The translations under genes were made by a program, and so were the position numbers. This document shows positions 1 through 64,000 of a DNA stretch of 64,000 nt, in pieces (positions within the stretch are counted from its first letter, which is position 1; the number at the start of each line of letters is the position of its first letter). The stretch lies in contig OX597828.1 of the NCBI GenBank assembly GCA_951406725.2, positions 52,886,001 through 52,950,000 on the forward strand, given 5' to 3'. The DNA comes from Octopus vulgaris (Eukaryota). The notes under the pieces are model-generated. The model had not been told where the DNA came from. It worked only from the letters and a program-made list of their open reading frames with translations, and searched no databases.

Positions 1-81
1 ACAAAGAAAACAAGAACGGGTCATTCGAAGCCCTCTATCCTCAGTCAAGCACCAGATTATCCTCGCAAATTCGGCTGATTA

Positions 82-147
<66 letters not shown>

Positions 148-703
148 TATTATTATTATTATTATTATTATTAATATATATATATATATATATACAAAAG
201 AGAAGCAAGCATATTTACATCAAACACTCATCTATGCATATATACGTATGTATGTATGTATGCATATATGTATGTTTGTACTTATACACACTCACACACA
301 CACTCACACACACACACGTCCTCACTTGTAATTTGATGGATAGGTTAATAGGCTGCAAGATTGTCACATTGATAACTTATTATATATTTGATTTTTTTTT
401 TTTATACCTAACTCTCTTATTATTTATATATACGTATCGAATGTTGTTCAATATCAGCTACATAATAATATCCCATAATCCCTTACTATTACACACTCAT
501 ATCCGTTTATTTGTCAACTGATCAGTCGTTATGTTTGATGGATTGGCTTTTTTCTCAATAGATATTCGATACACTCTCTAATCTCTCTATCTGGCTTTCA
601 AGTCTACTTAGTTTCAATGTTTGCCGCCACTTATCGACTCTTCCACTTACACAACACACAAACACAAAAAACAAATCTGTTTACATGCATGCATACACAT
701 ACA

Positions 704-831
<128 letters not shown>

Positions 832-856
832 TGTATATATATATACATATATATAT

Positions 857-930
<74 letters not shown>

Positions 931-982
931 ATATATACATATATGTGCGTACATGCGTACAAGTATAGGTGTGAGTGCGAAT

Positions 983-1030
<48 letters not shown>

Positions 1031-1365
1031 TTATGTATTCCTTTTATTCTTGTATTCCTTTATGTTTCATTCATGAGACAGCGGCCACGCTGGAGCACCG
1101 CCTTGAAGAATTCCAATCGAATGAATCCGCCCTGGTACTTTTTTTATTTAATTATTTTTTAAAAGTTTAGTACTTATTCTATCGGTTGCCTTTGCCGAGC
1201 ATCTAAGTTAAGGGTGGGGATAAACAAACCAGCACCGGTTGTCGAGCGGTGGTAGGAAAACAGGCACAGACTCACCGATACACAGACACACAAATACATA
1301 CGAGCATACGCGCATGCACACACACACACACACATACACTTACACACGTACATGCAATATCTAGA

Positions 1366-2062
1366 GCGTACCAAAACCCAGAAGACCATTTTTGGAGCAG
1401 TTGAGGAGGGGTTTCCGCTGCATAGATTGTCTCAAGACTCATGATGGCTTAGGAAACGTCAAAGGATACTAATTGGGTGTACCTGACACTGTGTCAGATT
1501 TTCCCGTGATCTGATCAGCCTGGTGCAGGTTTGACCAGGTATCGAAAGACTTGGCAGCCTCCGAGCTGAAACTTTCGTCATGCCAAATTCATTGCACAGT
1601 ATATTCACAACTCTCTCACAGGATATGCTAACAGCCCTGGCTATTTGAATTGTAGCCAATTGCTCGTCATACATCACCGTGTGGTGAACCCGATCAACGT
1701 TTTCCTCGGTGGTGGCAGCTGCAGGACGTCTAGCCATCGGGTCATCTTCAAGACTCTGCCTTTCCCTCCTAAATTCAGCTGCACACATTTGCACTATCGA
1801 TAAACTACAGCGGCATCCATTAATATAAACAACCATGTCAGCATGAATGTTCTTGGCGGGGTGCTAAACCCATTTTTCTTCGAGTACTTGGTAACACTAC
1901 AATGCCAAATTTTGTCCACTTTCAAGGGAACTCGCTAAAAGTTTCGTTGGAAGTCCTCTTTAGACAATCAAATGACAGTCACCGTGGAAAAAATAATAAG
2001 AGTTGAAATTAATGCTTGCAAGACTTCATACATCTAGCATCACTCCTTCTTCAGCCCACTCT
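1366..2062 (-). mobile_element. Degenerate mariner transposon, 5' part (HTH region to start of catalytic domain)
   Basis: ORF 1459-1836(-) reads SLEDDPMARRPAAATTEENVDRVH...IARAVSISCERVVNILCNEFGMTKVSARRLP, matching the mariner GRP/HTH/KVSARWVP signature. A TIR-like end lies at about 2045-2062. The frame is broken by stops and frameshifts. Confidence 0.85.
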
Positions 2063-2539
2063 CATTTTAATAGACTCTGCTAAAGGAATTCACAAGCACG
2101 CATGCATTATCCAAAGGTACATCTTTTTTCCTCTGATGCTATTATGCTCATGTATAAATATAAATTCAATGTTTATTGAGTATAAATAGAAACGGCTGTA
2201 AGTGAAGATGACCAATTTGCTGTTAATGATAAACAATTAGAAACTTCCTAGTCTCCATTTTCTTTTATTAATCACGACAAGTGTTTCACCATATCTAGCA
2301 TCAATTCCTCGCGGGTGGGGTACTTAACAACTGGTTCAGGAGCGTCTGACGGCGCAGATGTCTCTCTTCGGGTGGCAAATAGATATAACAGTTCTACAGT
2401 GTACCTTTTCCTTTCGTGTAACGAAAAGCAACAAAACATAGGATATATCTTCATTTATATATAGAAGATTGAAAATAAGATAACAGATACAAAAAGGAAA
2501 CGAACACGCAATATAACGAGGAAAGTATATAATATATAC

Positions 2540-2786
2540 CCTCTTACTCTTTTACTCTCTTATTTATTTCAGTCATTTGACTGCAGCCATGCTGGAGCAC
2601 TGCATTTAGTCGAACAAATCTACCCCATGACGTATTCTTTGTAAGTGTAGTACTTATTCCATCGGTCTCTTTTTCCGAACCGCTAAGTTACGGGGACGTA
2701 AACACACCAACAACGGTCGTCAAGCGATGGTGGTGGGACAAACACAGACACGCAAACATACACACGCACACATACACACACACACA

Positions 2787-2834
<48 letters not shown>

Positions 2835-2925
2835 GACAGACTTCTTTTAGTTTCCGTCTACCAAATCCACTGACAAGGCTTTGGTTGGCCCGAGGTTATG
2901 AAACATGTGGTTGGTAAGCAAGCTA
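2540..2925 (-). mobile_element. tRNA-derived SINE family A
   Basis: Reverse complement of the family A body (ACTTAGCGGTTCGG...GACTGAAA...TAAAAGAG tail) with an internal (TA)n/(CA)n tract. Confidence 0.9.
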
Positions 2926-3256
2926 CTAACAAATCTTTTTTACTCCCACTTAATTAGGACTGAGAGATACCAGCTTACTCAAAGTAATCGCACTCAACTT
3001 CCACCACTGCCTTAAATGGTTCCTGAACCTGCTGCATGCGTTCCTCAGTATGGCCCTGGGAAGATCGTTGAACACCTGCTTGATTTTTAACCACCAGCTC
3101 GACCTTGCTGTTACAGGTAGGGTGGGCGGTTTCTTTCTCAACCGCACCTCACACATAGCAATCCATGGGATTACAACGAGGAAATTAGAAAGCCAAAAAT
3201 TAAGGTTAGGGAAGGTGGAGAAGTTTTCCGACAACCACATCGGATATTTTTCTGGG

Positions 3257-3611
3257 AGTAGGAGTGGCTGTGTGGATAGTAGCTTGCTTACCAACCACAT
3301 GGTTCTTGGTTCAGATCCACTGCGTGGCACCTTGGGTAAATGTCTTCTACTATAGCCTCGGGCCGAACAAAGCCTTGTAAGTGGATTTGGTAGATGGAAA
3401 CTGAAAGAAGCCCGTCGTATATATGTATATATATGTATATCTATATATATGTGTGTGTGTATATGTTTGTGTGTCTGTGTTTGTCCCCCCCCCCCAACAT
3501 CACTTGACAACCGATGCTGGTGTGTTTAAGTTCCCGTAACTTAGCGGTTCGGCAAAAGAGACCGATAGAATAAGTATTAGGCTTACAAAGAATAAGTTCT
3601 GGGGTCGATTT
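3257..3611 (+). mobile_element. SINE family A, 3'-truncated, nested in the maT-like element
   Basis: Head AGGAGTGGCTGTGTGG (A-box-like), GGTTCAG (B-box-like), CCTTGGGTAAATG core-like block, then family body. Confidence 0.9.
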
Positions 3612-3704
3612 GAAGAAGAAGAAGAAGAAGAAGAAGAAGAAGAAGAAGAAGAAGAAGAAGAAGAAGAAGAAGAAGAAGAAGAAGAAGAAGAAGAAGAAGA
3701 AGAA
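3612..3704 (+). repeat. (GAA)31 microsatellite
   Basis: Perfect GAA run. Confidence 0.97.
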
Positions 3705-4520
3705 CACCGTCATATAAACGTCTCAGTTGAGCCTAAGGTCCTTTTCAATGATGTGGAGGGATATACATCACCCTCACTGGGACGTGGGGCAGCACATAGG
3801 TTCGAGGGAAGGTACTTATTGTTGTGAGTGTTGTGTATTTGGTACTGAGTGAAGTTCTTTTCATCTGAAAAGAATCAGATCCTCCCCGGTTTGATAGGCT
3901 ATTTCAGCTTGTTCGTAAGCTTCTTTGCCTTGGTCAAGCGGTCTTGGCTGTCAAAATTTGTTCCTTGCACATCTTGTACAAGTGGTAGCAAATGTCCCCA
4001 TTCGGGGCCAGCTTCATGATGTTCATTCCAACAGCCATCTCTCTCGCCAGAGCATTGATTCCCTTCCACGGATATTCCAATACTTTCCCCTGAAGTTGTT
4101 GCATGAACTCCGACATGTGGATATAGCCAGAACACTTGCTGTGTCCCTCCTGATGGCTACAGCTTTGTAGTTTTCGCTCATTTGCAGGATTCACACAGTA
4201 CTGAGAAGCCGCTATGATGTCAGCATTTTGGTACATGACGAATCATTTTGATAAAGGTAACTTTTCCGATATTCAGATGGCTTCTAGTCCTCCATGTCAG
4301 TAAGCTTGTTTCTGAACTACAACATTTATTTTTATACTTTTCAACACCATTGATCGTTCACCTATACTGTTCTTGACAAAAAAAAAGAAGTCATAAAAAT
4401 TCGTCATATTTTGACCGAACATGTATACAGCTGTTTCGGAGTAGATTTGACGATTACGACATCGGAGACCATGAACATTAGAGTTACATTTGCTAACATG
4501 GAGGGCAGTAGGCCGTCTGA

Positions 4521-4552
<32 letters not shown>

Positions 4553-4828
4553 ACATGTATGTATATGTGTGTATGTATGTATATATATATATATATATAT
4601 ATACCTACATACATATATATGTATATGTACATATATGTATATATATGTATATATATATATGTGTATATATGTATATGTATGCGTATATATATACGCATAT
4701 ATATGTGTATATATATATGCGTATATATATGTATATATATATATATGTGTGTGTGTATATATATATAAATATATATCTTATATTATACTTATATAGATAT
4801 ATATATATACATATACATACAAATACAC

Positions 4829-4950
<122 letters not shown>

Positions 4951-5208
4951 TTACATAAATAGATACATATATAGATACATATATATATACACACGCACAC
5001 ACACAGAATTGTGTTTAAATCACTACATTGTCAATAGTTTTTTATTCTATTTCTTTTTGTTATGCCTTGTTATTGTCTTGTAGCCTTTGTTATTCGTTCG
5101 TGTTGTTCTCTCCCCCCCCCCCCCCCACATTACAGACAGAAACTTCGCGTCCACATTCAATTTACACAGAGAAACACACAATGCAACCAGCTTCGATTAT
5201 CATCTTCC

Positions 5209-5244
<36 letters not shown>

Positions 5245-5698
5245 ACTAACAATAACAACAACATCATAATCCTTATTACTTTTATTATTGCCGTTTGCTA
5301 CCTGTATGCATGCGTTTTGACACACCTGAATGACTTCCGCATCTCCTCTCGGGTTCCCCCTTTCCCGCCTCGTTCCAGCGCCACCCATCCATCCTTTCGT
5401 GTGTTTATCTTGCAGTTAACAAGTCACTAAGCTAGCTCGTTTCATCACCACTCCGCTGCCGATCCGCCCCTTTGCACGCCTGTTCGCTCGCATCACATCA
5501 CAGCCCACCACACTTGGCTACACACATCACCACACCATTCTACGTCATGTCACACCATCTTCTACCCCACCATCACCACCACCACCGGCTCGGCCACCTG
5601 CATTTCGTGTAATTCTTTCTTTTGTTTTGAAAGAGGTGAGACACTTTGACGAGACAGAGGGAAAAAAAGAGAGATAGAGAGAATGAATGATGCTGGAA

Positions 5699-5750
<52 letters not shown>

Positions 5751-5939
5751 GGAATGAGAGAGAGAGAGAAGTCGGATGATGCCCCTTCGTGACAAACTTC
5801 CTTTATACAACATATATAAATACACATCGGATGTTGACTTCAACAATATGTAAGGGAGATTTTTCACCCTCATCACCAGACATATCGACCTACATATAAG
5901 GAATTTGGAAATAATATCATTAGACGCTAAATAAAGTGG

Positions 5940-6890
5940 GGCGAGCTGGCAGCCTCGTTAGAATGCCGGGTGGGGGGGTGGAATACTGAACCGTATTTCG
6001 CCCGTCTCCTCGTTCTGAGATCAAACACCACCGAGGTCGACTTTGCCTGTCATCCTCTCGGATTCAATAAAATAAGTACCTGATGCTCACTGCGGTCGAT
6101 GTAATCGACTAAGATCCCACACCATAAAACTGCTGGCCTTGTGCCAAAATTTGAAACCAATATTATTAGATGCTATGATGAAGTGGGAGTGAGCTGGCAC
6201 AATCGTTAGTATGCTGGGGAGAAGGAAAATCCTGAACCGTATTTCGTCCGTCTTCCCGTTCTGAGTTCAAATTCAACCGAGATCGACTCTGCCATTCATC
6301 CTTTTGGGATCGATGAAATAAGTAGCAGTTGCGCAATGGGGTCGATGTCATCGGCTTACCCTATCCCCCGAACTTGTTGACCTCGTACCAAAATTTGAGA
6401 CCAATATTAGACGGTAAAATGTCTGGCCATATTTCGTTTTTATCTCTTTACATTCTGAGTTGAAATCGCACCCAAATCGAATTTGCGTTTACCCTTCTGT
6501 GATCCTTATACGATTGGTTTCAAATTTTCGTAGAAGGCCAGCAACTAAGGGGAAGTGCTCAAATGGTACTTATTCTATTGTTCCTGAAAAGCTGAAAGTC
6601 AAAGTCGACTTCGGTGGAATTTGAACTCAGAACGTAACGGCAGACGAAATACCTATTTCTTTACTACCCTCAAGGGGCTAAACACAGAGAGGAAAAACAA
6701 GGACAGACAAATGGATTAAGTCGATTACATCGATCCCAGTGCGTAACTGGTGCTTATTTAATCGACCCCGAAAGGATGAAAGGCAAAGTCGACCTCGGTG
6801 GAATTTGAACTCAGAACGTAACGGCTGACGAAAAACTGCGAAGCATTTCGCCCGGCTCACTAACGATTCTGTGAGCTCGGAGCCTTCTCT
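5940..6890. mobile_element. Cluster of SINE family B copies (two + strand copies, then a - strand dimer at about 6560-6890)
   Basis: Head GCGAGCTGGCAG..CGTTAG, GAGTTCAAAT B-box-like motif, and the central block GGTCGACTTTGCCTTTCATCCTTTCGGGGTCGAT. Confidence 0.85.
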
Positions 6891-7818
6891 ATAGTATTGA
6901 CACGTCCTATGTCAGGATCAATACAGTTGATTTGGTTATCCACCTCACTCCATCGCCCTACTGGAAATCTGTGTGGACGCATTAGCTTAGAAACCACTAT
7001 AAGTATTGCGTTTTAAAGAAGAGGCAAATAACACAGGGACTGAATTTCTGCGATACAGTTTCGATTCTAGGCTGAAGCAAGTTAAGTGTATTTAGTCCGC
7101 TGATATCATTTGCTAAGGCATGAAAGTTACCACGCCCTATGTATTTTCTTTTATATTATACATCTCTACATATTTCGCTTTGTGTAAAATATCGATATCA
7201 CTGCAGGCATATAATCAAAGGCGTTCCAGCCGTGACCGTCTCTTAATATGTAGAACTAGGTCGCTCAATGTTTCCTTCTCATTCGAATACAGAAGCCTGT
7301 CGTTTAGGGAATATTTTGTTGTTATTTCTTGAAGTTCAAGCGTCTATGGTAGCAGCTGCCATACGAGAATGTTGGCGAACGCCATAAGGCAAGAGTTAAG
7401 ATCACGTAAAGCTAAATTTGGGACGCAGGTTCAATCCTCGAGAAGAGCTATTCACTATTGTGAATTCATGACGGATGTTTCACTAACATCCGTCATGAAT
7501 TCACTTCGGAAAAAGCTTAATCGTCACAAAACGACCCTTCTCGGAACATATAGGCCATTTTGTCCCGTGAGTAAACCAAGAAAAGCGTTTACTACTTGGT
7601 CTCGCCTGCTGGGTCATATACCATAATGTAGTGTACTGTATGGCATTATCTATGTATTCCATGTTGAGTATGCTATAGCGGTGGGGTGAGATCAGCTTCA
7701 CCTGCGCTGCTGGAGTGTATTGTACTGTGGTTTATCATGAACTGATGATGTCAAGGGCCAGCATCACATACACGGTGTATGTGTGTGTGTATGCGTATAC
7801 GTGTGTGTGTACGTGTGT

Positions 7819-7855
<37 letters not shown>

Positions 7856-8984
7856 AGTGTGTGTGCTCAGTGATATATGATTTACTCTTCTGTTGCATGA
7901 CAGTCTTGTCTTTGCTGTGGTTGTTTAACCCCAGGTCAGTTACGATCGAGCATGATTATGATCAACAAACAACAGTTGTGAACATATCATCCCAGTCCTT
8001 TTAGCACTATACTGTCCATTTTTTGTTTTTTTTTTTTTTGTTTTAGACGTTAGGGGTTTAATTGAGAAAGATTTGCCTGCTATTCCCATCAGTTCCAGCG
8101 ACCTAGCAGAATTTTTTCACAGAGAGGTGGTGTTTTACCCTAAGTCAGCCTTGAAAGTACTGACCAATGATCAATGACATTGTAGCCATGGCCATCCAAT
8201 GTTGCTTTCATCGATAGTGTATCAAAGAGAATTTAGCGATGACCAGAAAAATTGAAGAGAACAGCAGTAAGGGAAAGAGAAGGATGATATGGCTGTCAAG
8301 CTTGACGAACTGGTTGGAAAAAGGGGGCATTTAAAATCAGGCAGTAGAACTGCCACGCAAAAAAGAACAGAGAATTGTGACAGGACATGATCGCCTATCC
8401 TACATTCTGGGCATAGTTCCCAAAGGGAGAGAAGGAGAGGGGAGAGAAAGAGAGAGGAAAGTGAGTGAGGGAGAGAGAGAGAGAGAGTGTGTGTGTATCA
8501 AGGAACACATAAAATGTGTCTTTACCAAAAGACCAAATTGTGGTTTGAAAGAAATTTGGTTGCTTTTTTTTTTTTTTCATGCCAACCGACTACAGAGAAA
8601 CTCATGCGTTGGCTCGAAGCTAAAAGATGCTTATTACCACATGATATACCCGAAAACTATGGAGTACTACTATGCGTTTTTGCTTGTTTGTTTTTTTTTT
8701 TTTCTTCTACAGCGTACCATGGAGAGGTGAGATGCTGTGTAGTGTGAAGGGGTAGTGTAGCGTTTTGGTGTGGTCCAATAGGGTGTAGCATAGAGTAATA
8801 TGATATAGCACGGTGCTGGTACAATGTAGTATGATGTAGTGAGGTACGGTATAGAGGGGTACGGTGGGGCGTGTTGGTTAAGATAGCTGTCGTACACATC
8901 TTTATTTCAACAACCACACCTTAAAAGCCTTTTGTTTTCAGTGATGTTTTCTATGGTATTTTGTCGCAGTAATAGTTGCCGTTA

Positions 8985-9002
8985 TAGCAGCAGCAGCAGT
9001 AT

Positions 9003-9050
<48 letters not shown>

Positions 9051-9088
9051 CAGTGGCAGTGGTAGTGGTGGTGGTGGTGGTGGTGGCG

Positions 9089-9128
<40 letters not shown>

Positions 9129-9168
9129 CAGTAGTAGTATTAGTAGTAGTAGTAGTAGTAGTAGTAGC

Positions 9169-9212
<44 letters not shown>

Positions 9213-9213
9213 C

Positions 9214-9276
<63 letters not shown>

Positions 9277-9290
9277 GGTGGTGGTAGTTA
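8985..9290 (+). repeat. (AGT)n/(GGT)n compound microsatellite
   Basis: Long imperfect AGT run; source of the poly-Ser and poly-Val pseudo-ORFs. Confidence 0.95.
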
Positions 9291-10016
9291 TTGTTCTTGA
9301 TGTTCATGCTGTACTTTTATTTTTCTTGTATTTTTTTTTATATATATTTATTATTGCTTTTGTTAACGGTTGTCCAGGTCATTGCTGTTGTTGCTGTTGT
9401 TGTTGTTGGTGTTGTTGCTGCTGCTGCTGCTGTTGTTTACATTGTTTTTCTCATACACCTACGCAGGCCACAAAAACAACAACAACAACACCAACACGGT
9501 CACCTGCCATTGTTCAAACAGCACAAATCAATAGGTCACATGTGTTGTTGTTGTTGTTGTCTTTATAAAAACCTTCAACAAACCTTTTGTATTCAGTAAA
9601 TGTAAGTCAGAGATTCAAAAGAGATGAGACAGTATTAGAGGTGGTGGCGGCGGCGGCGGCGGTGGTGATGGGTAATGCTGTCGAGAGGTGAAGTGTGTGT
9701 GTGTGTGTGTGTGCGTGTTTGCAGGTATGGACGGAGATATGGCTAGATGGAGAAGAACCTCGCTTCCATGAACATCACGAGGTCACAGTTTTGATTTAAC
9801 TATGTACCAACCAATCTTTTTGCATTCATACTGGCCATACCCGACCCAGATATTCTACATGCTTTATGTTCAAACCAGCCAGATCAGGCCTCTTACACAT
9901 ACCTTGCAATGTCATTCTAAAAGTAAACAGTCACATCATTGAAATCTTCAAGCTACAGAATATAATGCATAATTAATTCAGAATCATGTGAATAAAGAAG
10001 CATTTTTTTTTCATGG

Positions 10017-10345
10017 GAAGGCTCATGGCTCAGTGGTTAGAGCATCGGGCTTACAATCATGTGGTAGTGAGTTCGATTCCCGGATCGGGCTGCGTGTTGT
10101 GTTCTTGAGCAAGACACTTTATTTCACATTGCTCCAGTTCACTCAGCCGTAGAAATGAGTTGCGACGTCACTGGTGCCAAGCTGTATCTGCCTTTCTCTT
10201 GGACTACAGAGGTAGTATGAAGAACGGAGACTACTATGCATGGTCAACTGTTGGTCTGCCACAAACAACCGTGCCCGGATTTGTACCTCTGAGGGGAACT
10301 TTCTAGGGGCAATCCCATGGTCATTCATGACCAAAGAGGGTCTTT
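10017..10345 (+). mobile_element. tRNA-derived SINE family C
   Basis: Clear tRNA-like head TGGCTCAGTGGTTAGAGC...GAGTTCGATTCCC followed by GTTCTTGAGCAAGACAC; the same family recurs at 33140 and 47506. Confidence 0.9.
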
Positions 10346-10495
10346 GCTCTTTTAAATAAGCATTACATTTCACAAAGTTATCTAAATACTAAAGTGTTAG
10401 GCAAGTTTCTTTTACTATACACTCAGCTCAACCCAAAAACAATCTAAGTGAATGAATTGAAGCGAACGGAAACTACAAGGAATCTCGTTGGGATC

Positions 10496-11485
10496 GACTT
10501 ACAGGATAAAGCTGGAGAGATATCAAGTCAGTCAGAAACAGACGGAATTTTCCAATTCTTCAAAATGTATTTATACATATGCATGCACCCACTGAAAATT
10601 TCTGACCTGGAGTTCAATAGAGAGTTACGGATCTCCTAGACAAACACTTTCCAGTCACTCACAGATACAGAAAAATATTTAATAAGCGTTCTGTGAAATT
10701 ATCATATAGCTGCTGCCCCAATATGAAGAGTATCATTACACGTGTTCAATAACAAGAGCCTGAATCCAGTTGACTTGAATCCTGTCCACTTGACCATATA
10801 TAAGGCAGAAGTTACTGCAACCCTACATAATAATATATCAGATAAGAAGACCTATATAGGAATATGTGAAGGTGAATTTAAACATCGCTATGCCAATCAC
10901 ATAGCCTCCTTCCGACATAGACACAAAAGTAAAGCTACTAAGTTGGCTGGCTACGTGTGGACTTTGAAAGATAACAAAACATCGCTTATGATTAAATGGA
11001 AAGTTATTGAGAAATCCATACCTTATGTGAATGGATCGAATAAATGTAGATTTTGCTTCTCTTAAGGACCGCAGATCCTGTTCAGATCTAAGATCCATAA
11101 CTCTCTATTGAACTCCAGGTCAGAAATTTTCATTGATTGCATGAATATAGATATATTTTGGAGAACTGGAAAATTCCACCTATTTCTGACTGACTTGGTA
11201 TCTTTTCAACCTTATCATTTAAGGTCTAAGTAGGAGAGCTCTTTTACTTTTTTACTTTTTATTTTTCACATTTTAGTTTCTGTTTTTCTTATTCCGTTTC
11301 CGTTGTTTCCTGTCTGCGTTTTCTATATGTTGCCTTCTCAATTTTATTTATTTATTATTTATTTTTTTTTGCGTTTCTTCCATTATTCAGTTTGTTATAT
11401 GTGCTTTTCATCTGAAGAATATATTTGAATTTTCTCAACATATGAAACTATTAATAGCGCTTTAATATATGTATTGTGACCTTTA
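10496..11485 (+). mobile_element. Penelope-like retroelement 3' fragment: GIY-YIG endonuclease remnant, pLTR, and inverted 5' pLTR segment
   Basis: Peptides RKIFNKRSVKLSYSCCPNM and IYKAEV...TYIGICEGEFKHRYANHIASF...KCRFC...LLNSRSEI are typical PLE C-terminal/GIY-YIG motifs. 10496-10633 is an inverted copy of 11092-11228. Confidence 0.88.
11412..11459 (+). ncRNA. Degenerate hammerhead-like motif in the Penelope pLTR
   Basis: CTGAAGA, stem II (ATAT..TTGA/TCAA..ATAT), GAAA, palindrome CTATTAATAG. The UH triplet and stem I are decayed. Confidence 0.55.
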
Positions 11486-11492
11486 AATGAAT

Positions 11493-11537
<45 letters not shown>

Positions 11538-11569
11538 ATATATATACTTACATATATATATATATATAG

Positions 11570-12472
11570 TGAGTCAATGGGCAGACAGAAACAAATGCAA
11601 CTGAACGAGGGAAAATTTGAGCTGATGCATTTTGGAAGAAATTCCTCACTAAAACAGCCATACTCTCTTCCTTCAGGGGAACCGCTCACAGCCTCTAACA
11701 ATATCAGAGACTTGGGTGTAATTGTCGATGACGATCTCAGTTGGAGTGCACACATCAACAATAAGGTCGATATAGCTCGTAGGATGAGTTCCTGGGTCTT
11801 AAGAACTTTCCGGTCCAGAGAACAAGGTATTATCATACCACTTTTCTCCTCCCTTGTACGGCCACACCTTGAATACTGCTGCACACTGTGGTCTCCCCAT
11901 ACAAGACAAAACATCTCGAGGATTGAATCACCCCAGAGGGCACTCACTAAACGAATTGAAGGCATGGCTGCTCTCGATTATTGGGATCGCCTTGAAGCCT
12001 TGAAACTCTACTCTCTCCAGCGTCGCCGTGAGCGGTACATCATTTGTACGATGTGGAGAATATACCGCCAACTTTGCCCAAACGACCTGAACATTAGCTT
12101 CAAGGTTCATCCAAGACTGGGACCACGGGCCATACGTCCCTTGCCCAATTCAAGGTCACAGCATACATGTACACTGCAACATTATTTCTTTTCATCAACA
12201 GGCCCTGCCCTATATAACATTGTCCCGAAAGAGATCAAAGAGGAAAAGGATCCCATCAATTTTAAACGGAGTCTGGATAGATTCCTTCAAGAAATACCAG
12301 GTAAGCCACCCATAATTGGATACAACTTACCCAACAAAAACTCACTACTTGAATGGACCATAAACAAAACTTGACTTAAACAGGATTCAGATAATCCTAT
12401 CAGGTGATGCTATTAAGTTAGACATGGCCTGGACCAATCATTGGTCGAAACATATCTAAGTTTATCTAAGTT
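11570..12472 (+). mobile_element. CR1-type LINE, 5'-truncated 3' end (ORF2 C-terminus, open to its stop codon)
   Basis: RDLGVIVDDDLSW...LVRPHLEYC...YWDRLEALKLYSLQRRRER are CR1-clade motifs. The 3' tail has the tandem ATCTAAGTT repeat and the element is flanked by (TA)n. Confidence 0.93.
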
Positions 12473-12795
12473 ATATATATATATATATGAACCAGGAACC
12501 ATGTGGCTGGTTACCATAGAACCACTCATTCAAGAGAGGATCATCCCGTTATTTCCCAATCACAGTCTACCTAGGAATACAGCACAGCATCCACTCAATG
12601 TTTCATTATGTTTTTAGACGTTGCGGAGTTATTTAAAGAGAGATTTGAAGGCAAATCAACCGAATGCTTGGAAGCACCGTCATAGGGTCTGCTGTGTTAA
12701 TATATATTTATATAAATTTCCCTACACACAAACATACACATATACCTATATACACACACACATATATACATATATATAAATGCAAATATACAAAA

Positions 12796-12861
<66 letters not shown>

Positions 12862-12862
<1 letters not shown>

Positions 12863-13261
12863 GGAGTAAACACATAAATGTGAAACAAGGTGGAAAAAAG
12901 AGTACTCAAATACAAGTGGTAGAGTAATATGCTTTATTTAAAGCAGCAGAAAATTCAACAAAATCTGTTACTCTGAGTTTCTCGTTGCCGTTCATCAGAC
13001 AGTTTTTGCTAGAATGGAACCGATATATCAATTCAATCTAGACTCTTACAAACGCTACACCTTTAAAAAAAATGGACTTGTTTGATTGGCCCTTTAGAAA
13101 TAACGGTCAATCTTCGAGCGATAAACAAAAAAAGCTCAGCGTTTGTAAGAGTCTAGATTGAATTGATATATCGTTTCCATTCTAGCAAAAACTGTCTGAT
13201 GAACGGCAACGAGAAACTCAGAGTAACAGATTTTGTTGAATTTTCTGCTGCTTTAAATAAA

Positions 13262-13262
<1 letters not shown>
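12862..13262. mobile_element. Fold-back Penelope-type pLTR remnant (125-bp inverted arms, 81-bp spacer, 70-bp tail) in (TA)n
   Basis: 12932-13056 is the reverse complement of 13138-13262; each arm carries a hammerhead motif; same family as 23146-23372. Confidence 0.8.
13187..13234 (+). ncRNA. Type I minimal hammerhead ribozyme-like motif (mirror copy at 12960-13007 on -)
   Basis: AAAAACTGT-CTGATGA-ACGGCAACGA-GAAA-CTCAGAG-TA-ACAGATTTT. Stem I CTGT/ACAG plus AAAA/TTTT, stem II CG-GCAA-CG, stem III CTC/GAG, GUA triplet. Confidence 0.75.
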
Positions 13263-13323
<61 letters not shown>

Positions 13324-14454
13324 GCACACATTATACACACACACACATACACACACACACACAGACACACTCGCGCTGACTCATATATTTCATGTGGGTA
13401 GTGAGTTTATATACTTGTGTATATGTATGCGTATGTATATATATGTATATATATATATATTTTTGTATGTATTTGCATGTATATGTATGTGTTTGTATGA
13501 ATTTGTCTGTATATGTATGTATTTGTGTTTCTGTGTTTGTCCCCTCACCATCGCTCGACAACTGATGTCGATGTGTTTATGTCCCCATAACTCAGCGGTT
13601 CGGCAAAAGAGACCGATAGAATAAGTGCTGGCCGCAGTCAAATGAATGAAACAAGTAAAAGAAAAAAAAGAAAAAATGTATGCATGTATATGTGTGTGTG
13701 CATACATACACACACACACACACATATATATATGTACACATATACATACAAATATATAAATATATATATGTATATATGTACATGTATATACAATTATATA
13801 TATATACATATATATATATGTATATAATTGTATATATATATATATGTGTATACATATATATATGTACATATATATATATATATATGTATATAATTGTATA
13901 TATATGTGTATACATACATATGTATATATATATATATATATAGATATACATAAATACATATATATATATGTATGTACATATTTGTATATATATGTGCATA
14001 CATACATTTATATATATATATATCCATTACCGTTTCATGCACAAACAATTTGAGTCAGAACATCATTCATACACCTCCGCACCTCATCCATACAACAACA
14101 ACACCCCGTACCACCCCTATACTACCCGCCATCCCGACACCAACAATGCTGCGCACACAAACCGTATAATGTACAAATTGACCGCACCTAGTGACAAGAT
14201 CTGTCTGTTCAACTTCTACTATCCATTGCTACCAGGAACAACGTGCAAATATTTAGTTGTGTACGTAAATAAATACATACGTGTGCGTGTGGGGTGCGAC
14301 GGCGGGCGATAGGGGGTATCGGCGTGGAGTGTACCTGGGTGTGTACATACACATGCATAGGTACGTTTATATATGGATAGGCATATACGGTTTTGAATAT
14401 GTTTCTGTATACAATACAATACACACATATACGTACACACAGAAACGCAGAGAC

Positions 14455-14603
<149 letters not shown>

Positions 14604-14734
14604 ATGAAGCTGTGCGTGTGAGAAAAGTTGTGGTTTTACTTTCATACATCTTAGTAATGGAGATAGAGTCGGTTTCGAATCCAGCAAGAATCGGTTTCAT
14701 TGTAAATTCAACATCCTTTACGAAGAAATTACAT

Positions 14735-15027
14735 AGGCGTAGGAGTGGCTGTGTGGTATGTTGCTTGCTTACCACCCACATGGTTCCGAGTTCAGTCCCA
14801 TTGCATGGCACCTTGGGCAAGTGTCTTCTACTATAGCCTCGGGCCGACCAAAAGTATATATATATAAACATGACGGGCTTCTCTCAGTTTCTGTGTATCA
14901 AATCGATCCACAAAGCTTTGGTGGGCTCGATGATATAGTAGAAAACACTTACCCCAGATGCCATGCAGTAGGACTGAACCCGGATACATGTGGTTGGGAG
15001 GGAAGCTTCTTGCCACACACTCATTAC

Positions 15028-15059
<32 letters not shown>

Positions 15060-15540
15060 AACACACACATATAAATCGACCCCAGGTGTTATTCTTTGTA
15101 AGCCTAGTACTTATTCAATCGGCCCTCTTTTGCCGAACTGCTCAGTTACGTGGACGTAGACACACCAGCATCCCCGTAACGCAGCGGCTCGGCAAAAGGG
15201 AACCGACAGAGTAAGTACAGAGCTTTAAAACAAAGTAAATACACGTGTTGATACATTCGACTAATATTTCTAAACGGTACCCCAGCATGGCCGCAGTCAA
15301 ATGACTGAAACAAGGAATGTATATATTTGTGTGTGTGTGTTTGATTTTGTATCTGTCCCCACGCCACTTGAAAACCGGTGTTCGTTTCTTTACGTCACCG
15401 TAACCTAGCAGTTTAGCAAAGGACTGATATAATAATATCAGACTAAAAAACCCCATCTACTGGGGTCGATTGATCGATTAAAACCCTTTAAGGCTCCGGC
15501 GCACTCGCCATCGCCGCAGTCGAATGACTGAAGCGAGTGA
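14735..15540. mobile_element. Jumbled cluster of SINE family A fragments in both orientations
   Basis: Head (+) at 14735-14850, head (-) at 14870-15020, and body fragments to 15540. Confidence 0.8.
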
Positions 15541-16013
15541 CATAAAACGTACCCTTTCTTTTACCTACAAGCTTTCTGGGAGGTTTTACTACTTTTTCGA
15601 GAGCACGTGGAGGCTACGTCATTAACCTGACCGTGAATATATTGTCTGTCTGTGCGTCTCACTTTGTTAATAGGGAACGGTTCAATCAGTGCAGTAATTA
15701 TCACCCGTCACGAATGTTCACGGTGTCGTGATTGCATTTACCTACCGCCTTTCTACCCCTTTACCACCCTTATGTCTAGGAGACGTGCCTCACATCTCTC
15801 TCTCCCTCACTCCTCTATATCTCTTCCTCTTTCTGTGGTTTTGACTATTCTTTCGGCGTGTAAAAGACCGTGTGCCTGTAATGAGTCATACATTTATATA
15901 TTCTATACATGCACACACACACACACTTATACATACATATATATATACATGCATATATATATATATATATACATATATGCACATACACACACTTATACAT
16001 ACATATATATACA

Positions 16014-16068
<55 letters not shown>

Positions 16069-16305
16069 GCACATACATATACGCACACATTATATATATA
16101 TATGTGTGTGTGTGTATGTGTATTCTTTTATTCCATTACTTGTTTCAGTCATTTGACTGCGGCCATGCTGGATCACCACCTTAAACCGTTTTTTTAGTAG
16201 AAGAAAGTGACCCCAGGACTTATTCTTTTTAGACCTAGTACTTACTCTAAATACACCAACATCGGTTATCAAAGACAGACACAAAGATACACACACATAT
16301 ATATA

Positions 16306-16337
<32 letters not shown>

Positions 16338-16339
16338 GA

Positions 16340-16585
16340 AGGAGAAGCACTCCGTCGGTTACGATGAGGAGGGTCACAACTGATACGATCAACGGAACAG
16401 CTTGCTCGTGAGCACTCCATGAACACCTGTACCGCTACGTAGTTCGCAAAGGAGATTCAGTGTGACACAAAGTGTGACAAGGCCGGCCCTTTGAAATACA
16501 GGTACAACTCATTTTTGCCAGCTGAGTGGACTGGAGCAACGTGAAATAATGGGTCTTGCTCAAGGACATAACGCGTTGCCAGGAA
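16340..16585 (-). mobile_element. SINE related to family C with a different tail
   Basis: Shares CAGCTGAGTGGACTGGAGCAACGTGAAAT...CTTGCTCAAGGAC with the family C core (reverse complement). Confidence 0.7.
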
Positions 16586-16586
16586 T

Positions 16587-17052
16587 TTGCAAACAACTCT
16601 GTTTCCATAGTAACTAAAGATGATGTGCATGCGCACAAGGAGTGTAACTACTACGTGTTCCATAACTGTTTGCCCCCCCCCCCCCTATCCCTTTCTCGCT
16701 ACTGTGACAGTTGATAGTAAGAGGCAGCGAACACGCTGTTTTCTGATTGGCTGAAAATTCTAAAAATTATCAAACTTCGAACGCCTGTAACATTTTCGGA
16801 AAAATTGTTACAGCATCTTTAGTTACTATGGAAACAGAGTTCTTTGCAAATACGTGGTGGTTACACTTCTTTGCTTACTATGCTAACTTCAAGGTGATGT
16901 TTAAAAAAACTCGCTTCTAATTGGCTAAAATACCCGAATTTTGCAAATTTTAAAGGCTAATAACTTTTTAATTATAAACTTATAGGGAAAATGATTTTCA
17001 TTTCCATAATTAGTATACAAAACTTAATCCATATACCAAATTTGAAAACAAT
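16587..17052. mobile_element. Unclassified non-autonomous DNA-element remnant with a 37-bp internal inverted repeat
   Basis: TTTGCAAACAACTCTGTTTCCATAGTAACTAAAGATG at 16587 is inverted at about 16814-16850. 16915-17052 recurs inverted at about 26900-27040. Confidence 0.6.
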
Positions 17053-17054
17053 AC

Positions 17055-17276
17055 TCTTTCACTTGTTTCAGTCATTTGACTACGACCATGCTGGAGCACC
17101 GCCTTTAGTCGAGCAAATCTACCCCAGGACTTATTCTTTGTAAGCCTAGTACATATTCTATCGGTCTCTTTTGCCGAACCGCTAACCTACGGGGACGTAA
17201 ACACACCAGTATCGGTTGTCAAGCGATGTTGGGGAGAAAAGCACAGACACACAAATATATACACACACATACAAAC

Positions 17277-17359
<83 letters not shown>

Positions 17360-17537
17360 CATATTCATATATACGACGAGCTTCTTCAGTTTCCGTCAAC
17401 CAAATTCACTCACAAGGCTTTTGGTGGGCCCGAGGCTATAGACGAAGACACTTGCCTAAGATGTCACGCAGTGGGACTGAACCCGGAACCATGTGGCTGG
17501 TAAGCAAGCTACTCACCACACAGCCACTCCTGCGCCT
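17055..17537 (-). mobile_element. SINE family A, near full length
   Basis: Tail, body, (TA)n and head ending CCACTCCTGCGCCT. Confidence 0.92.
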
Positions 17538-17954
17538 ACAATTCGAACAAAATTGGAGATAGCGATCCAAACCACAAAGATCCGAAAGTATTTTATGTAG
17601 ACAAGTAGCTATAATGTGGCAGGTAAGACATTGGTAGGTAAAAAGAAAAGACAATAAGACCCGTTGAAATTCATAGGTAAACTACGGTCTCAGGCAACTA
17701 AGGAAGTTGATAAGTGCATCAGTTAGATAGACAGATAAGGAAGGTCGGTGAGTAAAATGGAGGTGATGTTTAGCAGAAGTAAGTAGTTTGTTTGGATATT
17801 TCTCCCCATATCTTGATCTATGTTCCGCTTGGTTAGATTTATACAACTAGGTGTGCTCAATCAATCGGAACTGCTCACACTTCCTATGTAAATTTAAATA
17901 GATGGATGTATTGACGGGTTGTACCACTGACGACAATGGTGTTAGTGTTAGTGT

Positions 17955-18024
<70 letters not shown>

Positions 18025-18033
18025 TGTAGTAAC

Positions 18034-18083
<50 letters not shown>

Positions 18084-18499
18084 ACGGTGGTGTCGGTGGT
18101 GAATGCGTCCTTCATGTGACAGGACTGCAGATATAGATTTATGGTAATTATGATAATTTTATTGTTAATACTGCTTGTTGCAGAAATTCTCGCTTAGATC
18201 CAAGTCGGTTTTGATAAAGCGGAACCTTTGATCATATGCTTTGCATCCATGACCATCACATACCTTTTGGGTATCAACGATTATGTTGTCCAACATGCCT
18301 TTCCAAACTTTAGAAAATTAGGCTTTCAATTGACAGAGATTTGGCTGCTATTTCTAACAGGTCTTCGTCGCTAGCGCGTTGCCAATGATGTTTAACCCAA
18401 GATCATTCCTGTTAAAGGAGATCTATTATTAAAGGCGTTCCATCCTTGGCAATCCTGTAATTTTTTTTAGTTTCAAACTTATATTTCTGAAATATCAAA

Positions 18500-18658
18500 T
18501 AGACGTGGCTGTGTGGTAAGAAGCTTGCTTACCAACCGCGTGGTTCCGAGGTCAGTCTCACTGCATGGTACCTTGGGCAAGTGTCTTCTACTATAGCCTC
18601 GGGCCGACCAAACCCTTATGAGTGGATTTGGCTAAGGGAAACTGAAAGAAGCCTGTCG

Positions 18659-18711
<53 letters not shown>

Positions 18712-18920
18712 ATCTATATGCGCGTGTGTGTCTTTGTGTGTGCGTTTGTCCCCCACTACCGCTTGACAACCGATGTTCTTGTATTTACGTCCTCGTAACT
18801 TAGCGGCTCGGCAAAAGAGACAGATAGATTAAGTCAATTTACTCGAGTAAAACCCTTCAAGGCGTTGCTCCAGCTTGGTCGCAGTCAAATGACCGAAACA
18901 AGTAAAAACTAAAAGATAGA
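18500..18920 (+). mobile_element. SINE family A
   Basis: Head-to-tail match to the other family A copies. Confidence 0.88.
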
Positions 18921-19744
18921 AGATAAATGCTTCCTAACAATTTGGCTGCTATTACTAGCAGCTCGTGTTTTGGTATAGAGGCCCTTTTGTTAGCATATTG
19001 CTATTGTTTTAGTTGTTGTTTTGTTGTTTAGCCATCGGTCAACTTGTCAACATAAAAACAAGCGACGCAGTGTAGCGTGACGTAGTGAGGTGCAGGGGTG
19101 TGTGATGGACAAGTAAAGCGAAGTACGGTGTGATGTACTGCGGGGTTGACGTGGACTTGTGGAGTGAGGTTAACGAACAAGGTTACGGTAATAAATATAA
19201 GCATCGTGTTATGTTTAGAAAACAAATGGATTTTAGAAACGTAGATCGTTCATTTACACATATTCAGACACCGTCGCAGGTACACACGATCGCAGAAACA
19301 AACGGCACAGCAGGACATCGGTGGTGTCTCATGCATATTTGAATAGTGAGATTCATGTTTGCATAAATGCATAAAGGAACACGTTCCCCAACTGTAAATT
19401 ATATAATTATAATGTTGTGTGTATTTATCAATATATATATATATATATCTCACACACACACACACACACACTCACATAGAAATTTGTGTATATCTTTTAT
19501 ATCTTTTACTGGTTTCAGTCATTAAACTGCGACCATTCTATGACACTACCTTGAATATTTAGCCGAATGAATCGACTACAGCATTTATTTTTCTAAGCCG
19601 TTTTTCTCCTATCGATGCCTTGGAAGCTATAGCAAAAGACACTTACCCAATGTGCTACTTAGTGGGACTGAACCTTGAACCATGAGGCTGGGAAGCAAGC
19701 TTCTTACCACACAGCTACGCCGATGCGCGCGCACACACAAACGC

Positions 19745-19802
<58 letters not shown>

Positions 19803-19805
19803 CTA

Positions 19806-19862
<57 letters not shown>

Positions 19863-19896
19863 CGTTCTTGTCCCATTTTGTATTTTTATGTATTTT

Positions 19897-19926
<30 letters not shown>

Positions 19927-19927
<1 letters not shown>

Positions 19928-20820
19928 GGGGGTCTGATCAATAAGTGTCCGAACTGTTTTCATAGTAAGGAAGCTAAAGTATGCAGAGAAAAACCGTTTG
20001 GCAGAGATTGACCTTGAACTCTACTGCGCATGTGCACTAAGTTTCAACGTTCTAGCTCACTTCTGCTGTTTATACCAGTGCTTGGAAGGAAGGTGTGTAG
20101 CGTGTGATCGGTGCATTGACAATGACAGAGAAAGTTATGGAGATACTTACTCAGAGACCTACACAAAGTTGCAGAAAGTGTGTGGAGAGAAGTGTATGAG
20201 CCGGACACAAGTGTACGAGTGGTTCAGACGTTTCCAAGATGGCCGAAAAAATGTCGATATTGACGGACGTTCTGGGAGACCTGCAACCAGCAGAAGTGAG
20301 AAAAACATCACAGATGTACATGCAGCTGTGAAGGGAAATCAACGAATCACTATTCGTGAGTTATTAGAGGATGTGCAACTTAGTTACGGTTCAGTTCAGT
20401 CCATTATCTCTGAAGATTTGGGTATGAGACGCATGTCTGCTAAGTTTGTGCCAAAACTGCTTTCAGCTGACCAAAAAAGACGCTCAGGTTTCAGCTCAAC
20501 AAGATCTGCTTGATTGGATCGAGAACGATGAAAACTATTTGAAAACTTTGCGAAGGTCTCTGAGTAGGAAACGCCAAGCGTTTGGCAAAATTTGTAGCAG
20601 ATTCTCTGCGCATCTTTCTCTGTCATGATCAATGCGACGATCACACGCTACACACCTTCCTTCCAAGCACTACTGCAAGCAGTGGAAGTGAGTTAGAACG
20701 TTGAAACTTGGTGCGCATGCAGAGCAGAAATTAAGGTCAATCTGTGCCAAGCAGCTTTACCCTACGTGCTTTAGCTTCGTTACTATGGTAACAGTCGGGA
20801 TACTCATTGATCAGACCACG
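19927..20820. mobile_element. Mariner derivative with about 250-280 bp inverted arms and TA target duplication
   Basis: TIRs CGGGGGTCTGATCAATAAG / CTCATTGATCAGACCACG flanked by TA. Internal peptide SRTQVYEWFRRFQDGR...SGRP...SAKFVPKLLS is the mariner N-terminus. Confidence 0.92.
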
Positions 20821-20834
20821 TATATCTTTTTCCC

Positions 20835-21220
20835 GCTCTTTTTACTTGTTTCAGCCATTAGAGTGCGGTCATGCTGGGGCACACCGCCTTGAAGAACTTT
20901 TAGTCAAATGACACGACCTCAGAATTTTCTTTTAAGCCTACAACTCACTTTATTGGTTTGTGTTGCCGAACCGCTATTTCACAGGCAGGTAAACACACCA
21001 ACACCGGTTGTCAAGCAGCGGTAGGGGTCAAACACAGACACACATACATACATATGAATGTGTGTGTGTGTTCAACGGGCTTCTTTCAGTCACCGTCTAC
21101 CAAATTCACTCACGAAACTTTGGTCGGGCCGAGGTTACAGTAGAAGACCCTTGCTTAAAATGCCACACAGGGAAACAGAACCCGGAACCATGTGGATGGG
21201 AAGTAAGTTTCTTACCACAA
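20835..21220 (-). mobile_element. SINE family A (diverged)
   Basis: Reverse complement of family body and head. Confidence 0.8.
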
Positions 21221-21275
21221 CACACACACACACATACACACACATACAAATATATACATATACTTTTGAGCAAGG

Positions 21276-21330
<55 letters not shown>

Positions 21331-21423
21331 CAGCCTTGCTCAAAAGTATATGTATATATATATACACACACACACACAAATATATATATATATATATATA
21401 CTTTTGGCCAAGGCTGTATTTAA

Positions 21424-21466
<43 letters not shown>

Positions 21467-21528
21467 GATATATATATATATATATGTCTTCTAAATGTTT
21501 TACGTTCTTGTCCCAGTTTGTATTTTTC

Positions 21529-21581
<53 letters not shown>

Positions 21582-21889
21582 CGTATGTATGGTGGAGTGA
21601 ATGTATGTATATGCTGAATACAGTTGTCAGCAGTCCAGCCAAGGGGAAACTCAGAGCTGACACACATGTCATATCAGTATATTTCTGTGTGTGTGCGTGT
21701 GTGTGTGAGTTCCTTTCTTTTGTTCTTCCTGCTTCAAGTCTTCTCCTCCTGATGGAGTCAAAGAGGCACGACGAAGCGACGTGTCTTTGTCTTTCATCTA
21801 TTATCTGCCAATCAGGTGGGGGTTTTCCTTGCTCCCTCTACCACCTGTTTCCGTCTGGCCACAACAAATTTCTCCAACAGATGAGAAAT

Positions 21890-22126
21890 AAATAAAGAAA
21901 GAAAGAAAGAAAGAAAGAAGGAAAGAAAGAAGTAAAGAAAGAAAGAAAGAAATAAGGAAAGAAAGAAAGAAAGAAAGAAAGAAGGAAGGAAGGAAAGAAA
22001 GAAAGAAAGAAAGAAGGAAGGAAGGAAAGAAAGAAAGAAGGAAAGAAAGAAAGAAAGAAAGGAAGAAAGAAAGAAAGGAAGAAAGAAAGAAGGAAGGAAA
22101 GAAAGAAAGAAAGAAGGAAAGAGGGA

Positions 22127-22190
<64 letters not shown>

Positions 22191-22232
22191 AGGAAGGAAA
22201 GAAAGAAAGAAAGAAAGAAGGAAAGAAGGAAA
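21890..22232 (+). repeat. (AAAG/AAGG)n polypurine tract
   Basis: About 340 bp of almost pure purine repeat. Confidence 0.95.
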
Positions 22233-22706
22233 GCAGCGTTAGCTATTCTTATATTGTACTCTGAAAAGGTGAAGGTCACATTTGACATTAGAATGGGATT
22301 TGACATCAGAACGAATATTGCAAAGCGACCTGTTCAACGCCCTAATGACTCTCTCAACTCCCCGTATTTATATAAATACGTTCGAATACGTATTTATAAA
22401 TACTGAATATAAAGAATATAGACAATTCCTTTTTCTTCCAAAACATCTTGTTTGCAATTTAATACCGCCAGTCCTCGTCTGCAGGCAAGAGAGCCAGTAT
22501 ACAAAATGGAATTGAGGACTTTTATTTTTAAATTTTATTTTCGATGCTGAAAATGTAAGTTTACAAAGTTTTAAAGAGGAAAACAGAGGCCCCAGCTTCC
22601 ACACTAAAAAATGTTAACTTCTGCGAATAGACGAATAGATTCCAAAATATTACTGGTTCTTAAATACCAGATGATAAAATAAAATGCTTGCAAAACTATT
22701 GTTTAG

Positions 22707-23110
22707 AAGGAGTGGCTGTGTGGTAAGTGGCTAGGCGCAGGAGTGGCTGTGTAGTAAGTAGCTTGCTAACCAACCATATGGTACCAGGTTCAGTCCCACT
22801 GCGTGGCATCTTGGGCAAGTGTCTTCTGCTATAGCCCCGGGCCGACCAATGCCTTGTGAAAGAAGCCTGTCGTATATATGTATATATATATATGTGTGTG
22901 CGTGTGTGTCTGTGTTTGTCCCCCTAGCATTGCTTGACAACCGATGCTGGTGTGTTTACGTCCCCGTTACTTAGCGGATCGGCAAAAGAGACCGATAGAA
23001 TAAGTACTGGGCTTACAAAGAATAAGTCCCGGGCTCGATTTGCTCGACTAAAGGCGGTGCTCCAGCATGGCCTCAGTCAAATGACTGAAACAAGTAAAAG
23101 AGAGTAAAGA

Positions 23111-23111
<1 letters not shown>
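22707..23111 (+). mobile_element. SINE family A with duplicated 5' head
   Basis: AGGAGTGGCTGTGT occurs twice in tandem before the body. Confidence 0.9.
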
Positions 23112-23145
<34 letters not shown>

Positions 23146-23146
<1 letters not shown>

Positions 23147-23372
23147 TTTATTTTAAGCAGCAGAAAATTCAACAAAATCTGTTACTCAGAGTTTCTCGTT
23201 GCCGTTCATCAGACAGTTTTTTCTAGCAAAAACTGTCTGATGAACGGCAACGAGAAACTCAGAGTAACAGATTTTGTTGAATTTTCTGCTGCTTAAAATA
23301 AAGCATATTACTCTACCACTGGTATTTGAGTACTCTTTTTTCCACCTTGTTTCACATTTATGTGTTTACTCC
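23146..23372. mobile_element. Fold-back Penelope-type pLTR remnant: 158-bp near-perfect palindrome plus 69-bp tail, in (TA)n
   Basis: 23146-23303 is self-complementary about CTAG (23223-23226). Hammerhead motifs at 23174-23221(-) and 23228-23275(+). Same family as 12862-13262. Confidence 0.82.
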
Positions 23373-23395
23373 GATATATATATATATATATATAT

Positions 23396-23763
23396 AGGCG
23401 TAGGAGTGACTGTGTGGTAAGTAGCTTGCTTACCAAGCACATGGTTCTGGGTTCAGACCCACTGCGTGGCACCTTGGGCAAGTGTCTTCTACTATAGCCT
23501 CGGGCAGACCAAAGCCTTGTGAGTGGATTTAGTAGACGGAAACTGAAAGAAGCCCGTCGTATATATGTATGTGTGTGTGTGTGTGTATACGTTTGTGGCT
23601 GTGTTTGTCCCCCCTCCAACATCACTTGACAACCGGTGGTGGTGTGTTTACGTCCCCGTAAGTAAGCGCTTCGTCATTAGAGACCGATAGAATAAGTACT
23701 AGGCTCGGCTAAAGGTGGTGATCCAGCATGGCCACAGTCAAATGACTGAAACAAGTAAAAGAG
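23396..23763 (+). mobile_element. SINE family A
   Basis: Head GGCGTAGGAGTGACTGTGTGG through tail GTAAAAGAG. Confidence 0.9.
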
Positions 23764-23770
23764 TATATAT

Positions 23771-24170
23771 AAATATTAGGGAATAAATCCAAACTTACAG
23801 GGAAAAATCAGATTTAGGATTGAATCCAATTTTATAGTAAAATATATTATATTAAATTAGAGACAAAACCACTATTAGGCAAATCATACAATGAAAAACT
23901 TAAGCCAATACATAAGATTATTTAATTTATATTATTTAAATATATAACAAAATTATTAAAAAAATATAATTAATATAACACTACGATCGCCATGACTGTA
24001 ACTCGAAAATTTAAAGAAATTAACAGCCATGAAACGATCGTAGTGTTATATTAATTATATTTTTTAATAATTTTGATATATATTTAAATAATATAAATTA
24101 AATAATCTTATGTATTGGCTTAAGTTTTTCATTGTATGATTTGCCTAATAGTGGTTTTATCTCTAATTTA

Positions 24171-24180
<10 letters not shown>
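23771..24180. mobile_element. Second fold-back family: AT-rich inverted arms of about 146 bp plus a tail of about 70 bp, in (TA)n
   Basis: 23843-23989 is the reverse complement of 24035-24180. The centre contains GAAA-CGATCG-TA, resembling the 3' half of a PLE-type hammerhead. Confidence 0.7.
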
Positions 24181-24238
<58 letters not shown>

Positions 24239-25780
24239 CTCTTTTACATTTTGATATTATATACAGTACAGTACTGTTTCTACTTCGCAGATTTTCACCT
24301 ATCGCAGGGGCTTTTGGAATGTAACACCCACGATAGTCATAGTATTACTTTATATAATATCAAAATGTTAAATTTCCAAAAACCGTGCGTCGATCCAAAT
24401 CCTTTGCAAAATACAATTACAACACTGTGCGTTCTGCGTTCGGAGTACACAGTGGTCAACTCTTTCATTATTCCTTTATCGATAAAATAAAGTACCAGCC
24501 AGGTAATAAGCTAGATTTGATCCACTAACCAGTCCGCAAAAATTTCTAGCCGTGCGCTGCTTTTAGAATTTAGTATTTCTATTTTGGGCGCTGAATGGCA
24601 GAATCGTTAGAGCATCGGTGTTCCTTCTAGTTCTTTATGTTCTGACTTCAAATCCGGCTGAGGTCAACTTTGATTTCCATCTTTTCAGCTTTGCGAGGGG
24701 CATTTGGTAGCGGAAACAAAATGCCCGTCCTATGTACGTATTTGTGTGTGTGTGTCTATGTGTATGTACTTGTCCTCCACCACCGCTTGACAACTTGACA
24801 GTTTGATGATTGTAAATTGGTAGATTATGTACTAAAAACAATTAGTATTGGGGTTGATTCGTTCGACTAAAATTCTTCACTTTGGGAACCACTAAACTTT
24901 ATTCGAACAAATCAAGTACATGTTTTTGTAAAAGTGGTACTTATTTTATCGGTCTCGTTTTCCCAAACTGCTAGGTTACGGGGACATAAATAAACCAACA
25001 CCGGTTGTCAAGCGGTGGGTAGAAGACGAAAGCACACGCATAGGTATACACATTTATGTACGACGGATTTCGTTTATATTCCATCTACCAAATCCACTCA
25101 CAAGGTTTAGTCGAGCCGAGGCTATAGTAGAAGAAACTTGTCCAAGGTGTCACGCAGTGGGATTGAACCCAGAACCATGTAGTTGGTAAACAAGCTACTT
25201 TCCACACAGCCACATGTATACATACCAAGCATGAGCAATTCTTTTCGAGAAGAGGGCTGTACTATTAAAAAAAACCATACCAAGGTTACTTTTTTCGTTA
25301 AAAAACTCCCGCGGGCCGCAGGTTGCGCATGGCTGATATATGCTTTTACATTTGTTGTTTATTAATACTTTTAGTATCTGTATTGGGAAGTTTCAGTTTC
25401 ATGACCTTTTGCACTTTTGACTTTTATAAATACTGACCTCAACTTAATGAATGATCTTTGACCTGAACGAAACCGTCTTTCATATTTATTCCGTACACCG
25501 AGTTGAAGCAATTGTTTTCAATTGATTTTATTTGGGATGTGGGGTTGGGGATGGGGTGAGGAGGCGGTGTCCGTTTCTCTATGAATATGTGTGCAGGTGT
25601 GTATACATGTGTGTGCGTGTGAGTATGTGTGTGTGTCCCTATGTCAATTCTGTGATTTCCCCTTTTGAATTTTCTCTATCTTACTTTCATATCCCACTGT
25701 GTACAACTCGCGCTGTACATACTAGTGCCCCTATGCTGCCTTTAGGCCTGCTAGAAATAGCAGCTAAATTCAGCAGACAT

Positions 25781-26262
25781 CATCATCATCAACATTGTTC
25801 GACCGTGGTCGAGACAATGGAATTTACCATGCTACGCCAGACTTCACAGTCCATCATGGCATTTCGGAGGTCCTGTTGCTGGATGCCTGTATCCCTGGAG
25901 ATTACATCAGGGTAGGAGAGTGTGCGCCCTCTGGTATTGCGAGTAGATGGCTTCCAGAGGAGAAGAGTAGAAATTACCTCTTTTTCAGCTTTCCAGCAAA
26001 CTGGACTCTCCTACCTTTCACAAGAGATGACACAGGTGGTAGTTTCCCATATATTTGCATTTTGGTTGGATGGCGCTTCCACGAGAGATTTTGAGCTCTC
26101 ATAAGGAGGCGAGTGTAGGTTCCATCCAACCGCCTCTCAAGCTTCTTTGATAACGTCCAGGTTTCTGAACCATATAGTAGAATTTGTTCGACTGTGGCTT
26201 TGAAGATTTCAAGTTTGAAGTCTCTACTTAGATTTGATGACCAGATCTTATGCATGTCATTA
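25781..26262 (-). mobile_element. RTE-type LINE 3' end with (TGA)n tail and 10-bp TSD
   Basis: ILLYGSETWTLSKKLERRLDGTYTRLL is an RTE-group signature. CAGCAGACAT is duplicated at 25771-25780 and 26263-26272. Confidence 0.92.
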
Positions 26263-27828
26263 CAGCAGACATAATCAAATAAATCCCAAGCTTAGTCATC
26301 TCATCTTTTTCTACTATATAAAACTACATTGTGTCTTCCACTTTGAAGAAGGGCTTTTCATTTGGTCTTCATGAAAGCAGCGCTTGGTTGTGTTCTGCAA
26401 GCAGAACATCACCATTTCCCTTCTTGTGAGGTGCTTTAGACAGCAAAGCCCTTAAATCTCTCTCATCTATTACAAGGGATTCTGCCCTGTGTCATTAGTT
26501 TTATGATCCTTTTTTTTATTTTTCGCAATCTCTTTCGAGTACTGCTTCGCTATGTCCCTGTTCTTTTCGAGGATTACTCACACTCTTCTCACTGTTTCAC
26601 ACGGTTCATAATGATCCGTTAAACTTGGCTCTAAGCTAAGTATTATTGCATTGACACAATAGAGGGGCCTATGCTTTAAGTACAAATATATGGACATTTG
26701 TAGAACGTACCATTCCGGTTTGTTTCTCCACCTCAACCTCAGATTTAGAATGTAAAGCGTCGGCATGAGATTCCTTGCGATATTTGTTCTATTTGCTCTA
26801 GTTCCTTGTATGTTAATTTCAAATCTAGCCATGGCTTGCTTAGATGGCAGATTTAACACTTCATCTGGTTCACGCTTTTCATTTTCTTCAATTTTGCTCC
26901 AATTGATTTCAAATTTGGTGTATTGACGTAGTTTTGTATGCTGATTATTAGCATGAAATTCATTTTCGTCATACGCTAATAAATAAACAGTCAATAGCTT
27001 TTAAAGATTGCAAATTTTGGGTAATTTTAGCCAGTCAAAAACCATAGATATATAGTTGCTTGTTTCCATAGAACAAGTCAACTTTGGGGAGTCCCACGTG
27101 TGTTTACAAACTGATATTTTACGCTGTTATTTTTTCCTGATTGTACCCATCTATTGTAGTTTTTGGATATTTTATGCTGCATTTTTGATACCCACCTCTT
27201 GAATGCTTAAAACTACAAATATGTGCTCTTTACTCATTTTTTTTGTGGTCATTTTCGCCTATTAAATACTTAAACTACGTGTTATCGTCGCGGTGCAGAC
27301 TTTTATGTTTTTGTCGCCTTACGATTGAAGTCAAGCTCAAAATGACAGCTTCCAAATCCTGTTTTCTGACTGGGTAAAATTTATCAAGAATTGAAAATTA
27401 GCGGTTCGGCAAAAGAAACCGATAGAATAAGTACTAGGCTTCCAAAGAATAAGTCCTGGGGGTCGATTTGCTCGACTAAAGGCGGTGCTCCAGCATGGCC
27501 GCAGTCAAATGACTGAAACAAGTAAAAGAGTAAAAGAGGTCTCCTGTATTTTGACGAAGAGACCTGAAGCAGATTGTGACGCTGTATTAGAAGAAGAAAA
27601 TGTGATAGTCACAGCTGGAAATATTTGTTCGTAAGTCCTCTTGGGTCAGAGCATATCTAGGGACTAACAACACAATAGTGGCTACAACAAAAACTTGCTT
27701 CCTCACCCTCCCGCTGTGGCTGCGCTGCTGCTGGTTCTGCTGCTTTCGTTGTTGTTTCGTTGTCTAGGCCAGCCTAGATTCAGCGGATACAAACTCAAAA
27801 AGATCACCAATTATTATCACCAATGTAT

Positions 27829-28147
27829 TTTATATCTAAAATAACATAACATGGTGTTTCCTGAACAGCGCAGGCGTACACAAGCACACTCATTTACGCG
27901 CGCACAGGAACCCACACAAATCCACACGCGCACACACATTATATATACCCTTTACTCTTTTACTCTTTTACTTGTTTCAGTCATTTGACTCTGGCCGTGC
28001 TGCAGCACCGCCTTTAGTCGATGTAGACATATTAAAAGAGGTTTATGCTCGATAATTTTTACACAAACCGCCATTCTTGTCCATTGTTTTTGCTTAGTTT
28101 TTTTTTTAAATATGGTTTTTGTGTGGCTTCCTTTGTTTTTCTGCAAG

Positions 28148-28199
<52 letters not shown>

Positions 28200-28835
28200 A
28201 TCTCTCTCTCTCTCTCTCTCTAAATACGAGCGATAATTATATATATTTTTCTGTGTTTTAATTTTGTAATTTTTAACATTCTTCCGTTTTATTGAAATTT
28301 AAATGTTAGTAGGTTGAAGAATCCCCATTCCGAAATGTCTTATGCTCAAAGTTGGTAAAAGACTGACAGGAAGGGGACAGCAATGCGTTATCAAACAGAA
28401 TATTTTAAGGTACTGACTGTGGAGCGGGGAATTGGAGAAAAATTGTTACAAGAGGCACGTTCTAACAGTTTTCTCTATTTTTTTTCTCCCTTCTCTCCTT
28501 CGCCCATATATGTATATATATGCATATGTATATATATGCATCTGTGTATGTATATGAATGTATATGTATATGTATATGTATTTTAGTTGAAACATTACAT
28601 TAGGAGATAAAGTGGAAACTACTTCAAAGAAAAAAACTTATCTTTATATCTAAAATAACATAACATGGTGTTTCCTGAAAAGCGCAGGCGTACACAAGCA
28701 CACTCGTTTACGCGCGCACAGGAACCCACACAAATCCACACGCGCACACACATTATATATACCCTTTACTCTTTTACTCTTTTACTTCTTTCAGTCATTT
28801 GACTATAGCCGTGCTGGAGCACCGCCTTTAGTCGA
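27829..28835 (+). repeat. 193-bp direct duplication flanking a 621-bp insert
   Basis: 27829-28021 and 28643-28835 are near-identical (unique flank plus SINE A tail). Confidence 0.9.
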
Positions 28836-28960
28836 GCAAATCGACCCCAGGACTTATACTTTGTAAGCCTAGTACTTATTCTATCAGTCTCTTTTGCCAA
28901 ACCGCAAAATTACGGGGATGTAAACACATCTGCATCAGTTGTCAAGCGATGTTGGGGGTA

Positions 28961-29026
<66 letters not shown>

Positions 29027-29269
29027 TATATATATATATAACTGGTACTTATTTTATCCCCACGACCCAGAAAGGATGAGTAGCAAAGTCGACTTCGGCA
29101 GCATTTGAACATAGAACTTAAAGACAAGCAAAATGTTTGGTGTCTTAAATAAAAAAAATTATGGGGAGGGAGCAAATCGATGACATCGACCCCTGTGCTT
29201 AACTGGTACTTATTTCATCGAAATCCGAAAGGATGAAAGGCAAAGCCGACCGCAGCGGATATAAAAGCT

Positions 29270-29674
29270 TGCAGAAACGTTAGCACAACGGGCAAAATGC
29301 TTACCGGTATTTCGTCTGTCTTTACGTTCTGAGTTCAAATTCCGCCGAGGTCGACTTTGCCTTTCATCCTTTCGGAGTCGATAAATTAAGTACCAGTTGC
29401 GCACTGGATCGATATAATCGACTTAATCCGTTTGTCTGTCCTTGTTTGTCGTCTCTGTGTTTAGCCCCTTGTGGGTAGTAAACAAATAGGTATTTCGGCT
29501 GCCGTTACGTTCTGAGTTCAAATTCTGCCAAGGTCGGCTTTGCCTTTCTTCCTTTCGGGGTCGATTAAATAGGTACCAGCTACGCACTGGGGTCGATATA
29601 ATTGACTTAATCCGTCTGTCTGTCCTTGTTTGTCCTCTCTGTGTTTAGCCCCTTGTGGGTAGTAAAGAAATAGG
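29270..29674 (+). mobile_element. SINE family B dimer
   Basis: Two tandem bodies joined at AAATAGG|TATTTCG. Confidence 0.9.
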
Positions 29675-30050
29675 ACATAAAGCTAGATTATAACTTCCGA
29701 GAAAAGGATGGCGATTGCTGGTTAATGCTGTCTTAACTTTGGACAGAAACAGGCAAATGATTGGATATTAAAACTGATTTGCACTCATGAAGGTAAGGGA
29801 AAGCTGCACTTATTGACGAAAAGTGAAATGTCATGCCATCAGGAAATATTTACGTTCTAAAATTCAAACAAAAACACAACAAAGGAACAAACGAAAAACT
29901 CACAGAAGACGGGAATCGCTCCTTCCTCGTCAGCTATCGTCCAAAAATCCCTTGCAATTTCGCGCTTTTAACGACATTATTCCCTTTTGGCAGCGTCAAC
30001 AGCAATAAACTGCTGGTAACAGAAAGCGAACGCCGAGGACAACGATTACA

Positions 30051-30159
<109 letters not shown>

Positions 30160-30512
30160 AATGTATATATATTTAAGCCATATTTGCAAAAACGTCGCTT
30201 GAATAAGTCTATCCAAGTGATTCGTGATGTAAAACTCCCTCTTTAGCAGTTAAGCACTTAAGACCATCAAATATAATCAGATGATCGAATTGTTTTGAAA
30301 AACGATGCCTCTGAGAGTGGGATTTTGTCTTGAAAGCAATCTTGTGAAAGAGACGATCGTGTTTCGCTCGTGCTGGTCGTATTTATCATTACACCTTAGA
30401 GGGAGTTTTTATCAAATGTTTGCTTGCATAACTTCACTTCAGTAAATTCAAATATGAGAAATGCTGTCTGTACAGCTATATATACATATACGTGTGTATG
30501 TGGTGTGGTGTG

Positions 30513-30591
<79 letters not shown>

Positions 30592-30871
30592 ACAGACAGA
30601 CAGACAGACAGAGAATGCCTCTGAGCTTCGGTTACACGTTTCTGCAAAGCTTCCGTAGTAAATCCAATTTTAAGGGTTAAGGTTCGTCCCTTTCCTTACC
30701 CACGTCATAAGCATCAAGGATCAGGTGACTTACTGAAACGGACATATCATTAAGAGGGTGTCCTTAAAATAACAACAACAACAACAGCAGCAGCAGCAAC
30801 AACAACACCGCTATATTACCGGCTACCGCTACCAACACCACAACAACAAACTGCACATACATATATTTACT

Positions 30872-30912
<41 letters not shown>

Positions 30913-31756
30913 ATACATACACGTACGCAAACAACACCATCGGTAGTACTAACACCACTACCCAACCATCACCACCACTACCACCACCACCACCACCACC
31001 ATTACCGCTACTACGACCACCAGAAGAAGCAGAACCCATATATTGATACAAATGATACCGCCACGTCTAAAATCAATGTCGCTGCCACACCAGCAATAGC
31101 GCTCCAAATACAGCCACCCCTTCGTCAACTAAGACCACGACCACGACCATCACTAATACTAATATTACTGGAATACATACGTACCCTACCACCATTACGC
31201 CCATAATCACTAAGCTACAATCAGTAGTAGTAGTAGTAGTAGTGGTGGTGGTGGTGGTGGTGGTGGTGTTAGCAGTAGTAGTAGTAGTAGTAGTAGTAGT
31301 AGTCGTAGTAGTAGTGGTGGTGGTGGTAGTCGTAGTAGTAGTAGTGGTGGTAGTAGTAGTGGTGGTAGTGGTAGTAGTAGTAGTACTACTACTACTACTA
31401 CTACGTTTCTGTTTGGCTGTCTCTCTGCGCCCCCTTCCGCGTCCAAGATATCCTATATCTATAGCTACAGTATCCAATCTGTTATATCTAAAACAATTCC
31501 ACTTATCAACATTTCACACATGTCTTAACGTATTACATCTTCCTAAACGAACAAACACAAACACACACACACACACACATAATGTTGTATGTGTCGGCGT
31601 GAGAAATGCGTGCATACGCATGCGTGTGTATATATGCGTGTGTGTATGTGTTTGCCCACATACACGCACAAACACAATATTGCATACTCAGTATTTAACA
31701 TTGAGATTATTTTCTCGTCTAATAATTAAGCCTTCATACACACACGCTCACACACA

Positions 31757-31791
<35 letters not shown>

Positions 31792-31908
31792 ATGTATGTT
31801 AGTCAAAGAATTCATTAGAATCTAGGCACATGAACAACTAGGATGCCAGAAATGGCTAGTTGCAACTAGCATTGGTTAAAGTGAGGTAAAACAACTTGTT
31901 CATAGCTC

Positions 31909-32006
31909 TTTAAAATTTTAGCTGAGGATGGTGGTTTATATGTTATGATGCAATCTATGAATACATCACTAAAATTGATACCGAAACAGCTGTCGTAAAT
32001 TTTAAA
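31909..32006 (+). ncRNA. Type I hammerhead-like motif with long stem II loop
   Basis: TTTAAAATTTTAG-CTGAGGA-TGGT...ACC-GAAA-CAGCTG-TC-GTAAATTTTAAA. Palindromic stem III, GUC triplet, AT-rich stem I with a G-G mismatch next to the core. Confidence 0.6.
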
Positions 32007-32029
32007 CCCCATTTGTGTTCGTTAGTGTG

Positions 32030-32230
32030 TTACTTGTTTCAGTCATTTGACTGTGGCCATGCTAGAGCACAACCTTTAGTCGAGCAAATCGACCCCAGGG
32101 CTTATTCCTTGTAAGCTTAGTACTTATTCTATCGGTCTCTTTTGCCGAACCGCTAAGTTACGGGGACGTAAACACACCAGCATCGGTTGTCAAGCGATGT
32201 TGGGGGGGACAAACACAGACACACAAACAT

Positions 32231-32261
<31 letters not shown>

Positions 32262-32640
32262 CATATATACTCATTACTCTTTTTACTCTTTTACTTGTTT
32301 CAGTCATTTGACTGCGGCCATGCTGGAGCACCGCCTTTAATCGAGCAACTCGACCCCGGGACTTATTCTTTTGTAAGCCCTGTACTTATTCGATCGGTCT
32401 CTTTTGCCGAACCACTAGGTAACGGGGACATAGACAAACCAGCATCGGTTGTCAAGCAATGCTAGGGGGACAAACACAGATACACAAACACACACACATA
32501 TATATATACATATATACGACGGGCTTCTTTCAGTTTCCGTCTACCTAATCCACTCACATGACTCTGGTCGGCACGAGGTTATATTAGAAGACACTTGCCC
32601 AAGGTGCCACACAGTGGGACTGAAACCGGAACCACATGCG
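32030..32640 (-). mobile_element. Two tandem SINE family A copies
   Basis: Body repeated at 32030-32230 and 32273-32640. Confidence 0.9.
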
Positions 32641-32938
32641 CCTATGTTATATTTGTTTCTGTGTCAATTCTGCTTGCAACATCAATTACATCAATTTACG
32701 CAAAAATTCGATGTGAAATTTTATGTAATATTCGGTGGTTTTAAACATTAAAGTAGCACTTTACCAGACTTGCATCAAAGGTGCGCCTTTACATTGTGAG
32801 TATTCCAGACATTGTTTCTTTTGCTTATGCCGCGATGAAACAAGAAGGTAAGGAGATGAATAATTAATACAAAGGACTTGCGAGAAGATGTCTATACATA
32901 TATACTATTACGGTGGCTATTCACAATGCGACGGGGTC

Positions 32939-32993
32939 ATGGGTCACTGATGAAGCTTAATCAAATCTGAAATCAGCGTTGATATGACACCAT
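32939..32993 (+). ncRNA. Type I hammerhead ribozyme-like motif with intact core
   Basis: ATGGGTCA-CTGATGA-AGCTTAATCAAATCT-GAAA-TCAGCGTTGA-TA-TGACACCAT. Stem I ATGG-GTCA/TGAC-A-CCAT, stem II closed by AG/CT, quasi-palindromic stem III, AUA triplet. Confidence 0.75.
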
Positions 32994-33139
32994 CTCGCTT
33001 GCCGTAGGGAGCTTGTTCCCCTTGTCTGACGTTAGAAAAGTGCACTCACGTGGCTAAAAGTTATTTAGTACCCTCCGTCACTTATGTGACGAATATACTT
33101 ATATATATGAATATCTGAGACCCACTGAATATCACGACA

Positions 33140-33457
33140 CTGACCATGGGATTGCACCTAGAAAGTTACCCTCCTAGGCACAAGCCCGAGCAAGGTTGTT
33201 TATCGAAGAACAGCAGTCGCCCATGCATACCAGCCTCCCCTCTCCACGCCACCGATGTTTTCCAAGGGAAAGGCAAAGGGGCCGATACAGCTTTGCTGCC
33301 TGTGACGTCACAACTCATTTCTACAGCTGAGTGAACTGGAGCAACGCGAAATAAAGTGTCTTGTTCAAGAACACAACACGCAGCCCGGTCCGGGATTCGA
33401 GCTGATAACCTCACGATCGTAAGCTCGACGTTCTAACCACTGAGCCATACGCCTTCA
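33140..33457 (-). mobile_element. SINE family C
   Basis: Reverse complement of the 10017-10345 family with tRNA-like head. Confidence 0.9.
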
Positions 33458-33469
33458 CTATATGAATAT

Positions 33470-33501
<32 letters not shown>

Positions 33502-34099
33502 AATAAACATATCACTGTTCTTCCTTGTTGCATGTTTCGTGACAGTACGATTCTGCGGTATTCTGCTAGATGTGGCTGCCCCAGACATTATGGTGATACT
33601 CTCAAATACATCAGTTCGCACGCATATATATATGTGTGTGTGTGTGTGTGTGTACATATATAAAGTCCTTTGCACACATACCCTTGTGAATCTGGGTGGT
33701 GTTGTGTAAAATTGGTACAAGCATTTGTTATAGTTAACTTGTTTGATAAAATCTTCCGTTTTTTTTTTCTTTTTCATATTCTGTCACCAAAACTACGCAG
33801 GTTCGAATTCCATTGAAGTATTTGTTCGCCTACCGGAAATGGTTATTTTATTATAATGCTCTATTTAGCTCTCTGACCTTCCGAAACTTGCCTGTGTTTC
33901 TATAGGATGACCTGGGCGTAGATGCATACACATGAATGACCAGCCAGAGAGGAATGTTGATGGGGGAAGATATGTTACATTCTCAAAGATACAATCTAAA
34001 AACAACGAAAGAAAAAAATAACGTAAAAAGATGTAAAATGGATCGCGCGCATTTGAGCACACGTACGCACACATAAACACGCACACACACACACAGTCA

Positions 34100-34131
<32 letters not shown>

Positions 34132-34499
34132 GTGTTTAGGTATGAATGTATGTGTGTATATATATGTGTGTGTGTGTGTGTGTGTATACTCTTTTACTTG
34201 CCTCACTCATTGAATTGCGACAGTGCTGGAGCACAACATTGACGGCTTTAGTCAAGTAAATGGACGCCAGTATTTATCTAATGCCGTGGCAAACTAAAGA
34301 GGCAACTCTTTTTTTTTTTACTAACTTATCTAGAAAATATGAAGGGCGACATAAGCCAGATCCAACGAGCTATCAGCAACCGTTTATGCAAAACACAAGC
34401 GACACACACCCACCACCAACTAGAGAATCACACACACACACAGCTCCATACAAAAACTACCCTCTTTGCTACCTCTGAACAGCATAAAACATATCACTG

Positions 34500-35730
34500 A
34501 GCTCTTAGAACAATGCAATCATCAAAGTAGCCTTACCTCGACATTCCTATTAAATGTACGTGGCAACAACCCATCATTCATTGCCCCCAAAACTGGAAGA
34601 TCCCATACATAGAGAGTTGGCTTGCCGAAACGACACATTGCATCCCTTTCTTTATCCTTACTGAAACTCACCTAAACAGCACACATATGGATGCCGAGAT
34701 GAAAATAAAAGATCTCACCATCCCCAATGCAGATCGCACATACCGAAATAAAGGGGTGGGGGGGCAGCCATTTTTCTCCATGACTTATTTTCAGTTGATG
34801 CCAAGGGCATATTTTCCAATAGCTATTGTGAATCTGTGTCACAATTCAACAAGGCCAAAGACATAATCATTGTTGGTCTTTACATACCTCCCCAAGCACC
34901 TCTAAAGTGATTTGAAGAGCGACTCAACAAAATCAAGTCCTTCCTTCCAAAATACAACTCCAGAGACAAACTAGTGATGGGTGATTTTAACCTCCCTCTT
35001 ATAAACTAGCCCACAAATACTCTGAAGTTAGGCAAATGCTCTAGATCAGACAAAGAAGCAACATAATTACCCTTTAATCTAATGGATAAATTCTTCCTGA
35101 CTCAGCTAGTGCAAGGCAGAATAAAATGATGAATACTACTGTCCCCTGTGGTCTCCCCATACAAAACAAAACATCTCGAAAATTCAATCACCCCAGAGGG
35201 TATTCACTAAACGAATTAAGGGCAGGACTGATCTCGATTAGTGGGACTGCCTAAGCGCCTTGAAACTCTACTCTCTCCAGCACCGCCGCGAGCAGTACAT
35301 CATTTGCACGATGTGGAGAATATCCCGCCAACATTGCCCAAACAACCTGAACATTAGCTTCAAAGTTCATCCAAGGCTGGGACCACAGGCAATACATGCC
35401 CTGCCCAATTCAGGATCACAACATATATGTACACTGCGACACAATTTCTTTTCCTCGACAGGCCCTGCCCTGTTTAATATTGTCCCGAAACTGATCAAAG
35501 AGGAAAAGGATCCCATCACCTTTAAACGGAGTTTGAACAAATTTCTTCAAGGAATACCGGATAAGCCACCCATACCTGGATACAACTCACCCAACAAGAA
35601 CTCACGACTTGAATGGACCATGATACCACAAAACTTGACTTTAAAAGGATTTAGATAACCCTATCAGGTGGTGCTATTAAGTTATACATGGCCAGGGCCA
35701 ATCTTTGGTCGAAACATATCTAAGATTATC
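34500..35730 (+). mobile_element. Internally deleted CR1-type LINE (APE endonuclease remnant joined to the ORF2 C-terminus)
   Basis: LLNVRG, ILTETHL and VMGDFNLP are APE motifs (34545-35000). 35130-35725 matches 11872-12470; the RT core is absent. Confidence 0.88.
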
Positions 35731-37225
35731 TATGTTTATTATTGGTGGTTATATATATATATATATAAACATACACACACACAGAGGATGGCGAGGAAGG
35801 GGAATTTGAGCACACACATATATTCTACTCCATCAACACTGTTCAATGTTTAAGACACACCCAAGTTTTAAACATTAGTTGTGTGAGTGACCTCGTTATC
35901 AAATCAGCAGTGTAATTTGAATAATGAGGATATTATTTGTAGCAGGTTGATCCTCAACATAAGGCATCCCCTTTTCGGTTCATCCTTCTTCTAACTCTAA
36001 CTGCTATTATTTAACCCCAGGTCAGTCCGACCCAGCAGAATTACGAATCAAACGTCCCGACTGCGACCAAGTTGCCGTTATTATTATTGTTATTATTATT
36101 AATCCTTCAGCATATAAAAGATATACCATCACCCCGCCACTAAAAACAAAAAAAGATGAGCACCCCTCTTTAAACAGATTCTAGTGTTGATGGATGATAG
36201 GAAATGAATGAATAGATATATGAAAAAAATAAAGTAATTGGGAAAAAAATTAAAACAAAATTTTGCTATTCAGTGGACGAATGAGTCTTTCTTCGTTCCA
36301 CATATCTACACGCTTGTAGTTTACCCATAACTTTTTGAAAAATATATTTACTTCGAAATGCAATTGTCTATGAGCTGTACTGTGAGGTACAAAGATAGCA
36401 ATATATTTGTTTCATCTTAATTAGAAAATAAAGCAACAAAATCTTAAATATAATGTTAACTGGATTTGAACCTTCGTTCTGTGTTTTATATCGAAGTTTA
36501 AATTCAATGATGGGAGAAAATGATTTCTTTTATAAATACACAAACAACTAAACTTTAATTGGAATCGAACTTCCTATCAATACCATGAACACCAATTAAT
36601 TCTATCCCTAAAGCATAAGAAGTTAAATGAAGATCGTAAAACGGACATGGGTAACATTTCAGTCTGCGGGATTAACGAAAGACTACCCGGCTGTTGATGT
36701 GCTACGTCTCGTGCGGCAAGCTTCACAAAGAGTTGTTGAGCTATGTGGAGGATTAAAAGAAAATTCGAGGCTTGTAAGTACTCAATACATAAATATATTT
36801 TTGTATATTAATTGGAAATTGTGATAAAGTTCAGGTTGGAAAATCTGAATAGCTCTCGAGGAAAGCAGCATCAGTGATACATATATATAGTCGTAGTTTT
36901 AGCTGTGTGGTAAGAAGTTTGCTTCTCAGCCACATGGTTCCGAGTTCAGTCCCACTGGGTGACACCTCGGCCAAGCGTCTACTACTGTAACCTCGGTCCG
37001 ACCAAAGTCTTCTGAATGGATTCGGTAGACGGAAACTAAACAAAAAAACCGTCGTATATATATATATATTTGTGTGTTTGTATTTGTTGCTTCAGCATGG
37101 CTGCAGTGTAATAACTAGAACAAGTAAAAGATATATATATATATTCTTTTATTCGTTTCAGTCACTCGACTGCGGCCATGCCTTTAGTTGAACTTATTCT
37201 TTGTAAGCCTAGTACTTATTTTGGA

Positions 37226-37759
37226 AAGACTTCCGCCCGTCCCCACTCCCACCATTTTCTCACAAATTTGTTTATTAAAATTTTTTTTTTTGCCAAAAAT
37301 CCCCGTTTTCGGATACGGAGGTTCCGTAAAATTGCCAAAAATCGGCATGGTGAAAAATCCACCCCACCCCTCATTCCCCCCAACTTCTTCAGTTTTGACT
37401 TTTTTTCCGCAATACTAACCCTAACCCTAAAACCGTAACCGTAAGTACAGAAATGGTTTGAAATTTTTGTCCGAATCCTGATGTCCGTATTTTTCCGCAT
37501 ATTTAGAAAGGAAGAAATTTTTAATAAAAATTTTACCAAGATTTTTGAAAATTTTTTTAAAGAATTATTTTCCCGCATATTTTGAGAAGAAAATATTTTG
37601 AGAAAAGTTTAAAATGAAGGAAATAGGGGTGGTGGGTGTTAATTTAGAAATGTCGATTTTTGCCAATTTTTTGGCAGATTCGTATTTCCTGTAGCCGAAA
37701 AGCAGGGTTTGTGTCAAAAAAAAAAGTTTTAAGGGTGGTTTGGGTGAGGTGGAAGTCTT
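37226..37759. mobile_element. Short-TIR non-autonomous element with (TAACCC) repeats, interrupting a SINE A copy
   Basis: Ends AAGACTTCC / GGAAGTCTT; CTAACCCTAACCCTAA at 37415-37430; SINE A sequence stops at 37220 and resumes at 37760. Confidence 0.7.
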
Positions 37760-37975
37760 GCTAATTTACGGGAACATAAATGCGCCAACATCGGTTGTCA
37801 AGCGATGGAGTGGGGGGAACACTGACACACAAACATATACACACACTGACACACATCTGTGTGTGCGTATATATATATATAAAGTTAATCCAAACAAAAA
37901 AACAAAAACAACAACGCAAGGACGTGGAACAAATAAAGTATTATTGGACGCTCATGAAAGAAGGGAAGAAGGAGG

Positions 37976-38010
37976 GTTTGACGTTTCGAGCGGAGCTCTT
38001 CGTCGGAAAC
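37976..38010 (-). ncRNA. Minimal hammerhead-like motif in a probable PLE terminal-repeat remnant (about 37880-38080)
   Basis: Minus strand GTTT-CCGACGA-A-GAGC-TCC-GCTC-GAAA-CG-TC-AAAC. U4C core variant, one-base insertion, ACGT palindrome, GUC triplet. Confidence 0.65.
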
Positions 38011-38257
38011 ATAGGAGAAGGAAAGATCCCGAGAAGGGAAGACAGGGTGGAAAAAATCGCTAGTGATACAGACGAGGTCATATATATATATATATATTTC
38101 TTTGGCTAAAACCCTTTAAGGTAGTGGTCCAGCGTGGCCGCAGTCAAATGGCTGATACGAGTAAAAGAAAGACTAAAAGAATATATACATATATATATAG
38201 TAGTACGTATGCACACACGTACACGCAATTACAGGCACCTTCATCAACGTACATATC

Positions 38258-38841
38258 TGTTTCTTTATTACCCACAAGGGGCTAAACACAGAGGGGTCAA
38301 ACAAGGACAGACAAACGGATTAAGTCGATTATATCGACCCCAGTGCGTAACTGGTACTTAATTTATCGACCCCGAAAGGATGAAAGGCAAAGTCGACATC
38401 GGCGGAATTTGAACTCAGAACGTAACGGCAGACGAAATACCTATTTCTTTACACCCACAAGGGGCTAAACACAGAGGGGACAAACAAGGACAGACAAACG
38501 GATTAAGTCGATTACATCTGGTACTTAACTTATCGACCCCGAAAGGATTAAAGGCAAAGTCGACCTCGGCGGAATTTGAACTCAAAACGTAGCGACGGGC
38601 GAAATACCTATTTCTTTATTACCCACAAGGGGCTAAACACAGAGGGGACAAACAAGGACAGACATAGGTATTAAGTCGGTTACATCGACCCCAGTGCGTA
38701 ACTGGTACTTAATTTATCGACCCGGAAAGGATGAAAGGCAAAGTTGACCTCGGCTGAATTTGAACTCAGAACGTAGCGACGGGCGAAATACCGCGAAGCA
38801 CTTCGCCCGGCGTGCTAACGTCTCTGCCAGCTCGCCGCCTT
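38258..38841 (-). mobile_element. SINE family B trimer with one 21-bp TSD
   Basis: Three tandem bodies and one complete head. ACCTTCA(T/C)CAACGTACATATC at 38237-38257 and 38842-38862. Confidence 0.93.
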
Positions 38842-38908
38842 ACCTTCACCAACGTACATATCAGCACCACCATCCAGTGTGTATGTATAAGCGATTACAT
38901 GTTGCAAA

Positions 38909-38941
<33 letters not shown>

Positions 38942-39394
38942 ATATAGCCATATTGTTACACGAAAGCGTCTGCCTGTGTTTAGAGACGGAATAACTGACA
39001 ACAGTAGAGCTTCCCTTTAAGACACCAGCTTCTTCTCTCTCACCTAACAGCAGTGATGGGTAAGTCGTAGTTGTAGTAGTAGTTGTGTGGTGTGTGTAAC
39101 ATGACTACTGCAAGTGATGGTTGTGGTGATAGTAGTAGTAGATCTGTGGTGGCTATACAATTGCTACCGCCTGTGATGGCTATAGTTGTCTGAGAGAACT
39201 GTGATAACAGCACAGCTTCCTTTTATGATAGCAGTACCTTGTTGTGATAGCTTGATTGGCGAGATGTGTTTGTTTGTGGTAGTAGTACCAGTGGTAGTGG
39301 TGATGCTTCTATCAGTTGTGGTTCTGGTGGTAGTGTCTATTGTGGTCGGTATAATGTGACGTGGTAGTATGGGCTGGACTGTAGTAGATGAATG

Positions 39395-39572
39395 ACTGAG
39401 CTCCGCAGCCGATATGCCGCGTCACACTGGTGTGCCACAAGGCGATTCTAGGTGTGCCGCAGTGTAACCTGAATATTATTTTCTCTATACTTTTAGTTAT
39501 ATTTTTAGTTCAGTTGTGCCGCTGAATTTTGAAAAGTGTGCCGCAAGTGATAAAAGGTTGCGGAGCATCAGT
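39395..39572. mobile_element. hAT-like MITE
   Basis: Imperfect TIRs ACTGAGCTCCGCAGCC / GGTTGCGGAGCATCAGT with repeated subterminal (G)TGCCGC motifs. Confidence 0.65.
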
Positions 39573-40510
39573 ATATGATATGGTAGTGTGATGGTGTAGG
39601 TGGCGGTCTTCTGTGGTTTGGGTGGTTTTTCGTGTAGTAGTATTTACTGTGGTACATACACCCAGGAGTACTTATTGCTGTATTACCTAGGGAGACTTAT
39701 ATCACTGAGCTATTCTACCCGGAGTATTTTCAGTTATACTATTTAGGGTTACTTAGAACAACTCTACTGAAGGGTACCTGCAGAACGGAACTATTCTACA
39801 CAGGAGTACTTACAGCAACTATTCTGGTTGTGTTGGGGTGGTAATGTACTGGCATAATTGGCTGAATATTCACAGACACGCGTACCCCTTTAACACAATG
39901 CTCGGGTAGAAACAGCGTAATATCATATAAGATAAGGCAGTACTTTTGAAATACAGTTACAAAGTAACTGACGGGCTTCTCTACAGTTTCCTCTCTCTCT
40001 AATTTAACTCAGAAGTCTTAAATTGAACCGACGCTATGATAAAAGGCACTTTTTCGGGATATCCAACTATGGGATTGAACTCGTGATCCTGTGACTGCGA
40101 AGAGAATTTCTTAGCCATTCGTCGACACTGCGTCTATACAGTAATGAAATCAATGAAACAAGGTGTCACGCAGTGGGACTGAACCCGGAACCATGTGGTT
40201 GTAAAGCGAACTTCTAACTACACAGCCATGCCTGAGCGGAAGTAATTACACAACATTGTCGGCTTTTATATACTACTTAGTCAGAGGAGGCGGGATAACT
40301 CACGGGGACCTTTTCAAAGCTTCCTCCACAAGAGGTGACGCATCCTTAGCTCTAAATCCCTGACGCAAGTACTTCTAGTAGAATAGAATCCAAAAACTAC
40401 CAAGGACCAGTAAGTGGTGTCAAGCAAGGTAACGAATCAGTCACCATGATAGATCGTTAGTCACTACACACATTTTTTTCTCTCCTTGTTTCTCTCCTTC
40501 TTTTTTCTGT

Positions 40511-40552
40511 GTCCCTTTCTGTAGAAGAGCGTAGGCTCGAAACGTAAAGGAC
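40511..40552 (+). ncRNA. Minimal hammerhead-like motif (variant core) in a probable PLE terminal-repeat remnant (about 40440-40642)
   Basis: GTCCCTTT-CTGTAGA-A-GAGC-GTAG-GCTC-GAAA-CG-TA-AAGGAC. Same layout as 37976-38010; the A6U change departs from the canonical core. Confidence 0.55.
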
Positions 40553-41813
40553 TTTTTCTATTCCTGAGCGTTATACTAATACATCTGTTTGTTTTGTATA
40601 CCACCTGTCTTCGTCTTTTGTTTTTTTTCGTAAACTCTCCCTAACAAATTAGATCCTAAGTACATCACCAAAAAGACTGCGATGGTCACAGACGGAACGC
40701 TCTTAATCATTAGTCTTATTAATCGGGTATAACAAGGCCAATTCACACACCGACTCCCACGCGCATATAAAATATATCTGTTATCGAACATTTTTTTAAA
40801 CACCATACTTCACTATACATTAATATTAGAAATGCATTATACTGACATTTTTTTTAAACGAATTATAAAGGCGAAGCTTATGATAAAAACGTTAAAAACA
40901 GCTTCATTCCTAAATCGATAATTTTTGAGTGAAGCGGAAACTTAAAGTGTAATGTTCGAATCCTAGTAACGTTGATGTCTACTAATCTGTGCTCCTAAGA
41001 GAATAAACTTGAATGGTTTTAAATAAAACATCCAAGTTCAACGGATTTATTACTTCACAGTTAATATCATCAATACAATATCGACACATCAAACACTCCT
41101 CATGTCAATCCATTTAGTCATTATTGATCCATCACTGGAGGAAATACTCAACAAACCGTCACTATTTACTGTACCGATGTTTATCTGTATGTGTACATGT
41201 CCACGCCGGGCAATTGTAGATTCAACGATGTACCCGCACGGTCTGTCACGTGTTTAGCTTTGGCCACAGGCACCAAGAGGAAATTCGAACTCAGAATGCA
41301 GAGAATTGAAAGAAATCTTACACAGTGCTCAGTCCAACTCCCCGGGCTGATATTTTATTTATCAATTCGTAAAGAATGAAAGCTAAGTTCACATCTACTG
41401 GATTTGAACCCAGAACCTAAAGGAATGTACCTAAATACGGCAGGGCATTTTATCCACCTCCCTAACATGTTTTCAACACTATATTCTAGAATACTTTTTT
41501 TTAAATAATTATTCCTAGATTTGACCTTAAATTTGGAGAATTTGGAGTGTGGTCATAGAATTATCCAGTATTCGACAAGTACTTAATTTTATCAACCCCG
41601 GAAAAATGAAACGCAAAGGTAACCTCAACAAGATTTGAACCTAGATACAAAAGATCCATACTAAATATGTATGTATATATATGTACCTATGTATGCATGT
41701 ATATAAGTATAGTGCATATATCAAACGTATATAATCACATACAGTGTATATGTGTATACATATACAAGTATGCATACATTACATAACCAAACTTGTAATC
41801 AATAAACCAATAC

Positions 41814-42295
41814 ATCAATCAGGCAATCAATCAATTAATCAGTCAGCTAATCAGTCAATTATTCAATTATATTAATGTATCGATACGTTGCGATCACTTG
41901 GGAGTTTCACTCACTGTAGATATTGATAAACCTATTGAAGTTATTGATCCGATAAAAGGAGAGAGATTGATATATGCTTGTAACTCCCATCTACACGCAC
42001 GCACGCACATTCTATTCTACCTGCCCATCTAACTCCCAATATATATATATATATATATATATATCGGAAAGAGAGGCATACATACAAATAAATAATAAAC
42101 AGATTGATTTTTATCTATCTATCTATCTCTCTATCTATCGATCTCTCTGCTTGTCTCTTTATTTCCAATAGTTCCGTGAATGCCTTTACTGATTGAAATT
42201 CTCAAGTGATTGCAACGTATCGATGCATTGATATAGATTGAAAAATTGACTGTTTAGATGATCGATTGATTAATTGATTGATTGATTTTTTGATT
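41814..42295. repeat. Diverged inverted repeat of about 100 bp with a spacer of about 275 bp
   Basis: 41814-41913 pairs with 42190-42295. Confidence 0.85.
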
Positions 42296-42408
42296 AATAT
42301 CTGCATCCTTGTCATGATCTCGAAGGTGTGTATAATAAATAAATATATACATATATTATACACACTAACGTTATTAGTTTTAGAAGTAATAATGTTCTTT
42401 TATATATA

Positions 42409-42447
<39 letters not shown>

Positions 42448-43050
42448 TTTTATTAGCGGTTCGGCAAAAGAGACCGACAGAATAAGTACTAGGCTTCCAA
42501 GGAATAAGTCTTGGGGTCGATTTGCTCGACTAAAGGCGTTGCTCCAGCATGGCCGCTGTCAAATGACTGAAACAACTGAAAGAGAAAGAGAGGTGTATCT
42601 TTCTTCATTAAGGTTTCTACAGTAAACATGTGCGCCGGTTCAAACTATGGATGGAGGACACATTACATCAAAACTAACTTGCACGCACAAACAGTCTCTC
42701 TCTCTCTCTCTCTCACTCACTCACACACGCACACAGCCGGTTGTTAATATTTCCTTAATTTTTTACATCGTGTTTATGTTTCGTGTGTAGTCTTTCTAAA
42801 TATTAATCCGTGTTTATCATGTGCTAATATCAACACGGGTGGTACTGTATGATATCAAACAGTGGCCTCATTACTACATGCTTGTAGAGTTTATTTGTTT
42901 TTTAATCACAATGCTACCCTGCTAAGCTGCTAGCCTCTACGCTCCATGAAACAGGTTACACTGAAGCGACGACGAGTCAATGCAAGCTTATTGTGGTCAT
43001 ACATGCAAATGTATGTCTACGTGTATGTACGGATGGATGTACTACGTGTA

Positions 43051-43239
43051 TATGCTGGGATGCTGAAAAGTTTTTGGCTTTAAAGGAATCGTCAAAGGTC
43101 TGATTCGAAGCCCTAGCTTACGAGTTCTTTTACAAAGTTTAGAGAAATTGACAGACCTCTGCATTAAGTGTATGAATCTGAGAGGGAAATATGTTGAATA
43201 AAATCATAAACCCAAGAACTTTTTATCCCCACCCCTCGT
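43051..43239 (+). mobile_element. Mariner-derived MITE (TIRs plus the last codons of the transposase)
   Basis: TIR-like GCTGAAAAGTTTTTGG / CCAAGAACTTTTATCC..CCCCTCG; internal LEKLTDLCIKCMNLRGKYVE* resembles a mariner C-terminus. Confidence 0.75.
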
Positions 43240-43676
43240 GTGTGTCTATGTATGTACGTACGTGTGCATCTATGTATGCCCATACGATGTATGTATGCAT
43301 TTGGAAGTCCTTCCTTAGTTATAAGCTCATAAATCTGCTACCCCGGGTTCTTCCTTTCGACGCGACGCCGGTCCATTGTAAGATTAATCAATTTTGTCAG
43401 CTGAGTTGAGTGGAGCGACATGAAATGAAGTGCTTTGCTCAAGAGCACAATGCATCGCCCGGTCAAGGAATCGAAACCGCAATCTTACGATCGTGAGTGC
43501 GACACGGTAATCGCTAGACCTCGTGCCACCACATCTCTGTATAAGCACGTGTTTTGGTCTATGGATAACATATTCATAGAGATACCAACACACACGCACA
43601 CACATATATATGTGCGCGTGCGTGTGTGTGTGTGTGTTTGTATGTATATATATATATATATATCTTTATATATATA

Positions 43677-43698
43677 TCTTTATATATAAAGCTGAAGT

Positions 43699-43738
<40 letters not shown>

Positions 43739-43815
43739 TTGGTAGCCTTCAACTAACACCAGCTCCTCCGAGACCCTGCGGCGCATGTTGACTAAAATTG
43801 ACAGTATGATAGAAG
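43677..43815 (+). mobile_element. Probable 5' end of a non-autonomous Helitron/HINE-like element
   Basis: TCTTTATATATAAAG start followed by (GT)n and CTCCTCCGAGACCC...AAAATTG, a layout typical of such elements. Family assignment is by pattern only. Confidence 0.45.
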
Positions 43816-44200
43816 GTTGAAGGGCGTCCTGCTCCCTCTTCGTGCGTCACGCTGTCCGGCCATTTTTAAACTACTCGATCCATCAACTCATACACACTTC
43901 TATGCGAAAATGTCCTGTCCCCGTATTCTACTAAAAGCTTCCGATGAATTTCGGCCACTGACACACCTTTCGACCATAGAAATCGGATTACTGCCCTTTG
44001 TTCTTCTTTGGTGCACATTGCTAATGGAGCGGCCATGCTTACACTGTAAAACCAGAATGAAAAATGGCGCGACAAGGCTCAAACTTCGATTACATGACAA
44101 AAATAGAACTAAATATAAGCACGCATGCGCAGAAGACAATGTAATAATAATAAAGATATGTTGTGATGAAAGTGCAGATAATATTTGGCTTTCTCTCGTA
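43816..44200 (-). mobile_element. Mariner transposon 5' fragment
   Basis: MAAPLAMCTKEEQRAVIRFLWSKGVSVAEIHRKLLVEYGD...GRPST; TIR-like TA-CGAGAGAAAGCCAAATATTATCTGC at the right end. Confidence 0.88.
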
Positions 44201-44207
44201 TATATAT

Positions 44208-44345
44208 AGGCGTGGCTGTATGGTAAGAAGGTTGATGGTTCTGCGTTCAGTCCCACTGTGTGGCACCTTGACGAAGTGTCTTCTGCTATAGCCTCGGGCC
44301 GAGTACAACTTTGTGAGTGGATTTGGTAGACGAAAGAAGTTCGTC

Positions 44346-44401
<56 letters not shown>

Positions 44402-44550
44402 CCACCATCGCTTAACAACCGATGATGATGTGATTATGTTCCCGTAACTTAGCAGGTGGGCAAAAGAAACCGATAGAATAAGTACCAGCCTCACAAAGAA
44501 TAAGCACTCGGGTCGCTTTGTTCAGGCCGCCGTCAACTGACTGAAACAAA
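44208..44550 (+). mobile_element. SINE family A (diverged)
   Basis: Head, (TA)n and body. Confidence 0.82.
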
Positions 44551-44893
44551 TATACATATACACGCGCGCGCGAGTGTGTGTGTGTGTGTTATCTCTCTGA
44601 AGCCGATTGGGTTTCCTCTTGAAAGCTCGGTCCTAGTAAAAGATAAGCGTAATCCATATATTGATGCTTGTTTCGGTCGGTGATTTCCGATTGCACCACT
44701 CTTTGTATGACAAATATTATACCTTACGCTCCGCTTAGATGCAAATATAATTTTATTTACATAAGACACTAAGAAGTCTAATTTAACTCACATATACAGA
44801 ATATGTCGTACTAAATGACAATGTAACAACTTTGACTTATGTAGGTGTATATGTATATGCGTGTAGCGTGTGTATATATATATATATATATAT

Positions 44894-45053
44894 AGGAGTG
44901 GCTGTGTGGTAAGTAGCTTACTAACCAACCACATGGTTGCGGTTTCAGTCCCACTGCGTGGCATCTTGGGCAAGTGTCTTCTGCTATAGCCCCGGGCCGA
45001 CCAATGCCTTGTGAGTGGATTTGGTAGACGGAAACTGAAAGAAGCCTGTCGTA

Positions 45054-45130
<77 letters not shown>

Positions 45131-45337
45131 TTGTGTCTGTGTTTGTCCTCCTAGCATTGCTTGACAACCGATGCTGGTGTGTTTACGTCCCCGTCACTTA
45201 GCGGTTCGGCAAAAGAGACCGATAGTATAAGTACTGGGCTTACAAAGAATAAGTCCCGGGGTCGATTTGCTCGACTAAAGGCGGTGCTCCAGCATGGCCA
45301 CAGTCAAATGACTGAAACAAGTAAAAAGAGTAAAAGA
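44894..45337 (+). mobile_element. SINE family A, near-intact copy
   Basis: Complete head, core, (TA)n(TG)n, body and GTAAAAGAG tail. Confidence 0.95.
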
Positions 45338-45434
45338 GATATATGTATATATATATATACATATATGCATATATATATATGTATGTGTATATACATGTGT
45401 GTGCGTATAATGTCTTAATATTTTGCTTAGGCAA

Positions 45435-45652
45435 GGCAGTGAGCTGGCAGAATGGTTAACACGCCGGGCAAAATGCTAAGCAGCATTTCGCCAGTCTTCG
45501 TGTTCTGAATTCAAATTCCACCGAGGTTGACTTCGCCTTTCATCCTTTGGGGGTCGATAAAAAGAGTACCAGTTGATCACTCGGGTTGATCTAATCGACT
45601 TACTACCCCGCCCCCGAACTTGCTGGCCTTGTGCTAAAATTTGAAATCAATA
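45435..45652 (+). mobile_element. SINE family B variant
   Basis: GAGCTGGCAGAA head and GCCTTTCATCCTTTGGGGGTCGATAAA block; tail as at 5940-6410. Confidence 0.82.
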
Positions 45653-45924
45653 TTTCGCTTGGGCATTTCGCTTGGTGTAGAACTCAATATACAAACGCTT
45701 CTGAGCGAAGAATTAGTCCAGTACAGAGCGGTAATAAGATAATGAGATGACAAAGGTATAAACCGTTACTTTATGAACTTCATTCCACTATAAGTGGAAA
45801 CAGCTGTGGACTCATAGTGTTTCAACTATGAGTCTACTGCATTTTATATTTGAAACAGCTGTAAGCTAAGGAAGTTCCTAAGACAATCGGTCATTCATTC
45901 ATCACTGTCCTTATATGCATGTAT

Positions 45925-46527
45925 TTATACATACATACATACATACATACATACATACATACATACATACGCGCATACATACATGCATGCATGCATGCAT
46001 GCATGCATACATACATACATACATACATACGTGCATACATACATACGCGCATACATACATACATACATACATGCATACATACATACATACATGCATACAT
46101 ACGTGCATACATACATACATACGTATATACATACGTACATACATACATACATACATACATACATACATACATACATACATACATACATACATACATACAT
46201 ACATACATACATACATACATACATACATGTATGAGTTGTTGACGATTGCTCGTCAACAAATATGTAAGGATGAAAGGACTCAATACTGATGTATGGGATC
46301 ACATTTGAGATGTGTGTGGCTATGAGTTGACGTTCTCTCTTTCTCGAAGGGTGTTCGAGTACGTATATGTTCAAACACACAGATATCCATGCAGGCATAC
46401 ACACATAACTGTATGTATGTATGTATGTATGTATGTATGTATGTATGTATGTATGCATGCATGCATGCATGCATGCATGCATGTATGTATGTATGTATGT
46501 ATGTATGTATGTATGTATGTATGTATG
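45925..46527. repeat. (TACA)n and inverted (TGTA)n microsatellites
   Basis: 45925-46228 and 46410-46527, both interrupted by (TGCA)n. Confidence 0.93.
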
Positions 46528-46901
46528 CTTATGTGTGTATCTGTATATCCCAATGTGGATATAGTTGTATATGTATTAATATATACATATGTATTCTTTA
46601 TCTCTTATCTTTAAATTCGAATCATTAGACTGCGGCAATGCTGGAGCACTGCAGTGAAGAATTTTAGCCGAAAGAATCGACTCCAATCCTCTTCTTCTAT
46701 GTCTATTAGACTCTATTGCTGAACTGCTAAGAGACAGTCACATAAATAAACCAGCACCGGTTGTAAAGCGTTGATTGGACACAAGCACTAAGATACACAC
46801 ACATCTATGTATATATAGAGAGAGAAAGGGAGGAGAAAGAAATAGAGAGAGAGTAAGAGAGATAGGGAGAAATAGAGGGAGAAAGACAGTGGGAGACAAA
46901 C

Positions 46902-46960
<59 letters not shown>

Positions 46961-47505
46961 GAGAGAGATTAACGGGCTTCTTTCAGTTTCCGTCTACTAG
47001 ATCCACTCACAGGGCTCTGATCGGTTCGAAGCTAAATGCATATATTTGGTTATGTTATTAACTGCTTAAATGTCAAACACGAAAAGTTAGAATAATCAGA
47101 TTAAAGTAAGCTACCAAGTTAACGCACTATATATGCAGTTTGTAAGTGGAACAGTGAAAACAAGCAGATCTTTTCGAAATGCACATCATGTGACGCTTGT
47201 CTTTTTTCTTAACCCAAATTCCGGCAACCGTGTTTTGTTTCTTTGTTAGAAACCAGGCGTTGCTCTGTGGTAAGTAGTTTATTTCTCAATTGCATGAGTC
47301 CGGGTTCACTCACACAGCGTAGCAACTTTGGCAAGTGTTTCTTACTGTGGCTTCGGACTTACCAAAAGATTTTGAACTAAAATTTGACTATCTTACGGTT
47401 AGCAGAAGGATGAGCATCGCACTAGTAAATATAAAATAAAGAGAACATATAGCATACAGACATAGAACAGTTTCCTTAAATGGAGAAGCCTGTATTTAAA
47501 CACCA

Positions 47506-47843
47506 TGAAGGCGCATGGCTCAGTGGTCAGAGCGTCAAGCTTACGATCGTGAGTTCGAATCCTGGTAGTGAGTTCGAATCCTGGACCGGGCTGTGTGTTG
47601 TGTTCTTGAGCAAGACACTTTATTTCACGTTACTCCAGTTAACTCAGCCCTAGAAATGAGCTGCGATGTCTGGTGCAAGCTGTATCGGCCTTTGCCTTTC
47701 CCTTGGATGACATCAGTGGTGTGGAGAGGCTGGTATGCATGGGCGACTCCTGGCCTCCCATAAACAACCTTTCCCGGACTTGTGCCTGGGAGGGTAACTT
47801 TCTAGATGCCATCCCATGGTCATTCATGACTGAAAGAGGTCTC
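47506..47843 (+). mobile_element. SINE family C with duplicated B-box segment
   Basis: GTGAGTTCGAATCCTGG occurs twice in tandem in the head. Confidence 0.9.
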
Positions 47844-47927
47844 AACGGCACTGGAAGCAACAAATTTTGCTACCGCCATCACACCCACATGATCCTGGGG
47901 GCGATGTATTTCAAACATATATATATA

Positions 47928-48164
47928 ACTCTTTACTCTTTTACTCTTTTACTTGTTTCAGTCATCTGACTGCGGCCATACTGGAGCACCACCTTTTAGT
48001 ACTTATTCTATCGGTCTCTTTTTGCCGAACCGCTAAGTGACGGGGACGTAAACACACCAGCATCGGTTGTCAAGCAATGCTAGGGGGACAAACACAGACA
48101 CACAAACACACACACATATACATATATATACATATATACGACAGGCTTCTTTCAGTTTCCGTCT
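47928..48164 (-). mobile_element. 5'-truncated SINE family A flanked by a 114-bp direct duplication
   Basis: 47814-47927 equals 48165-48278. Confidence 0.9.
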
Positions 48165-48264
48165 CCATGGTCATTCATGACTGAAAGAGGTCTCAACGGC
48201 ACTGGAAGCAACAAATTTTGCTACCGCCATCACACCCACATGATCCTGGGGGCGATGTATTTCA

Positions 48265-48304
<40 letters not shown>

Positions 48305-48509
48305 ATGGTTACAGATGGAATGTCTTATCTGGCTGTTTCCCATAATGAGGACCTGAGAGATTTTAGAGACGGAAAAATTAATAGGTTTCACAAAATTAGG
48401 ATAGCTTAAAACTCTTGTAATTTATTCAACAACATGGTGAAGAGAGTATTGTAGGGATGCTGCCTGCCTGTGTTCTGTTTTGTCTTTAACGTAGTGGTGA
48501 ATCGGCGGC

Positions 48510-49070
48510 TATGATGATGTTATCATGATGATAATTACTATAACGATAATGATTTATGATGACGAAGCTTGATGATGGCAAAGACGACGGCTTTGATGAT
48601 GATGATAATGATGATGTCGAGCACGACGATGGTCATGATAATGATGACGACGATATCGTTGTTGATGATGATGATGATGATGGTGACGACCGCGATGACA
48701 ATGTTCATGGTGACGATGTTGAGGATTGCGATGATGACGACGATGACGATGATGATGATGATGATGATGACGATGATGATGACGACGACGACGATGATGA
48801 TGATGGTGACGACCGCGATGACAATGTTCATGGTGACGATGTTGAGGATTGCGATGATGACGATGATGATGACGATGATGATGATGATGATGATGACGGT
48901 GATGATGACGATGGTGATGATAGTGATGATGGTGATGATGATCGTGATGATGATCGTGTTGATAATGATCATGATGATGATGAGCCTAATAATAATGCTG
49001 AGAATGTTGGTAACGATGAAGCTGGAGACGGTGATGTTGATGGTTATGATGATGCTGACGATGATATCTG
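48510..49070 (+). repeat. Degenerate (GAT)n tract with an internal tandem duplication of about 123 bp
   Basis: GGTGACGACCGCGATGACAATGTTCATGGTGACGATGTTGAGGATTGCG occurs twice. Confidence 0.9.
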
Positions 49071-49424
49071 TGAGAAAAAAAAACATACATTAACTAAACT
49101 AAAAATCTATAAATCAATCAATCAAACAAAGATCAATGTGGCAATGTCCACGTTATCAGTGGCACATGGAATATGTTTAAGGAAGCAATAACCATGATCA
49201 AACAGATAGAACAACATCGATAATAACGTGATTAGAGTTTTGTGTGGTCAGTGGCGGAGGTGGTGGGTGACGGCAGTGGTGACAGTAGCTATGAATAAAT
49301 AAATAAATAAATAAAATAAATAAATAAATAAATAAATAAAATAAATAAATAAAATAAATATATACATATATTCTGATATTTTTTAAAGTTCAATGCATTG
49401 ATACATGTTCTTTAGACTGTGTCC

Positions 49425-49457
<33 letters not shown>

Positions 49458-49879
49458 TGAATCATTACATAACTTGCCATCCATCATATTGTATCGGCTG
49501 GCAAGCCAGAGAAAAAAACCTATACGTGGACACAACAACCTGCAAGAAATAGCAACTAAAATTCCTTCAAATCTCTAATATTTCCTTCAAATTATATTTG
49601 TTATTTAATATTTCCTTCGAATTATATATGTTCCTTTAAATCCCTAATATATAAAAGGCCATGGAAACATATTGGCATAAAGTTGATCGTCAACATACAC
49701 CAACAGTCGTTGACTGTTCTGTTAGAAATAGCAGCCAAATGTCAATCTCGACTATCTTCGAAAAGGACAAGTTGAAGGTGGTCCTTGGTTTGTTCTGCAT
49801 AGGAAAAAAAAAAGGTGTGGTCAAGACTGGAATGCTTTTGACTAGGAGAGACCTCGGGCTAAACAACAGCACTTTCTGA

Positions 49880-50180
49880 TTCCACATTGCCATGTTTAAC
49901 GGTACAACAGAAACCGATGTTCCATGGAGTTGACTGGTTTTGCATCATCAGCAGCATCCTCTCAGAAACCTCCATCATCTGAGGCGTGTCCCCGACTCAA
50001 GCTCCCGACACTAAGCTCTGCACTCGCTCCTTCTTCCTTTGAATGCCATCCCTCTGGAATTCTCTCCTTGTCCTTGTCTTTAGACCCAATCACAAAATAT
50101 ACCTCTACACGAACTGAACCTCCCTTCATTCTCCTACAATTTTTCTCTTCACAAGGAGCTAGCATTACCAGTATTTTCTC
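49880..50180 (+). mobile_element. Possible highly degenerate LINE (L2/CR1-group) 3' end
   Basis: Fragments resembling RCSMEL...SFF...LWNSL across shifting frames. Confidence 0.4.
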
Positions 50181-50201
50181 ACTTCATCGTTCATATATCT
50201 A

Positions 50202-50432
50202 TTTCTTTACTACCCACAAGGGGCTAAACACAGAGGGGACAAACAAGGACAGACAAACGGATTAAGTCGATTATATCGACTCCAGTGCGTAACTTGTACT
50301 TATTTAATCGACCCCGAAAGGATGAAAGGCAAAGTCGACCTCGGCGGAATTTGAACTCAGAACGTAACGGCAGACAAAATACGGCTACGCATTTCGCCCG
50401 GCGTGCTAACATTTCTACCAGCTCGCCGCCTT
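50202..50432 (-). mobile_element. SINE family B monomer with 15-bp TSD
   Basis: TCGTTCATATATCTA at 50187-50201 and 50445-50459. Confidence 0.92.
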
Positions 50433-51342
50433 GTGTGTACCAGCTCGTTCATATATCTACCGATGCATTTCCATCAGTGAGAGTGTTGGACCCATGATTC
50501 TAAGTTCGTGGGGTCGATTCCTGGTCCAAGCAGAGTCTTGTGTCCTTGAGCTAGGCACTTCAATTTAAATTGCTTTAATCTACTAAACGAAAATGAGTAC
50601 CAGCCGATTGCTAATGCAACATTCTCTTTCTTTTCCTCCCTACAGCAGTCACATCTTCAGTGTTTCAGTTGGAAGGGCCGAAACAGTACTTGCGTCTGCT
50701 CGCGACCGCAAAGACACTTCAAACAATAAGCGAAACCATGGTTTAAACAATCAAGTCGTGCTCGCTTGCCAATAACAGTCAATTTATTTTTCTAGAAATT
50801 ATCAGCTTGAGACTTATTACCTTACATCTCAAGAATGAAAAGAAGCACGAACCACAGAATGAAAGGAAAATAAATAAGGAGAAAAGAGAGAACGGTAACT
50901 TCAGAGGTCAAATTTCTGCATTCCTGGCGACAAACCATCTCTTAGAGCAAGACAGCTGTCAAAGCTGTATGTAGGAAACTGATGAAGTGCACACAATTTG
51001 TTGAAAGTATAGAGACTATACTATAGACTCTGTAGAGATTAAATATTATATTTTCAAAGTCAATGCTCAATTGTCATTGATGTCTATCTGCCAATTTATC
51101 CACATTCTGGATATGTCCACATACACATATGCGAAGATGGATATAAATAGATTACAAATACACACACTTCCCAACCCATATTTCCTTGGACCTTAAAGTT
51201 TCAGGCTTATATCAACAATTATTAGTAATAATTGCCTCCCAACCAGATAGTTCCGGTTTCAGTCCCGCTGCGCGGCATCTTGGGCAAGTATCTTCTGCTG
51301 TAGCTTCGGATGGATTTGGTAGATGGGAACTGAAAGCCCGTC

Positions 51343-51395
<53 letters not shown>

Positions 51396-52252
51396 TATAT
51401 ATACACACAGACATATATATATTGTGTGTGGGGGGGGGGTTGTGTGTGTGTGATTTGTGAATCTGTTTGCCTCACCACCACACACTGACAGTCTATGTTG
51501 GTGCGCTTACGTCACCGTAATATAGCAGTTCGGTAAAAGGCATGATAGAATAAGTACAGGGCTTTTATATATATACACGCATACATATACATACACATTA
51601 ACATATACATAAACATTATCATATACATATACACATATACATAACCATATGCATGCACATGCAAGAGTTGCTGCCGTCTTCGACGGGTTGAAAGACCACG
51701 ATTTGGTCTTATGTCATTTCTTTGGGTTGAGGGCCTTTCCTATCATCCATAACTTTGCAGTACGTCCTGCATCTGCTTTAATGTAGCGGCCTCACAGACA
51801 CTCCTACATGCACCCGTGCACACACACAAACACACACACACACACATACATTTATACATACATTTAACGTACATACACATCTACATACATCTATTGTGTG
51901 TCGAAGATTACATTTTGAGTGTGTGCATGTTCCGTTTATGTAGTCATGTGACATATATATACATGTGTATGCTTGTGTATATATGTGTGTGCGCACGTTT
52001 ATGTATGTATAATACGTAGCAACACACGTACACAATTAAACCACCCAAATATATTTTGGAATCACATAGAAACAACAATAACATTTTCCATAAACGAGCA
52101 GGCACTGTATGACTATCTGCTTGCATTTGTTTGCGTATGTATACATGCATACAAATTTACATACATGAATACATACATACATACTTACACACATGTACAT
52201 GTATATATGTACGTATATACACAGCGAATGCGCTAATGCGGTAGGTACCTCC

Positions 52253-52291
<39 letters not shown>

Positions 52292-52560
52292 TAGATAGAT
52301 ATAGATGTATTTTAGTCACGTCACATAGTGTGTAAATGTGTTGTAATATCCGTCTATTTCGGTTGATCTTAATGCAGTTCGATGCATATGCAGTATTTAA
52401 TGCACATGTGAAATGCATCAGTTATAATATGCACCATGGCGGCGTTGATACAACATGTCCTGCTATATTTAAACATGCCACATTTCATATATATGTAAAT
52501 CAGTTTTGTCTTGTTTACCACTATAGTTACAGACTGAAATATAGCTCAGTAATGACAACA

Positions 52561-52629
<69 letters not shown>

Positions 52630-52654
52630 TACACACATATGGTTATATGCATAT

Positions 52655-53013
52655 ATACTCTTTTACTCTATTATTCGTTTCAGTCACTTGACTGCGGCCA
52701 TGCTGGATCACCGCCTTCAGTAAAACAAATCGCCCCTAGGACGTATTTGTAAGCCTAGTACTTATTTTATCGGTTTCTTTTGGCGAACCGCTAAGTTTCG
52801 GGGACATAAACATACCAGCATCGGTTGTCAAGCGATGGTGGAAAGACAGACACAAAGCCCCACACACACACATATAATTTTATATATATATACACGACGG
52901 GCTTTAATCGGCCTGAGGCTATAGCAGAAGACTCTTGCCTAAGGTGCCACACAGTGGGACTGAACCCGGAACCATGTGGTTGGGAAGAAAGCTTCTTACC
53001 ACACAGCCACGCC
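52655..53013 (-). mobile_element. SINE family A
   Basis: Reverse-complement tail, body and head. Confidence 0.85.
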
Positions 53014-53019
53014 TGAGCC

Positions 53020-53064
<45 letters not shown>

Positions 53065-53938
53065 CTCCCCCTCCCTCCTTCACATTTTGTATCTGTCTCT
53101 CTCTACCACTCTTGTTTTTTTTTCTCTCTCTCTCGTTGCTCACACGTGACCATCGTCCATCATTCTTTTCCTCACGTGACCATCTTTCTTTTCTTGCACG
53201 GACGTTTAAAAGAGTGGACGTGTTTTCTCTCTCTCTCTATGTTTTCCCTTTTCAAAAAATGTTTCTCCCACCGTTCACTATTTTCCTCTCGTTCTGGTCT
53301 AACGACCCACCCCGCTATGTTTGTTTTCGTTCGGTTTCCTTGTGTGTCTCCACTGTCATTTTTTTTTGTTCCCAGCTTTGACCGTCCGTAAATCCTAAAT
53401 TTCATTTTAGAATTTATGGGAGCAACTCTTCGGTAACTCATATTGTCGATAGATGCTCGAAATGAGAAGTATATAGACAGCCGACAACTGATGACGAGTC
53501 CTTTCTCTGTATTTATTTGTCCTGTTTTCCATTTTTTTCTCGTTGACGTATTTCCTGTCGTTTGCACTGTTGGTGACGTCCTGTTCCCATATATACATGT
53601 ACATAAATATATGTATATATATACACGCACACAGACATATGTATGTATACGCAAGTTGATAAAGCTGTCTGATGTTTTCAGTGAGAAACGTAGATTTAAC
53701 TACATACAAAATTATACGCACATATATACGTATTCGCACGCCCATATATTCTTCATTCTTTCATTGTTTTTCTTCTTTCAATCACTGGACACAGGTCACG
53801 CTGGTGCACTGCTTTGAAGGGTTTAATCGATGGAATCGACCCAGACATTTATTATATGTATGTTACATACCATATCGGTCGTTTGCCGAACTGCCAGATT
53901 ACGGCCACACATACAATCTATCACCTAAACGGTGAAAG

Positions 53939-53975
<37 letters not shown>

Positions 53976-55828
53976 ATGCTTGTGTTACCACTTCATAGGA
54001 AGATGGTGAAGTCGTTTAGACAAAAGGGACTTAAAAGGCAAAATATCAGTGTCCCCATGGCGGAAAAATAATTCATTTTGTCGGCCTGATTGCTTTCCTA
54101 GAAACATTCCCTTCGATCATATTTAGATACGTATATACTGTATTATAATGCTATGTATGTATGTATGTATGTATTTATGTATGTATTCTTGGTTTGATGC
54201 TTGTAGTCAATTTCTTTTACGCCAATGTCTCTGAATCAATCGGTGCCAATGAAATAAGTACCACTCTAAGGAGATATATAATCTTAAAATCCTCCAAATT
54301 CGAGGACACCAGAATCGGGACTCCAGAATGACTGCTGAGCAAAGAAAGAAATACAATACACACGCTCTCACACATTAAAATGTTGAATACACAATAGTGT
54401 TAAAAGTGTTTTCAGTCTGAAGTATATTTATTCCAGTGTAAGACAAAGCACGTTTCCGTATCCCAACCATAATTTCATTTAATAAATAAATTGCTCCGAT
54501 CTTTACGTCATCGAACAGAGAATAAATTACTAAAATATCGGCTTAGGCTGTGTTCTAAGGCGGGTGAACGGCTTTTGAGTCCTGGTGGATTACGCATTGA
54601 TGTAGGATGGGGTGCGATTAAGTTGGTGAATGAGATCTTATTAATATGAGTTTAGTTTTAGTGAGATCCCCTGAAAGGGTACGGTTGGTAGGTTCGCTTC
54701 AGCTCTCTCCTCTGGAACTGAATTTGTAGTACATTGGAATAACAACTTCTCTCAGGGTCTCATCTCTACGGTTACTCAAGCTACAGGTATTTTAGAAACG
54801 GCTCAAGGTACCGGCCTACAATAATGTCATTAACCGAGCATTGTAGTTCATTGACCAGGAACAAGCCTTCTAGTTCACAGATTGTCACATCAGAGTCGCT
54901 TTATTTCAAATCGTTTAAATCTCTGAATATTTCAATCAACCTATTTTCGAGGAATTATTTCCCCTGCCAGTAAAATTTTTCTTTTTCGTATTGATTGTTC
55001 GATATATCTGAGGTTATCGAATGCTTTTAACCTACTATTGTTAGATTCTGCCATAGATGTGTTTAGTATGCAGAACGCGTCCTTGAATTATTCTTCATAG
55101 CCATATCGTTGATATTCAATATTTCACCATATATATATATAAAGCGGCGAGCTGGTAAAATCGTTAGCGCACCTGAAAAAATGCTTAGCGGCATCTCGTC
55201 TATTTTTACGTTCTGAGTTCAAATGCTGCCGAGGTCGGCTTTGCCTTTCCTCTTTTCCAGGTCCATAAAATAAGTACTGCCGGAGCCTCATGGAGCTTTA
55301 GGTGTTTTCACTTAATAAATACTCACAATACCCGGTCTGGGAATCGAAGCCGCGATCCTACGACCGTGAGTCCGCTGCCCTAACCACTGGGCAATTGCGA
55401 CTCCACGCAGTTGCTATACTGCTCATAAATTACACTCAGTTGATTTTAATGGTGTTTCTTCCCTTGCTTGTTCTTTTTAGATTTAATACACCTTGTAAAG
55501 GAAATTTTTTTCCATTAATTTCTATCGTAAACATTCTACTGGATACGGGAGACCCGACAATATCCTTTGTGCCTATTGTGATATAGAAATCATCTGCTCG
55601 ACACGTTTTAATCCAGCAAGCATCCTTGTTTATATATATAATGACCTAAAGGAGATTTTGTGGGATTTCGAGAGGTCAGTGAAATAAAGATCCAGCTCTA
55701 AACCGGGGTCAGTAAATGTAGTAACAAGAGCCTAAACTCCCGTTAATCTCTCAAGTTCGCAGAGACGCGGAGAGATTGGTTAGTTGATCGAGCCGATTAG
55801 ATTATCAATAAACATAAGTGTAATTGAG

Positions 55829-56254
55829 GGATCTTTTCGGTTTGAACGGCAATTTTTCTAGCGGTGTCATATGAAATTGTCACCCATAATTATGACCCTA
55901 GTATCGATCTATTGCATTTCAATCTGTTTTAGGATTAGGGTTAGTTAGGGTTAGGGGTGGGGGGAAGGATATCTTTTTTCTTCAGAAATGTAAATAAACC
56001 CAATCTGTTTCCTAAACGAGGGACATATTCATACAGCACACAATGTTTTCACCTCAATAGACGTCATTGATTGGTTGAAATTGCAGAAATTGAAGAAAAA
56101 AAACAACAAATATCTTACAAACTATAGAATTTTCTGAATAAAGCCAAGAGAAAAAGATGTTTTATAAACACATTCTACCAGTATACGAAGTTTAAAAGTG
56201 TTTAGTTACGTGGAAATTTATTTTTAAAAACTGCCGTTCAAACCGAAAAGATCC
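55829..56254. mobile_element. MITE with perfect 23-bp TIRs, 7-8 bp TSD and internal TTAGGG repeats
   Basis: GGATCTTTTCGGTTTGAACGGCA / TGCCGTTCAAACCGAAAAGATCC; flanks TAATTGAG and GAATTGAG. Confidence 0.92.
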
Positions 56255-56404
56255 GAATTGAGTAGTTACGAAATTTTAGTTTTATATCGATTCGGTGTGA
56301 GACTGGTACTTTATGCTATCGCGCACGAAGTTATATGAAAGATAAGGTCGACTAATAAACAAGAATACCAGGAAAGTAACGTAATAAACGTCACAATAAA
56401 CAAT

Positions 56405-56820
56405 AAGGCGGCGAGCTGGCAGAAACGTTAGCGCGCCGGACGAAATGCTTGGCAGTTTTTCGTCTGCCGTTACGTCCTGAGTTCAAATTCCGACGAGGTC
56501 GACTTTGCCTTTCATCCTTTCGGGGTCGATTAAATAAGTACCAGTTACGCACTGGGGTCAATATAATCGACTTAATCCGTTTGTCTGTCCTTGTTTGTCC
56601 CCTCTGTGTTTAGCCTCTTGTGGGTAGTAAAGAAATGGGTACTTCGTCTGACGTTACATTCTGAGTGCAAATTCCGCTGAGGTCGACTTTGCCTTTCATC
56701 ATTTCGGGGTCGATAAATTAAGTACCAGTTACGCACTGGGGTCGATGTAATCGACTTAATCCCTTTGTCTGTCCTTGTTTGTCCCCTCTATGTTTAGTCC
56801 CTTGAGGGTAATAAAGAAAT
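56405..56820 (+). mobile_element. SINE family B dimer with a TSD of about 23 bp
   Basis: Two bodies; AAGTAACGTAATAAACG(T/C)CACAA at 56374-56396 and 56821-56843. Confidence 0.92.
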
Positions 56821-57271
56821 AAGTAACGTAATAAACGCCACAAAATCATTGACTTCTTTTAAATTAAATAAAGAACAAAAATATCCATAAACACGATGAG
56901 TATTGATAGTTTGTAGAAATCAATCAGAAAATGACTGAGTGACATTATGTATTAACAGAAATTGGCGGGATTGTCACAGCTGAAATGATTTTAACTTAAA
57001 TCCGCTCGGGCTGGGATAACCAGGAAATAAAATTAGCGAGCCAATGGGGTGGCTTCAACGTAGTAATGCAATCTGCAAAATATAGCAGCGAAATCTCCCT
57101 CAAGTCATATCCAGCTAGCTTAAAACTAAAGGCACATATCTGATAATGTCGTTCGGAGTTTCCTATACACAGGAAATCGGCAGCATGGTCGTGGCTGGAA
57201 TGTTTGCTCGATCGAAGACTGAATTATAATAATAATTTCCATTGATTTTATTAATACTCTCTCTCTCTCTT

Positions 57272-57303
<32 letters not shown>

Positions 57304-57460
57304 ATTCGGTCTACACACGCTCTACTTCTCTTCCTCTTTTTCTCCCCATACATACTTCTCCGCCAATCTCTCATTTTCTCTCTCTCTCTTTCTGTCTCTC
57401 CATCACTCTCTCCGTGTCACAGCCAACAAATGAATTATTTTCCCTCACCCTATTTCCAGT

Positions 57461-57492
<32 letters not shown>

Positions 57493-57500
57493 CCCCTCTC

Positions 57501-57537
<37 letters not shown>

Positions 57538-57544
57538 TTCTATA

Positions 57545-57603
<59 letters not shown>

Positions 57604-57974
57604 TTATCTATCTATCTATCTAAGTATTTATCTATCTCTGTCTCACAAACCTCCTCAATATCTCCTCTTACCGTACATCCTACTCTCTAAACCAGAACCA
57701 CAACCGTATCTCTCTCATTTCCCTTCCTCCTACTTCCCCCAAATTCACTTCTGCCAACAAATCCCACCTTACTGACAATCCAGCGAAACAGATTTCACCA
57801 GACTCTAACTCCTCCTACTCCTCAATCTGCAAACTCACTTCTTCCATCAATCCCTCCTACACTCGTCTTTCAATCGCTTTTCTTATTTCCCTATCGCACA
57901 TCTTCCTTTCTACCTGCAATCTGCAATTCGCCGACCAGCTTCAGTCGCTTTCTTTCTTACTGTCTTTCATTCTG

Positions 57975-58058
<84 letters not shown>

Positions 58059-58210
58059 CGTAACTGTCTGTTTACTAATTGTCTATCAACCTGTCTGTCT
58101 ACGTATATTTCTTTCTACCAAACTTTCAATATACCTGTCTGTATAACTGCCCACTTTTCTATCTATCAATCTGTGTGTCAATCTGTCTGTCTGTTTGTCT
58201 ATATACGCAT

Positions 58211-58372
58211 AGGCGCAAGAGTGGCTATGTGGTAAGAAGCTTGCTTCCAAACTACATGGTTCCGGGTTCAGTCCCACTGCGTAGCAACTTGGACAAGTGC
58301 CTTCTGCTATAACCACGGGCCGACCAAAACCTTGTGAGTGGATTTGGTTGACGGAAACTGAAAGAAACGCGT

Positions 58373-58449
<77 letters not shown>

Positions 58450-58597
58450 ATATTTGTGCGTCTGTGTTTGTCCCCCCATCATCGCTTGACAACCGATGTT
58501 GGTGTGTTTGTGTCTCCGTAACATAGCGATTCGGCAAGAGACCGATAGAATTGGTACTAGGCTTATTCGATTAGGATTTGTTTGATTAAAGGCAGTG
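58211..58597 (+). mobile_element. SINE family A
   Basis: Head AGGCGCAAGAGTGGCTATGTGG and body. Confidence 0.85.
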
Positions 58598-58783
58598 CTT
58601 TATCTACCTATGTACCTATCTATCTATGTACCTCTCTATCTATCTCCCTGTCTACCTATCTACCTATCTGTTCTATTTATTATCTGTGTATCTATTTATA
58701 TATTCTTTCAGTTCGTATGTATATCTATTTATTCATATAACTTTTGTTTCTTAATCCATTTAGCTATCAGTCTATCTGTCTAT

Positions 58784-58818
<35 letters not shown>

Positions 58819-59108
58819 AGTATACATATGAGTACGTGTGTGTGTATGTATGTTAATGCCTCGTTAATATGTTCTAACAAAGTTGGAACATGGATATTGC
58901 TTTTATGAGTTGGCTTTAAAGAGACACTTCACTCCTTAATGCATTACTTTTATGTTAAAAAATGTCCATAAGGCGAGTTAACTTCTGTGGTTGTTTTAGA
59001 TTTTAAGCACCCACGGAGGGAATTTTTAACTTAGAATTTACTTCTAATTTCTGTAAAATTTATCATGTTCTTTAAGACGCTGAAGTAGTTCACCCACAAC
59101 GATATTGC

Positions 59109-59142
<34 letters not shown>

Positions 59143-60391
59143 ATAGATCAGGATTTAAGTGAATCAAGCACTTAACTGGTAAGGCACCGGTTTTTTCTAA
59201 TGATGTAATGTCTTCATTAAGCAATTAAAAATACGTTCGAAACAGCTGTAGTTAATTGACATATCCATCTGCTGTTATTCATTCGTATGTGTGTGTGTGT
59301 GTGGACAGGTAGGTAGATAGATAGATAGCGTGCGTGTGTGTTTCACTGACAATATTCGAAGTTTGTGGACAATCTAATTTGTGATGAAGTCCACAAATAT
59401 ATAGAGAGAAGTATGACAGGAGGTCAATTGAAACAACTGTATTCACATTCATATTACACTTCTCTATCTTTCAGAAGTGAAGAATGCTACAAAATTTTCC
59501 AAATTTTTCTAACAACTGTAGAAAAGAAAACCGTTTTTATTAATTTCCTCATGAAATGAAAGATCTTTAAGAGTATCGAACTTTGTAATTAAAGGAGTAA
59601 AATTGTTATTAATTTGTAGATGAGATGTGCTTCATTCTTAGGAAGCTTCATATTTTGCTATAGCAATACAAGATCTGAGCAGTTCACATAGTATTACCAC
59701 ATTTATAAGTTTCTTTTGAGAGAACAGGAATTTTTTTGAACTACCAGTCTGGAAAATTTTATATTTCGAAAATGAGTTTAATAGGAGTTCAGTTGCAACA
59801 TCATTTAGAATTGTCACTGAGGATAATTTCAAGACATCATTCTCAATCAGTGAACAACAATAAGTGTTTGTTTCAAACAAATCTTGGCAATGATAGTTTT
59901 TGGAACAATGACGATGTAAACATTCTCCTCGCAAATCGAAAATTATTTCTGAATAAAAACAGGATTTAAGATTGCATACATGTATAGCAGAAGAAATGGT
60001 TTTATATGTTCCACATTCACAAATTTATAAAGGAAAAAATAATAGGAATTATTTAAATTGTTTCGCTAGCATTGAATCAGATATAAATGCACATATTACA
60101 CAGGCGTTTATGATTCTCTTGTTATTCGTTCAAATATAATCTATAGTTAATCCAGCTTCTACAACTGAATCATACAATTATGTTTATAGAAACAAGGATA
60201 CATTTTTCAGATCTATGTATTGATGTGAAGTAAGGCATATGTAATGCTAAACAAAATGCTAGAATGTCGATCCTTGCACATGCAAATTAATAACAAATAA
60301 CTACACAGACAGTGTTCCCAAGAACAGGCAGCACGACTTTAAAAGTCCATTAGAAGAAGATAGTAGATCAGTGTGTGCGTGTTTGTGTGCA

Positions 60392-60448
<57 letters not shown>

Positions 60449-60469
60449 ATATATATATATATATATATA

Positions 60470-60917
60470 TACTCTTTTACTCTTTTACATGTTTCAGTCA
60501 TTTGACTGCGGCCATGCTGGAGCACCGCCTTTAGTCGAGCAACTCGACTCCGGGACTTATTCTTTGTAAGCCCACTACTTATTCTATCGGTCTCTTTTGC
60601 CGAACCGCTAAGTGACGGGGACGTAAACACACCAGCATTGGTTGTCAAGCAATACTAGGGGGACAAACACACACACACAAACACATACATACATATACAT
60701 ATATATACACATATACGACAGGCTTCTTTCAGTTTCCGTCTACCAAATCCACTCACAAGGCATTGGTCGGCCCGGGGCTATAGCAGAAGACACTTGCCCA
60801 AGATGCCACGCAGTGGGACTGAACCCGGAACCATGTGGTTGGTTACCAAGCTACTTACCACACAGCCACTCCTGCGCCTACAGCAAGCTACTTACCACAC
60901 ATCCACTCCTGCGCCTA
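60470..60917 (-). mobile_element. SINE family A with duplicated 5' head
   Basis: CAAGCTACTTACCACACA(G/T)CCACTCCTGCGCCTA occurs twice in tandem. Confidence 0.92.
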
Positions 60918-60918
60918 C

Positions 60919-60949
<31 letters not shown>

Positions 60950-61437
60950 TTATTATTATTATTATTATTGAGTGAGAGTAGAGCAAGCCTTCAAAGTGGC
61001 GTTATATACGAAGCCCAGTATACCCATCACGGCTACCCCTTTGATAAGGGCACACCAGGCACATGCATCACAATCATATGTGCGTAACATGGTGATACTT
61101 ATATCAAAATAAACAGCGCGTTACCTTGCAGGTGAGGCCCAGTTAGAATTTCTTTTAGGTCGAATAGCCTATCCCGCTCAAAAGGCCCTTGAATAAAGTT
61201 AGTTTTAGGCTGATGAATGAAACACCTTTGTTTCCAGAGAAGAATTACTCAAATCCCTCAAAATGCTTTTCAGTACATGGCTCTGATGTTCATGCACTAT
61301 TCTTGATCGTGATCAGAGATGCACATATCGTCAGCTACTACAGGATAAGCTCAACTGGTTAAGGTCAAACAAATGACAGGCAAATCTATGGTACTGAGCA
61401 GAATATTTACTATACACTCAATTTTTACACCAAGACT

Positions 61438-61852
61438 GAGTGGCTGTGTAGTAAGTAGCTTGCTTACCAACCACATGGTCCCAGGTTCAGTCCCACTGCG
61501 TGTCACCTTGGGCAAGTGACTTCTACTATAGCCTCGGGCCGACCAAAGCTTTGTGGGTGGATTTGGTAGACGGAAACTGAAAGAAGCCCGTCGCATATAT
61601 ATATATATATATATATGGGTGTGTATATGTTTATGTGTTTGTGTGTCTGTGTTTGTCCCCCCAACATCGCTTGACAACAGATGCTGGTGTGTTTACGTCT
61701 CCGTCACTTAGCCGTTCAGCAAGAGAAACTGATAGAATAAGTATTAGGCTTACAAAGAATAAGTCCTGGGGTCGATTTGCTCGACTAAAGGCGGTGCTCC
61801 AGCATGACCGCAGACAAACGACTGGAACAAATAAACGAATAAAAGAATGAAA
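61438..61852 (+). mobile_element. SINE family A
   Basis: Head through tail. Confidence 0.9.
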
Positions 61853-61975
61853 GAATGTATATAGCACTTCTAATCAGTTCAGATCAGCAGCCACGAGAGA
61901 CACTGAATGGTGCAACATCAGGGCATTTACTATTATTGTTATTATCATTTAAAAACTCGGTCTCACGCATGAGGA

Positions 61976-62031
<56 letters not shown>

Positions 62032-62489
62032 ATGTTTATATATACATACAGTAATGTGCTCAAGCTCAGTTATTCAAGTTTCGGTCCCATTGCATCATAT
62101 GATAAACACGCATTTTTATTATAATCTCGAACGGATATAGAAGTTGTAAGTGAAATTAATTGATAGCAAAGTGTGGAGATGCCCTTCCAATGGATCGTAC
62201 AGATTATATACACAAGTAGTCAAGCAGATTCTGCTTAGAAATTGCATTAGCGGTACACTGATATGCGGCACGCTAAACCACTTTATACATTAATTCAATG
62301 AATAAATCCTTCATCGAAAGAACTGGACAGTCACATGTCAAATTAGACCAAGGTTTTCATCATCCCCATCACCGTAAATATCTGTTGTATGTGCGTGTGC
62401 ATAAATAAACAAAGACACACACACACATACACATAATATATTCCATCAAAAACTTTCACGGTGTGTCAAATTAATATATTCACTGTGTA

Positions 62490-62835
62490 AAGCGGCGAGC
62501 TGGCAGAAACGTTAGCACGCCGGGCGAAATGCGTAACTGTATTTCGTCTGCCGTTACGTTCTGAGTTCAAATTCCACCGAGGTCGACTTTGCCTTTCCTC
62601 CTTTCGGGGTCGATAAATTAAGTACCAGTTACGCACTGGAGTCGATATAATCGACTTAATCCGTTTGTCTGTCCCTGTTTGTCCCCTCTGTGTTTAGCCC
62701 CTTGTGGGCAATAAAGAAATAAGAATCGTTAGCTTGCCGGGTAAAATGCTTGGCATTATATTCGTCTTTACGTTCTGAGTTCAAATTCCACCGAGATCGA
62801 TTTCGCTTTTCATCGCTTCGTAATCGATAAAATAA
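62490..62835 (+). mobile_element. SINE family B plus a partial second unit
   Basis: Full monomer to 62720 followed by a diverged head. Confidence 0.88.
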
Positions 62836-63053
62836 GTTTGTCATCAGACTGCAGCCATATTGGAGCACAACGTTTAGTCGAACAAATCGACCCCCAGGAC
62901 GTATTCTTTGTAAGCTTGGTACTTATTCTATCGGACTTTTTTGCTGAACTGCTAGATAACGGGGACGCAAACACACCATCATCGGTTGTCAAGTGATGGA
63001 GGGTGGACAAACAGACATAAAGACACACACACACACTATATATATATATATAT

Positions 63054-63094
<41 letters not shown>

Positions 63095-63098
<4 letters not shown>

Positions 63099-64000
63099 AA
63101 GCAGCCTGATCAAGCATCTCAAATGTGGCGAGAAGTATCACCTGGAGAGATTGCTATTGAAAATTGGGAAACGTCTGCATGAGTCTCATGAAAAGGGGAG
63201 AGCAAAAAAAAGAAGCTTGGGTTATAGAAATTATCAAGTCAATCCCTAAAGCTTTCTTTAAGTTTACGAAAGAAACAGCCTCAGTACGCCACAAGATAGG
63301 ACTCCTCTTCCAAAAAGATGGCTCCCTCACAGGAAACCCCATGAGGGTAAGTGAAATACTGAACGAACGGTTCCAAAGTTTGTTCACTCCCATTTTGGAA
63401 CAGGGGCAAGTGAACAAACCAGTGGAATTTTTAGCCACATTATCTAAAACCAAAGAGGTTTTAAAATTGTGTACATAAACCATAGATGAGGTTGACACAA
63501 ACTCAGCAGCTGGCCCGGATGGGTTTCCAGCAGTCCTACTCAAATCATGCAAGTGAGCTCTTACAAAACCATTGCAGCTTTCTCTTCCAGAGCTTCCTTG
63601 CAAGTGGTAAGCTCCCAGACAAACTGAAGGAAGGGATAATATGCCCTATCCATAAGGGAGGAAGCAGAGCAGATGCTAAAAATTATAGGCCTGTCTTCCT
63701 GACCTCAGACATCATTAAAGTCATGAAATGATTAGTCCGCAAGAAACTAATCACGTTCCTAGAAGAAAATGACTTGCTGACTGACACCCAGCATGGATTT
63801 TGTCCAGGTAGAAGCCGTCTGACACAGCTCCTGCAACACTACGACTGGTTGTTGAAACAGCTACTGAATGACTCAAGCGTGGATGTGTTATATTTCGACT
63901 TTGTAAAAGCCTTTGATAAAGTTGACCATGGCATGATATGTCACAAACTGCGCGATCTCGGCTTATGCGGAAAACTTGGAGAATGGCTGCACAACTTTCT
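63095..64000 (+). mobile_element. CR1-type LINE ORF2 pseudogene (tether and RT domain), continues beyond the window
   Basis: AAGPDG, ICPIHKGGS...KNYRPVFLTS, QHGF...RSRLTQLL and YFDFVKAFDKVDH motifs, with stops and frameshifts. Confidence 0.93.

What the first reader, a model, noticed from the sequence alone, without database searches (positions are those of the whole stretch)
12862..13262. Hammerhead-carrying fold-back element (family 1, copy 1) inserted in (TA)n
Seen: 125-bp inverted arms, each with a type I hammerhead layout (stem I CTGT/ACAG, CUGAUGA, CG-GCAA-CG, GAAA, CTC-A-GAG, GUA). One arm stops right after AATAAAG; the other runs 70 bp further. Established: Penelope-like elements carry minimal hammerheads in their pLTRs and often have inverted 5' pLTR copies. 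Inference: this is a non-coding PLE derivative with a ribozyme on each strand that would form long dsRNA if transcribed. The A-A opposition at the base of stem II is non-canonical, so activity is uncertain.
Basis: partly seen in the sequence, partly recalled or inferred. Interest (0 to 1): 0.78.

Follow-up and report, generated by a model that had tools for sequence, protein, structure and literature searches.

The report
Two-ended Penelope stub, twin start hairpins
This is a truncated, non-coding, two-ended insertion of an abundant Hydra-clade Penelope-like jumping gene, and tracing its two ends showed a pair of conserved RNA hairpins across this clade that likely tell the element's reverse transcriptase where to start copying.

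Summary
The fold-back is real: 125-bp arms (one mismatch), an 81-bp spacer, a hammerhead motif on each strand, (TA)n flanks. It is a one-off, 5'-truncated, two-ended insertion of an autonomous Hydra-clade Penelope-like element (3,422 exact hammerhead copies; intact 711-aa RT/GIY-YIG ORFs). Its junction is unique, so it is not a self-spreading family. Inverted pLTR plus tail is published, and this scan met the pattern in four reports on other DNA. Read-through RNA in either direction makes the antisense arm first and is predicted to bury the ribozyme. The A·A pair replaces an A-U in an older sister family.

Not found in my literature searches: 40 of 44 inverted junctions pair one tailed with one tail-less end; both arms share subfamily variants (57 of 58); either arm can be longer. 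In 45 of 78 related loci two covarying GCUC…GAGCACU hairpins lie before the ORF, and element ends fall 0-8 nt before them. This family has divergent versions. Arm 5' ends pile up at an initiator-like site, not at the ribozyme cut. Likely mechanism: two hairpin-guided primings, one from each nicked strand. No RNA or biochemical evidence was obtained.

The parts
12799..12860 (.). (TA)n target, left side
12861..12931 (-). 70-71 bp 'tail' (positions +1 to +71 after AATAAAG); in tandem parent copies it continues into the 5' UTR and ORF; its outer edge is the family's 'long' 3' end
12901..12925 (-). Hairpin 1 (ACUC-stem-UUU-GAGU-ACU), divergent member of the clade-wide GCUC...GAGCACU hairpin; one substitution in the inner stem in this copy; predicted start signal for the 'short' end
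12932..13056 (-). Left arm: pLTR 3' part, sense on the minus strand
12965..13002 (-). Type I minimal hammerhead motif, copy on minus strand (predicted cut after 12969)
   Evidence: mirror of 13192-13229
13057..13137 (-). Spacer: parent 3' UTR sequence present only in the longer arm (reaches -206); holds a CCAAT-box-like GGCCAATCA at 13091-13083
13137..13138 (.). Inversion junction, 1-nt microhomology, unique in the genome
13138..13262 (+). Right arm: pLTR 3' part (reaches -124), ends at the family's 'short' 3' end AATAAAG
13177..13183 (+). Initiator-like CCATTCT; A13179 (-83) is the upper edge of the family-wide pile-up of 5' ends and the first base of a predicted extended helix I (13179-13195 with 13226-13241)
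   Evidence: initiator consensus recalled
13192..13229 (+). Type I minimal hammerhead motif, copy on plus strand; 2-bp stem II with GCAA loop, A·A at 10.1:11.1, palindromic stem III; predicted cut after A13225
13263..13316 (.). (TA)n target, right side

Best explanation
This is a young, 5'-truncated, two-ended insertion of an autonomous Hydra-clade Penelope-like retroelement in a (TA)n tract, likely made by two separate reverse-transcription primings, one from each nicked target strand. Shown: the parent is a ~3.36-kb unit with a 711-aa RT/GIY-YIG ORF; both ends of the insert are 3' ends of that unit, one at AATAAAG and one about 70 nt further; each of these two end positions lies a few bases 5' of a conserved RNA hairpin. 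Inferred: the element's protein, probably as a dimer, docks on hairpin 1 and hairpin 2 of the element RNA, cuts both strands of (TA)n, and starts one cDNA just 5' of each hairpin, with the TA-ending primer pairing over 2-4 bases. The two cDNAs grow towards each other, stop early (here at -206 and -124) and are joined by microhomology. The hammerhead is simply part of the copied pLTR; it is predicted to need a dimer to cleave and to be buried in the 125-bp duplex in any read-through RNA from this locus. The copy lacks hairpin 2 and the ORF and is most likely dead on arrival.
For: Parent ORF with Hydra-clade motifs; about 37 of 150 scored matches have the full 727-codon open frame (hand count). 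Junction unique. In 68 insertions sampled by position on C1, 40 of 44 adjacent inverted junctions join a long and a short end, 3 have one damaged end, and the 1 long/long row is the inner joint of an array whose outer ends are long and short. The tailed arm reaches further in 15, the tail-less arm in 14, within 3 nt in 11 of the 40; one cDNA folding back on itself could not supply the tail in those 14. Arms of one insert share the -8 subfamily variant in 57 of 58 pairs (0.56 expected), while rare variants are mostly in one arm (23 against 4 shared). Twin hairpins in 45 of 78 metagenome loci, 0 in 20 shuffles; first inner pair Watson-Crick in 38 of 39 and 37 of 37 unique hairpins, switching U-A/C-G; covariation score 0.164, reached by 0 of 500 shuffles. 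Ends fall 0-8 nt before a hairpin in 15 of 28 comparisons, and in 9 of the 10 same-locus ones. A model built without this family ranks its hairpins 1 and 2 first and second in a 401-nt stretch. PAc cuts and extends both strands and starts at two internal sites that bound the tail (PMC11167929).
Against: No biochemical or RNA evidence. The hairpin model missed this family's hairpins in a 108-kb search at E<=10 and scores them only 14.1 and 7.7 bits with filters off, against 20-36 bits for most held-out hits: they have a 3-nt bulge and changed bases. 33 of 78 loci did not show the twin pattern by the strict regular expression (some are truncated contigs; not all checked). The four GCUC/GAGC pairs were selected by the search and never vary, so they give no covariation support. 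13 of the 28 end comparisons fall elsewhere (mostly cross-family alignments). Related sequences inflate the shuffle controls. In PAc the start site is reported as not homologous to the cut DNA and lies in an AC-rich stem-loop, so the details differ. The sample is conditional on an exact 38-nt hammerhead and comes from one chromosome arm.
Confidence: 0.72

Rival explanations
1. Self-priming: one cDNA (or an antisense template) folds back on itself and copies its own 3' part, and the tail-less end is trimmed by the endonuclease. This is close to the model proposed for bdelloid Penelopes.
For: PMC3846280 reads palindromes at inverted junctions as self-priming. Arms share subfamily variants. 247 loci have a junction centred on a CTAG palindrome, and several very short inserts fold at the stem III palindrome.
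Against: The tail-less arm reaches further 5' in 14 of 40 inserts, the tailed arm in 15. Rare variants are mostly unshared between arms. Both end types also occur on lone, non-inverted copies, and each sits next to its own hairpin.
Confidence: 0.15
2. The fold-back is a non-autonomous family (retrozyme- or MITE-like) that is itself transcribed, self-cleaves and is re-inserted by the parent's enzymes.
For: The related ~230-bp form with the CTAG junction (window 23146-23374) recurs at 247 loci. Non-LTR retrozymes are proposed PLE derivatives (10.64898/2026.07.22.740005).
Against: This copy's junction is unique. The CTAG form occurs on both -8 subfamily backgrounds and in two junction variants and sits at the general 5'-end pile-up, where arms also stop with unrelated partners. 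It lacks hairpin 2. It is not a tandem head-to-tail array as retrozymes are. The ribozyme is predicted to be buried.
Confidence: 0.07
3. The ends and the long/short rule are set at the DNA level by endonuclease cuts at target-like sites (CATAT, GTGTA/GTCTA) in a tandem or circular DNA intermediate; the hairpins do something else, such as translation control or packaging.
For: Both end positions are followed by TA-like sequence in the parent. Craig et al. ascribe the tail to EN-mediated resolution; D. virilis EN needs the tail for recognition as cited in PMC11167929.
Against: PAc data map RT starts, not DNA cuts, to the tail ends. The covariation with a fixed bulge on one strand fits an RNA element, and hairpin spacing of 55-83 nt tracks the two end positions across families.
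Confidence: 0.06

Closest known systems
Hydra-clade Penelope-like elements (Craig et al. 2021, PMC8557442), e.g. Hydra-2_Amil, Hydra-1_Ajap, Hydra-1_Obim
   Same: C-terminal GIY-YIG, RWK, DKT, CxCx5C, CxxC and CxH around E and N, no CCHH, (TA)n target, hammerhead in the pLTR. Hydra-2_aMil's hammerhead has the same stem I (CTGT/ACAG), stem III (ACTC-x-GAGT) and cut base (File S2). Hydra-1_Ajap, Hydra-2_Ajap and Hydra-2_Amil consensi show the GCTC...GAGCACT hairpin by eye.
   Different: Unit ~3.36 kb with a ~1.1-kb 3' UTR, above the '<3 kb' given as general. A separate family from Hydra-1_Obim (different hammerhead and ORF, compared by eye). Best database relative is 57% identical. Stem II is 2 bp with A·A at its base. 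The sections and passages of the paper that I read do not mention the twin hairpins.
Canonical PLE insertion unit: pLTR plus adjacent inverted 5'-truncated copy plus 30-40 bp tail (PMC8557442 Fig. 2 legend; PMC3846280; PMC2377424)
   Same: Head-to-head inversion with both 3' ends outward, tail at one end only, short microhomology at the junction. Cervera and de la Pena note dual min-HHRs 100-700 bp apart on opposite strands in Schistosoma (PMC4209133).
   Different: Tail is 70 bp; the long/short pairing is near-absolute here; no ORF between the arms.
PAc (Poseidon, Anolis) in vitro TPRT (Frangieh et al. 2024, PMC11167929)
   Same: Two internal start sites that bound the tail, both strands cut and extended, AT-rich target, hammerhead not needed for insertion, no reads ending at the cut site.
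   Different: PAc starts inside the ORF in one AC-rich stem-loop, at a site not homologous to the cut DNA. Here the sites are in the 5' UTR, each next to its own copy of a hairpin, with 2-4 nt of TA-like match to the target.
Non-LTR retrozymes (10.64898/2026.07.22.740005)
   Same: Non-coding, type I hammerhead, PLE pLTR origin.
   Different: Retrozymes are direct tandem repeats with a hammerhead in each unit; this is an inverted pair with a unique junction.

Membership tests
Hydra-clade PLE (parent element) | Single ORF, RT followed by C-terminal GIY-YIG endonuclease | tested here: met
   711-aa uninterrupted ORF in L168 with YRDD and VVY...YTG motifs. Pfam gave no hit for this ORF; a second related ORF in L032 hit GIY-YIG at E 0.004, below cut-off. 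The call rests on motifs and on by-eye match to the published Hydra alignment.
Hydra-clade PLE (parent element) | RWK motif and DKG changed to DKT | tested here: met
   RLRWKAF and SDKTRN in L168 and L177; definition.
Hydra-clade PLE (parent element) | Linker CxCX5C; CxxC before E and CxH after N; CCHH absent | tested here: met
   CNCKNENSC, CKLCLLE, N...CRH in L168; no Cys between VVY and YTG. Some copies carry F for the second Cys.
Hydra-clade PLE (parent element) | Insertion into (TA)n | tested here: met
   55 of 60 short ends are followed by TATA; 43 of 47 non-tandem long ends by GTAT or GTCT.
Hydra-clade PLE (parent element) | Generally shorter than 3 kb | tested here: not met
   Tandem unit 3,362 bp; the paper says 'generally', so this is not an exclusion.
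Hydra-clade PLE (parent element) | Groups with Hydra RTs in a phylogeny against Neptune, Poseidon and Nematis | not tested
   No tree with named references was built; the published sequences were only read, not loaded.
Type I hammerhead ribozyme | Core CUGANGA, GAAA, NUH with helix I open | tested here: met
   core columns 98-100% conserved in about 148 arms, which in a young family shows youth rather than selection.
Type I hammerhead ribozyme | R10.1-Y11.1 pair closing stem II | tested here: not met
   A·A here. Among 56 unique Hydra-type hammerheads: U·U 26, G-C 21, A-U 3, G·U 3, C·A 2, A·C 1, A·A 0. The older sister family has U at 11.1 in 25 of 26 arms.
Type I hammerhead ribozyme | Covarying stems across related elements | tested here: met
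   33 of 79 loci carry the motif with many different paired stem I sequences; 0 in shuffles.
Type I hammerhead ribozyme | Self-cleavage at A13225 | not testable with these tools
   Only assembled contigs were available. No pile-up of insertion ends at the cut site.
Non-LTR retrozyme / non-autonomous family | Tandem direct repeats with a hammerhead per unit, or many copies sharing one structure | tested here: not met
   Inverted arrangement; junction found once in 2.8 Gb.

The most novel reading that the evidence does not exclude
Hydra-clade Penelope-like elements carry two tandem copies of an undescribed bulged RNA hairpin that act as twin docking sites for an RT dimer. Each fixes one reverse-transcription start a few bases upstream, one per target strand, which explains the PLE tail and the inverted insertions in one step. 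Linear transcripts starting at -83 give thousands of ~230-bp double strong-stop fold-backs, while longer arms and tandem arrays come from read-through or hammerhead-circularised RNA.
Probability: 0.45. Interest if true: 0.72.

Novelty: new member of a known kind. Interest (0 to 1): 0.5.

Why it matters
The insertion itself is an ordinary product of a known class. Its value is as a readout of how Penelope-like elements, the closest relatives of telomerase RT, prime reverse transcription; Craig et al. name the origin of tails and inverted repeats as unresolved. A short, covarying, twice-repeated RNA hairpin placed at both element ends gives a specific cis-signal to mutate, and a young family with intact ORFs supplies the protein. 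The derived A·A pair in the most recently expanded family offers a natural test of whether the hammerhead matters for transposition. Thousands of such fold-backs could also be a source of host dsRNA, which I could not test.

Tried and rejected
Rfam: no hammerhead or other relevant family for the window or for 8 of the 78 metagenome loci (only weak miRNA matches). RNA evidence: no RNA holder listed on record; contigs of three RNA-guessed runs and one unlabelled run cover the pLTR and ORF start but show no starts, ends or splice joints, so nothing is claimed on expression. No dimer prediction was obtained, so the dimer is inferred from PAc only. Programmed frameshift: three copies shared a shift at a T-run, but 62 of 78 matches are in frame (hand count); rejected. 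Ends at the hammerhead cut: 39 loci have both arms ending near it, 3 of them with both arms at it, against 247 at the CTAG site; no arm of the 113 sampled ended at -37 (a sample that needs one intact hammerhead per insert). The control pattern (640 matches) was confounded by subfamily SNPs and is not used; one search replaces it. A 3' splice site at TTCTAG was considered for the pile-up; arms run past the AG to -83, which does not fit. Lunse et al. 2017 is not held; I saw only its citation and the summary in PMC6765202. Pfam did not recognise the parent ORF. No host gene was recognised in the window among ORFs of 110 aa or more (by eye); exons could have been missed. The sequence look-up in earlier findings and the same-genome look-up were empty.

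Full report
Observation. The described structure is in the sequence: arms 12932-13056 and 13138-13262, 125 bp with one mismatch, an 81-bp spacer, a hammerhead layout on each strand, and (TA)n on both sides. It folds at -233 kcal/mol, z = -29.9. Rfam does not recognise the hammerhead. Positions below count from the G of AATAAAG as 0 (13262 on +, 12932 on -).

The parent. The window lies in a 2.8-Gb animal genome; a cephalopod is my recalled guess, not tested. The arm search gave 1,297 candidates, 40 scored, and the exact 38-nt hammerhead occurs 3,422 times, against 0 for the reversed control. Longer copies run into an ORF upstream and, in tandem copies, downstream of the arm. The unit is 3,362 bp. 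Two of 12 loci examined held the whole frame from the first Met (711 and 709 aa), and about 37 of 150 scored matches have a 727-codon open frame (hand count). The protein has RWK, DKT, YRDD, CxCx5C, CxxC-E, N-CxH and no CCHH, the stated marks of the Hydra clade (PMC8557442 section 11). Its best database relative is 57% identical. It differs by eye from Hydra-1_Obim in ORF and hammerhead. The first 277 nt of the finding match copy L007 at 99.6%, so the insert is young.

What the insert is. Both ends are 3' ends of the parent. The 70-bp extension is the start of the next tandem unit, the known PLE tail. The junction occurs once in the genome. I took the first 100 hammerhead matches on C1, grouped them into 68 insertions and fetched all 68. 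Of 44 adjacent inverted junctions, 40 join a tailed to a tail-less end, 3 have one damaged end, and 1 is the inner joint of an array whose outer ends are again long and short. One further pair of non-adjacent arms with ends at +11/+12 (L140) does not fit and was outside that count. The tailed arm reaches further in 15, the tail-less arm in 14, and 11 are within 3 nt. In 58 inverted pairs (the sample plus 9 CTAG loci, 11 loci and the two window copies), both arms carry the same -8 variant in 57 (0.56 expected); within-insert mismatch is 0.9% against 2.1% between inserts; rare variants were shared 4 times and unshared 23 times. So both arms come from one source, but one is not a copy of the other. 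This fits two primings better than the self-priming proposed in PMC3846280 (passages) and matches the two internal starts and two-strand extension shown for PAc (PMC11167929, parts 1-2 of 4 and passages).

Twin hairpins. In 78 metagenome loci encoding relatives, 64 carry GCTC...GAGCAYT on the coding strand (shuffles 1.0, minus strand 7) and 45 carry two such hairpins 55-83 nt apart, usually 12-42 nt before an ATG (0 in 20 shuffles). After a 2-nt bulge the first inner pair is U-A 25, C-G 13 of 39 unique first hairpins and C-G 35, U-A 2 of 37 second hairpins; other bulge sizes give almost no pairing. On a 64-row alignment, 56 cells change on both sides and no shuffle of 500 reaches the covariation score; slid controls are far lower. 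The GCUC/GAGC pairs were selected for and are invariant, and the rows are related, so these controls are not probabilities. Where a copy could be compared with an uninterrupted one, its end fell 0-8 nt before hairpin 1 (5 rows) or hairpin 2 (10 rows) in 15 of 28 rows, and in 9 of 10 same-locus rows. A model from these hairpins found 45 matches, 41 on the coding strand, in the 33 loci left out. This family has hairpin 1 at +7 to +31 with a compensatory G-C to A-U change and hairpin 2 at +80, 73 nt apart; both form in the predicted fold of a tandem copy. They are divergent: the model missed them in 108 kb and, with filters off on 401 nt, ranked them first and second at 14.1 and 7.7 bits. The window copy holds hairpin 1 only. 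Three published Hydra consensi show the motif by eye. I did not find it described in the parts of PMC8557442 that I read (outline, sections 10, 11, 15, passages, supplement parts 2 and 52 and searches), in Rfam, or in searches (listings only). Subscription papers, Lunse et al. 2017 and the figures and supplement of PMC11167929 were not seen and could mention it.

The 5' pile-up. 33 of 113 sampled arms end between -79 and -84, and the next ones lie at -90 or beyond. Genome-wide, a pattern reaching -80 has 2,835 matches and one reaching -85 has 1,681; in the sample all 22 of 78 matches that lacked the extra bases were truncations. The CTAG-centred junction alone accounts for 247 loci, including the second window copy, and occurs on both subfamily backgrounds. 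The edge, A13179, sits in an initiator-like CCATTCT with a CCAAT-like box about 75 nt upstream (consensus motifs recalled) and is the first base of a predicted extended helix I. PLE transcripts start in the pLTR (PMC2377424 passages; PMC8557442 section 10). I infer that -83 is the RNA 5' end; this is untested. The finding's arms pass it (-206, -124), so its template included the 3' UTR, through a tandem read-through, a template jump or a circle as proposed in PMC4209133 (parts 1-2 of 4).

The hammerhead. The layout matches Hydra-2_aMil in stems I and III. Hammerheads were found in 33 of 79 loci with varied paired stems. A mismatch at 10.1:11.1 is the commonest state in these relatives (29 of 56) but A·A was seen in none. 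An older sister family in the same genome has U at 11.1 in 25 of 26 arms, giving A-U, so A·A is probably derived in the young family. Stem III has a 1-nt loop and a self-complementary duplex of -8.0 kcal/mol, as in dimer-type PLE hammerheads with low in vitro activity. Insert ends do not pile up at the cut site, in line with uncleaved RNA being the template for PAc. In this insert, read-through in either direction makes the antisense arm first; the core is paired with probability above 0.999 and forcing stem I costs 76 kcal/mol. It is therefore predicted to be silent here.

Verdict. The element is a new family member of a known clade, laid down in a published pattern that four earlier reports of this scan also reached on other DNA (unchecked). 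The twin hairpins, the strict long/short rule, the one-source arms and the -83 stop are shown in sequence; their roles are inferred. They make the PLE priming mechanism testable, which lifts the interest above that of an ordinary stub.

Noticed in passing
window 23146-23374: Second two-ended insert of the same family, about 230 bp, with the CTAG-centred junction found at 247 loci; one arm has a substitution in stem III.
   Followed up: yes
window 10600-11490: Decayed 3' part of a different Hydra-type element (34% identity to the parent over 97 aa) with its own hammerhead-like CTGAAGA...GAAA near 11413-11450, ending in a TA tract.
   Followed up: partly
window 23842-24181: Unrelated AT-rich ~340-bp fold-back, MITE-like, no hammerhead, next to (TA)n.
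   Followed up: no
window 11487-12371: Open frame resembling the tail of a LINE-type reverse transcriptase by eye; no Pfam hit.
   Followed up: partly
L316, L319-L348 (e.g. G000:C1:26340130-26340335): Older sister family, 3,771 candidates, also forming long/short fold-backs in (TA)n, with A-U at the base of stem II and a GGAA loop.
   Followed up: partly
L317 and L318 (G000:C1:53518565, C1:9708465): Further hammerhead variants in the genome, one with U·U at 10.1:11.1 and a CG/CG stem.
   Followed up: partly
L032 2573-3934 minus; L031 7364-7924 minus: A second Hydra-like ORF with a weak GIY-YIG hit, and a Tc1/mariner DDE fragment next to a full-length copy.
   Followed up: no
L208 4388-4420, L209, L216 and others: Hairpin 2 lies a short, fairly constant distance before the start codon, so it could also affect translation.
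   Followed up: no
PMC8557442 supplement, Chlamys-9_cRei 5' end: A GTGCTC...GAGCAC inverted pair near the start of a non-Hydra consensus; may be chance or a distant equivalent.
   Followed up: no
window 13255-13262: The short end falls one base after an AATAAA hexamer, with U/GU-rich sequence downstream in the tail; it could double as a polyadenylation signal. Three sampled arms end at +22, +26 and +33.
   Followed up: no

Follow-up and report, generated by a model that had tools for sequence, protein, structure and literature searches.

We propose that the palindrome at 23146-23303 of the window (the whole stretch of 64,000 nucleotides analysed here) is made of two head-to-head, extremely 5'-truncated ends of the pseudo-LTR (pLTR) of a Hydra-clade Penelope-like element (PLE), lying in a (TA)n microsatellite and most likely left by one insertion in which both cut strands primed on the same short RNA. 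We give this reading a probability of about 0.8. The element is of no new kind, the locus being the remnant of a Hydra-clade PLE, and the presence of the palindrome is explained without invoking a function. A preliminary description of this DNA had suggested an insertion mechanism to which it gave no name. It was right about retro-insertion, and the process already has a name, Penelope-like element retrotransposition (PMC8557442, PMC11167929).

Structure of the palindrome

An inverted-repeat search gives two arms of 84 nt (23141-23224 and 23225-23308), 96% complementary and with 0 nt of spacer between them. When the flanking TA letters, five per side, are excluded, the element-derived palindrome is 23146-23303, that is 2 x 79 nt or 158 bp, with mismatches at two positions (3206 and 3240 of the 3352-nt reference unit defined below). 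The loopless 158-bp palindrome with about two mismatches of the preliminary description is therefore real as described.

The left-hand arm (23146-23224) has its sense strand on the minus strand and corresponds to about 3207 to 3282 of the element. Read on that strand it terminates in AATAAAG and directly abuts a (TA)n microsatellite (23112-23145), which is the target or part of it; this end, too, is as first described. By BLAST against the unit cut from a tandem copy, 23141-23226 matches reference positions 3287-3202 at 96.5%. The right-hand arm (23225-23303, plus strand; element 3200-3282) is 100% identical to the reference unit and extends past the palindrome as a 70-nt tail (23304-23373), the whole of 23221-23373 matching reference 3200-3352 at 100%. 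A long-arm tail had been noticed before; its length had been put at about 69 bp, with the end at 23372, and the final G is in fact 23373. The tail is the stretch between the two 3' end points of the family. It is followed by a second (TA)n microsatellite (23374-23396), a flank also found in sister copies. The arms meet head to head at 23224-23225, the palindrome centre, in a junction of the TTTTTT/CTAGCAAAAA type.

Another copy of the same family (copy 1) lies at 12862-13267 in the opposite orientation. Both copies map to the same unit by BLAST, as expected from the kinship that had been claimed with 12862-13262. The inverted-repeat search gives copy 1 arms of 130 nt and a spacer of 81 nt. Its tailed arm, 12862-13131, corresponds to reference 3352-3082 with the sense on the minus strand; after 6 nt of filler comes the untailed arm, 13138-13262, which equals reference 3158-3282 with the sense on the plus strand. 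A 28-mer of the motif has 4 occurrences in the window and none in 100 shuffles. Genome-wide there are 1844 forward and 1814 reverse exact copies (3,658 in all) against 0 for a reversed control. Chance origin is thus excluded.

Could the palindrome be an assembly artefact, the product of a chimeric or palindromic read? Contigs from public runs are too short to bridge the locus, and the few raw reads (13 and 8) lie on the tail only, so that none spans 23146-23373; as bridging we counted 31 letters on both sides of the palindrome centre, which no contig or read reached. Yet the same architecture, with end points specific to the element, is found at hundreds of places with different flanks, and an artefact would not respect the start sites of reverse transcription. 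We consider this explanation very improbable.

Beyond the TA repeats, both flanks (22971-23096 and 23412-23560) consist of extremely high-copy repeats, with summed word depths of 1e7 in public runs, and the (TA)n target of the palindrome seems to sit between two SINE-like copies. ARAGORN found no tRNA or tRNA-like head in these flanking repeats.

The parent element

A 3352-nt reference unit was cut from a head-to-tail pair, position 1 being the first letter after the tail. It has an ORF of 712 codons from position 69, a hammerhead core at 3216-3222, the AATAAAG end at 3282 and the tail at 3283-3352. In tandem copies the tail continues directly into the 5' UTR and the ATG (the ORF starts 69 nt after the tail), and hence the arms of the window copy represent the final stretch of a pLTR, namely the last 79 nt (plus the tail) of the pLTR of a retrotransposon of about 3.35 kb. 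Elsewhere the unit occurs full length, in tandem and as inverted pairs, and ORFs are enclosed between inverted motif pairs that are a long distance apart.

Neither the ORF nor 25 homologues gave any match to an RT family in Pfam, and PDB sequence and profile searches with the 712-aa protein gave no match. An AlphaFold model built on 25 homologues has a pLDDT of 88.5 and a pTM of 0.84. Its top match in Foldseek is the telomerase catalytic subunit TERT (3du5, E 1.5e-9); the next matches are DRT9, other telomerases (ranks 3-5), a retron, a group II intron, LINE-1 ORF2p and R2 RTs. As modelled, the RT is therefore nearest to telomerase RTs, as is the case in Penelope-like elements. The C-terminus aligns at 38% identity (E 1e-27) to a stretch of the homologue P0002, and that stretch passes the Pfam GIY-YIG model PF01541 with 26.2 bits against a cut-off of 22.6. 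The pattern VVY...YTG...R..H..E..N is present at residues 581-690 of the 712-aa protein. The predicted GIY-YIG endonuclease is thus C-terminal in the same ORF, as in EN+ PLEs. Partial tandems that create pLTRs, inverted 5'-truncated copies and a one-sided tail are all observed here and are likewise features of PLEs. PMC8557442 describes PLE insertions as 5'-truncated and arranged in partial tandems, frequently with an inverted 5'-truncated copy next to them, and with a tail at one end.

Inverted ends, TA-rich targets and a series of internal deletions could also suggest a fold-back DNA transposon or a MITE with long terminal inverted repeats and a preference for TA targets. We give this idea next to no probability. 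The internal ORF encodes an RT and a GIY-YIG nuclease and no transposase; the ends are asymmetric by 70 nt, unlike symmetric terminal inverted repeats; head-to-tail tandems with a period of 3352 nt exist; and every arm comes from the 3' end of the coding strand.

The Hydra clade of C-terminal EN+ PLEs was described by Craig, Yushenova, Rodriguez and Arkhipova (2021, PMC8557442). In that description its members insert into (TA)n, carry hammerheads and share a list of features: RWK, DKG changed to DKT, a linker of the CxCX5C type, and CxxC and CxH beside the conserved E and N. The protein encoded by our unit has RWK at 37, DKT at 113 (DKG being absent), C-x7-C-x5-C at 562-576, CRLC at 667 and CRH at 695. 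These motifs, together with the (TA)n target, place the predicted protein in the Hydra clade, an assignment made by motifs. The likeness covers the single ORF with a divergent RT containing RWK and DKT, the modified Zn-finger linker before GIY-YIG, CxxC and CxH around E and N, the hammerhead in the non-coding end and insertion into (TA)n. Hydra proteins in the supplement of PMC8557442 also have the strings RWKAFFFD, NPKCRLINPAK, DFYPSIS and IIMHARK in common with the window family, the comparison being one of strings. There are differences as well. Hydra elements are given as 'generally <3 kb', compared with a unit of 3352 nt here, and Hydra-1_Obim is listed in the same source with 2507 bp, 'no pLTR' and another hammerhead, while the present family has tandems and pLTRs.

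The protein has 1785 homologues with a length of about 700 aa, and most of them are encoded on contigs of 2.3-5 kb. Hundreds of these relatives are on metagenome or transcriptome contigs in that size range, and some are labelled environmental samples. Relatives of this sort are likely to be eukaryotic PLE sequences; PMC8557442 gives the same warning about its own matches in such data sets. P0002, a 'hypothetical protein' of 1086 aa from a public genome, contains the nuclease region twice (residues 475-541 and 942-1079) and is probably a gene model that spans a PLE partial tandem.

The hammerhead motifs

Back-to-back hammerheads had been reported for the palindrome. Rfam models (type I hammerhead RF00163 and related models) find no hammerhead at the gathering score, and lowering the threshold to E<=10 yields none either, whether 401 nt or a single arm is searched. 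The RNA fold of a single arm is no more stable than that of shuffles (z -0.07), so thermodynamics alone gives the hammerhead no support. By eye there is CUGAUGA, GAAA, a GUA cut site, a helix I of 4+5 bp and a near-palindromic helix III. Helix II has 2 bp with a GCAA loop and is flanked by A and A, making 10.1-11.1 an A-A mismatch. In the tailed arm the motif occupies 23225-23281 (plus strand), with helix I at 23227-23236/23267-23276, the core CTGATGA at 23237-23243, GAAA at 23254-23257, helix II as CG-GCAA-CG, helix III as ACTCAGAGT and a predicted cut after A23266. In the untailed arm it occupies 23168-23224 (minus strand), with the core CTGATGA at 23212-23206 on that strand.

Relatives of the element are more informative than the general models. 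We fetched from metagenome contigs 77 loci encoding relatives at 40-50% identity. Most of them have a CUGANGA...GAAA motif, which precedes the ORF by 166-220 nt or follows it by 78-290 nt; the hammerhead of the window family is 205 nt upstream of the ATG, where relatives have theirs. For covariation, 22 relatives in one register were chosen from 45 aligned by the spacing between GAAA and helix I. In this alignment 89.8% of cells are paired; shuffles give 69.0%, and sliding the partner gives 46.6% at most. Double changes number 63 against 19.2. Positions 10.1-11.1 are unpaired in 20 of the 22 relatives, and thus the A-A of the window family fits the clade. A covariance model (R1) was built from the 22 relatives only, excluding all sequence of the Octopus genome. 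It finds exactly four arms in the 64 kb, at 38.5-38.9 bits and E of about 1e-8 (these E-values come from a rough calibration of a home-made model), and the next best hit has 13.5 bits; the untailed arm of the palindrome scores 38.5 bits (E 1.3e-8) and the tailed arm 38.9 bits (E 9.8e-9). The back-to-back hammerheads therefore stand, though Rfam models miss them. With its core, a UH cut site, covarying helices I-III and the same place in the element, the motif belongs to the hammerhead lineage of this PLE clade, cleavage being a prediction.

Such cleavage is likely to be weak or to require dimers, because of the A-A at 10.1-11.1 and the 2-bp helix II. PLE hammerheads are described as weak in vitro and are thought to act as dimers (PMC4209133). 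The minimal metazoan PLE hammerheads of Cervera and De la Pena (2014, PMC4209133) resemble ours in being type I motifs located in the pLTR, in having a near-palindromic short helix III that suggests dimers and in occurring as opposite-strand pairs a few hundred bp apart; the same account reports pairs of hammerheads, one on each strand and separated by 100-700 bp, from genomes rich in PLEs. They differ in a conserved G10.1-C11.1 and a long helix II, where the window family has A-A, a helix II of 2 bp and a GCAA loop.

A transcript through the palindrome is predicted by RNA folding to form a hairpin of 79 bp (-130.5 kcal/mol, z -20.8). This hairpin would sequester both hammerheads, and because it buries them the stub is probably inert as a ribozyme. 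The same 79-bp hairpin is the reason that Rfam microRNA models score the palindrome at 40-48 bits, which is below threshold. We also considered an animal non-LTR retrozyme, which consists of head-to-tail non-coding repeats, a hammerhead in each of them, and has a circular RNA. This candidate was rejected: the locus is inverted, and it derives from the pLTR of a coding element.

Ends, flanks and junctions across the family

Genome-wide counts were obtained by pattern searches with exact motifs in the 2.8-Gb genome. At the first 100 motif places the motif recurs in pairs, minus then plus, 36 to 114 nt or 0.5 to 5.4 kb apart, and occasionally in same-strand pairs 3352-3365 nt apart. Sample A comprises all inverted pairs in the loci at these 100 places and in the window (n=39). 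Ultra-short palindromes were defined by the inner 14-mer, 0-30 nt and the inner 14-mer again, a pattern present at 657 places genome-wide; sample B comprises the first 50 of them and the window copy (n=51), and 14 of its members overlap with sample A. Both samples were drawn from the places at the head of the listing, which are on contigs C1 and C2. Since exact motifs were required, old copies are under-represented.

The two outer ends of a copy are of different kinds. Exactly one arm is tailed in 51 of 51 copies of sample B (45 by pattern, 6 by reading the printed arms). In sample A, 36 of 39 pairs have one outer end at reference 3350-3352 (or, in L028, a tail cut later) and the other at 3282-3287, the exceptions being L003 (a full tail and a partial tail of 22 nt), L035 (one end lost) and L054. 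Junctions counted over the genome are balanced accordingly, 1700 tailed against 1713 untailed followed by (TA)5. Either arm can be the longer in sample A, and partner arms may be as short as 10 or 17 nt. Single-armed copies of either end type occur (L011, L018, L027), and L056 has two untailed ends.

Flanks of (TA)n are present at 43 of 47 tailed and 43 of 46 untailed ends, compared with 2.0% of 20-nt windows in the 64-kb stretch. The untailed end reads (TA)n/CTTTATT in 45 of 46 parsed sister copies; short-arm ends, whose invariance it had been proposed to check, are nearly fixed. The tailed end, parsed in 47 cases, reads CTCCGG/TA in 38, CTCCGGTC/TA in 3 and CTCCG/ATAT (CTCCG+A) in 2. A reproducible insertion mechanism with fixed ends and TA targeting had been suggested from two copies; the near-fixed ends and the targeting hold for the family, and only strict invariance does not, the tailed end being somewhat variable.

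L003 (C1:1513158-1516185, element at 1389-1617) lies outside a pure TA repeat and has a 13-bp direct repeat, ACCTATCTATATA, on both sides, which is likely to be a target-site duplication. Among the copies sampled such a duplication is readable only at L003, the other non-(TA)n flanks being uninformative. L054 (C1:70897500-70900000) is unlike the usual architecture of the family: its two inverted arms, with 1.2 kb between them, both end near reference 3293, have no TA flanks and are enclosed by inverted pieces of reference 3032-3073.

The two arms of a copy have one source. A TTAAAAT or TTTAAAT variant is concordant between the arms in 45 of 45 parsed pairs (33 with one form, 12 with the other; 6 unparsed), where by our own arithmetic a concordance of about 0.61 per pair would be expected if arms were independent. 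Other common variants are also present in both arms, and private variants in one. Most arms match the majority sequence fully over 71 nt and intact ORFs are present, so the family is young.

At the inner side, the further-reaching arm stops at reference 3198-3203 in 42 of 51 copies, and none goes past 3198 though the search pattern allowed it. The 51 copies have 30 junction sequences, with overlaps of 0 nt (9 copies), 1 nt (17), 2 nt (7) or 4 nt (8), and filler or mutated letters in 10. The junction of the window copy is a recurrent asymmetric join, with one arm reaching to reference 3200 and the other to 3207, and not a mutated perfect palindrome. This type of join is found in 12 of 51 copies, the untailed arm reaching further in 8 and the tailed arm in 4. 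Both variant backgrounds carry the common junction types, which also occur in either orientation relative to the tail. The 30 junction types and the mixed backgrounds and orientations of the common ones speak for an independent formation of ultra-short copies.

The preliminary description had the arms folded back exactly at CTAG and proposed to test whether turning points coincide with micro-palindromes. In general they do not: the ends pile up at 3198-3203 with many junction sequences and 0-4 nt of overlap, and half of the central CTAG was created by the join itself. What was implied is a snap-back, in which the 3' end of a single cDNA folds back at a short palindrome and copies itself into the second arm. 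Arm lengths are indeed correlated, with both inner ends at reference 3192-3212 in 22 of 39 pairs; several long pairs are nearly symmetric (1685/1737, 1981/1971, 2684/2681); and the variants common to both arms and the short junction overlaps would agree with it too. But a self-copy would repeat the outer end of the first arm, and in all 51 copies of sample B and 36 of the 39 pairs of sample A the tail distinguishes one outer end from the other. The tailed arm would have to be the template, hence the longer one, and yet in 24 of the 51 short copies, as in several long ones, it is the untailed arm that extends further. In addition, DNA geometry suggests that a loop-free intramolecular hairpin cannot give a palindrome that has no spacer. 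With outer ends that are unlike and no fixed rule as to which arm is longer, snap-back fits less well than two separate primings, and we regard it as quite unlikely.

Another possibility is that the ultra-short palindrome is a non-autonomous element in its own right: a master palindrome would give a read-through transcript, which would be copied into cDNA from the tail end and inserted again as a whole, and the window copy would have inherited its shape. One tail per copy and common variants in both arms would follow trivially. There are as many as 657 ultra-short palindromes, two junction types make up 20 of the 51, and animal retrozymes have been put forward, in 10.64898/2026.07.22.740005, as non-coding derivatives mobilised by PLEs. 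Against a master stand the diversity of junctions (30 in 51 copies), a graded T4-T7 series and the occurrence of common types on either background and in either orientation. The one-tail rule also holds for long pairs whose junctions are unique, which means that the rule is set at pair formation. A master palindrome is thus unlikely, though it may account for part of the copies and deserves somewhat more credit than snap-back.

A model for the origin of the palindrome

The RNA of the family probably has its 5' end near reference 3200-3204. We base this on the pile-up of inner ends, on the spacing of a TATA (3172-3175) and a CCAAT (3124-3128), which lie about 30 nt and about 78 nt upstream of the pile-up in a promoter-like pLTR layout, and on a CTAGC kept at the same distance from the hammerhead in three close relatives. 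The promoter-like region, reference 3121-3205, corresponds to 13060-13140 of copy 1. Upstream pLTRs of two long copies begin at reference 3112 and 3126, and longer templates therefore exist. Hammerhead cleavage was considered as a cause of the pile-up and rejected: the predicted cut is at reference 3245 and the pile-up at 3198-3203.

We suggest the following order of events. A transcript of the family would start near reference 3200-3204, and the protein of the element would nick both strands of a (TA)n target. For one strand, priming would take place at the inner site, following AATAAAG, where a TA primer can pair with the CAUAU of the RNA; for the other it would take place at the outer site, 70 nt downstream. 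Both cDNAs would run to the RNA 5' end, or nearly so, which in the 5'-proximal pLTR is 80 and 150 nt away, and their 3' ends would then be joined head to head by a template jump or by 0-4 nt of microhomology. In the window copy cDNAs of 80 and 150 nt may have been joined through microhomology in a T-run. The cDNA snap-back of the preliminary description would accordingly give way to twin target-primed reverse transcription (TPRT) of one RNA from two start sites.

A second target strand that also primes on the RNA is known from L1 twin priming, which leads to inverted 5'-truncated structures. In that process a different portion of the one RNA becomes inverted, whereas both arms here start from almost the same 3' region.

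The transposition cycle of PLEs is still regarded as poorly understood (PMC8557442, PMC11167929). The closest biochemical parallel is Poseidon PAc of Anolis (Frangieh et al. 2024, PMC11167929). In TPRT in vitro the Poseidon protein cuts an AT-rich target on both strands and extends both, and its reverse transcription starts at two internal sites that bracket the tail. Two start sites around the tail, extension of both strands, AT-rich targets and a start internal to the RNA are all as proposed for our family. Poseidon belongs to another clade, its start sites are inside the ORF, its in vitro reactions have no strand preference for either site, and inverted dimers were not reconstituted (PMC11167929). 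Since the start site there was the same for top and bottom strands, that work does not predict an obligate rule of one of each. Compared with the canonical PLE insertion of PMC8557442, the family agrees in the inverted 5'-truncated copy, the tail at one end only and the microsatellite target. It differs in having a tail of 70 nt where 30-40 bp is given there, in that truncation here has reduced both copies to 79-83 nt, leaving only the palindrome, and in the one-tail rule, which is near-absolute in our samples. Three regularities of the family go beyond the published frame: each end type is used once per two-armed insertion, both arms come from one source, and the inner ends of the ultra-short class fall at one place. 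The proposed origin has to accommodate some awkward copies, namely L056 with its two untailed ends, L003 with a full and a 22-nt partial tail, and the single-armed copies.

A broader and tentative suggestion can be made, which we hold to be possible and rather less than evenly balanced. Every two-armed insertion might be the result of two TPRTs of one RNA molecule, each from its own fixed start site with 70 nt between the two, and the ultra-short palindromes, 657 in number, might be 'strong-stop' cDNAs, extending no further than from these sites in the 5'-proximal pLTR to the cap site and fused head to head. If correct, the long unexplained signature of PLEs, an inverted copy with a one-sided tail, would become a defined and testable reaction, the genome would be a natural catalogue of junctions, and there would be hundreds of transcripts with 79-bp hairpins as a source for RNA interference or A-to-I editing.

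Whatever the details of the reaction are, some consequences are practical. In annotation, palindromes that lack a spacer and carry ribozyme motifs are best masked as PLE stubs and should not be entered as microRNA-like hairpins or new ribozyme genes. For the mechanism, a young family with thousands of copies, the one-tail rule, concordant arms and a pile-up of inner ends provides quantitative constraints for in vitro tests. For the host, hundreds of perfect hairpins in (TA)n may feed small-RNA or editing pathways if they are transcribed.

A second PLE ORF fragment, which is diverged, is found in the window at 10633-11140 (plus strand), with 34-49% identity to the nuclease end. About 260 nt past it, the relatives-only hammerhead model gives a weak hit (13.5 bits, E 0.5) at 11400-11456 (plus strand). 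The two together are possibly what is left of another, decayed family.
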